Positions 1 to 32,436 of a stretch of DNA of 32,436 bases are shown here, one piece after another. The notes beneath the pieces were generated by a model. The model was not told the DNA's origin, searched no databases, and was given only the letters and a program-made list of their open reading frames with translations. Source of the DNA: Bdellovibrionales bacterium (GTDB lineage Bacteria; Bdellovibrionota; JAFGOL01); the NCBI GenBank assembly GCA_022707945.1, contig JAKIZQ010000004.1, positions 1 through 32,436 of the forward strand, in the 5' to 3' direction. Numbering within the stretch: position 1 is the first letter of the stretch; the number at the start of each line of letters is the position of its first letter. A program made the translations under genes and the position numbers.

Positions 1-246
1 TTCATAAACTATAGGTGCATCAACTATAATAGTTGTCGGCGTATATCCATTATCAAGTGCAGCTGCATAAACAACAGGTTTAAAAGTTGAACCAGCTTGT
101 CTTTTTGCTTGATATGCTCTATTGAACTCACTACACCCAGCATCGCCAGAACCACTTAATCTTGCCACCGCACAACTTTTATATTTATAACCACCAACCA
201 TTGCATTTATAGAACCGTCTGTAACGTTAAATGATAATAATGAGCC
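1..246 (-). CDS. mrcA: Class A penicillin-binding protein, transpeptidase-domain segment (runs off the window; out of frame with 227..1627)
   Basis: The minus-strand frame from 246 to 1 reads GSLLSFNVTDGSINAMVGGYKY...FNRAYQAKRQAGSTFKPVVYAAALDNGYTP. This is the start of a PBP transpeptidase domain, including the SxxK motif (STFK). It is open to the window edge and is not in the ORF track because it has no start codon. Confidence 0.85.
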
Positions 247-1627
247 TCATGATGGCAACATATACAACATCACCTTTTCTAAGAAAACCTTGCCCTAGTT
301 TCCCAGGATGTGCCCACGAGTAACCATCTTTCTTTATAACACCATCAACGTTACCAACTTTTATTTTTATTTCCTGAGTTTTTTCATTTATGCCCATGAC
401 TATCGCTTTGTAATTCTTCCCTTTGTCTATTGGGGTAGGAGCTGTTTTCATACTCAGGTGTTCGCTTTTATCTTTTTTATCTTCTATAACGAACATCTTG
501 TTCCTGAATTTGAATTCCTGCCAAAGTTCAGGAAATAATATATATCCTCTTACTGAGTTTACGGATTCCATGTGTATCTTTTCTAATTCTTCTTTTATAT
601 CTTTATCTGAACTAATCCTCTTTATTGGCCCTCTAAAACCTTGTTCCTTGTCCAGCTTTTCTATCTCTTGTTTAACTGCCTCATCTGCTGCTTTTTGCAT
701 ATCAAGATCAAGTGTTGAATATATCTTCCATCCTTCATCAAGGACTTTATCTGCTCCGTATTTAGAGAATAAATAACGTCTAACAAATTCAACAAAGTAT
801 GGTGCATACTGTAAATTGTGATCAACGTGTTTGTGTAATTTAAGACGTTCATTTGCCGCTTTAAGAGCATCCTCTTTTGTTATATATCCGTCCTCTACCA
901 TTCTATTAAGAACATACACCTGTCTTTCTTTTGCTTTATCTGGATTAAGGAAAGGAGACCACTTTGAAGGAGCTTGTGGCAATCCTGCAAGTAATGCCGC
1001 TTCTGCAAGAGTAAGGTTTTTGGCCTCTTTATTAAAATACTGACTTGCTGCTGCCTGTACACCATATGCATTATGCCCAAGGAATATCTGATTAAGATAC
1101 AGATATAGTATCTCGTGTTTTGTAAGTCTGCTTTCTATCCTGCCTGCTAAAATAGCTTCTTTTATTTTTCTTGATATTTTTTTCTCGTTACTAAGTAAAA
1201 GGCTTCTAGCAACCTGTTGAGTTATAGTACTCCCACCTTGAGAGAATTGTCCGCTCTTAAAGTTAACAATCATCGCTCTAACTATACCTGCAAAGTCTAT
1301 TCCTTTATGTTCAAAAAACTTTCCGTCCTCAGAAGCCACAAACGCATTTATTACTATCTTTGGCATATCTTCATAGGCGATAATATCTCTTTTCTCCCTA
1401 TAAAATTCTCCTATCTTTGTTCCGTTCTTATCATAAACGTTGCTTACCACCCTTGGTTTATAGTCTTTTACTGTGATTATTTTTGGAAGATTCTTTGAAT
1501 ATGTAAGATACAAACCCATGCCCAAGAGGACAGAGAATATCAATAAAAATATAAAAGATATGACTGTTAATTTAAACAACAACACAAAAAAACTTTTTTT
1601 CTTCTTCTTTTTATTCAAAACTATCAC
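227..1627 (-). CDS. mrcA: Class A penicillin-binding protein (PBP1A-type), N-terminal TM anchor plus GT51 glycosyltransferase part
   Basis: 466-aa ORF with a Lys-rich N-terminus and TM helix. GT51 motifs are present: EDGKFFEHKGIDF, GGSTITQQVARSL, RKIKEAILAGRIE. It stops at 227-229 just where the transpeptidase domain should begin (see 1..246). Confidence 0.9.
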   Translation of the reverse strand: MIVLNKKKKKKSFFVLLFKLTVISFIFLLIFSVLLGMGLYLTYSKNLPKIITVKDYKPRVVSNVYDKNGTKIGEFYREKRDIIAYEDMPKIVINAFVASEDGKFFEHKGIDFAGIVRAMIVNFKSGQFSQGGSTITQQVARSLLLSNEKKISRKIKEAILAGRIESRLTKHEILYLYLNQIFLGHNAYGVQAAASQYFNKEAKNLTLAEAALLAGLPQAPSKWSPFLNPDKAKERQVYVLNRMVEDGYITKEDALKAANERLKLHKHVDHNLQYAPYFVEFVRRYLFSKYGADKVLDEGWKIYSTLDLDMQKAADEAVKQEIEKLDKEQGFRGPIKRISSDKDIKEELEKIHMESVNSVRGYILFPELWQEFKFRNKMFVIEDKKDKSEHLSMKTAPTPIDKGKNYKAIVMGINEKTQEIKIKVGNVDGVIKKDGYSWAHPGKLGQGFLRKGDVVYVAIMRLIIII

Positions 1628-1629
1628 CT

Positions 1630-4251
1630 CTATCTATTAGATATGAATTCTTTTATCTTTGGTAATGCACCCACTAATTTACTTATATCAACTCCTCCAC
1701 CCTGAACATATTCTGGATTTCCGCCACCTTTTCCACCAACCAAAGAACTTAGATACTTCATAAGTTCAGAAGCTGGTATTTTTGATGAAGCTTTTTTAGA
1801 GGCAGTTATAACTATGGAGGAGCCACTATCACTACCAGTATAAAGTATCGCAAGGTCTATGCCTTTTGACTTAACGTACTCAGAATATTCACGTAGATCT
1901 TTGGCAGAAGCTCCATTCACTTCTGTAAAAAGGAACTTAATATCATTTATTTGTTCTGCAGATCCTATTGATCTTTCAAGGACCCCTTTTGCAAGAACAG
2001 ACCTAAATTCATCATTTTCTTTTTTGAACTTTTTATTCTCTTCTAATATTTGCCCTACCTTATCCATAAGTTCAGGTTCTGAACATTTAAGTTCATTAGA
2101 GACTTGTTTAACTATCTTTTGGGCAGATTCAAATATTTCATAGGCGTTAAAGGACGTGGTAGCACGTATCCTTCTAACACCAGCACCGGTACTTTCTTCT
2201 GCTATTATCTTAAAGACACCTATATCAGAAGTATTGTTAACATGAGTCCCACCACAAAGTTCAAAGCTCTTATTACCTATCTTTACCACCCTTACTTTGT
2301 CGCCATATTTTTCATCGAACAAAGCCATGGCGCCACTCTTAACTGCATCATTGTATGACATATATGAAAAAGAAACTCCGTCCCCTCTTAATATCCAAAG
2401 ATTAAGTTCTTTTTCTATTTCACTCAAAATATCATTAGGTATTTTTTCATAATGATTAAAATCAAAAGTAAAAAATTTGCTGTTAACCAAAGACCCAGCT
2501 TGTTTTACATGCTCACCAAGTTTAGCTCTTAATAGATGATGTAACATATGGGTTGCTGTATGATTGTTCTGTATAAGATGCCTTAATTCTTTTGACACAA
2601 CAAGATCATACTCTTTGCCTTTCTTTATATTAGAAGATACTTCAGAAACTAAATGGAGATGAATACCAGACACAGGTTTTTGTACAGACACTACTTCTGC
2701 AAGTTCCTTACCGTCAAGTTCGATAGTACCAGTGTCTGCTATTTGTCCTCCAGATTCGGCATAAAAAGGTGTTTTGTCGAATATTAAAATACCCTTATCG
2801 CCTTTATTCAGCTCTTCTACTATTTTGCCGTCCTTAATGATCAATAGACATTTTGCTTTAGATGAAAATTCCTCATAACCAATAAAATCAAATTTTATTG
2901 AAGACACTGCTGTTTTAACGACTTCTATATCGGCATCACTTATCTTTGAATCTGTTGATTGATTCTTTGTTCTTGCTGTTCTTGCCATAGTCCTTTGGTT
3001 CTCCATTTCTTTTTCAAAACCAGCAATATCTACGTCTATATCTTTTTCCTTACATATCATCTGTGTAAGATCCAAAGGGAAACCATAAGTGTCATAAAGT
3101 TTGAACGCTGTTTGACCGTTAAGTTTTTTGCCTTTACTTAAAGAAGCTAACTCCTTCTCTAAAAGACTTAATCCCTTATCAAGTGTTTCAAAGAATTTTT
3201 CTTCTTCTGATAGCAATATTTTTTGTATATCATTTTTTGATGAAACGAGTTCGGGATATGCATCCCCCATTAGATCGCAAACTACTGGAATGTTCTTATA
3301 AAGGAACGGTGAGTCAAAACCAAGCAGCTTTCCATGGCGAATAGCTCGTCTTATTATCCTTCTTAATACATAACCAGCTCCTTCATTAGAAGGAAAACAG
3401 CCGTCACTTATTAAAAAAGCAATACTACGAAGATGGTCTGCTATGGCGTTGCAAGAACCTTCGTGTTCTTTGCCTTTTTGTATGTGCTTTTTTATGTTCT
3501 TAAACACGTCTATATCATAATTGCTAGCCACACCCTGCATCACTGCTGTAAGCCTTTCTAAACCTGCACCAGTATCTATGCTTGGTTTTGGAAGTTTTGT
3601 TAATTTGCCTTTTTCATCTCTATTGTACTGCATGAAGACCAGATTCCATATTTCAACATAACGGTCACAGTCACAGCCAACCTTACAATCTGGTTTTCCG
3701 CAACCATGTTCAGAACCATGATCATAGTATATTTCTGAACAAGGGCCACAAGGTCCAACTTCGCCCATAGACCAAAAATTATCCTTATCACCTAACCTGA
3801 ATATTTTATTTGTAGGTACGCCAATATTCTTGTTCCAAAGATCATATGCCTCGTCGTCGTCTTTGTATACCGTAATAAAAAGTTTATCTGTTGGTATTCC
3901 ATATCTCTTTGTAAGAAGTTCCCAAGCATATTCTATTGCTTCTTTCTTAAAATAATCTCCAAAAGAAAAATTACCTAACATCTCAAAAAAAGTATGATGT
4001 CTGTAAGTAAAGCCTACATTCTCAAGATCGTTGTGTTTACCTCCAGCCCTAACACATTTTTGACAAGAGCTAGCTCTTTTATAATCCCTTGAATCAAGGC
4101 CAAGAAAAACATCCTTGAATTGATTCATCCCTGCATTAGTGAACAAAAGTGTTGGATCTTTTTTAGGAAGTAGGTTTGAGCTTGGAACTACAGTGTGTCC
4201 TTTTTCTTTGAAATAATCTAAAAATATTTTTCTGACTTCAGATATCTTCAA
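1630..4251 (-). CDS. alaS: Alanine--tRNA ligase
   Basis: 873 aa with class II AlaRS motifs (FTNAGMNQFK, HHTFFEMLGNFSFGDY), editing-domain HTATHMLH and CGGTH, and a C-terminal DHHA1-like tail. The stop lies 2 nt from the PBP start. Confidence 0.97.
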   Translation of the reverse strand: MKISEVRKIFLDYFKEKGHTVVPSSNLLPKKDPTLLFTNAGMNQFKDVFLGLDSRDYKRASSCQKCVRAGGKHNDLENVGFTYRHHTFFEMLGNFSFGDYFKKEAIEYAWELLTKRYGIPTDKLFITVYKDDDEAYDLWNKNIGVPTNKIFRLGDKDNFWSMGEVGPCGPCSEIYYDHGSEHGCGKPDCKVGCDCDRYVEIWNLVFMQYNRDEKGKLTKLPKPSIDTGAGLERLTAVMQGVASNYDIDVFKNIKKHIQKGKEHEGSCNAIADHLRSIAFLISDGCFPSNEGAGYVLRRIIRRAIRHGKLLGFDSPFLYKNIPVVCDLMGDAYPELVSSKNDIQKILLSEEEKFFETLDKGLSLLEKELASLSKGKKLNGQTAFKLYDTYGFPLDLTQMICKEKDIDVDIAGFEKEMENQRTMARTARTKNQSTDSKISDADIEVVKTAVSSIKFDFIGYEEFSSKAKCLLIIKDGKIVEELNKGDKGILIFDKTPFYAESGGQIADTGTIELDGKELAEVVSVQKPVSGIHLHLVSEVSSNIKKGKEYDLVVSKELRHLIQNNHTATHMLHHLLRAKLGEHVKQAGSLVNSKFFTFDFNHYEKIPNDILSEIEKELNLWILRGDGVSFSYMSYNDAVKSGAMALFDEKYGDKVRVVKIGNKSFELCGGTHVNNTSDIGVFKIIAEESTGAGVRRIRATTSFNAYEIFESAQKIVKQVSNELKCSEPELMDKVGQILEENKKFKKENDEFRSVLAKGVLERSIGSAEQINDIKFLFTEVNGASAKDLREYSEYVKSKGIDLAILYTGSDSGSSIVITASKKASSKIPASELMKYLSSLVGGKGGGNPEYVQGGGVDISKLVGALPKIKEFISNR

Positions 4252-4702
4252 CCCTTAATACCTCCCGAATACGATCCAAGCCAAAACCTCTTCTCATTAA
4301 AAAGTCGTATGCTTTCTTTAAGCCCTTTACGTCTTTGAGGTTAAACTTTTTCTTATCCAAAAGATATCTTATATTCGCTATTTCATCATTTTCAAGGAAA
4401 AAAGACCCCGCTAAAGAAAGGGCTTTGTCTTTTGAAAGTCCCTTAAGCATGAGTCGTCTTACAGCCTCGTTCTTGCCAAACCTTTTACGGCCAAGCTCTT
4501 CAAGATACAAAAAGGCGCGGTCATCATCATCAAGATAACCACGCCTTTTAAAATCCTCTATTACTTCATCAACCTGCTTTTCTTCAAACCCCTTTTTTAG
4601 CAACTTTTGCCTTAGCTCATTACTAAAATGAGGTCTTCTGGCTAAAAGATCCGCCGCCTTTCTTTGAGGGCTCTCCTCAGTTGCTCTTTGCTTCTTCGGC
4701 AT
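4238..4702 (-). CDS. recX: RecA regulator RecX
   Basis: 154-aa helical-repeat protein ([24 protein letters not shown]..., [13 protein letters not shown]) immediately after and overlapping recA. The recA-recX-alaS synteny is conserved. Confidence 0.85.
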
Positions 4703-5780
4703 GAGCCTTCTTGCCAGTTGTTTTTCCTGCTGGTTTTACTTCCTGTTCCACCGTGTTGCTTTTAACACCATGGTGAGCAAGTATCCTGTTCTCTATTTCT
4801 TTTGATATTTCTGGATGCTCTCTTAGGTATGTTTCAACACTGTCTTTACCCTGACCTATCTTGTCGCCGTTATAAGAGAACCAAGAACCACTCTTGTCTA
4901 TAATGTTAGCGTTAACTCCGCAGTCTATAAGTTCACCTATTTTTGATATACCCTGTCCGTATATTACATCAAACTCAACTTCTCTGAATGGTGGAGCCAC
5001 CTTATTCTTAACTATTTTAACTCTGGTCCTGCTACCTATATTATTTTCGCCATCCTTTATTGCTCCAACTCTTCTTATGTCCAATCTTACAGATGAATAG
5101 AATTTTAATGCATTACCACCTGTAGTTGTTTCTGGATTACCAAACATAATGCCGAGTTTCATTCTTATTTGGTTAATGAAAACGACTATACATTTTGACC
5201 TGCTTATGCTTCCAGTAAGTTTTCTTAGTGCCTGTGACATTAATCTTGCTTGCAAGCCCATGTGTGAGTCACCCATGTCGCCTTCTATTTCTGCTTTAGG
5301 CACAAGTGCTGCCACAGAGTCAACTATAAGAATATCCACAGCACCAGATCTAACAAGTGTATCGGTAATTTCTAAAGCTTGTTCGCCACTATCTGGCTGA
5401 GATATCAAAAGATTCTCGGTATCAACACCAAGTTTTCCAGCATAACTAACATCAAGAGCATGTTCAGCATCGACAAAAGCGGCCACACCACCGTTCTTTT
5501 GTGTTTCAGCTATCATGTGTAAAGCCAATGTTGTTTTTCCAGAAGCCTCTGGACCATAAACTTCCACGATCCTTCCTCTTGGTATACCACCAACGCCTAG
5601 AGCTATGTCTAAGCCTAAAGAACCAGTAGATACAACGTCTATAGTTTTATCTAACTTGTCATCTTCACCAAGCCTCATGATAGAGCCTTTACCAAACTGT
5701 TTCTCTATAGAAGAAACCGCCAACTCAAGTGCTTTTTTCTTGTCCTGAACAGACAAGTTGTTCGTTGTTCCTATTGCCAT
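4677..5780 (-). CDS. recA: Recombinase RecA
   Basis: 367 aa with [12 protein letters not shown], Walker [19 protein letters not shown] and INQIRMKLG. Confidence 0.98.
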
Positions 5781-5781
5781 T

Positions 5782-6240
5782 TCACCCTCCTAATAGAATA
5801 GATATTATCCATAGAATAATTCCTGCATAAAGACCAGCCATCACATCGTCCATTACGACCCCGATTCCTTTTGGCAAACGCTCAAAATTCCTAACTGGCC
5901 AAGGTTTAAAGATATCAAAAAGTCTGAAAAGGGCAAACCCTAAAAGGCCCATATAAAGCTGTTTTCCCACAAATAGGATACTCACAAGATATCCACAAAA
6001 TTCATCTATGACTATCTTTTGGCTATCCTTTTCGTTGTACACTTTTTCTGCCAAGCTACTGATATAACAAGATAAAATTATCAATACGAGTGTTAACATT
6101 AAAAGACTAAACTGTGACATATGTCTTGCGTAGAAATACCAAAATAAAAAACCACCAAGAGTACCAAAAGTCCCTGGCGCCACTGGTATATAACCCAAAC
6201 CTAATACAGAGACAAAAGATCTTACAAATATATTTTTCAA
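5782..6240 (-). CDS. pgpA: Phosphatidylglycerophosphatase A
   Basis: 152-aa membrane protein with [35 protein letters not shown] and [10 protein letters not shown], typical of the PgpA family. Confidence 0.85.
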
Positions 6241-6312
6241 AAAAACCTCTTAATCAACTATATAACAAGAAAAGGACCACATCAAAACACTTTTATAAGA
6301 AAGCAAACCTGT

Positions 6313-7182
6313 TTAAAAATCCTCCGCTTTGTATGAAAAACTTAATGCCGTGTCCCCCAATCTAACTATGTCATCTTCTCTAAATGAAGCTATTTGAACT
6401 TTTTGATCATTTATAAAAGTACCATTTTGGCTTCCAAGGTCGCGGATCTTAAAAATACCTTTGCCAGCTATCTCAACTATGGCATGTTCCCTTGAAATAC
6501 TTTTATCTTTCAACCAAAGATCTTTTGTTCTTCCGACCACTATTTGTTTTTTATAAAAATCAAAAACATCTCCTTCATTTGGTCCAGTAAGAGCCTTCAC
6601 ACTAAAGAAGTATCCATCTACCATTCCTTGTATTGGATGTTCATCACTATCCAACGTGGCTGTTGTATCAAGAAGTTTTACAAATATATCAAAAGCCTTA
6701 TCACCAACATTGTAAGGAGGCTGTATCCTCATGTCTGGTTGAAAAACTATTTTATCGTCTAGAACTTTGGCAAGTTTTTTAAAGTCATGAGTGGATTTTG
6801 AATATTGAGAAGGTGCTTTGCCTATAAAAGTTCTGGATTCAGAAAGGTTCTCTTCAACACAGATAGCAAGAAAAACAGTTGTGCCTATTCTTAGTTTATC
6901 ATTATTTGATATTAAAGCTTTAGACGCTCTTTTACCATTAACATAGATTCCGTTAGTACTGCCAAGGTCCTGCGCAATCAACTCTCCAGACATCACAGTA
7001 AGGCTTGCATGTAATTTTGATACTTCTGGATCTGCTAAAAAAATAGCAAGTTTTCTATCTATATTATCTGGTATCCCCGTGGGTGGAACTCTTCTTACTT
7101 CATAACGTTTATCATCTTCAAGTTCGAAGATTGTATCTATGTTATTACCTTCTATTATCTTTAGACTTATTTTTTTTGCCAA
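6313..7182 (-). CDS. Protein with two FHA domains (function unknown)
   Basis: 289 aa with two FHA signatures: LHASLTV...LGSTNGIYVNGKR and SREHAIVEI...DLGSQNGTFINDQKV. The apparent start is TTG at 7182, so the start is uncertain. Confidence 0.75.
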   Translation of the reverse strand: MAKKISLKIIEGNNIDTIFELEDDKRYEVRRVPPTGIPDNIDRKLAIFLADPEVSKLHASLTVMSGELIAQDLGSTNGIYVNGKRASKALISNNDKLRIGTTVFLAICVEENLSESRTFIGKAPSQYSKSTHDFKKLAKVLDDKIVFQPDMRIQPPYNVGDKAFDIFVKLLDTTATLDSDEHPIQGMVDGYFFSVKALTGPNEGDVFDFYKKQIVVGRTKDLWLKDKSISREHAIVEIAGKGIFKIRDLGSQNGTFINDQKVQIASFREDDIVRLGDTALSFSYKAEDF

Positions 7183-7245
7183 AGCACACCCCGTTATTAG
7201 TACATCTATATAATAGATACTGTACGGGGATTAGACAACCGTTAT

Positions 7246-9615
7246 TTAAGCTACAGCTTTAACCTGTTTTTTTGAACCCTTAAAGAATTCTACAGACTCT
7301 ATCTTCTTGGGCAACAGTGCCGCATCAATAACATCATCAACTCTTTCAACAAATATGAATTTAAGCTTCTTTTTAAATTCAGCTGGTATGTTCACAAGGT
7401 CCTTCTTGTTCAACTCTGGAGCTATAATAACTTTTATACCAGCCCTCATTGCCGCAAGTGCTTTTTCCTTAAGCCCTCCTATAGGAAGAACCTTTCCAGA
7501 TAAACTTATTTCTCCAGTCATTGCAACATCCTTTGATACAGGACGACCAGTTATATGTGAAATTATAGCCGTAGCTATTGCAATACCAGCAGAAGGTCCA
7601 TCTTTTGGAACAGCACCAGAAGGAAAATGAACATGTACTTCGTTATGCTGAAAATAATCTTCTGCTATGCCATACTGCTGTGCCATGGTTTTAACATAAC
7701 TAAGGGCGGTGGTTGCAGATTCTTTCATTACTTCACCAAGGTTACCTGTCATCTTTAGTCCACTACCTTTAGAAGAAGCAACTTCTATCATCAATATCTC
7801 ACCACCATATTGTGTCCAAGCAAGACCGGTTGAGATACCTATTTCATCACTAACATTCTTTTCTTCTGATATGTACAAAGGACAGCCAAGATATTTTTCT
7901 ACCAACTGTGGTGTTATCTTTTCTGGAAAATTTTTATCAGTAGCTATAAGCTTTGCCGTCTTCCTGCAGATCTTACCTATAAGTCTTTCTAAGGTTCTAA
8001 CGCCAGCCTCTTTGGTGTACTGTGTTATTATTTTCAACAACACTTTGTCTGTAAATTTAATGTTTTTATTCTCTAAACCATTTTCATTTAGCTGTTTTGG
8101 TATCAAATGTTTTTGAGCTATTTTTATTTTTTCTTCTGAGGTGTAACCAGAAAGATTTATAGTTTCCATTCTGTCCCTTAAAGCAGGAGGTATTGTGTCC
8201 CACATATTAGCTGTAGCTATAAACATTACATTGGTAAGATCAAAAGGAAGGTTCATGTAATGGTCTCTAAAAGAAAAGTTTTGTTCTGGATCAAGAACTT
8301 CTAATAATGCAGAACTAGGATCACCCTTAAAATCTGCTCCAAGTTTATCTATTTCATCGAGTACAAAAACAGGATTATTTGTACCAGCCTGTTTAAGACT
8401 TTGTATTATCTTGCCTGGCATAGCTCCAACGTAGGTACGTCTATGACCCCTTATTTCTGCCTCATCCTTAACTCCACCAAGAGATATTCTTACAAACTTA
8501 CGGCCAAGAGCCCTTGCTATGGATTTTCCTAATGATGTTTTACCAACTCCAGGTGCGCCAACGAAACAAAGTATAGGTCCTTTTATTTTCTTATTAAGCT
8601 TACTAACAGCAAGATGCTCTATTATCCTCTCCTTTATTTCTTCAAGGTCATAATGATCCTCGTCTAATATTTTCTTTGCATGCTCAAGGTCCATATTATC
8701 TTCGCTATTTATCATCCATGGTGTTTCTGTTATCCACTCAAGATACGTCCTTAATACCGCAGATTCACTTGCATCAGGATGCATTCTTTCTAATCTATCA
8801 AGTTGTTTAAAAGCCTCTATTTTAACTTCTTCTGGCATTTTTATTTCTGTAAGCTTTCTTCTTATATCGCTCATGTCTTCATTTTTTCCGTCGTTGTCAC
8901 CAAGTTCAGACTTAATCGCTTTCATCTGTTCCTTTAAGAAGTATTCTTTTTGAGCTCTTGTCATTTCGTCTTTTGCCATATTGTTTATTTTGTTCTGTAA
9001 AGAGATTATCTCTGCTTCTTTCAATAGATGTTCATTAACTTTATATAGTTTCTTTAAAGGATCTGTTTGTTCCAATATTTGCTGTGCATCCTGTGCATTA
9101 AGTCCAATGTTGGCCGCTATTATGTCTGCTATCTTGCTTCCGTCTTTTATTTCATCCATTACTACAAGTATGTCTGGTGAAAGCAGTTTTCCCATCGCTA
9201 CTATTTTTTCTATTTGCTCTCGGATGTTCCTCATTAAAGCAGATATTTCCGGATTGCTTACATCAAGTTCTTTCTCTTCTATATTCTCTACTTTAACTTT
9301 AAAGAACGGATCTGTCTGTTCAAACGATTTTATTACAGCTTTATGCATCCCTTGTATAAGAACTTTTGCTCTCCCGTCTGGAAGTTTTTTCATTCTTACT
9401 ATCATTGCAACAGTACCTGTTTCATATATCTGATCTGGTGTTGGTGCTTCATCTAGCATGTTTTTTTGTGCAGATAGGAACACCAACCTATTACCTTCAA
9501 GCGCTTCTTCTACGGCTTTTATAGAATTATCCCTGCCAACAAAAAGTGGAAGTATCATATATGGGAAAACTACTATGTCCCTAACTGGTAATAACGGCAT
9601 TACAGAAGTACTCAT
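7246..9615 (-). CDS. lon: ATP-dependent protease Lon
   Basis: 789 aa with an N-terminal LON substrate domain, AAA+ Walker A GAPGVGKTS, and a protease domain containing PKDGPSAG (catalytic Ser). Confidence 0.97.
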   Translation of the reverse strand: MSTSVMPLLPVRDIVVFPYMILPLFVGRDNSIKAVEEALEGNRLVFLSAQKNMLDEAPTPDQIYETGTVAMIVRMKKLPDGRAKVLIQGMHKAVIKSFEQTDPFFKVKVENIEEKELDVSNPEISALMRNIREQIEKIVAMGKLLSPDILVVMDEIKDGSKIADIIAANIGLNAQDAQQILEQTDPLKKLYKVNEHLLKEAEIISLQNKINNMAKDEMTRAQKEYFLKEQMKAIKSELGDNDGKNEDMSDIRRKLTEIKMPEEVKIEAFKQLDRLERMHPDASESAVLRTYLEWITETPWMINSEDNMDLEHAKKILDEDHYDLEEIKERIIEHLAVSKLNKKIKGPILCFVGAPGVGKTSLGKSIARALGRKFVRISLGGVKDEAEIRGHRRTYVGAMPGKIIQSLKQAGTNNPVFVLDEIDKLGADFKGDPSSALLEVLDPEQNFSFRDHYMNLPFDLTNVMFIATANMWDTIPPALRDRMETINLSGYTSEEKIKIAQKHLIPKQLNENGLENKNIKFTDKVLLKIITQYTKEAGVRTLERLIGKICRKTAKLIATDKNFPEKITPQLVEKYLGCPLYISEEKNVSDEIGISTGLAWTQYGGEILMIEVASSKGSGLKMTGNLGEVMKESATTALSYVKTMAQQYGIAEDYFQHNEVHVHFPSGAVPKDGPSAGIAIATAIISHITGRPVSKDVAMTGEISLSGKVLPIGGLKEKALAAMRAGIKVIIAPELNKKDLVNIPAEFKKKLKFIFVERVDDVIDAALLPKKIESVEFFKGSKKQVKAVA

Positions 9616-9780
9616 GGTTCAACCTCCAATAGTGGTCTATGCTCTGTTAACACTTATCGGAAATTTAATAATAAAGTTTAGGTACTTAAACAAGATTAGT
9701 GGTGGGCGGGAGAAAGCTTATTAATAAGGGTTTCATCCCTTATTATTGCTATATGAGACCATAAATGAAAGGTCTAAAGA

Positions 9781-10140
9781 TCAGGCCAATCTTTTTTGTT
9801 CTAATTCTATGTCTTGCATACAATCAACACATAGTGAACAAAAAGGTTGTATCTTTAATCTTTCATAAGAAATTGGTTCTCCACAACTTTCACAACAACC
9901 ATAGTCACCTTCATCCATTCGTTTAAAGGCTCTTTCTATGTCCAGAAGACATCTTCTGTCCCTAGTTTGAATTGTGCAACTAAGGTACTGATTAACTTCT
10001 TCTACTGCATAGTCGCCTTCGTCAGAAGGTTTTTGATCATTCTCCATCATTTGCCTGAAAGCATTGCGAGAGCTGTTGAGAAGGTCCTCTTTCTTTTTCA
10101 TCAGTGTGGAACGAATCGATTCCAACTGCTTATTAGTCAT
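9781..10140 (-). CDS. DksA/TraR-family C4 zinc-finger protein
   Basis: C-terminal CESCGEPIS...CSLCVDC four-Cys finger behind a coiled-coil region. The tracked ORF extends to 10173. However, AGAGGGGGG lies 7 nt upstream of the ATG at 10140 (MTNKQLES...), which favours the shorter start. Confidence 0.8.
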   Translation of the reverse strand: MTNKQLESIRSTLMKKKEDLLNSSRNAFRQMMENDQKPSDEGDYAVEEVNQYLSCTIQTRDRRCLLDIERAFKRMDEGDYGCCESCGEPISYERLKIQPFCSLCVDCMQDIELEQKRLA

Positions 10141-10220
10141 CACGATACCCCCCTCTTTGACTAATAACCCCAAGAACGAAACCTATATTCACACAAAAAA
10201 AATTTTTTTCAAGTGATATT

Positions 10221-12251
10221 CTATTCTTTAAGAATAATTTTTCCTTTATCAACTCCAAGAACAAAAAGTTCTTTTTGGACTTCCCCATTCTTATCAAAAG
10301 ATATTTTCCCTGTCGCACCGGTAAAAGAACCAATAGATAAAAGTTCTTTTCTAACAGACTCCCTGTTAACCTGTTCTTTCTTTTTACCTCCGTCGGTAAG
10401 CTCATCTATTGCTTTTGCAATAAGTCTTCCTGCATCGTATCCTTGTGCTTCTAAGATACCAGGAGAAGAATTGAATGCTGTTTTAAATTCATGGTAAAAA
10501 GAATTTCCTTCCTTAAAAGAAGGGTTGGAATAAAAACCATCAACAAAGATCGCTCCATCTATATGTTCTCCGCCTCTAGCCACTAGCCTTTGACTATTCC
10601 ATGTGTTTGTTCCAAGCAGAGTAACATCCTTAACATCATAATAAGGAAGGTATGGTGCTATCTGTGACCCGACCCTTGCATCGTCTGGTATAAAAAGTCC
10701 TTCAAAGTCTATTATTGGAGGTAGTGATACTTCCTTTTTCCTCTTTGATGGTTTTTTGCCTTCTGCTATCAGTTGTGCCTCTTCTTCCTCTATAGCTTTT
10801 TCTATTTCTTTATATTCAGGCAATCTTGCTCCAACATAATATATGTCGAACAATTTCATTACTTCATCTCTAAAATCAGATTTACCCGGTTCATAATATT
10901 CAACAGCACGTATCTCACCGCCACGCCTTAAAACTTCTTCCCAAAAATATTTTGATAATTCCTGTCCATAGTTATCATTAGGATATAATATTCCAAAACG
11001 TTTTATCCCAATATCATTCATTGCATAATCTACCAGCCTGCTTATCTGGCTTTTATTCGTCATGGACATCCTGAAAACATATTTACCAAGCCCTTCTATA
11101 TTATCCTTATTGGAAAGGGTTATATTGGGGACACCAGCCAGAGTGCATTGTTTTGAAACAACCTCTGTTTCATCTCCTCCAAGAGGACCTATAATAGCAG
11201 AAACCTTGTCTTCATTAAGAAGTTTGTCTACGGCCATTTTGGCTACACCAGGATCTGATTGTGAATCCATAACTGATAATTTTATTATGGACTTTGTTCT
11301 TTGTGGCCCGAACACACCAACACCAAGTTGTATCCCAGAAAGCGTTTTCAACCCGTAAGCAGAATTTTTTCCTGTTAAAGGTAACACAACACCAATAGTA
11401 AATGGGTCTGCTTTATCAAGTCCTTCCAATCGTGCAAGATAATTCTCTGCCTGACTTCTGTATTCACTTTCAGGGAAAGTTGATAAAAGGTCATTAAACC
11501 TCTCTCTAGCAGCTCCAGCACTATCACTTTCAAAATATTTTTCACCAAGCTTAAAGATGATTGCATCAGCAAGGCCTGTATCAGTATATTCTCCTTCTAC
11601 GCTCTTTAATTCTGATAGATCCATTTTATCTATTATAGAGAGTGAGTTTAATTTTATCTTTGATTTAAGTTCAAGGTCATTGGTCTCTCTATATAGATCT
11701 GCAAGACTTTTTAGCGCAGCTTTTCTATCTCCTTTTTCCATTTGAATATTAGATTTCAATATTTGTGATTTAACATATAGATCATTATCTTGAGTTTTAT
11801 TTTCTTCTATCTCTTTTATCGCATTTATAGAGGAGTCTGGATTATTATTTTTATACTCGCTCAGCGCATAATAATAATTAGATGAAACATATACACTAGA
11901 GCTAGGGCCAAAATCACTTGCCTTCTTTAGTTCTTCTGACGCTTCTTGATATCTTTTCATTCCAAGAAGTAAAAGCCCTCTTTGGTTATACACTCTGTCA
12001 AGATACCCAGAATTAGGATATGCAGTTATAAACCCAGAGCTTTCTTGCAAATATTTTTCATACTCTCTGGAATTATGTAGAACCTGAAGTTGTTCGTAAG
12101 CAGAAGATCCCGTTAGGTTTGTACTGTTTTTAATTGTGGTTTTTTTCTGTGACTTAACAGATCTCATTGGACCTTGTTTTGCGCAAGAAAGAAAAAGGAT
12201 AGAAATAGAGCAAATCAAAGATATAGATAAAATAGTTTTTATTATTCTCAT
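10221..12251 (-). CDS. Lipoprotein with N-terminal TPR-like region and C-terminal type-1 periplasmic-binding fold (LpoA-like / LivK-like)
   Basis: 676 aa with a signal peptide and lipobox (LFLSCAK). The N-terminal half is TPR-like and helical. The C-terminal half reads IGVVLPLTGKNSAYGLKTLSGIQLG...YPNDNYG, typical of the Leu/Ile/Val-binding fold. The architecture matches PBP activator LpoA, but the function is inferred only. Confidence 0.65.
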   Translation of the reverse strand: MRIIKTILSISLICSISILFLSCAKQGPMRSVKSQKKTTIKNSTNLTGSSAYEQLQVLHNSREYEKYLQESSGFITAYPNSGYLDRVYNQRGLLLLGMKRYQEASEELKKASDFGPSSSVYVSSNYYYALSEYKNNNPDSSINAIKEIEENKTQDNDLYVKSQILKSNIQMEKGDRKAALKSLADLYRETNDLELKSKIKLNSLSIIDKMDLSELKSVEGEYTDTGLADAIIFKLGEKYFESDSAGAARERFNDLLSTFPESEYRSQAENYLARLEGLDKADPFTIGVVLPLTGKNSAYGLKTLSGIQLGVGVFGPQRTKSIIKLSVMDSQSDPGVAKMAVDKLLNEDKVSAIIGPLGGDETEVVSKQCTLAGVPNITLSNKDNIEGLGKYVFRMSMTNKSQISRLVDYAMNDIGIKRFGILYPNDNYGQELSKYFWEEVLRRGGEIRAVEYYEPGKSDFRDEVMKLFDIYYVGARLPEYKEIEKAIEEEEAQLIAEGKKPSKRKKEVSLPPIIDFEGLFIPDDARVGSQIAPYLPYYDVKDVTLLGTNTWNSQRLVARGGEHIDGAIFVDGFYSNPSFKEGNSFYHEFKTAFNSSPGILEAQGYDAGRLIAKAIDELTDGGKKKEQVNRESVRKELLSIGSFTGATGKISFDKNGEVQKELFVLGVDKGKIILKE

Positions 12252-12295
12252 AAGTAACCTCTTTAAAAGAAGTTACCATAATTGAAAAAAATGAG

Positions 12296-13447
12296 CTAGC
12301 TGAAGATTTTCTTTATCCTGTCACGATATTTCTTATATGATGGAACCGAATCAACATTAGAAAGCTGTTCAAACTTCTTTAAAAGTTCTGTTTGTTCTTT
12401 TGATAGTTTAACTGGCACTTCTACATTTACATGGACCAGCTGATCCCCCCTGGTATATGCACCAAGTTTATAAGCACCTTTACCTGAAAGTCTAAAAGTC
12501 TTACCACTTTGAGTTCCTGCAGGTATTTTCATTTTAACTATACCGTCCAGTGTTGGAACTTCTATTTCTGCCCCTAGTGTTGCTTGTACAAAAGTTATAG
12601 GGACAATACATTCTATATTAGAACCTCTTCTTTCAAAGAATTCATGCTTCCTTATTACAAGATGAACATAAAGATCCCCTGCTGGGCCACCATTTACTCC
12701 TGGTTCCCCTTCTCCAGAAAGTTTTAATGTTTGTCCATCGTCTATTCCTGCAGGTATCTTAACTTTTAGCTTTTTTTGTGCTCTTACAAAACCTTTACCA
12801 GAACATGTTCTGCATGGGTTCTTGTTTATTTGACCACTGCCACCACAGGTGTTACATGGTCTGGACATCGTAAAAAAGCCCTGCCTTACATACACCTCAC
12901 CACTACCTTTACAGGTGTGACAAGTCTCTAATTTACTCTTACCCTCTACCCCACTACCAGAACAAGCGGTACATGCTTTTGATCCATTTATTAATATTTC
13001 TTTTTCTGAACCGAATGCAGCTTCGCCAAAATCTATTTCAAGTCTTGCTTCTACGTCCACTCCTCTTCTTGCAGAACTCCTTCTTGAAGTAGATCTTCCA
13101 AAACCACCACCAGCGTTACCACCAAATATATCTCCAAAAATATCACTAAAAACGTCACCAAAATCACCAAAACCACCGGTAAAAGTTGTTCCGCCGCCAC
13201 TAAAACCTCCAGCAGAACCATCAACGCCTGCATGACCAAATTGGTCATATTTGGATTTTTTTATTGGGTCGCTCAGAACTTCATAAGCTTCTGTTGCTTG
13301 TTTAAAAGAAGACTCTGCCTCTTTATTGCCGGGATTTCTGTCTGGATGATATTTTAGGGCAAGCTTTCTGTAAGCTTTTTTAATATCGTCGGCGCTAGCA
13401 GTTTTGCTAACGCCGAGCACTTCATAATAATCTTTTTTGGCAGACAA
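12296..13447 (-). CDS. dnaJ: Molecular chaperone DnaJ
   Basis: 383 aa with a J domain (KYHPDRN), a G/F-rich linker and four CxxCxGxG repeats ([32 protein letters not shown]). Confidence 0.97.
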
Positions 13448-13472
13448 TGTTACCTCTTATGATTTAACAGTA

Positions 13473-15398
13473 TTAAACTTCCTTATAATCTGCATCAACA
13501 ACATCTTCTTTCTTTGTTTCACCTTCTGCGGTCTGTCCTTCTGCGTTAGGTTGTTGTCCCTGTGCTTGTCCTGCTTGCCCCTGTTGAGAAGTGTGTTTGT
13601 ATATCTCAGAAGCAGCTTTTCCAGCTACAGTGTTCAACTTTTCTGTCTGACTCTTTATCTCATTAAGATCGTCTTTTGCAACAGCTTTCTTTGCCTCTTC
13701 TAGAGCAGAATTCATTTCTGTTTTCAAAGTTCCGTCAAGTTTATCACCATATTCTTTTAAGGTTTTCTCTGTGTTGTAGATTAAGTTATCAAGATGGTTC
13801 CTTGCTTCTGCTCTTTCTTTTTTCTGTTTATCTTCTTGTGCATGAAGTTCTGCTTCTTTTACTATCTTCTTTATCTCTTCTTCACTAAGACCGCTTGAAG
13901 CAGTTATTTGTATTGCTTGTTGTTTACCTGTACCAAGATCTTTTGCACTAACATGTATAATACCGTTAGCGTCTATATCAAAAGAAACCTCTATTTGAGG
14001 CACTCCTCTTGGAGCAGGAACAAGACCAACTAGTTCGAACCTGCCAAGTGTTTTATTGTCAGAGGCCATGTCTCTTTCACCTTGTAGAACGTGTATACTA
14101 ACAGCTGGTTGATTGTCTGCGGCTGTAGTAAAAACTTGGCTCTTTTTAGAAGGTATAGTGGTGTTCTTTTCTATAAGTTTTGTGAACACGCCACCCAAAG
14201 TTTCTATACCAAGTGAAAGTGGTGTTACGTCCAACAATAAAATATCTTTAACATCCCCTTTTAATACTCCACCCTGTATACCAGCTCCAACTGCAACAAC
14301 TTCATCTGGGTTAACACCTTTAGAAGGTTCTTTACCAAAAATGTCTTTTACTTTTTGTTGTACTTTTGGAACCCTTGTCATACCACCAACAAGGATAACC
14401 TCACTGATATCAGCAAGATTTACTCCAGCATCTTTTATAGCTGTTTTACAAGGAGCAACAACTCTTTCTATAAGATCGTCAACCAATCTTTCAAACTGAA
14501 CCCTTGTTAATTTCATGTTCAAATGCTTTGGTCCTGTTTGATCCGCTGTTATGAAAGGCAGATTAATATCTGTTTCCATTACAGATGAAAGTTCTATTTT
14601 TGCTTTTTCTGCGGCTTCTTTTAGACGTTGTAAAGCCATTTTATCTTTTGATAGATCTATGCCGTCTGTTTTTTTGAATTCAGAAACTATCCAGTCCATT
14701 ACCCTGTGGTCAAAATCCTCTCCACCAAGGAATGTGTCGCCATTAGTTGATTTAACTTCAAAAACACCTTCTCCAAGTTCAAGTATGGAAATATCAAAAG
14801 TTCCACCACCAAGGTCGAATACTGCAACTATAGAATCTTTATTTTTGGTTTTATCTAAACCGAATGCAAGTGCCGCGGCTGTAGGTTCATTTATTATTCT
14901 TTTAACATCAAGGCCAGCTATTCTTCCTGCATCTTTAGTTGCCTGACGCTGACTATCGTTAAAATATGCAGGAACAGTTATAACAGCTTCTGTTACTTTC
15001 TCGCCAAGATAATCTTCTGCAGTTTGTTTCATTTTTTGCAATACCATTGCAGAAATCTCTGCAGGGCTCATTTCTTTACCATTAATGCTAACCCATGCGT
15101 CACCGTTAGAAGCTTTAACAACTTTGAATGGTGACATTTTTATGAACTTTTGAACTTCATCTGAATCATATTTTCTGCCTATAAGTCTTTTTATAGCAAA
15201 AAGTGTTTTATCTGGATTTGTTATTGCCTGTCTTTTTGCAAGTTGACCAACAAGTCTTTCTCCAGAATCATTAAATGCCACGATAGAAGGTGTTGTTCTC
15301 AACCCTTCTGCGTTTTGTATGACCTTAACCTCTTTGCCTTCCATTACAGAAACGCAAGAGTTTGTGGTCCCCAAGTCTATTCCAATAATTTTACTCAT
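13473..15398 (-). CDS. dnaK: Molecular chaperone DnaK (Hsp70)
   Basis: 641 aa with [29 protein letters not shown] and an acidic C-terminus. Confidence 0.98.
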
Positions 15399-15410
15399 AT
15401 AAATTCCTCC

Positions 15411-15953
15411 TTATTTCTTTTTTGCCACACTAACTTTACTTGGTCTTATAACTCTATCTTTTAACAAATACCCTTTTTGGTATTCGTTAACTACCGTGCC
15501 GTTTTCATGTTCTTCTGTTTCTATTTGATCCATTGCTTCATGGAACTCCGGGTTGAATTTCTCTCCCACAGAGTTCAGTTCTTTAACGCCGAATTTTGAA
15601 AGAACATCGTTAAATTGTTTTAATATCAGTTCTATGCCGTTCAAAAATTTTTCGAACTGCTCTTTATTATTTTCACATTCAGATGAATGTTCTTTTGCCC
15701 TGCAAAGATTATCTATTACTGGCAATATCTCTTTTATTATCTTTTCATTGGCATAACACAATTGTTGATCTGCATCCCTAGAGATCCTTTTATTGATATT
15801 CTCAAGGTCAGCATAAGCATATAAGAGTTTTTGTTGTGTTTCTTTTGCCTTCAAAAGATCTTCATACTCTTTCTTTTCTATTGTTACCATTTTGTCATCC
15901 TTATCTTGAGTATGCTTTTTTTCTTCATGATGTTTTTTGTTGTTCTCTGTCAA
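15411..15953 (-). CDS. grpE: Nucleotide exchange factor GrpE
   Basis: GrpE-like coiled coil plus C-terminal beta domain (FNPEFHEAM...GYLLKDRVIRPSKV), directly upstream of dnaK. The tracked ORF runs to 16022. I favour the in-frame TTG at 15953 because AAGGAGG sits 8 nt upstream of it, whereas the ATG codons at 16022 and 15977 have no SD. The start remains uncertain. Confidence 0.85.
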   Translation of the reverse strand: MTENNKKHHEEKKHTQDKDDKMVTIEKKEYEDLLKAKETQQKLLYAYADLENINKRISRDADQQLCYANEKIIKEILPVIDNLCRAKEHSSECENNKEQFEKFLNGIELILKQFNDVLSKFGVKELNSVGEKFNPEFHEAMDQIETEEHENGTVVNEYQKGYLLKDRVIRPSKVSVAKKK

Positions 15954-15979
15954 AGCTCTAAACCTCCTTTGTCTCATAA

Positions 15980-16016
15980 ATGAAATATGGTAATGCCGCG
16001 CTCTAGAGTCAAGGGC
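15980..16016 (-). promoter_or_regulatory. Candidate sigma32 (RpoH)-type heat-shock promoter for grpE-dnaK-dnaJ
   Basis: The minus strand reads CCCTTGACT-N14-TACCATATTT, compared with the consensus CCCTTGAA-N13-17-CCCCATNT. It is located ~30 nt upstream of the grpE SD. No CIRCE inverted repeat was seen. Confidence 0.5.
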
Positions 16017-16082
16017 AGGCAAGAAAATACTTGAAAATACTTGGCAAAATGGGTATAGAGTGGGGGCTAAACATTAAAGGCA

Positions 16083-16158
16083 GTCCCCATCGTCTAGCGG
16101 CCTAGGACATGGCCCTCTCAAGGCTAAAACACGGGTTCGATTCCCGTTGGGGACGCCA
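16083..16158 (+). tRNA. tRNA-Glu (anticodon CUC), CCA encoded
   Basis: 76-nt cloverleaf: acceptor GTCCCCA/TGGGGAC, D arm GTCT-AGCGGCCT-AGGAC, anticodon arm TGGCC-CTCTCAA-GGCTA, T arm ACGGG-TTCGATT-CCCGT, discriminator G, then CCA. It closely parallels canonical bacterial tRNA-Glu. Confidence 0.93.
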
Positions 16159-16248
16159 AGCTTTCAATTCAATAAATCCAAAGTGATGCAAAACACCCCA
16201 AACAGGACTCTCGAACTCGCTACAATAAAAATGTAAACTAATGTCCTT

Positions 16249-16812
16249 TTACTTAACTATCGAGTCATATACTTTTTCAAGTTTTTTAAATTTAATAGCA
16301 TTATCGGGTGTAAGTTTTACCTCTAATGTCTTACCTTTTTTAAAATTCAAAGGAATGCTCCAACCAATTGCTCCATCATCAGCCCCTATCATTCTAGTAA
16401 CTAGCCAAGCTTTTGGTAAACAATTAGTTTGGTGTCCATGTTTGAAAGGCGTATCTTTATTAATATTGTTCTGGAGATCCCAAATATGAGAGCCTGTAAC
16501 TGTATCTAAAACATGGTTCCAATAATTAACTACCATATTCTTTTTCTCTGATATGTTTGTACCTTCAATTTTTTGATCAGGTTTAATTTTTATTAGTTTT
16601 TCCCTGTCAGCAGTTATCTTCTTTTTAAAATGTTCCATCGGATCTTGTCGTACTACTGTAAAAAGGACATAGTTTATTCCTTTTGGGTATTGCAATTTAA
16701 ATTCAGCATTACAAATTTCATTTTCAACATCATTCCCTTTTTTAGAAGCAAAAGCTGATGAGTTTAATAAAAGACCACATGTCACAATAAAAATTCCAAG
16801 GATTTTATTCAT
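16249..16812 (-). CDS. Secreted hypothetical protein (cassette 1)
   Basis: 187 aa with a signal peptide (MNKILGIFIVTCGLLLNSSAFA) and a good SD (AAGGGAGG, 5 nt before the ATG). I recognise no family. Confidence 0.7.
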   Translation of the reverse strand: MNKILGIFIVTCGLLLNSSAFASKKGNDVENEICNAEFKLQYPKGINYVLFTVVRQDPMEHFKKKITADREKLIKIKPDQKIEGTNISEKKNMVVNYWNHVLDTVTGSHIWDLQNNINKDTPFKHGHQTNCLPKAWLVTRMIGADDGAIGWSIPLNFKKGKTLEVKLTPDNAIKFKKLEKVYDSIVK

Positions 16813-16882
16813 AACGTCCTCCCTTTAAGTTCTAAACGTCATTGTACTGCTCCTTTTAATTTTAGTATAGTGAGACTATGTC

Positions 16883-17010
16883 AGTTCGAGTTTTTCTACT
16901 TGGACGCCCTTGTTTTCTTAAGCTCTTTTGTGAAAGCCCAGTATTTACAAGGTTCTTCAGGCTACACACTCAATGCAAGCGGTTCGAAACTCATCTACTA
17001 GGGGACGCCA
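16883..17010 (+). repeat. tRNA-Glu-derived ~128-bp repeat, copy R1
   Basis: It begins AGTTCGAGTTTTTCTACTTGGACGCCC and ends GCGGTTCGAAACTCATCTACTAGGGGACGCCA. It is collinear with R2 and R3 over the full length. The last 10 nt are identical to the 3' end of tRNA-Glu. Confidence 0.9.
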
Positions 17011-17130
17011 TCTTTTTTTATTTAACAATTTCAAATCGATATAAAACACCCCAAGCAGAACTTCCAAACCGTGCGACAAATGCATATATCTATGTTTAAA
17101 TGATCATAATATCCTGATGGAGGCAAATAA

Positions 17131-17778
17131 ATGAAAAAAATAAAAGCAACTAGAAATAAAATAATAGCTCTACTAATATTGGTCATAATCTTTTTGTTCG
17201 GTATTTATACATTTAGATATTCTGTAAACAGCAGTTACAAGATTTCTTCTCATGGTGATATCCCAACCTTAAAAATTGGAAGACATGTGACCGTAAGTAA
17301 ATTAGCTTATGATTTTAGGTTTCCAATCATCGGTAAACTAATAAAAAGAAACGATCCTGTTAGGGGCGACCTTATAGTTTTCATTCCGCCTGATGGTAGC
17401 TCTAAATTTTATGTTAAGAGAGTTATTGGTGTTCCTGGTGATAAAATTAGAATTGCTGGCGACCGTCTTTACATAAATGAACGTCTAGTAGAAAAGGAAC
17501 AAATACCTTTTTCTCCAACCATGGATGATATAGATAACAAAGAAGAATATAATTCTAACAAATATGCCCTTTATAATGAAAATCTTGAAGGGACTAAACA
17601 CCTTGTTCTTCAGGCCAAAGATAGAGACTCAATGTTGGGAAATTTTAGTATTGAAATTAAAATCACCGAAAACTCTTATTTCGTCATGGGGGAAAATAGA
17701 GACAATAGTATTGATAGTCGTGTGTTTGGTCTTGTAGGTAGAAACTCCATTATTGGAAAAGTCACACTGGATAAGTAA
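17131..17778 (+). CDS. Signal peptidase I (S26) family paralog lacking the canonical nucleophile Ser (cassette 2)
   Basis: 215 aa with an N-terminal TM helix. S26 boxes are present: RGDLIVF, YVKRVIGVPGD (general-base Lys kept) and GENRDNSIDSR. Box B reads SSHGDIPTL where LepB has PSGSMMPTL, which places Gly at the catalytic Ser position. A GGAGG SD precedes the ATG. Confidence 0.8.
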   Translation: MKKIKATRNKIIALLILVIIFLFGIYTFRYSVNSSYKISSHGDIPTLKIGRHVTVSKLAYDFRFPIIGKLIKRNDPVRGDLIVFIPPDGSSKFYVKRVIGVPGDKIRIAGDRLYINERLVEKEQIPFSPTMDDIDNKEEYNSNKYALYNENLEGTKHLVLQAKDRDSMLGNFSIEIKITENSYFVMGENRDNSIDSRVFGLVGRNSIIGKVTLDK

Positions 17779-17789
17779 TAATCCGCCGT

Positions 17790-17918
17790 GGTTCGAGAAT
17801 TTCTACTTGGGCGTCCCTGTTTTTCTTGGGGTGTTCTGTGTAAACTCAATGTTTTTAAGGCTCTTCAGGCTATATACTCCATAACTGCGGTTCGAAACTC
17901 TTCTACTAGGGGACGCCA
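17790..17918 (+). repeat. tRNA-Glu-derived ~128-bp repeat, copy R2
   Basis: GGTTCGAGAATTTCTACTTGGGCGTCCC...GGCTCTTCAGGCTA...GCGGTTCGAAACTCTTCTACTAGGGGACGCCA. GGCGTCCC (17810-17817) is the perfect complement of GGGACGCC (17910-17917). Confidence 0.9.
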
Positions 17919-17935
17919 CATAGAATCGAACTGAC

Positions 17936-18190
17936 TCATTTATAGACTTCTTTTCTGTGGCCTATTTTCACAATTAGGACAACTTCTTTTTCAATAACAT
18001 AGATTATTCTATAGTCTCCAACTCTAAGTCTTCTGCAACCTTTAAGACTATATTGTAGAGGTTTACCGAATCTTACAGGGTCATTAACAAGTTTTTCCTC
18101 TATTGCTCTTTTTATTTTGAGCTTATCCGGCTTTGAAAGGCTCGGGATGTCATCCTCAACAACACTTTCAAGATATTCTATCTTATACAT
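17936..18190 (-). CDS. RelE/ParE-family type II toxin (cassette 3)
   Basis: 84 aa with the hallmark GKPLQYSLKGCRRLRVGDYRIIYVIE...VKIGHRKEVY. Its start abuts the antitoxin stop (18190/18191). Confidence 0.9.
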   Translation of the reverse strand: MYKIEYLESVVEDDIPSLSKPDKLKIKRAIEEKLVNDPVRFGKPLQYSLKGCRRLRVGDYRIIYVIEKEVVLIVKIGHRKEVYK

Positions 18191-18412
18191 CTATTTCCAC
18201 GCTTTAGAGTGAGCTACTCTTTTTCGTTTCTGACTTAAACGATTGTCGGCAATCTCAGAAAAATAAATGTCTTCTTCCCTTTCTAAAGACCTCTTTATTA
18301 AGTCAAGACTAACACTAGACAGAGATTGTTTGGCTTTATCTGCTATTTTCTTTAAAACCAGAAAAAGCTCATCCTCTAGCGTTATATTTATTCTTTGCTT
18401 TGCTGTTGGCAT
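18191..18412 (-). CDS. Ribbon-helix-helix (CopG/RelB-like) antitoxin
   Basis: 73 aa. The N-terminal RINITLEDELFLVLKKIADKAKQSLSSVSLDLIKRSL fits an RHH fold. It is translationally coupled to the toxin, and a GGAG SD precedes the ATG. Confidence 0.8.
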   Translation of the reverse strand: MPTAKQRINITLEDELFLVLKKIADKAKQSLSSVSLDLIKRSLEREEDIYFSEIADNRLSQKRKRVAHSKAWK

Positions 18413-18435
18413 TTGTTTATCTCCTTCTATTCATA

Positions 18436-18465
18436 AGTGTAACACAGGTGTAGCACTCTTGTCAA
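18436..18465 (-). promoter_or_regulatory. Toxin-antitoxin promoter with overlapping imperfect palindrome (putative operator)
   Basis: The minus strand reads TTGACA-18 nt-TACACT, ~20 nt upstream of the antitoxin SD. The imperfect inverted repeat GTGCTACAC/GTGTTACAC overlaps the spacer and the -10. Confidence 0.55.
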
Positions 18466-18490
18466 CGCAAAAGTTAAACCTATCAACATT

Positions 18491-18619
18491 AGTTCGATTT
18501 AATCCACTTGGGCATCCTTGTTTTTCTATGGCTGTTTAGTGGGAATCCAATAGTATCAAGGTGTTTCAGGCAACATACTCTATACAGGCAGTTCGAAACT
18601 CATCTACTAGGGGACGCCA
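18491..18619 (+). repeat. tRNA-Glu-derived ~128-bp repeat, copy R3
   Basis: AGTTCGATTTAATCCACTTGGGCATCC...GTTTCAGGCAA...GCAGTTCGAAACTCATCTACTAGGGGACGCCA. The 3' 30 nt are near-identical to R1 and R2. Confidence 0.9.
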
Positions 18620-18721
18620 AGTATTAATTAATAAAAAGCTTTTACGGTACGAACAAAACTTTGGTTATAACTCTTATATGATCAGATGTTTTTATAATCT
18701 ATTTTCTATAACACCACCCTA

Positions 18722-19480
18722 TTACCACGTGATAAAAAGATTATATGTTGAACCAGGTTCTACCAATAGCTTTTGATCAAATGTTAGCGCAAGCTTGTTT
18801 TGTTTTAACAACGCTTTATTAAGTAATAGAGAAAACTCATACTTATCTTTAACACAAACAACCTTATCTAGTCCCATTATCTCATCATTACACTCTTCTG
18901 TTTTGTATTCGGTATTGCATGTAAAATATATTGTTTCTAAATTAAATAAACTTTTTAATTTACTAACTGGAAGATCTGAAACTATATATATAAGACTTTT
19001 ACATTGAGGTTCAAAGCTTTGTTTTGATACAAGTACAGAACTAATAACAGATTCCAATTTACTAAATGTAACAGGAGTTTTATCTACATCAAAGGTCTCA
19101 GGATTCTTACTGTCAATCTTTTTGCCTAAAACAAGTTTATAAGTAGCACCACCTAACAAACGGTCCTTAAACACATATTTATACTTATAGAAGTCCTTGT
19201 GTTTAAAAACAATAGAGTTGTAATTTGTAGCATAATAAAAAGTATAACTTTTCTTTTTATTATCGTATTCAACTGGATCTTTCACGCCATAAGAACTAAA
19301 GGAAACTTTCTCGATATCACTATATATAGTAAGCTTTGCACAAGCCCTATCATTAACATCCTTAACAGTTACTTCTGGTTCTTTGTCAAGTTTAACAAAT
19401 TCAGAAACTTCAAATTCAAAAGAGAATAAGTTTAAAGAAATTAAAAACAAGAACAAAAAATAAAAAGATTTCACAAACAC
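18722..19480 (-). CDS. Secreted hypothetical protein, paralog A
   Basis: 252 aa with a signal peptide followed by FEFEVSE. It is collinear with 19610..20344. The GTG start is uncertain; the second GTG at 19474 has better SD spacing. Confidence 0.7.
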   Translation of the reverse strand: MFVKSFYFLFLFLISLNLFSFEFEVSEFVKLDKEPEVTVKDVNDRACAKLTIYSDIEKVSFSSYGVKDPVEYDNKKKSYTFYYATNYNSIVFKHKDFYKYKYVFKDRLLGGATYKLVLGKKIDSKNPETFDVDKTPVTFSKLESVISSVLVSKQSFEPQCKSLIYIVSDLPVSKLKSLFNLETIYFTCNTEYKTEECNDEIMGLDKVVCVKDKYEFSLLLNKALLKQNKLALTFDQKLLVEPGSTYNLFITW

Positions 19481-19609
19481 CTCTTTTTAGTTAGGTCTAT
19501 TAAAATTTTACTGAATTATACCTTGGTTGCTTCGGAATTTGCTAGAGAAATAACCCATACATACAGCTCAAGACGCATCCATTCGGTAAAGTTCAAGCCT
19601 TGGAAAAAA

Positions 19610-20344
19610 TCAACGCCAGCTAATTAATAAATTATAAACTAGATTTTTTTCAATAGTTATATCACCTATAGCGCTTTTATCTAAGGAACGTATATTATTT
19701 AGAAGCTCATTAAAACTAACAAGTTTTTTTATACAAATCATTTTATCTATATTTTCAACTGGCTCAGAACACGGAGGTGTTTCACAAGAAACATGTGTAA
19801 TGTCTTGGTTAAACAGAGTTTTAAGTGTTTTAACAGGAAGATCAGAAATTAATCTTATTGCAGCTTTGCAGTCTTCGTTTTTCATGTATCGGACCGTCAT
19901 ATCAGAAGGGTCCATTTCTAATGAATTAAAAACAATTTTATTTTTAGAAATCTTAAATTTATTAGGGTCCTTACTGTCCTTTTTTGTGCCTAAAGATACC
20001 TTATACGTTTTGCCTTTCTCTACTCCTTTAAAAGTGTAGTAATACGGAACGTATTCTTTGTGTTTAAACCAAAGAGACTTAGAACCCCAAGGGAGATAAA
20101 GAATATAGGTGTTGTTAGGTTTATTATTTTCAATTCCCACTATACCCAAACTACCAGATCCAAAATTAACATCATTAATTTCTGTAGACACAACAACTTT
20201 AGCACAAATATCATTGTTTTGATCCTTAATCGTTATCTCAGGAGATTTGGCTACCTCTGCCATTTCTGATATTTCAAACTCAAAAGCACAAAGAGAAAAT
20301 GGCATAAGTATAAAAAGCATATAGCCAACTTTTTTTAGATTCAT
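19610..20344 (-). CDS. Secreted hypothetical protein, paralog B
   Basis: 244 aa with a signal peptide followed by FEFEISE, and a GGAGGGG SD. Motifs shared with paralog A: PE[VI]T[VI]KD, CAK, FKHK, TYK, DSK.P, SDLPV..LK.LFN and C-terminal YNL.I.W. Confidence 0.75.
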   Translation of the reverse strand: MNLKKVGYMLFILMPFSLCAFEFEISEMAEVAKSPEITIKDQNNDICAKVVVSTEINDVNFGSGSLGIVGIENNKPNNTYILYLPWGSKSLWFKHKEYVPYYYTFKGVEKGKTYKVSLGTKKDSKDPNKFKISKNKIVFNSLEMDPSDMTVRYMKNEDCKAAIRLISDLPVKTLKTLFNQDITHVSCETPPCSEPVENIDKMICIKKLVSFNELLNNIRSLDKSAIGDITIEKNLVYNLLISWR

Positions 20345-20426
20345 CTACCCCTCCATTATTAAATATAGACTATTATATCTCATCTGTTTAATAAATGTCA
20401 CTCTTTACAAAAAAGTTAATATTTAT

Positions 20427-20456
20427 TTGACTTTGTTATGGGCATATGCTCATAAT
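20427..20456 (+). promoter_or_regulatory. Sigma70-like promoter abutting the DUF134 start (possible leaderless mRNA)
   Basis: TTGACT (20427-20432), an 18-nt spacer, then CATAAT (20451-20456). The ATG at 20463 lies only 6 nt after the -10, with no SD between them. Confidence 0.45.
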
Positions 20457-20462
20457 AAATAC

Positions 20463-20738
20463 ATGCGTCCAAAGAAATGTAGAAAGACCTGTTGTAGAAT
20501 AAAAGCTGATTACTTCAAACCAAGGAGCATTCCAATAGATGAACTAGAGGAGATTTCTCTTGAAGCAGATGAGCTAGAAGCAATAAGGTTAGCAGATCTT
20601 GACTCTCTATACCAAGAAGATGCGGCAAAAAAAATGGGTGTTTCCAGGCAAACTTTTGGAAGGATAATATTTTCTGCACACAAAAAAACAGCAGAAGCTA
20701 TCATAAAAGGTAAGGCGTTAAAAATCAGGAGGACTTAA
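20463..20738 (+). CDS. DUF134 (UPF0251) family putative DNA-binding protein
   Basis: MRPKKCRK..C..YFKP...LEADELEAIRLADLDSLYQEDAAKKMGVSRQTFGRI is the characteristic DUF134 N-terminal Cys/basic motif plus a sigma70-region-4-like HTH. The tracked ORF starts at the TTG at 20427; the ATG at 20463 is preferred. Confidence 0.8.
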   Translation: MRPKKCRKTCCRIKADYFKPRSIPIDELEEISLEADELEAIRLADLDSLYQEDAAKKMGVSRQTFGRIIFSAHKKTAEAIIKGKALKIRRT

Positions 20739-20740
20739 TT

Positions 20741-21112
20741 ATGAAAATCTGTATGCCAGTAAACGAGAACGATGGGATTAACAGCACTATTTGCGAACAC
20801 TTTGGTTCTGCACCATTATTCATGATAGTAGATACCAACACTCTCTCTATCACAGAAGTAAAGAATGATGATCAGCACCATGCGCATGGAATGTGTCATC
20901 CATTATCTGTACTTGGTAATTACAAATTTGACGGCATCGTTGTTGGCGGAATAGGTGCCGGTGCGTTAAACAAACTCAAAAACGCAGGAATAACAGTTTA
21001 TATAACTGAATACTCTAACATCAGCAACACTATCAAGGCCTATAACGAGAACAAACTAAAAGAAATGGATCAAAATAATGTTTGCTCTCACCACGGGCAC
21101 ACATGTAAATAA
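20741..21112 (+). CDS. NifB/NifX/NifY-like (dinitrogenase Fe-Mo cofactor biosynthesis domain) small protein
   Basis: 123 aa: MKICMPV...ICEHFGSAPLFMIVD...GMCHP...FDGIVVGGIGAGALNKLKNAGITVY, which matches the NifX_NifB fold family. It has a Cys/His-rich tail (CSHHGHTCK). A GGAGG SD is present, and the gene starts 2 nt after the DUF134 stop. Confidence 0.8.
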   Translation: MKICMPVNENDGINSTICEHFGSAPLFMIVDTNTLSITEVKNDDQHHAHGMCHPLSVLGNYKFDGIVVGGIGAGALNKLKNAGITVYITEYSNISNTIKAYNENKLKEMDQNNVCSHHGHTCK

Positions 21113-21121
21113 AGCAGAGAA

Positions 21122-21517
21122 CTATCTTATTACTTTACTCATGCCACAGCCAAAAATACTTTGATCCTGCAACCAAGAATAATTATCACCAACTCTAACG
21201 TAACAGGTATCACTATCAGAAAGGTCATAAGTTTCTGTGGCTGTGAATATCTCGCCATATCTTGTGCTTCTGTCTACGGTTTTACTAATCGTTCTATAAA
21301 AGCTCCAGGATAAAGAGATCTCTTTCTCCTTATCATCATACTTTTGTGAGAGAATAAAATCATCAGAACAAAACGCTTTTACTATTGATGGCGTTGATTC
21401 GTTATATTTCAACTCTACATAACAAGTATCATAAGTTTCAAACAAATCACCGGCAGTGATTACATAATAGTCAGGGCTAGCAAATAGCATCGAAGATAAG
21501 AAAATTAACAAAAACAT
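21122..21517 (-). CDS. Small secreted hypothetical protein
   Basis: 131 aa with a short signal peptide (MFLLIFLSSMLFASP). An internal duplication is suggested by ETYDTCYVELK and ETYDLSDSDTCYVRV. No family recognised. Confidence 0.6.
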   Translation of the reverse strand: MFLLIFLSSMLFASPDYYVITAGDLFETYDTCYVELKYNESTPSIVKAFCSDDFILSQKYDDKEKEISLSWSFYRTISKTVDRSTRYGEIFTATETYDLSDSDTCYVRVGDNYSWLQDQSIFGCGMSKVIR

Positions 21518-21520
21518 CTT

Positions 21521-21889
21521 TTACCTCCTAAGATGTGGGACATTATTACCAAATTCAATCAATACTCTAGAAACCCAAGAAGGTTCATTATTAGTATCAT
21601 CACCATTTTGTCCGCTGGTATTATTGGTGTTATTAGATTCAACACACATAATTCTAACACCATCTTCATGATTGGCTTTTATCCAAGCCGAACCATCATT
21701 CTCAAATTCTATTAAATGACACCTGCCACTAAGATCTATAACAGTTTTATCACAATAGTTCTTTATAACTTCTACATATACCTGTTTAATCCTTATGCCT
21801 TCTGCACCCATTTCAAGACTGTTACAGAACCAATCGGCCCACAAAAAATTTGAACTTAAAAAAGCGACAACAACGACTAATCTTTTCAT
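21521..21889 (-). CDS. Small secreted hypothetical protein
   Basis: The preferred start is the ATG at 21889 (MKRLVVVVAFLSSNFLWA), with a GGAGG SD 9 nt upstream. The tracked ORF extends to 21922. It has an Asn/Thr-rich low-complexity stretch and four Cys. Confidence 0.6.
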   Translation of the reverse strand: MKRLVVVVAFLSSNFLWADWFCNSLEMGAEGIRIKQVYVEVIKNYCDKTVIDLSGRCHLIEFENDGSAWIKANHEDGVRIMCVESNNTNNTSGQNGDDTNNEPSWVSRVLIEFGNNVPHLRR

Positions 21890-21982
21890 TTCTGATTTAA
21901 CCTCCAAAAGTTTATGAAGCAAACTTTTCCACTTAAAATACTTATTGTATAATTCATTATTTTAATGTATTGATGATTTTAA

Positions 21983-22846
21983 ATGAGTTTACTTTCACCA
22001 GAGCTAGAAGCTTTCGTCGCTATTGTACACAAGGGAACGGTACATGGTGCAGCAAAAGAAGTTGGTTTGACGCAGACCGGCATAACACAAAGAATTCGTT
22101 CCCTTGAGAGAAAAATAGGGAACACTTTATTCACAAGATCAAGAAAAGGCATGCACCTAACACAAGAAGGAGAAACGCTTTTTGTCTATTGTCAAAAGGT
22201 CATGGACATAGAGGGTGAAACGCTATCACTAATACAAGGCCAGAGCTCAAAAAAAATAGTAAGGATACAAATAGCGGGATCTTCAAGTATAATGAGAGCA
22301 AGAATAATCCCCAACACAGTAAAAGTATTAGAACAATTTAAGGATTTAACATTCACATATCATATTACAGACGATGAATCTCCAGTAAGATACCTGAAAT
22401 CTGGTGAATGTCAGTTTGCAGTAATGTCTCCTTTAGAAGTCCCAAACGAAATGGATGCAAAAAAGCTTGAGCCAGAAATATATATCATGGTCGGACCATA
22501 TGAATGGAAAAACAGAAACGTAGAGGACATACTTAAAAATGAGCGACTAATAGATTTTAACTATGGTGATAAGATAACCCTTAGTTTTTTAAAAAAATAT
22601 GGACTTGTTCATTTGACAAAAAAAGAAGGTCATTACGTCAACAACACAGATGCTTTGATATCTTTAATAATAAGAGGTCATGGTTATTCTGTGTTATCAA
22701 AAAGATTTCTTGAACCTTACATTAAGGATAAGAAACTAACACAATTAATGACTGGTTCTTTCTCTAAACTAGACTTTGCATTAGCATGGTATCCTAGGCA
22801 TGAGATGCCAAAATATTTCAAAAAAATAATAGATCTAATTAATTAA
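21983..22846 (+). CDS. LysR-family transcriptional regulator
   Basis: 287 aa with an N-terminal wHTH (LEAFVAIVHKGTVHGAAKEVGLTQTGITQRIRSLE) plus a LysR substrate-binding domain. Confidence 0.9.
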   Translation: MSLLSPELEAFVAIVHKGTVHGAAKEVGLTQTGITQRIRSLERKIGNTLFTRSRKGMHLTQEGETLFVYCQKVMDIEGETLSLIQGQSSKKIVRIQIAGSSSIMRARIIPNTVKVLEQFKDLTFTYHITDDESPVRYLKSGECQFAVMSPLEVPNEMDAKKLEPEIYIMVGPYEWKNRNVEDILKNERLIDFNYGDKITLSFLKKYGLVHLTKKEGHYVNNTDALISLIIRGHGYSVLSKRFLEPYIKDKKLTQLMTGSFSKLDFALAWYPRHEMPKYFKKIIDLIN

Positions 22847-24078
22847 TTCTTTTCATGTATCTTAAAGATTATTATAACCACAGCCAGTATAGACATGATC
22901 CCTCCAAATATAAAAGGGGCTTTATTACTGAAAGGATATATAAAACCAGCAATAAGACTCGCGGGCAAAAGTGCTACACCAACGATCATATTATAAAAAC
23001 CCAAGGCCGTACCCTTTGAATTTTGTGGAGCTAGCTCAGAGACAAAAGCTTTTTCTACGCCCTCTGTCATTGCATAATAAACACCATAAAGAGGCCAAAA
23101 GAACCATAAAAGCCAAGAGTATTGATGGCTCATAAAACCAAAGGCAATATAAACAACTGAATATAGGATATACCCCCATACCAAAAGTTTTTTTCTACCT
23201 ATTTTGTCTGAAAGTCCTCCAAAAAAAGAAGAGAATAAAGACGTAGTTATATTAAAAAGCATATACATCAAAAGGACACTAGAGATATCTTTATATAGAT
23301 TAGTGCTCCTCAATAACAAAAATTGGTTAGAGGAATTACCTAATGTAAAAATAAATTGAGCTAAAAAGAATACTCTAAGACTTTTGTCGTACTTTCTTAT
23401 ATCAAGGTTCGGTACGACCTTATTTGTCCCCTTGCCAAGATCTTTAGTCTTAATTCCCTTATCTGATACAAAGAACAAAAAGGATGCACCTACTAACGCA
23501 CTGCATACAGCAATTACAAATATCGGGTAAAAGACAGAAACTGGAGCTGACACACCTTTGTATATAACATCTCCAATTTCCGGATAAGCGTATTTAACAA
23601 GTACATATAACAGCGCCGTCCCAAAAAAAGCCCCCGCAAAATCCATGCCTCTTTGAAAGCCAAAAGCCCTACCCAAAAGGGTTTTGGGTGTCGATTCAGA
23701 AATAAGAGCATCCCTTGGGGCGGTCCTTATACCCTTGCCAGTACGATCTATAAACCTAAAAGAAAGAACTGAAAAAACACTTGGTATGAAAAGAAAGAGT
23801 TTTGAAAGAGCAGATCCAAAATAGCCAAACACAGCTAGCCACTTTCTTTTACCTAGTTTATCTGAATAATAGCCTGAAAGGACCTTTAAAACACTTGAAA
23901 GGGATTCGCCTATACCTTCCATCAAACCCAATACTGGCCCAACGTTAACGGTAATTACACTTACAAAGACCTGTAGCATTGGATATAGCATTTCAGATGA
24001 TACATCTGTGAAAAAAGAAGTTAGACCAGTGAGGACGACATTCTTATTAAGGTAAGACTTGCCACTTTTTGAACTCAC
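22843..24078 (-). CDS. MFS transporter
   Basis: 411 aa, multi-TM, with MFS loop motifs (DKLGKRKWL, DRTGKGIRTAPRDA, SDKIGRKK). It has a GTG start with a GGAGG SD and overlaps the LysR gene convergently by 4 nt. Confidence 0.85.
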   Translation of the reverse strand: MSSKSGKSYLNKNVVLTGLTSFFTDVSSEMLYPMLQVFVSVITVNVGPVLGLMEGIGESLSSVLKVLSGYYSDKLGKRKWLAVFGYFGSALSKLFLFIPSVFSVLSFRFIDRTGKGIRTAPRDALISESTPKTLLGRAFGFQRGMDFAGAFFGTALLYVLVKYAYPEIGDVIYKGVSAPVSVFYPIFVIAVCSALVGASFLFFVSDKGIKTKDLGKGTNKVVPNLDIRKYDKSLRVFFLAQFIFTLGNSSNQFLLLRSTNLYKDISSVLLMYMLFNITTSLFSSFFGGLSDKIGRKKLLVWGYILYSVVYIAFGFMSHQYSWLLWFFWPLYGVYYAMTEGVEKAFVSELAPQNSKGTALGFYNMIVGVALLPASLIAGFIYPFSNKAPFIFGGIMSILAVVIIIFKIHEKN

Positions 24079-24155
24079 AGCCCCCTCCTTTCCATTAAAA
24101 GCCTATTTCAACAGGCCAATACTGTCAACCTATCAACTAAAATTACAAAAAGCTG

Positions 24156-24184
24156 TTGACCCTTATATATAAAGTGCTAAATAT
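24156..24184 (+). promoter_or_regulatory. Sigma70-like promoter for the small lipoprotein gene
   Basis: TTGACC (24156-24161), a 16-17-nt spacer, then TAAATAT. It lies ~50 nt upstream of a GGAAGGTGG SD. Confidence 0.45.
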
Positions 24185-24235
24185 TCTACTTAGATAAAAA
24201 AATAAGAGTATATCTTAAAAAAGGAAGGTGGATTC

Positions 24236-24385
24236 ATGAAAAAAGTATTAAGTTTAGTTATCGTTTCTGTATTAGCTCTTTCTGTAGTTGCTTGCACAAA
24301 GAAGACAGCTGAAGAAGCTGCTCCTGCTGAAGCTGCTCCTGTTGAACAGCCAGCTGCTCCTGCTGAAGCTCCTGCTCAGAACTAA
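24236..24385 (+). CDS. Small (49 aa) lipoprotein with Ala/Pro/Glu-rich tail; absent from the ORF track
   Basis: MKKVLSLVIVSVLALSVVAC|TKKTAEEAAPAEAAPVEQPAAPAEAPAQN. It has a signal peptide with a VVAC lipobox and a strong SD 5 nt upstream. It is bracketed by a promoter-like element and an intrinsic terminator. Confidence 0.75.
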   Translation: MKKVLSLVIVSVLALSVVACTKKTAEEAAPAEAAPVEQPAAPAEAPAQN

Positions 24386-24407
24386 TTAAAATTTTGTTTT
24401 TTAAAAA

Positions 24408-24441
24408 CAGGGTTCTTCGTCGAGGAGAACCCTGTTTTTTT
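24408..24441 (+). terminator. Rho-independent terminator
   Basis: CAGGGTTCTTC-gtcga-GGAGAACCCTG forms an 11-bp stem with one G.T pair, followed by T7. Confidence 0.8.
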
Positions 24442-24494
24442 ATTCTTTTTAATCCTTGACATCCTCATCTTAAAAAATTAAAAAGGAATTCTCT

Positions 24495-24568
24495 TGGGAG
24501 ATCGTCTAATGGTAGGACTGCGGACTCTGACTCCGCCAATCTAGGTTCGAATCCTAGTCTCCCAGCCA
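24495..24568 (+). tRNA. tRNA-Gln (anticodon CUG), CCA encoded
   Basis: 74-nt cloverleaf: acceptor TGGGAGA/TCTCCCA, anticodon arm GCGGA-CTCTGAC-TCCGC, T arm CTAGG-TTCGAAT-CCTAG, discriminator G, then CCA. It parallels bacterial tRNA-Gln. Confidence 0.93.
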
Positions 24569-24601
24569 ACGTCAATTACACATTCAATTAATCAAGCTGG
24601 A

Positions 24602-24735
24602 TGGGAGACCATCTAAATATGTTTGCCGAGTTTCTAGACGAGGCAAACTTACCTCAAGGATCACTGGAGCGAGTCGCTCCTAAAAAAACATGCACGACGA
24701 GCGAAAGTAATCCTAGTCTCCCAGCCAACGTCAAT
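24602..24735 (+). repeat. Degenerate tRNA-Gln-like shell ending in a 27-bp perfect duplicate of the tRNA-Gln 3' end and trailer
   Basis: AATCCTAGTCTCCCAGCCAACGTCAAT occurs at 24550-24576 and again at 24709-24735, an offset of 159 bp. TGGGAGACCATCTA at 24602 matches the tRNA 5' end TGGGAGATCGTCTA at 12 of 14 positions. The interior does not fold as a tRNA. Confidence 0.85.
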
Positions 24736-25393
24736 AACTGTGTTTAACGACCCTTGCACTAACAAGATATATAACGCCTTCTGATATATACTTTGCATGA
24801 TCACAGATCCTTTCAAGATGCTGTGCAACCAAAAACAACGACAAGGCTCTTGAAAGTGTACTTAGATCTTTAGCTATGTAATCCTCTACTAATTCTTTTT
24901 GTATCTTATTTCTAAGAAGATTTGCCTCTTTATCCATCTCTATTACTTTCTTTGCCAAAACAGCATCTCTATTAACAAAAGCATCAATAGTTGTTTTGAC
25001 CATGTTGATTGATAGGTCACTAAATATCGGTATATCTATAAGTGGTTTTAACAATGGTTTATCTGAAAGATCAATGGCTCTGTGAGCTATATTAACAGCA
25101 AGATCTGCAATACGTTCAAGCTCACCATTTATTTTCATGCCTGTTGTTATAAACCGAAGATCCCCTGCAAGAGGCTGTCTTCTTGCCAATAGCTCAACAG
25201 AAAAATCATCTATATCAAGCTCAAAAGCATCTATCTCTTGGTCTTTTTCTATTATTTTCTCAGCAAGAGATCTGTCTCTGTGTTTTACAGCTTCTATCGC
25301 TAAGTAAATAGATTCTTGTGTAAGAGCTGCCATTTTTAATATTTTATTATTCAGCTCGTTCAATTCTTTGTCAAATTTTCTGTCGACCATCAT
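24731..25393 (-). CDS. phoU: Phosphate signalling complex protein PhoU
   Basis: Two PhoU repeats following pstB. The tracked ORF starts at the TTG at 25411. The ATGATG at 25393/25390 lies just after a GGAGG SD, so that start is more likely. Confidence 0.92.
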   Translation of the reverse strand: MMVDRKFDKELNELNNKILKMAALTQESIYLAIEAVKHRDRSLAEKIIEKDQEIDAFELDIDDFSVELLARRQPLAGDLRFITTGMKINGELERIADLAVNIAHRAIDLSDKPLLKPLIDIPIFSDLSINMVKTTIDAFVNRDAVLAKKVIEMDKEANLLRNKIQKELVEDYIAKDLSTLSRALSLFLVAQHLERICDHAKYISEGVIYLVSARVVKHSY

Positions 25394-25403
25394 AACCTCC
25401 GTA

Positions 25404-26165
25404 TTAACCAAACCTTCCTGTAATATAATCCTCTGTTATTTTAAACTCAGGATTTGTGAACATTAGATTAGTTCTATTATACTCTATAAGTTTCCCCATC
25501 ATAAAAAACGCTGTATAGTCAGATACCCTTGCCGCTTGTTGCATGTTGTGTGTAACTATTATTATTGTATATTTCTTTTTTAGTTCTTGTATAAGTTCCT
25601 CTATTTTTATAGTAGCAGTTGGATCCAAAGCAGAGGCTGGTTCGTCCATTAAAAGAATATCAGGCTCTACAGCTAAAGCTCTTGCAATACAAAGTCTTTG
25701 TTGCTGTCCTCCAGAAAGGTCAAAAGCACTTGCATTAAGCCTGTCCTTAACTTCTTCCCATAACGCCGCACCTTTTAAACTTTCTTCAATTCTTCTAGAT
25801 ATTAGATCTTTATTCTTGATACCGTTTATTCTTAATCCATACGCTACATTCTCAAAAATACTTTTTGGGAAAGGATTAGATTTTTGAAACACCATTCCAA
25901 CCTTTCTTCTTAGTTCAACAACATCTACGTCTTTATGTATTATATTCTCTCCATCAAGCATTATCTTTCCCTCATACCTTGCACCAAGTATAAGGTTATT
26001 CATAAGATTTATACTTCTAAGAAAAGTAGATTTACCACAACCAGAAGGACCGATAATCCCTGTCACAGAATTTTTTTCTATTTTAACATTTACATCAGTT
26101 AAAGCCCTTTTGTCGCCATAATAAAAATTAAAATCAATTACTTCTATTACTGGATCTTTTATCAT
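25404..26165 (-). CDS. pstB: Phosphate ABC transporter ATP-binding protein PstB
   Basis: 253 aa with Walker [10 protein letters not shown], signature [14 protein letters not shown] and Walker B ILLMDEP. Confidence 0.97.
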
Positions 26166-26166
26166 A

Positions 26167-27027
26167 TTACTCCTTCCTGTTCTTTCTTAAACGATATCTT
26201 AATATTATTGCACCAAGGTTCATCATGAATACTAGCGCAACAAGTACCATGGCTGTCCCATACGCTATAGGTCTTACTTCCATTATAGAATGATGTTGTG
26301 TTGCCATTATATAGAGGTGATATGGTAGCGCCATAAATTGATCAAAAACACCTTTTGGGAGATATGGAAGATAAAAAGCAACGCCGGTGAATAAAAGTGG
26401 AGCTGTTTCGCCAGCCGCTCTTGATAATCCGAGTATCGTACCTGTTAGCATCCCTGGTATTGCATATGGTATTACGTTAGTGCTTATTGCTTGCCATTTT
26501 GTTGCACCAAGAGCTAATGCACCTTCTCTAAAAGACATCGGTATATTTTTTAGAGCTTCCTCAGAAGCAGTAATAGTCATTGGCAATGTCATTAAACTTA
26601 AAGTTAAACCAGAAGCAAGAACACTTGTACCAATGTTCATTAGTTGCACAAACAGAACAACGCCGAATAATCCATAAACTATTGACGGCACTCCTGCCAA
26701 GTTCCTTATTGATATACGTATCAATCTTGTGAACCAATTTTGTTTTGCATATTCGTTAAGATATATTGCACAGCCCATGCCAAGAGGGATAGAAAAAATT
26801 GCTGTTATTATCGTTACAAGAAAGGTACCTATGATAGCAGGCATAATGCCACCTTCTGTCATGCCTTGTGTTGGTGATTTAATCAAAAAATCTATATTTA
26901 TAACGCTGTAACCATTGATTAATATATTGGTAAATATGACTATTATGATAAGTACAACCAACAGTAAACAAGCTGTTAGGATCATAAAACCAATCTTCTC
27001 TTTTATTCTATTGATATCTATCTTCAT
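26167..27027 (-). CDS. pstA: Phosphate ABC transporter permease PstA
   Basis: 286-aa multi-TM permease with the EAA-loop region ([12 protein letters not shown]), in the second permease position of the pst operon. Confidence 0.93.
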
Positions 27028-27917
27028 CTTTTTTGTTTCTTGTTAAAAATTATTTCTGCGGCAAGGTTAACTGCAAATGTTATAAGGAATAGTGCTAACC
27101 CGACTACGAACAAAGCATAATAATGAGCAGTGCCATATGCCACTTCGCCAAGCTCTATGGCAATTACAGAAGTCATCGTCTTAACTGAATCGAATAAACT
27201 GTTGGGCATAGCTCCTGCACAGCCTGTAGCCATTAGCACAGTCATTGTTTCACCTATTGCTCTACCCATGCCAAGCATTGTGGCCGCAATAATACCAGAA
27301 GAAGCCGCAGGTATTCTTACTCTTATTATTGTTTGCCATTTTGTTGCACCCAAAGCCAACGACGCTTCTGTATATGATTTAGGAACACTTTTTAAGGCAT
27401 CCTCTGTAAGGCTTATTATCGTCGGCATAGCCATTATTCCAAGTAATATGGAACCATTTACTGCATTAAGACCGTCGGGAAGATCAAATACTTTAGCTAT
27501 ACTTGGTCCTATTAGAGTTATGCCTATAAAACCAATAACTACAGATGGGATACTTGCCAATATCTCTACAACTGGTTTTGCTATTTCTCTAACCCTATTG
27601 CTTGCGAGATCTGATATAAAAGCCGCGGCGCCAATGCTTATTGGCACAGCAAAGATCATTGCACCTAAGGTTACCAGTAGAGAGCTAACTAACATTGATA
27701 ACATCCCATATGATTCTCTAACATATGAGGTCGGGTTCCAATTAGAACTGAACAAGAATTCTTTTAAGGGTATTTGTTCAAAAGCCGGAAGAGAAGTCCA
27801 GATTAAAAGGACAAATATACCTAAAAGGACCAAGATAACTAAAACAGCATTAACGAGGAAGCCCCCATGAATGAGGGCTTCCTTTATCTTCTTTGAAAGA
27901 GGTAGTCTGTTCTTCAC
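27024..27917 (-). CDS. pstC: Phosphate ABC transporter permease PstC
   Basis: 297-aa multi-TM permease ([14 protein letters not shown]). Its GTG start overlaps the pstS stop (GTGA), and its stop overlaps the pstA start (ATGA). Confidence 0.93.
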   Translation of the reverse strand: MKNRLPLSKKIKEALIHGGFLVNAVLVILVLLGIFVLLIWTSLPAFEQIPLKEFLFSSNWNPTSYVRESYGMLSMLVSSLLVTLGAMIFAVPISIGAAAFISDLASNRVREIAKPVVEILASIPSVVIGFIGITLIGPSIAKVFDLPDGLNAVNGSILLGIMAMPTIISLTEDALKSVPKSYTEASLALGATKWQTIIRVRIPAASSGIIAATMLGMGRAIGETMTVLMATGCAGAMPNSLFDSVKTMTSVIAIELGEVAYGTAHYYALFVVGLALFLITFAVNLAAEIIFNKKQKR

Positions 27918-28780
27918 TTAATACCTAAAACCTTGTTGTTCATCGCTCTTTGAGCTTTGCTTATTGGGAAGAAACCATGCTCTTCCATAAGTTTTGATCC
28001 ATCTACGCCTAATTCATATGAAATAAAATCCTTAACCTCTTTACTTATGTTGCCTTTTACATATTGATACAGAGGTCTTGATATTGGGTATTTGTTAGTA
28101 CTTATATTTAATTTAGTTGGCGCATAGGATTTTTCACCCTTTGCTTTAGAAATATTAAGAACTTTCACATCACTGGAATTTTTAACATAACCAGACCCAA
28201 CATATCCTATTGCAGATTTAGAATTCTTAACAGCCTCTACTATCTGAGCGTTACCGTTCATTTGTTTAACGTTGCCAGAAAAATCTGTCTTATTCAAAAT
28301 ATGTTCAATAAAAAAATCATAAGTACCAGAATTAGCCTGTCTTCCATACAAACTTATCTTTTCATCTTTACCACCAAGTTCTTTCCAATTCTTTATTTCA
28401 CCTTTAAAGATCTGTGCAAGTTGAGCCAGGCTTAATTCCTTAACGCTGTTATTCTTATTAACTATTATGCTTAAACCATCTATAGCTAGAGTTATCTCGT
28501 TAACAGTCCCTTTTGCTGCTGTTTTTTCTTTATCTTTTATATCTCTTGATGAATTAGCTATATCACAAGTGCCATTTATTAATGCCGCAATACCTGTACC
28601 AGAACCACCACCCGTCACAGATATTTTTTTCCCTTTATTCTTTAACATGTATTGCTCGGCCAATTCTTGAACTGTGTTGACCATGGTGTCTGAACCCTTT
28701 ATTTGTAGAACACCTTTTGTTTGAGCAAAAGCACTAGACGCAAACAAGATCATAATAAAAAACAGATTAGTCTTTTTCAT
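27914..28780 (-). CDS. pstS: Phosphate ABC transporter substrate-binding protein PstS
   Basis: 288 aa with a signal peptide, then IKGSDTM...GGGSGTG...SRD, typical of the PstS family. Confidence 0.93.
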   Translation of the reverse strand: MKKTNLFFIMILFASSAFAQTKGVLQIKGSDTMVNTVQELAEQYMLKNKGKKISVTGGGSGTGIAALINGTCDIANSSRDIKDKEKTAAKGTVNEITLAIDGLSIIVNKNNSVKELSLAQLAQIFKGEIKNWKELGGKDEKISLYGRQANSGTYDFFIEHILNKTDFSGNVKQMNGNAQIVEAVKNSKSAIGYVGSGYVKNSSDVKVLNISKAKGEKSYAPTKLNISTNKYPISRPLYQYVKGNISKEVKDFISYELGVDGSKLMEEHGFFPISKAQRAMNNKVLGIK

Positions 28781-28837
28781 AAATATTCCCTCCGAGACCT
28801 ATCTTATTATTTATGTCTGAAGAGACTGTTACGCTTA

Positions 28838-28854
28838 TGTGAAATCTGTGTGAA
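28838..28854 (-). promoter_or_regulatory. Candidate Pho box upstream of pstS
   Basis: The minus strand reads TTCACA-cagat-TTCACA: two identical hexamers at an 11-bp period, ~58 nt upstream of the pstS ATG. Confidence 0.55.
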
Positions 28855-28891
28855 AAATCATAATAACATCACCCAACAAGAACAAATACTT

Positions 28892-28945
28892 TTCACTAAA
28901 ATTTAACAATACCTTCATTAAAACTTAACAGTTAAGAAATATAAC
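28892..28945 (+). promoter_or_regulatory. Candidate Pho box (four phased hexamers) plus -10 for the porin gene
   Basis: TTCACT (28892), TTAACA (28903), TTCATT (28914) and TTAACA (28925) sit at an exact 11-bp spacing. TATAAC follows at 28940-28945, with a GGAGG SD and the ATG at 28980. Confidence 0.6.
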
Positions 28946-28979
28946 TTTACCAAAATTGATATCCACGGAGGATTAAACC

Positions 28980-30197
28980 ATGTTCTATCTAATCTTGTTT
29001 ACATCTTTACTATTTAACTCAAATGCCTCAACAAATTTGGATAATAAGGACGACCTGTTATTACATAAATTATTAGATAAAGGAATCATCTCACAAGAAG
29101 AAGCAGTAGAAATAAAAAACCAACAATCAACATGGATAGATAATCTAAAACCATCCGGAGACTTTAGGTTTAGGTTCCAAGACGATAATCCTGTTGGATA
29201 TGGCAGCAACAGAGACCGAGCAAGAATACGTTTACGAGGTAGGATAGAACCCAAAATAACTGATGACATAAAAGTTGGTGTAGGACTTGCCACTGGTTTT
29301 AATAACAACAATATAGACAATTTAACAGATAAAGACATCGCCAGGTCCACTAATCAAACTCTCGGAGACGGTTTTTCTAAAAAATCAATAAGTCTAGAAC
29401 TAGGTTATGCTGAATATACACCAGTAAGCTGGTTTGGATTGGTGCTTGGGAAATTTAAGAATCCAATATGGGAACCTGGGGACTTAATATGGGATACAGA
29501 TATAAATCCTGAAGGTGTTGCCTTAAAGTTTAAAAGCAAGTTAGACACAAATTTTGAGTTATTTGGCACTACTGATATTTTCTCTCTAGAAGAAAAAGGG
29601 AATGATCCAGATATAATAATGTATACTGCTCAAGCCGGCTTTAATCATAAAGCTACAGAAAAGTTTTCATATAAAGTCGGTTTTTCATACTATGGTTTTT
29701 CTGATCTTAAAGGCAAAAGATTAGATGGTAGTACTTTAAGTAATTCCATAAACAACGACCAAGAAGCTCTCTTACTATATAATTACAATAATATAATAGG
29801 AGCGGTAGAATTCATGTTTAAAAATCCATTTAACACAGAATTGCCATTGCTCTCTATCTTTATTGAATATGTGACAAATGCAAATAACAAAGTCCATGGC
29901 AATAATAAAAATGGATACATGATAGGAACTTTGTTCGGCAGTGAAAAGCTAAAAAAACTTTATGACTGGCAAATAAAATATAATTATGCCGTATTAGAGA
30001 AAGACTCTATCTTAGACATACTACCTGATTCAGATCGTTACTCAGGAAAAACGAACATGAGGGCACACGAACTTGCATTCAACTATGCTCTTGGTTCTAG
30101 TAACTGGATAGGATTAGATTTTTACTATGGAGAACAGCTTAAAGGACCAAAATTACCTGCGACCGTATTACAGCTTGATTGGAATCTACTTTTTTAA
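28980..30197 (+). CDS. Outer-membrane porin, probably Pho-regulated (phosphate-selective porin O/P-like)
   Basis: 405 aa with a signal peptide, alternating beta-strand pattern and a C-terminal ...LDWNLLF (terminal Phe, an OMP signature). It is divergent from pstS behind Pho-box-like repeats. The family assignment is inferred. Confidence 0.7.
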   Translation: MFYLILFTSLLFNSNASTNLDNKDDLLLHKLLDKGIISQEEAVEIKNQQSTWIDNLKPSGDFRFRFQDDNPVGYGSNRDRARIRLRGRIEPKITDDIKVGVGLATGFNNNNIDNLTDKDIARSTNQTLGDGFSKKSISLELGYAEYTPVSWFGLVLGKFKNPIWEPGDLIWDTDINPEGVALKFKSKLDTNFELFGTTDIFSLEEKGNDPDIIMYTAQAGFNHKATEKFSYKVGFSYYGFSDLKGKRLDGSTLSNSINNDQEALLLYNYNNIIGAVEFMFKNPFNTELPLLSIFIEYVTNANNKVHGNNKNGYMIGTLFGSEKLKKLYDWQIKYNYAVLEKDSILDILPDSDRYSGKTNMRAHELAFNYALGSSNWIGLDFYYGEQLKGPKLPATVLQLDWNLLF

Positions 30198-31943
30198 AGG
30201 TATATAAAAGCTAAAAGTTGAGCCAACACCCTCTACACTTTCAACAGAGACATCGCCTCCGTGTGCCTGAACTATATGCTTTACTATGGACAAGCCAAGG
30301 CCCGTACCGCCCAGATCCTTGGATCTGGCTTTATCGACCCTGTAAAATCTTTCAAAGATCCTTGGAAGATCTTTTTCTGGTATGCCTATCCCTGAATCTT
30401 GCACACTAATGACTACACGATCGCCCTTTGCTTCTGAGTAAACATTTATAACAGAATTTGAATCACTATATTTTATAGCGTTGTGTATAAGATTTATTAC
30501 AGCCTGACCAAGAAGAGCCTCGTCATATTTAACTTTAAGAGACCCCACATTGTTCTCTATCTTTATCCCCTTAATGTCTATTGCCTGTTTAACCCTGTCT
30601 ATTGATGTAGATATAAGATCTTTGATGTCTTTTTCCTCTAAATTAAGTTTAAACATCTCAGATTCTATTTTTGATAGGTCTAAAATATCATTTATTAAAG
30701 AAGCAAGCCTTGATGCTTCCATATTTATTATATTTATAAAATTATGTGCATTATCTTTATCACTAAGAGCCCCGTCTAAAAGGGTCTCTGCATAACCTTT
30801 AATACTAGATATGGGTGTTCTTAGCTCATGAGAAACATTAGCAACAAAGTCTCTTCTTATAGTCTCTAATTTTCTTAATTCTGTAATATCGCTAAAAACA
30901 AGTACTGCACCAAAAACATCATTATCCTTAACAACTGGTGAAGCATGTATCAAGAGCGTCTTGTTATATGGCATCAACAAATTCTCTTCTAAACTAAGAA
31001 CACCATCACTCCTCTTTATTACTTTCTCTGCTATATTCTGTATGTTTATGTTCCTTACAAGCTCTATTGGTTTTCTTCCCATTATATTAGTATCTTTTAT
31101 ATGTAACATTTCTTTTAAAGCTGTATTCATTAAAATAATATTACCGTTAAGGTCTATCGCCATAACACCTTCGAACATGCTCATTAGAACAGCCTCAAAT
31201 CTTGAGTTATTTGTAACGACTTCTTCCATTTTAGATTTAATGTTATCACGCATGGAGTTCAGAGCCTTGCCAAGCTCTCCTACTTCATCATTTTTGTTGT
31301 CGCTAAACTTTAGTGTAAGATCACCTGACGCCATCTCTAAGGCCTTCGAGGCTAATTCTCTTATCGGTCGTGATATTATATGAAAAACTAAGAGACCCAA
31401 TACAAGCGTCGCTATAAAAACTAAAGACAGTGAAACAAATAAAGCGCCTTCTATATCTTCTGATATTAAACTTATTTTTTCTATTGGTATGGATAATCTA
31501 AGAAAAGCTTTCTTATTGTTAACTATTATTGGCGTTGCATAATACAGAATATCTTTCTTTAAGGTGGTACTGAATCTTTTACTCCAACCTTCTCCATTCT
31601 TTATGGCGTCTTGTATCTCTGGTCTTTCTATATGATTATCTAATCTCAACATGTCTTTGTGTGAAAGATCTGTGTCTCCTATAACTGTTCCATTATGGTC
31701 TAATATTGTTATCCTCAAAGACAGGTCTTCGCCAATCTGATGGGCAAAATCCTCTAAAGACCCTTTTTCAGTACTAAAATTAGACAAAACATGTCTTATG
31801 GATATAGACTGTTTTTTAATATTATTTTTTAATTGCGAAAGATGATATCTGTTAAAACTAACATCTATATATATAAAAACAAACAACAAGGTAGCTGCCA
31901 TAATAGAACCAAAAGCTAAAAATAATTTGTAATGTAATTTCAT
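30186..31943 (-). CDS. phoR: Phosphate regulon sensor histidine kinase PhoR
   Basis: 585 aa with 2 TM helices, HAMP, PAS, H-box SHELRTPISSIKGY, N box and G boxes (DSGIGIP, GGTGLGLSIVK). Its start overlaps the phoB stop (ATGA). Confidence 0.9.
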   Translation of the reverse strand: MKLHYKLFLAFGSIMAATLLFVFIYIDVSFNRYHLSQLKNNIKKQSISIRHVLSNFSTEKGSLEDFAHQIGEDLSLRITILDHNGTVIGDTDLSHKDMLRLDNHIERPEIQDAIKNGEGWSKRFSTTLKKDILYYATPIIVNNKKAFLRLSIPIEKISLISEDIEGALFVSLSLVFIATLVLGLLVFHIISRPIRELASKALEMASGDLTLKFSDNKNDEVGELGKALNSMRDNIKSKMEEVVTNNSRFEAVLMSMFEGVMAIDLNGNIILMNTALKEMLHIKDTNIMGRKPIELVRNINIQNIAEKVIKRSDGVLSLEENLLMPYNKTLLIHASPVVKDNDVFGAVLVFSDITELRKLETIRRDFVANVSHELRTPISSIKGYAETLLDGALSDKDNAHNFINIINMEASRLASLINDILDLSKIESEMFKLNLEEKDIKDLISTSIDRVKQAIDIKGIKIENNVGSLKVKYDEALLGQAVINLIHNAIKYSDSNSVINVYSEAKGDRVVISVQDSGIGIPEKDLPRIFERFYRVDKARSKDLGGTGLGLSIVKHIVQAHGGDVSVESVEGVGSTFSFYIPLKK

Positions 31944-32436
31944 TTATCTTTAAACCTATAGCCTACACTTCTTATGGTCTCTATATTATCACCATATTTA
32001 CCTAACTTCTGTCTTAATCTTTTTATATGAGTATCTATGGTCCTTGTACTTATATCACCAGAAGCACCCCAAACTTTTTCAAGAAGATGTTCTCTTGTTT
32101 GAACCTGACCTTTGTTACTCAAAAGGTTTAACAAGAGTTTAAATTCCATTGCTGTGAGGTCTATTTTTTTTGTACCTAAAAATGCCTAACATCTATCTTT
32201 ATATCCCCAAATAGTATCAAATCTTGTTCAAATTCATCTCTCTTTAATATTGCTTTAACCCTTAGAACGAGTTCTCTAGGACTAAAAGGTTTGACCACAT
32301 AATCGTCTGCACCAAGCTCAAAACCAAGAACCTTATCAAGTTCCTCTCCCTTTGCAGTTAGCATTAATATCTTGGTTGTAGAAAATTTTTTATTACTCCT
32401 TATGCGCTTACATACTTCCAGCCCATCGATACCTGG
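31940..32436 (-). pseudogene. phoB: PhoB/OmpR-family response regulator, 5'-partial at the window edge and interrupted by a 1-nt frameshift (or sequencing indel)
   Basis: The receiver part ([32 protein letters not shown]...IKIDVRHF) ends at TAG 32176-32178. The winged-helix part (..[38 protein letters not shown]...RSVGYRF) continues in another frame. One extra T in the T5 run (plus-strand A5, 32178-32182) would restore [14 protein letters not shown]. Confidence 0.85.

What the first reader, a model, noticed from the sequence alone, without database searches (positions are those of the whole stretch)
16083..18619. tRNA-Glu-anchored array of tRNA-mimic repeats delimiting compact gene cassettes, with no recombinase in view
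Three same-orientation copies of a ~128-bp element lie directly downstream of tRNA-Glu(CUC) (16883-17010, 17790-17918, 18491-18619). All end in GTTCGAAACTC[A/T]TCTACTAGGGGACGCCA. The last 10 nt are identical to the tRNA 3' end, including the encoded CCA, and GGTTCGA copies its T-loop. The end-to-end intervals are 852, 908 and 701 bp. Each interval holds exactly one self-contained transcription unit, in mixed orientation: a secreted orphan, an S26 peptidase paralog, and a RelE/RHH toxin-antitoxin pair with its own promoter. Gene ends sit only 11-120 bp from the repeat edges. This geometry fits a gene-cassette array of ORF plus recombination site; toxin-antitoxin cassettes are typical of sedentary chromosomal integrons. 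It also fits serial tRNA-targeted integration, where junctions look like attP. However, the sites are not canonical attC, and I recognise no integrase, transposase or reverse transcriptase anywhere in the 32 kb. This could be a cassette-capture system that uses tRNA-like sites and a recombinase acting in trans.
Basis: partly seen in the sequence, partly recalled or inferred. Interest (0 to 1): 0.8.

Follow-up and report, generated by a model that had tools for sequence, protein, structure and literature searches.

The report
Recombinase-less gene cassettes stacked at tRNA-Glu
Three small accessory-gene cassettes, each carrying its own ~128-bp attachment site, have been inserted one behind another at the end of a tRNA-Glu gene in an uncultured Bdellovibrio-like bacterium; the enzyme that most likely moves them is a large serine recombinase that I found only in related genomes, not in this window.

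Summary
tRNA-Glu(CUC) (16083-16158) is followed by three co-oriented ~128-nt repeats (R1-R3), each ending in the tRNA's last 10 nt. They delimit three payloads: an orphan, an S26-like protein and ParE/RHH.

R is not a tRNA-like RNA (no conserved fold), not an attC and not a dispersed REP/MITE. I recovered more than 25 further copies from related metagenomes and MAGs. Wherever the context is visible, the array starts at the same tRNA-Glu next to grpE-dnaK-dnaJ.

Payloads differ between genomes, and the breakpoints fall at the 10-bp core. L001 and L031 are 100% identical up to GGGGACGCCAAA and unrelated afterwards. Some relatives have no cassettes at all.

No recombinase lies in the 32-kb window. 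In relative L042, however, the first "cassette" at the same tRNA is a 537-aa large serine recombinase (LSR) whose ORF runs antisense into the tRNA.

All 26 R copies carry GTTCGA-N15-GGACG, against GTTCGA-N10-GGACG in all 13 tRNAs and one tRNA-like fragment. That 5-bp offset is the published attP-versus-attB half-site signature of serine integrases.

Best reading: an SCC-like composite island of LSR-dependent, recombinase-less mini-cassettes. This is a new variant of a known kind, and the mechanism is inferred, not shown.

The parts
16083..16158 (+). tRNA-Glu(CUC). Its 3' part acts as the chromosomal attachment site (attB-type left half-site GGTTCGA 16134-16140, then 8 nt, then the core GGGGACGCCA at 16149-16158).
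   Evidence: The spacing GTTCGA-N10-GGACG is the same in all 13 tRNA-Glu genes of relatives. The array starts here in the window and in L009, L023, L028, L031 and L042.
16159..16219 (+). D2 module, copy a. A 58-nt conserved right-arm sequence directly after the core, ending in an inverted box (..CCCCAAACAGGACTCTCGAAC).
   Evidence: Nine non-redundant copies are detected (E 1e-17 to 3e-6), including a weaker, decayed one at the distal end of the L016/L032 array. The seven well-matched copies each lie directly after a core (of the tRNA, an R or an N).
16249..16812 (-). Payload 1: a 187-aa secreted orphan with no family match.
   Evidence: Homologues form the first cassette in L009 (locus 85% identical) and L023 (68%).
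16883..17010 (+). R1, the attachment site borne by cassette 1. Box A is at 16884-16910; box B plus core is at 16981-17010.
17011..17071 (+). D2 module, copy b (left arm of cassette 2).
   Evidence: E 7e-14.
17131..17778 (+). Payload 2: a 215-aa S26 signal-peptidase-like protein. The nucleophile Ser is replaced by Gly in the alignment to E. coli LepB structures.
   Evidence: PF10502, 7.5e-39. (query SSHGDIPTL against LepB PSGSMMPTL).
17790..17918 (+). R2, the attachment site borne by cassette 2.
17919..17934 (+). Short right arm CATAGAATCGAACTGA. The inverted motif TCGAAC (17926-17931) lies 10 nt from GGACG, the same spacing as in the tRNA. The R2 junction therefore looks like an attR (long P-type half plus short B'-type half).
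   Evidence: (the only junction with an exact inverted motif at N10), and direct reading.
17936..18412 (-). Payload 3: a ParE toxin (17936-18190) and RHH antitoxin (18191-18412) operon with its own promoter-like site at 18465-18436.
   Evidence: The same cassette (80% identity over 544 bp) sits behind an N element in L016 and is followed there by a decayed R.
18491..18619 (+). R3, the attachment site borne by cassette 3 and the last recognisable site of the array.
   Evidence: No further R, D2 or N remnant is found up to 24500.
18620..21120 (.). Further variable DNA without recognisable sites: tandem 252-aa and 244-aa secreted paralogues, a DUF134 protein and a FeMo-co-family protein. It is absent from relative L026. 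It may be old cassettes whose sites have eroded, or unrelated island DNA.
   Evidence: (L026 goes from the tRNA to the homologues of 21122-21922), and (GC 0.30).

Best explanation
R1-R3 are DNA attachment sites carried by small mobile gene cassettes that lack their own recombinase.

Each cassette runs from one 10-bp core (GGGGACGCCA, identical to the 3' end of tRNA-Glu) to the next. It consists of a variable left arm (the 58-nt D2 module or a shortened form), a payload of one gene or operon, and the 128-nt R site ending in the core.

Cassettes entered by site-specific recombination between this site and the 3' end of tRNA-Glu(CUC), or a core already in the array. This rebuilt the tRNA each time and stacked cassettes in tandem.

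The most likely enzyme is a large serine recombinase of a Bdellovibrionota family that targets tRNA 3' ends. In related genomes it is itself the first element at this same tRNA. On this reading, R box B is a long 'P-type' half-site and the tRNA is the matching short 'B-type' half-site, 5 bp shorter.

The window encodes no such enzyme. Its three cassettes are therefore the equivalent of ccr-less pseudo-SCC elements in a composite island: movable only in trans, or now fixed.

Shown: the repeats, their restriction to this locus, cassette modularity with breakpoints at the core, the LSR at the same tRNA in relatives, and the strict 5-bp spacing offset.

Inferred: that this LSR, or a paralogue, acts on R sites; the position of the crossover; and how tandem arrays form despite canonical LSR directionality.
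For: 1. Locus specificity. An nhmmer profile of 15 distinct copies finds R only next to tRNA-Glu or on short contigs that break at the repeat. It finds none in the roughly 100 kb of housekeeping flanks held.

2. Cassette-level polymorphism.
- L026/27, L030 and L044/45 have tRNA-Glu without any R.
- Window 16159-21120 is missing from L026.
- L001 and L031 are 100% identical over the last ~195 nt up to GGGGACGCCAAA, then unrelated.
- The DUF2628 cassette follows an R core in L001 but an N core in L014, at 92.6% identity.
- The ParE/RHH cassette is shared at 80% identity with L016 in a different context.
- Window and L009 share cassette 1 but differ from 13 nt past the core onwards.

3. The conservation pattern fits a protein-binding DNA site, not an RNA. 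Box B plus core is 0.95 conserved, box A 0.86 and the middle 0.74. There are 0 covarying pairs and fold z-scores run from -0.95 to +0.91.

4. Distal sites are decayed and proximal ones are intact. This is expected if insertion happens at the tRNA end.

5. Recombinase.
- L042 ORF 318-1931 has Resolvase and Recombinase domains. It directly abuts tRNA-Glu, and its last 18 codons are the antisense of the tRNA.
- L043 carries the same gene, and MAG contig L029 has a weak remnant. The same MAG holds an R copy on contig L003.
- 73 of 120 homologues end in the antisense-tRNA tail W-x(4,5)-[SL]N, against 0 of 240 control proteins. Two of them (P0243, P0304), plus the L042 LSR, end in the exact tRNA-Glu tail WRPQRESNPCFSLERAMS; two more (P0242, P0248) share the terminal SLERAMS with one or two substitutions upstream.

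6. Site geometry.
- GTTCGA-N15-GGACG in 26 of 26 R copies, against GTTCGA-N10-GGACG in all 13 tRNA-Glu genes and the one tRNA-like fragment in L046 (14 of 14).
- The far boundary of the L042 LSR element has the long spacing too (GGTTCGA-N13-GGG-AC).
- Rutherford et al. 2013 show that the outer (ZD) motif lies 5 bp closer to the centre in attB than in attP, and that the attP half-site is 25 bp (PMC3783163).
- P plus P' reconstructed from L042 is pseudo-palindromic around GGACG (ATCCCGTTGG / CCAATCGGAT; read).

7. A precedent for LSR-built tandem arrays that include recombinase-less members: SCC composite islands (PMC7029136).
Against: - No LSR, or any other recombinase, is in the window. None lies in the 10 kb either side of the L023 array or the 10 kb distal to the L032 array.
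- No contig shows an LSR and a full R together. The link rests on a shared target, shared geometry and one MAG-level co-occurrence.
- Canonical serine integrases do not recombine attP with attL or attR, so a stack of P-type sites is not what the textbook model predicts.
- Right half-sites are heterogeneous. Only the R2 junction shows a clean inverted motif.
- R is 128 nt plus D2, much longer than a ~50-bp LSR attP. Box A, the conserved middle and D2 are unexplained and look more like the arm sites of tyrosine-integrase attP.
- The same-strain contigs from six samples all have the identical array, so there is no sign of ongoing turnover in this population.
Confidence: 0.55

Rival explanations
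1. The architecture is the same, but the enzyme is a tRNA-targeting tyrosine integrase acting in trans. The cassettes would be miniature cis-mobilizable elements or decayed remnants of larger islands (as in tycheposon or CIME accretion), and R plus D2 would be a lambda-type attP with arm sites.
For: - A 10-bp identity block at the extreme 3' end of a tRNA is classic for tyrosine integrases.
- The conserved arms are long (128 + 58 nt) and carry repeated motifs in direct and inverted orientation.
- Tandem accretion with older elements pushed distally is documented for tyrosine-recombinase elements at tRNAs (10.1101/2020.12.28.424599).
- Low-GC viral contigs carry a 29-nt tRNA-Glu 3' fragment as a likely attP.
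Against: - No tyrosine integrase was seen in any of roughly 14 arrays or about 35 payloads scanned.
- This model does not predict the strict 5-bp spacing offset or the LSR sitting at exactly this site.
- The viral attP flanks show no similarity to R, N or D2.
Confidence: 0.2
2. There is no dedicated recombinase. The array grew by duplication and by homologous recombination between R copies (for example after transformation), and the tRNA-like end is a historical accident.
For: - No recombinase is in view.
- R copies supply about 128 bp of similarity.
- The array is identical in six samples.
Against: - R copies are only 72-83% identical, which is poor substrate for homologous recombination.
- The DUF2628 cassette follows an R in one genome and an unrelated N element in another. 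The two contexts share only the 10-nt core, or 11 nt counting one adjacent base.
- Breakpoints coincide with the core, not with positions inside R.
- Copies within one array are no closer to each other than to copies in other genomes.
Confidence: 0.06
3. R is a transcribed tRNA-like or regulatory RNA (a processing signal, small RNA or leader) repeated between genes.
For: - R ends in an encoded CCA plus the acceptor 3' strand.
- It lies 40-120 nt from gene starts on the opposite strand.
- A neighbouring element class (N) is clearly structured.
Against: - RNAalifold on 15 copies finds 6 pairs, none covarying.
- MFE z-scores run from -0.95 to +0.91 on both strands.
- There is no Rfam hit.
- Changes in box A break, rather than compensate, the only long-range pairing with the invariant 3' end (reading).
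- This model does not explain cassette modularity.
Confidence: 0.04
4. It is a chromosomal integron remnant (CALIN) with unusual attC sites.
For: - The layout is gene plus site.
- The site length (128 nt) resembles the attC sites of sedentary integrons.
- The payloads include toxin-antitoxin pairs and small secreted orphans.
Against: - The ends of R are direct repeats, not inverted ones.
- There is no R''/R' (RYYYAAC/GTTRRRY) pair and no hairpin potential.
- No IntI is present.
- Payloads mostly point towards the anchor and have their own promoters.
- The anchor is a tRNA, not an attI.
Confidence: 0.03
5. R is a dispersed intergenic repeat (REP/MITE-like) that happens to cluster here.
For: Many R-bearing contigs are short and lack context.
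Against: - In every copy where the context is visible, the array starts at tRNA-Glu and all copies are in the tRNA's orientation.
- None is found in the other 30 kb of the window or in the housekeeping flanks of 10 relatives.
- Each MAG gave only one R-bearing contig.
Confidence: 0.03

Closest known systems
Staphylococcal cassette chromosome (SCC) elements and their composite islands (Ccr large serine recombinases; rlmH/orfX 3' end)
   Same: - Insertion at the 3' end of a conserved gene, which stays intact.
- A short direct repeat of that end at every junction.
- Tandem composite islands in which several modules lack the recombinase (pseudo-SCC) and depend on one supplied in trans.
- An accessory cargo.
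- An LSR as the enzyme; here this is inferred from relatives (PMC7029136).
   Different: - The target is a tRNA gene, not rlmH.
- The units are far smaller, mostly 0.6-2 kb with one gene or operon (up to ~2.8 kb for three genes), against tens of kb.
- Every unit carries a conserved 128-nt site with two half-site-like boxes, often with a 58-nt left module.
- The LSR is single, not CcrAB, is unrelated in lineage, and its ORF ends inside the tRNA.
- The host is an uncultured Bdellovibrionota lineage.
- No excision data exist.
Integrons and CALIN arrays (IntI, attI, attC)
   Same: - Arrays of single-gene cassettes, each with its own ~60-140-nt recombination site.
- Toxin-antitoxin pairs and orphan secreted proteins as cargo.
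- Arrays can exist without a nearby integrase.
- Distal sites decay.
   Different: - The site is not a hairpin with inverted R''/R' ends.
- The anchor is a tRNA 3' end.
- No IntI is present.
- Cassette genes mostly face the anchor and use their own promoters.
- The likely enzyme is a serine recombinase, not a tyrosine one.
Tycheposons and other tandemly accreted tRNA-targeting islands or CIMEs (tyrosine recombinases)
   Same: - Serial integration at a tRNA 3' end.
- Partial tRNA repeats between units.
- Older units are pushed distally and degrade.
- Integrase-less remnants occur (10.1101/2020.12.28.424599).
   Different: - Those elements are several kb to tens of kb with integrase and replication modules, and their remnants are irregular.
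- Here the regular single-gene units share a conserved site family, only 10 nt of tRNA identity is kept, and the half-site geometry points to a serine recombinase.
Phage-type large serine integrases (A118/LI, phiC31, Bxb1) and their attP/attB sites
   Same: - Resolvase and Recombinase domains.
- The outer motif sits 5 bp further from the centre in the mobile-element half-site than in the host half-site (PMC3783163).
- The reconstructed attP is pseudo-palindromic.
   Different: - Canonical sites are about 50 and 40 bp, with no extra boxes.
- Canonical enzymes do not build tandem arrays of P-type sites.
- Here the attP overlaps the 3' end of the recombinase ORF, and the target is always a tRNA 3' end.

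Membership tests
Integron / CALIN | attC site: imperfect inverted repeats (R''-L''...L'-R', RYYYAAC/GTTRRRY) that fold into a hairpin | tested here: not met
   The ends of R are direct repeats (box A and box B). Fold z-scores run from -0.95 to +0.91 on both strands. The consensus fold has 6 pairs and no covariation.
Integron / CALIN | IntI tyrosine recombinase next to attI (for a complete integron) | tested here: not met
   No Phage_integrase hit in any of the 30 window ORFs scanned. The anchor is flanked by grpE-dnaK-dnaJ in all relatives.
Integron / CALIN | Cassettes mostly promoterless and co-oriented for transcription from the anchor end | tested here: not met
   Most payloads are on the strand opposite to the tRNA and R. 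The toxin-antitoxin cassette has its own promoter-like site.
SCC-like composite island (LSR-mobilised cassettes) | Insertion at the 3' end of a conserved gene, with a direct repeat of that end at each junction | tested here: met
   The core GGGGACGCCA occurs at the tRNA end and at the end of every R. Breakpoints fall at the core.
SCC-like composite island (LSR-mobilised cassettes) | A large serine recombinase encoded by at least some elements at the site | tested here: inconclusive
   Met in relatives: L042/L043 carry the LSR directly at tRNA-Glu, and L029 has a remnant. Not met in the window. No contig shows an LSR and a full R together.
SCC-like composite island (LSR-mobilised cassettes) | Recombinase-less modules in tandem with the same junction repeats | tested here: met
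   The window has three modules. L028, L016/L032, L001 and L002 have two to seven.
SCC-like composite island (LSR-mobilised cassettes) | Excision to circles and re-integration catalysed by the recombinase | not testable with these tools
   This needs read-level junction mining or experiments.
Serine-integrase attachment sites | The outer (ZD) motif lies 5 bp further from the crossover in attP than in attB half-sites | tested here: met
   Left half-sites: N15 in 26 of 26 R copies, against N10 in all 13 tRNA-Glu genes and the one tRNA-like fragment in L046. The criterion comes from PMC3783163.
Serine-integrase attachment sites | Pseudo-palindromic site with a matching right half-site | tested here: inconclusive
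   The inner arms reconstructed from L042 are inverted repeats at 8 of 10 positions. Among R junctions, only R2 has an exact inverted TCGAAC, at the short (B') spacing. The others are heterogeneous.
Tyrosine-integrase tRNA islands (tycheposon / CIME) | A tyrosine recombinase in autonomous members at the same site | tested here: not met
   None among about 35 payloads or the flanks. The only Phage_integrase seen (L046) lies in an unrelated island without R.
REP / MITE-type dispersed repeats | Many copies scattered over unrelated intergenic regions | tested here: not met
   Copies occur only in arrays at tRNA-Glu wherever the context is visible. A caveat: no closed genome was available.
Diversity-generating retroelement | The repeat pair is a TR/VR with adenine-specific differences, next to an RT | tested here: not met
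   R is intergenic and its differences are not adenine-specific. A genuine DGR (RT, Avd, TR/VR with 24 of 33 mismatches at TR adenines) occurs only as a payload in L011/L015.

The most novel reading that the evidence does not exclude
R cassettes form a true gene-capture platform that is independent of integrons. A tRNA-3'-end-specific large serine recombinase would use tRNA-Glu as its 'attI' and the 128-nt R site (two P-type half-sites) as its 'attC'. It would insert, excise and reshuffle single-gene cassettes in trans across a whole bacterial lineage, including toxin-antitoxin pairs, a complete DGR and its lectin-fold targets. The structured ~225-nt N element would act as an 'empty cassette' or RNA cofactor. 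This would also mean an LSR that naturally recombines site pairs forbidden to phage integrases.
Probability: 0.3. Interest if true: 0.8.

Novelty: new variant of a known kind. Interest (0 to 1): 0.6.

Why it matters
If the inferred mechanism holds, single-gene cassette arrays have been invented a second time, with a serine rather than a tyrosine recombinase and a tRNA gene as the docking site.

It would add a natural family of tRNA-targeting serine integrases with compact, well-defined long and short half-sites. Serine integrases are the enzymes used for genome engineering, and one that tolerates serial insertion at the same site would be of practical interest.

It would also explain how a poorly known, uncultured Bdellovibrionota lineage trades toxin-antitoxin systems, surface lectin-fold proteins and a diversity-generating retroelement.

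If the mechanism does not hold, the finding is still a clean, well-bounded example of a tRNA-anchored variable islet.

Tried and rejected
- **Known RNA families.** Rfam gave only tRNA hits on the window at E up to 1 and on 12 + 4 related loci.
- **R as a structured RNA.** Single-sequence folds and RNAalifold on 15 copies were negative.
- **R as DGR TR/VR or IMH.** Rejected once L011 was read. The DGR there is a payload with its own TR/VR.
- **R or N on plasmids or phages.** No BLAST match. The box B pattern is absent from IMG/VR.
- **Homology between R and N beyond the core.** nhmmer with --max found nothing above shuffles. My earlier idea that N equals D2 + R joined is therefore unsupported. 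Only a shared CTTCAG motif at a similar distance remains.
- **Box A / box C pairing as a stem.** There is no covariation, and R+D2 folds have z from about +0.45 to -1.9.
- **Xer/dif-like sites in D2.** By eye there is one partial match to a XerD arm in one copy. It is not conserved, so I dropped it.
- **Looking for a recombinase at the far end of a long array.** In L016 extended to L032, the distal flank is housekeeping.
- **Unknown payloads as hidden recombinases.** The 406-aa L028 protein and others have no PDB, NCBIfam or Pfam hits.
- **Eroded sites distal to R3 in the window.** None found.
- **Context of the closest LSR homologue, P0241 (L046).** It lies in a different mosaic island without tRNA-Glu, R, N or D2, so it did not give the hoped-for LSR + R contig.

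Full report

Yes. tRNA-Glu(CUC) lies at 16083-16158 on the + strand. Three co-oriented ~128-nt copies lie at 16883-17010, 17791-17918 and 18492-18619, with 84% mean column identity.

The shared 29-mer GTTCGAAACTCWTCTACTAGGGGACGCCA occurs three times and never in 100 shuffles. Its last 10 nt equal the tRNA 3' end, including the encoded CCA.

The three intervals hold:
- a 187-aa orphan on the - strand;
- a Peptidase_S26 protein on the + strand;
- a ParE/RHH pair on the - strand with its own promoter-like site.

Pfam scans of all 30 sizeable ORFs show only housekeeping genes on both sides and no recombinase or reverse transcriptase. The left flank runs PBP1, AlaRS, RecX, RecA, PgpA, FHA, Lon, DksA, LppC, DnaJ, DnaK, GrpE. 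The right flank runs LysR, MFS, tRNA-Gln and the Pho regulon.

Each repeat has a second, weaker copy of the box at its 5' end (box A, GTTCGA-N5-TCYACTTGG(G/A)CG(T/C)CC). A 58-nt module (D2) follows both the tRNA and R1.

**2. What R is not**

- **Not a known RNA.** Rfam gives no hit.
- **Not a structured RNA.** Fold z-scores run from -0.95 to +0.91 on either strand. A consensus fold of 15 distinct copies finds six pairs and no covariation.
- **Conservation looks like a protein-binding DNA site.** It is concentrated in the two boxes (box B plus core 0.95, box A 0.86) with a looser middle (0.74).
- **Not an attC.** Its ends are direct repeats, not inverted ones.
- **Not a DGR repeat.** See section 6.

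**3. Where else it occurs**

One scan of 185,579 species genomes and one of JGI metagenomes with the box B pattern gave 3 + 13 loci. The named ones are uncultured Bdellovibrionales MAGs. IMG/VR, plasmids and phages gave nothing.

A profile built from 15 distinct full copies finds more than 25 copies, always co-oriented in arrays with one to a few genes between them.

GrpE homologues define a tight clade (60-78% identity; the next hit is at 48%). I fetched its loci. Every member has tRNA-Glu(CUC) next to grpE-dnaK-dnaJ. What follows the tRNA differs:
- Window: three R cassettes.
- L009: the same first cassette, then something else.
- L023: the orphan cassette with two decayed R copies.
- L028: at least four units.
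- L031: one FGE-sulfatase cassette.
- L026/27, L030 and L044/45: no R at all.

Window 16159-21120 is simply absent from L026. No R was found anywhere in the housekeeping flanks.

**4. Breakpoints**

- L001 and L031 are 100% identical over the last ~195 nt up to ...CTACTAGGGGACGCCAAA, and unrelated from the next base.
- The DUF2628 cassette (92.6% identical) follows an R core in L001 and the core of an unrelated element (N) in L014. The two contexts share only the 10-nt core, or 11 nt counting one adjacent base.
- The window's ParE/RHH cassette recurs at 80% identity in L016, behind an N core and in front of a decayed R.
- Window and L009 diverge 13 nt after the R1 core.
- R copies within one array are no more alike (75-79.5%) than copies from different genomes (72-83%). 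This argues against local duplication or gene conversion.
- Distal sites are eroded while proximal ones are intact.

Together these points call for site-specific recombination at the 10-bp core, with insertion at the tRNA end.

**5. The candidate enzyme**

No array, payload or flank showed a tyrosine integrase.

In L042 (GrpE 63% identical to the window's), the 1.6 kb after tRNA-Glu had no called gene. It holds a 537-aa ORF (318-1931) with Resolvase and Recombinase domains, that is, a large serine recombinase (LSR). It lies on the strand opposite to the tRNA, as most payloads do. Its last 18 codons are the antisense of the tRNA.

The antisense of the window's own tRNA translates to WRPQRESNPCFSLERAMS*, which is exactly this tail. 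L043 carries the same gene. Contig L029 has a weak remnant, and its MAG also holds an R copy on contig L003.

The family is widespread in Bdellovibrionota. Of 120 homologues, 73 end in the generic antisense-tRNA tail W-x(4,5)-[SL]N, against 0 of 240 control proteins. Two of them (P0243, P0304) end in the exact tRNA-Glu tail, and two more (P0242, P0248) share the terminal SLERAMS with one or two substitutions upstream. The family as a whole therefore sits at tRNA 3' ends, and this tRNA-Glu is a recurrent target.

**6. Site geometry**

| Site | Spacing | Count |
|---|---|---|
| tRNA-Glu genes (13) plus the tRNA-like fragment in L046 | GTTCGA-N10-GGACG | 14 of 14 |
| R box B | GTTCGA-N15-GGACG | 26 of 26 |

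The far boundary of the L042 LSR element has the long form as well (GGTTCGA-GAGCTATCCCGTT-GGG-AC). So does the 3' end of N (CCGAG-N11/12-GGGGAC).

For serine integrases, the outer zinc-ribbon-domain motif lies 5 bp closer to the crossover in attB than in attP, and the attP half-site is 25 bp (Rutherford et al. 2013, PMC3783163). The observed offset is exactly that.

Joining the two ends of the L042 element gives a pseudo-palindrome around GGACG (ATCCCGTTGG | GGACG | CCAATCGGAT).

In the window, the R2 junction has an exact inverted TCGAAC at the short spacing (17926-17931). It therefore looks like an attR, with a long P half and a short B' half.

These points make the LSR the best candidate. 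None of them is a functional test.

**7. What does not fit**

- I have no contig with both an LSR and a full R.
- Canonical LSRs do not recombine attP with attL or attR, so tandem stacks need a relaxed enzyme (as reported for Ccr in SCC elements; from my own knowledge) or another route.
- Right half-sites are heterogeneous.
- R is much longer than a 50-bp attP, and box A, the conserved middle and D2 are unexplained. They would fit the arm sites of a tyrosine integrase, which I keep as the main rival (0.2).
- Six samples carry the identical window array, so it may be fixed in this population.

**8. Comparison with known systems**

The closest working analogue is the SCC composite island. It inserts at the 3' end of a conserved gene, has direct repeats at each junction, is built by an LSR, and includes recombinase-less pseudo-elements stacked in tandem (PMC7029136).

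Integrons share the logic of one gene plus one site per cassette and the cargo spectrum. They fail every defining feature tested here.

Tycheposon-type accretion at tRNAs shares the serial-insertion dynamics (10.1101/2020.12.28.424599) but uses tyrosine recombinases and large units.

What is different here:
- the very small, regular units;
- a conserved 128-nt double-box site family spread through a lineage;
- a tRNA target;
- an LSR whose ORF ends in the tRNA.

I therefore rate it a new variant of a known kind. My confidence is 0.55 for the full explanation and about 0.85 for the core claim, that these are site-specific cassette insertions at the tRNA-Glu 3' end.

**9. Cargo**

Payloads seen across arrays:
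- ParE/RHH (twice), MNT/HEPN and Fic/DOC;
- YhcG nuclease, DUF4143 ATPase, CAAX protease and DeoC + ADH;
- ankyrin, Sua5, Big_2 and DUF2628 proteins;
- several Lcl_C or FGE-sulfatase (C-type-lectin-fold) secreted proteins;
- one complete DGR.

The window's S26 protein has Gly at the position of the LepB nucleophile Ser, so it is probably not an active signal peptidase.

Noticed in passing
L026:3097-3325(-), L030:7216-7437(-), L028:3742-3971(-), L014:507-730(-), L016:7498-7723(-) and 9177-9389(-), L044:5676-5890(-); absent from the window: 'N' is a ~225-nt element that follows tRNA-Glu directly in the relatives without cassettes, and follows an R core in others. It ends in a second copy of the tRNA 3' end (TCCCGCTGGGGACGCCA). 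It is strongly structured: 62 consensus pairs, 21 of them with compensatory changes; 90% of cells paired against 34-53% in slid controls; 0 of 500 shuffles reached the observed values on four of five measures (24 of 500 on 'further pair types'); MFE z of -7 to -8. It matches no Rfam family. G-U pairs outnumber A-C mismatches, so the tRNA-sense strand appears to be the folded one. It could be a new tRNA-trailer RNA, an 'empty cassette', or a folded DNA site.
   Followed up: partly
L042:318-1931(+), and proteins P0241-P0360: A Bdellovibrionota-wide family of ~530-aa large serine recombinases whose ORFs run antisense into tRNA genes. 73 of 120 end in W-x(4,5)-[SL]N, the antisense of CCA through the T-loop. 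Different tails imply different tRNA targets. The gene in L042 had not been called by the source's gene caller.
   Followed up: partly
L011:1-2200(-) and L015: A complete diversity-generating retroelement sits as one cassette: a 145-aa Lcl_C-type target with VR, a 113-aa Avd, an AAC-rich TR and the RT. 24 of 33 TR/VR mismatches fall at TR adenines. Many other cassettes encode Lcl_C or FGE-sulfatase lectin-fold proteins without an RT, and these might be remote DGR targets.
   Followed up: partly
window 16159-16219 and 17011-17071; also L002, L009, L012, L013, L016/L032, L028: D2 is a conserved 58-nt module. Its seven well-matched copies each lie directly after a core; a ninth, weaker copy (E 3e-6) is a decayed one at the distal end of the L016/L032 array. 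D2 is weakly pseudo-palindromic and ends in an inverted GTTCGA box about 55 nt from the core. Shortened versions follow R2, R3 and L002 Rb. Its role is unknown; it might be a second att site or accessory binding sites.
   Followed up: partly
window 17131-17778 (+): The S26 'signal peptidase' cassette protein aligns to E. coli LepB structures with Gly in place of the nucleophile Ser (SSHGDIPTL against PSGSMMPTL), while the KR(V/A)(I/V)G lysine box is kept. It is probably a catalytically dead paralogue.
   Followed up: partly
window 18722-20344 (-): Two tandem paralogous secreted proteins (252 and 244 aa) with no family match lie in the lowest-GC stretch of the region (0.30). They are absent from relative L026 and are not bounded by R sites.
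   Followed up: no
L034-L038 and L040 (IMG/VR contigs, GC 0.33-0.38): Viral contigs carry the exact 29-nt 3' part of this tRNA-Glu (ACGGGTTCGATTCCCGTTGGGGACGCCA) without a full tRNA. This is probably the attP core of phages that integrate at the same tRNA. Their flanks are unrelated to R, N or D2.
   Followed up: partly
L024, L025, L029, L004, L006, L009, L011-L015: Many metagenome contigs end at or within a few tens of bases of the tRNA-Glu 3' end or an R copy. The repeats break short-read assemblies, so array lengths are underestimated.
   Followed up: no
L046:2544-9589: Next to the closest LSR homologue lies an unrelated island with a P4-type tyrosine integrase, a HaeII-type restriction-modification pair and a Fic protein, bounded by tRNA fragments. 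It is a mosaic of elements that target tRNA ends.
   Followed up: no

Follow-up and report, generated by a model that had tools for sequence, protein, structure and literature searches.

What is the repeat of about 129 bp that stands three times behind a tRNA-Glu gene of an uncultured Bdellovibrionales bacterium, with one or two genes ahead of each copy? The DNA analyzed is a stretch of 32,436 nt (contig JAKIZQ010000004.1 of assembly GCA_022707945.1), referred to here as the window. An earlier note on this stretch described each repeat as two modules resembling tRNA 3' ends around a decayed tRNA-Glu shell. It suggested that the whole could be a folded single-strand site with attC-like logic, a core-type binding-site pair, or a tRNA-mimic RNA. 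The most likely answer is that the three copies are docking sites of small mobile cassettes, inserted serially by a large serine recombinase (LSR). Judged from sequence comparison, the repeat (REP) is probably the attP-type arm of LSR elements that target tRNA-Glu, present in the chromosome as attR-type junctions. The observations behind this reading are the repeat family, the architecture of the cassettes, the linkage of LSR, tRNA and REP in relatives, and a spacing of 24 nt in the tRNA versus 29 nt in the repeat.

The array behind tRNA-Glu

The window genome (G000) is a 1.29-Mb bin of 240 contigs and is 88% complete. The putative attB-side anchor of the array is tRNA-Glu(CTC) (16083-16158, + strand), called by ARAGORN and scored at 59 bits by the Rfam tRNA model. 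GGTTCGA lies at 16134 of this gene, and 24 nt separate the G of the T-loop (16135) from the 3' A (16158). The last ten nucleotides, GGGGACGCCA (16149-16158, + strand), are common to the tRNA end and to all three repeats, and are the probable region of crossover. The repeats lie on the + strand: R1 at 16883-17010 (module a ~16884-16909, module b 16982-17010), R2, the feature of the earlier note, at 17790-17918 (module a 17791-17817, module b 17890-17918), and R3, the final member of the array, at 18491-18619 (module a ~18492-18517, module b 18591-18619). Module b measures 29 nt in each. The repeat opens with module a, (A/G)GTTCGA(G/T)-N6-(T/C)AC-TTGG..., and finishes with module b, GTTCGAA-N7-TAC-TAGGGGACGCCA, the final 10 nt being identical to the 3' end of tRNA-Glu(CTC). 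The description of modules a and b was thus borne out from the sequence, and both recur, well conserved, in the 29 distinct copies gathered from relatives and metagenomes. The same note had GGTTCGA recurring seven times in the tRNA and the repeats. GTTCGA does occur seven times, but the full heptamer only four times (16134, 16981, 17790 and 17889), because three copies read AGTTCGA.

The first cassette begins directly at the tRNA with a left end of the type we call class 2 (16159-16221, + strand), which is 73% similar to the R1 trailer. Within it, a T-rich stretch, AATTCAATAAATCCAAAGTGATGC, precedes an inverted a-like module (~16192-16216, ending in CACCCCAAACAGGACTCTCGAAC). The gene of this cassette (16249-16812, - strand) encodes 187 aa and matches no Pfam family. 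Cassette 2 has a class-2 left end at 17011-17075 (+ strand) with a degenerate inverted a-like module (~17045-17069), and its gene (17131-17778, + strand) encodes an S26 signal-peptidase-like protein of 215 aa (Pfam PF10502, E 7.5e-39). Cassette 3 carries a ParE-family toxin (17936-18190, - strand; PF05016, E 4.7e-11) and an RHH antitoxin (18191-18412, - strand) with a weak Pfam match to RHH_5. No recombinase was found in the Pfam-scanned region around the array (15411-24078), which holds grpE and the tRNA upstream. A PF00239 search and tblastn found no serine recombinase in G000, an assembly in 240 contigs that is 88% complete. Two adjoining orphan ORFs of 252 and 244 aa (18722-20344, - strand) follow the last repeat; neither has a Pfam family, and the corresponding locus of G002 and G001 lacks both.

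The repeat family and its cassettes

G000 holds only three copies of REP, all of them in the window array and all co-oriented. The repeat was found in five of nine genomes of this small uncultured order of Bdellovibrionota in the genome collection, and in 19 of the 21 metagenome loci returned by a pattern scan of contigs. The 29 distinct full copies align nearly free of indels, with a mean column identity of 77% and a mean pairwise identity of 70.7%. Similarity sets in abruptly at GTTCGAG and ends at GCCA. Scattered copies in both orientations, the mark of a dispersed MITE-type repeat, were seen neither in G000 nor in its relatives, where arrays are co-oriented only. Shortened copies exist: module a stands alone in L048, the 3' part stands alone in L030, and an internally deleted copy is present in L033. 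The L033 copy (32-106; contig C77 of G003) has module a and ~20 nt of spacer fused straight to module b, which is consistent with a deletion between the internal direct repeat AGGCnGTT.

REP copies are always co-oriented and 340-1500 bp apart, with one or two ORFs on either strand between them. The array starts directly after tRNA-Glu in the window, L045 and L048 (all CTC) and in L034 (TTC). Also in L034 (3707-3723; G005), a 17-nt sequence, GTTCGAAGTTTCTACTT, resembles the start of module a and abuts the 3' end of tRNA-Glu(TTC), with a full repeat one cassette further on. In relatives the site is unoccupied or otherwise filled; the distance from tRNA-Glu to the LysR gene is 1.3 kb in G001 versus 5.5 kb in the window, and homology with G002 picks up again at window position 20421. 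Cassette genes elsewhere encode lipoproteins, Fic, FGE-sulfatase-like proteins, IS256 transposase and reverse transcriptase. ORFs of ~350-410 aa adjoining the repeats were considered as integrases and rejected, since they belong to these same protein types. REP arrays also contain genes for a reverse transcriptase (RVT_1, N-terminal part Lcl_C-like) and for a transposase of the IS256 family, in L056 (1-1210, - strand), L061 and L054 (2748-3992).

Several cassettes recur. The ParE/RHH cassette of the window is found again between other repeats on contig C190 of G008 (82% identical). A 393-aa lipoprotein cassette is shared by L052 and L057 (90% identical) and a cassette with a 98/71-aa gene pair by L062 and L043 (94% identical), each with different neighbors. 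The repeats flanking these cassettes are just 64-74% identical, against the family background of 70.7%. Repeats beside near-identical cassettes are therefore no more alike than random pairs, and REP is not simply inherited with its cassette.

Linkage to a large serine recombinase

An LSR gene adjoins the tRNA in relatives of the window genome. In L048 (contigs C27 plus C149 of G008), tRNA-Glu is followed immediately by an oppositely oriented gene for a 532-aa LSR (Resolvase and Recombinase domains), whose last 18 codons are antisense to the 3' half of the tRNA. PrimPol-AAA_25, SSB, DUF3768 and other genes follow, and a full REP is present at 9788-9946. In G003 the LSR C-terminus stands right behind tRNA-Glu at a contig edge, and in L042/L059 a REP is followed by a 3' fragment of the LSR gene. 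An LSR gene accompanies the sites of L048/G008, G003, G376, G098, G153, G187 and G378; none was found in the assembled 88% of G000. LSR elements of the relatives are closed by a REP or by its last 37-55 nt.

Across the phylum, LSR homologues were found in 44 of 401 sampled Bdellovibrionota genomes, and in 23 of 30 homologue loci the LSR gene and a tRNA gene are convergent, with overlapping 3' ends. The target tRNAs are Glu, Arg, Ser, Leu, Ala, Val and Phe. The element of G376, a member of a different family, is 10.7 kb long and lies at tRNA-Glu(TTC); its far end aligns gap-free to positions 77-129 of REP (53 nt, E 4e-6). The far ends of G153 (Arg-TCT), G187 (Ser-GGA) and G378 (Arg-TCT) align to the REP profile from positions 92, 93 and 75, respectively, through 129. 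In G098, G153, G187 and G378, a site 9-20 kb from the tRNA repeats the last 6-10 nt of the tRNA plus 0-6 nt of trailer.

The complete genome G234 has an LSR element at tRNA-Leu(TAA) (L104/L105; C1: 725025-737088). An exact copy of the 25 nt at the end of this tRNA stands 9.5 kb away and keeps the tRNA-type spacing of 24 nt, not stretched. This element also carries two a-like motifs, the first upstream of the LSR gene and the second ~230 nt ahead of the far copy.

No protein other than the LSR is common to the elements of L048, G376, G312, G234 and G098. The L048 element also encodes a tyrosine recombinase of 219 aa (7480-8139, - strand), beside the SSB, DUF3768 and Mrr_N genes, and a homologue with 41% identity lies at ~2937-3527 of the 5-kb contig C223 of G000. 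This small enzyme was considered as the recombinase of REP and set aside, as it is missing from the LSR elements of G376, G312, G234 and G098.

Spacing of module b and the probable crossover

The distance from the T-loop G to the terminal A is 24 nt in tRNAs versus 29 nt in 28 of the 29 repeats. The same 29-nt spacing recurs at the far ends of G376, G098, G153, G187 and G378, making six LSR lineages in all. In these five, the place of the decamer is taken by identity blocks of 10-14 nt, with a T-loop-like GTTC(G/T)A or ATTCTA ahead of the block in G098, G153, G187 and G378. The identity blocks of the other LSR lineages overlap only within the last ~7 nt of the tRNA.

In serine integrases, the motif of the zinc-ribbon domain lies at positions 16-24 of attP half-sites and is shifted 5 bp toward the center, to 11-19, in attB (Rutherford et al. 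2013, PMC3783163). When the center is set at GGGGA|CGCCA (A71|C72), the T-loop motif falls at exactly 24-16 in REP and at 19-11 in the tRNA. This center was chosen to fit and its exact place is thus an estimate, while the difference of 5 bp is independent of that choice. The chosen center falls in the one segment that the identity blocks of all six lineages share. The sites thus show an identity block able to hold a crossover dinucleotide, together with an outer motif that lies 5 bp further out in the attP-type site. The heptamer GGTTCGA, proposed earlier as a crossover core, is probably not one; it behaves as an outer recognition motif, and crossover would fall in the shared 3' decamer. The earlier suggestion of a core-type binding-site pair pointed toward a recombinase site, and that direction held. 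The modules behave as half-sites of a double-stranded LSR attachment site would, with GGTTCGA as the probable outer motif.

We infer that an LSR inserts integrative elements at the 3' end of tRNA-Glu by way of module b. Module b would be the P-type half-site bound by the LSR, a copy of the T-loop hexamer and of the last 10 nt of the tRNA set 5 bp further apart, and this extra spacing would be the feature by which the integrase tells attP from attB. Crossover would take place inside GGGGACGCCA, with the center near GGGGA|CGCCA, so that each insertion would leave the tRNA intact. An inserted unit would consist of its own left end, its gene or genes, and a REP at its right end. By this structure the window would hold three tandem units, with the 187-aa protein, the S26 peptidase-like protein and the ParE/RHH pair, respectively, none with a recombinase of its own. 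The cassettes of the window may have been mobilized in trans or may be remnants of older insertions. Staphylococcal SCC composite islands include recombinase-less elements that are mobilized in trans.

Some features of the repeat go beyond a simple attachment site. An LSR attP needs only ~50 bp, and the ~100 bp conserved to the left of module b (module a and the central block) exceeds what such a site accounts for. G376 and this order share a conserved central block, GCAGCRTAYTCAAT, which a 50-bp attP would not include. Inspection by eye of LSR 3' ends and class-2 ends, to the right of the decamer, found no convincing mirror of module b (a P' half-site) in register. Canonical LSRs are not known to join attP to attL; adding units one by one behind a tRNA that is already occupied would therefore need relaxed pairing rules or another route.

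The array might instead be the debris of successive full LSR elements that have lost their recombinase and replication genes, with immobile cassettes and non-functional repeats. We regard this as unlikely, though it agrees with the lack of an LSR in G000, the truncated LSR 3' end after REP in L042/L059, the shortened repeats of L048, L033 and L030, and the faster divergence of the repeats than of the cassettes beside them. It fits poorly with a module b that is nearly invariant in the three window copies and across the 29 copies, with identical cassette types between repeats that have different neighbors, and with the small and uniform size of the cassettes at many loci.

Folding, RNA and tRNA likeness

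The 8-bp pairing reported for R2 is present: GGCGTCCC (17810-17817) is the exact reverse complement of GGGACGCC (17910-17917), 100 nt away. For R3 the pairing was said to hold with one mismatch; one A/C mismatch is there, but a T-G is present in addition. The orientation flip described for R1 (GGACGCCC) comes down to two point differences in a near-palindromic octamer, found in a single one of 29 copies and so no recurrent state. The search for compensatory changes that the earlier note had proposed as a check gave no double-sided change in the 8-bp stem, of which 88% of the cells are paired by conservation only. The covariation score of this stem was 0.133, versus a mean of 0.155 after shuffling, and 488 of 500 shuffles reached the observed value. 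A candidate hairpin in module a, counted explicitly, likewise showed conservation alone and no double changes. The consensus fold of the 29 copies (RNAalifold) had 4 pairs and -0.67 kcal/mol on the + strand and nothing (0.0) on the - strand. Single copies (eight REPs) folded no better than their shuffled versions, with z-scores of ~0.

These results speak against the reading of REP as an attC-type folded single-strand site used by a tyrosine recombinase such as the 219-aa enzyme of L048, which we consider very improbable. The array of cassettes with toxin-antitoxin and orphan secreted genes does recall an integron, an inverted 7-8-mer links modules a and b, and small tyrosine recombinases are present in L048 and on contig C223 of G000. 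The repeat, however, has no consensus fold, z-scores of ~0 and no compensatory changes; gene orientation within the cassettes is mixed; and the small tyrosine recombinase is absent from G376, G098, G234 and G312, of which at least G376 and G098 still end in b-type sites.

Searches for tRNA likeness in the repeats gave no Rfam match at gathering thresholds or at E<=10, the RF00005 tRNA model included, and no tRNA call by ARAGORN. The REP profile matched none of the 28 tRNAs of G000 in nhmmer. The supposed decayed tRNA-Glu shell was not recovered, as REP without its last 11 nt is no closer to tRNA-Glu than to the other 26 tRNAs of G000. Similarity of tRNA-Glu to the trimmed repeat ranks 10 and 19 of 28, and the best local match is the universal T-loop only. 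The loose alignment of the repeat body to the whole tRNA-Glu gene is not better than chance, and outside the T-loop hexamer and the last 10 nt tRNA-Glu has no lead over other tRNAs in likeness to REP. A scan for promoters and terminators inside REP found nothing consistent.

It is most improbable that REP is transcribed into a tRNA-like or structured small RNA that ends in CCA and is processed by tRNA enzymes. The T-loop-like heptamer and the exact 3' decamer with its encoded CCA would suit such an RNA. Against it stand the missing covariance-model match even at E<=10, the want of conserved structure on either strand and of a consistent promoter or terminator, and a b-type sequence that, across other LSR lineages, changes along with the tRNA targeted (Arg, Ser).

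Module a and the left ends of cassettes

In 10 of 25 loci, a motif like module a, GTTC(G/T)A-N-...-GG(G/C)(C/T)G on the tRNA-sense strand, precedes the LSR start codon by 43-132 nt. The distance is 43-84 nt in nine of the ten, and the background rate of the motif is 0.008 per 200 nt. It matches the 3' end of the target tRNA of its own element with a mean score of 11.1, versus 8.7 for other targets (permutation p = 0.002, n = 11). Most of these motifs are stretched by +3 to +5 bp, and module a of REP by +4 bp. An inverted a-like copy forms the end of the class-2 left ends of cassettes. Such ends follow 10 of 39 distinct junctions, including the tRNA trailer and the R1 trailer of the window, and usually lie 40-90 nt upstream of a cassette gene on the + strand. 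From the a-like motifs near LSR genes and the class-2 ends, module a appears to belong to the LSR family and not to be a relic of tRNA-Glu. It has the look of a further half-site and could serve as an operator, an accessory site or a boundary.

Two narrower models of module a were also considered. Descent from a decayed attR of an LSR-only mini-element is unlikely, since the a-like pair of G234 is more alike mutually than to the tRNA, and a perfect 25-nt repeat exists 9.5 kb off. Modules a and inverted a as the true half-sites of the cassettes were rejected as the main model, as the 94%-identity block of L062 and L043 ends inside the modules and not at the predicted centers.

A joint reading of both modules can be put forward only tentatively, and we rate it as rather improbable. 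By this reading, the LSR family reads the universal T-loop as an outer element and the variable acceptor end as an inner element, and the extra a modules are further LSR sites that bracket the cassettes. A few base changes would then lead to new tRNA targets, and the attP half-site would always be the 3' end of a tRNA plus 5 bp. The further LSR-binding sites would be module a of REP, the direct copy 43-84 nt upstream of LSR starts and the inverted copy of the class-2 ends. They would regulate or enable LSR-driven capture and shuffling, giving a tRNA-anchored, serine-recombinase analogue of the integron.

Comparison with known systems

Serine-integrase attP/attB sites, SCC composite islands as generally known, and tycheposons appear to be the closest in working logic. 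As in the attP/attB sites of the A118/LI, Bxb1 and phiC31 class (PMC3783163), the LSR gene adjoins the site, a short identity block holds the crossover, and the outer motif lies 5 bp further from the center in the site of the element than in that of the host. Here, by contrast, the targets are tRNA 3' ends, with the LSR reading frame running antisense into the tRNA; the conserved arm is ~129 bp and not ~25 bp, no clear P/P' dyad is seen by eye, and tandem arrays are formed.

SCC/SCCmec elements, moved by the LSRs CcrAB/CcrC, insert into the 3' end of a conserved gene, regenerate that gene, and form tandem arrays with direct repeats in which many units have no recombinase. The regenerated 3'-end target, the tandem direct-repeat arrays and the units without recombinase would all be shared with the present arrays. 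The elements described here differ in targeting a tRNA and not rlmH, in units of 0.2-1.5 kb that are far smaller, and in a longer junction repeat with two half-site-like modules.

The tycheposons of Prochlorococcus carry an integrase, a primase/replication module and cargo at tRNA genes (Hackl et al., bioRxiv 10.1101/2020.12.28.424599). Repeated insertion pushes older tycheposons outward and leaves partial tRNA repeats and remnants; most use tyrosine recombinases with partial-tRNA repeats of ~40 nt, and a minority use an LSR (10.1101/2020.12.28.424599). The L048 element resembles them with its LSR, PrimPol-AAA_25, SSB and far-end REP at a tRNA, next to which the three units of the window are cargo only. 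The repeat differs, being a non-tRNA arm of 129 bp that has just the T-loop hexamer and the decamer in common with the tRNA.

Integron attC sites and CALINs are likewise co-oriented repeats of ~60-140 bp that bound cassettes of one or two genes, toxin-antitoxin pairs included. REP differs in having neither the hairpin-forming imperfect palindrome nor an IntI, and its array has mixed gene orientation and is anchored at a tRNA. No IntI was found by Pfam next to the array (15411-24078), and the tyrosine recombinases of G000 are on other contigs.

What is new here are elements, probably LSR-driven, that target tRNA 3' ends and whose 129-bp junction repeats separate mini-cassettes. Insertion at tRNA genes is usually credited to tyrosine integrases (PMC4383910). 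The whole LSR family described here, from 44 of 401 Bdellovibrionota genomes, is on the 3' ends of tRNAs for at least seven amino-acid types, and its element-borne sites appear predictable by the rule of a tRNA 3' end stretched by 5 bp. If true, this would provide a natural series of LSRs with related, distinct and predictable attB/attP pairs, and would help to understand, and possibly to choose, the specificity of serine integrases. It would also explain how very small genomes, of 1.3-1.7 Mb, gather orphan secreted proteins and toxin-antitoxin pairs in the form of mini-cassettes behind a single tRNA, and annotators could tell junction repeats from pseudo-tRNAs.

Other inserts at tRNA genes

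At 24495-24735 of the window, the 3' end and trailer of tRNA-Gln(CTG) (27 bp, 24550-24576) are exactly repeated at 24709-24735 around an insert of 132 bp. The arrangement resembles a further small integration scar, here at a second tRNA. On contig C170 of G000 (5300-6200; L125), a tRNA-Glu(TTC)-like gene without ~4 nt of the anticodon loop scores 46.5 bits in Rfam and was not called by ARAGORN. A noncoding insert of ~218 nt follows this gene and is closed by a 16-nt repeat of the tRNA end. Rfam gave no family match for inserts of this type. Similar noncoding sequence is found after tRNA-Glu in G001 (L063, contig C197) and after REP copies in L054 and L060.
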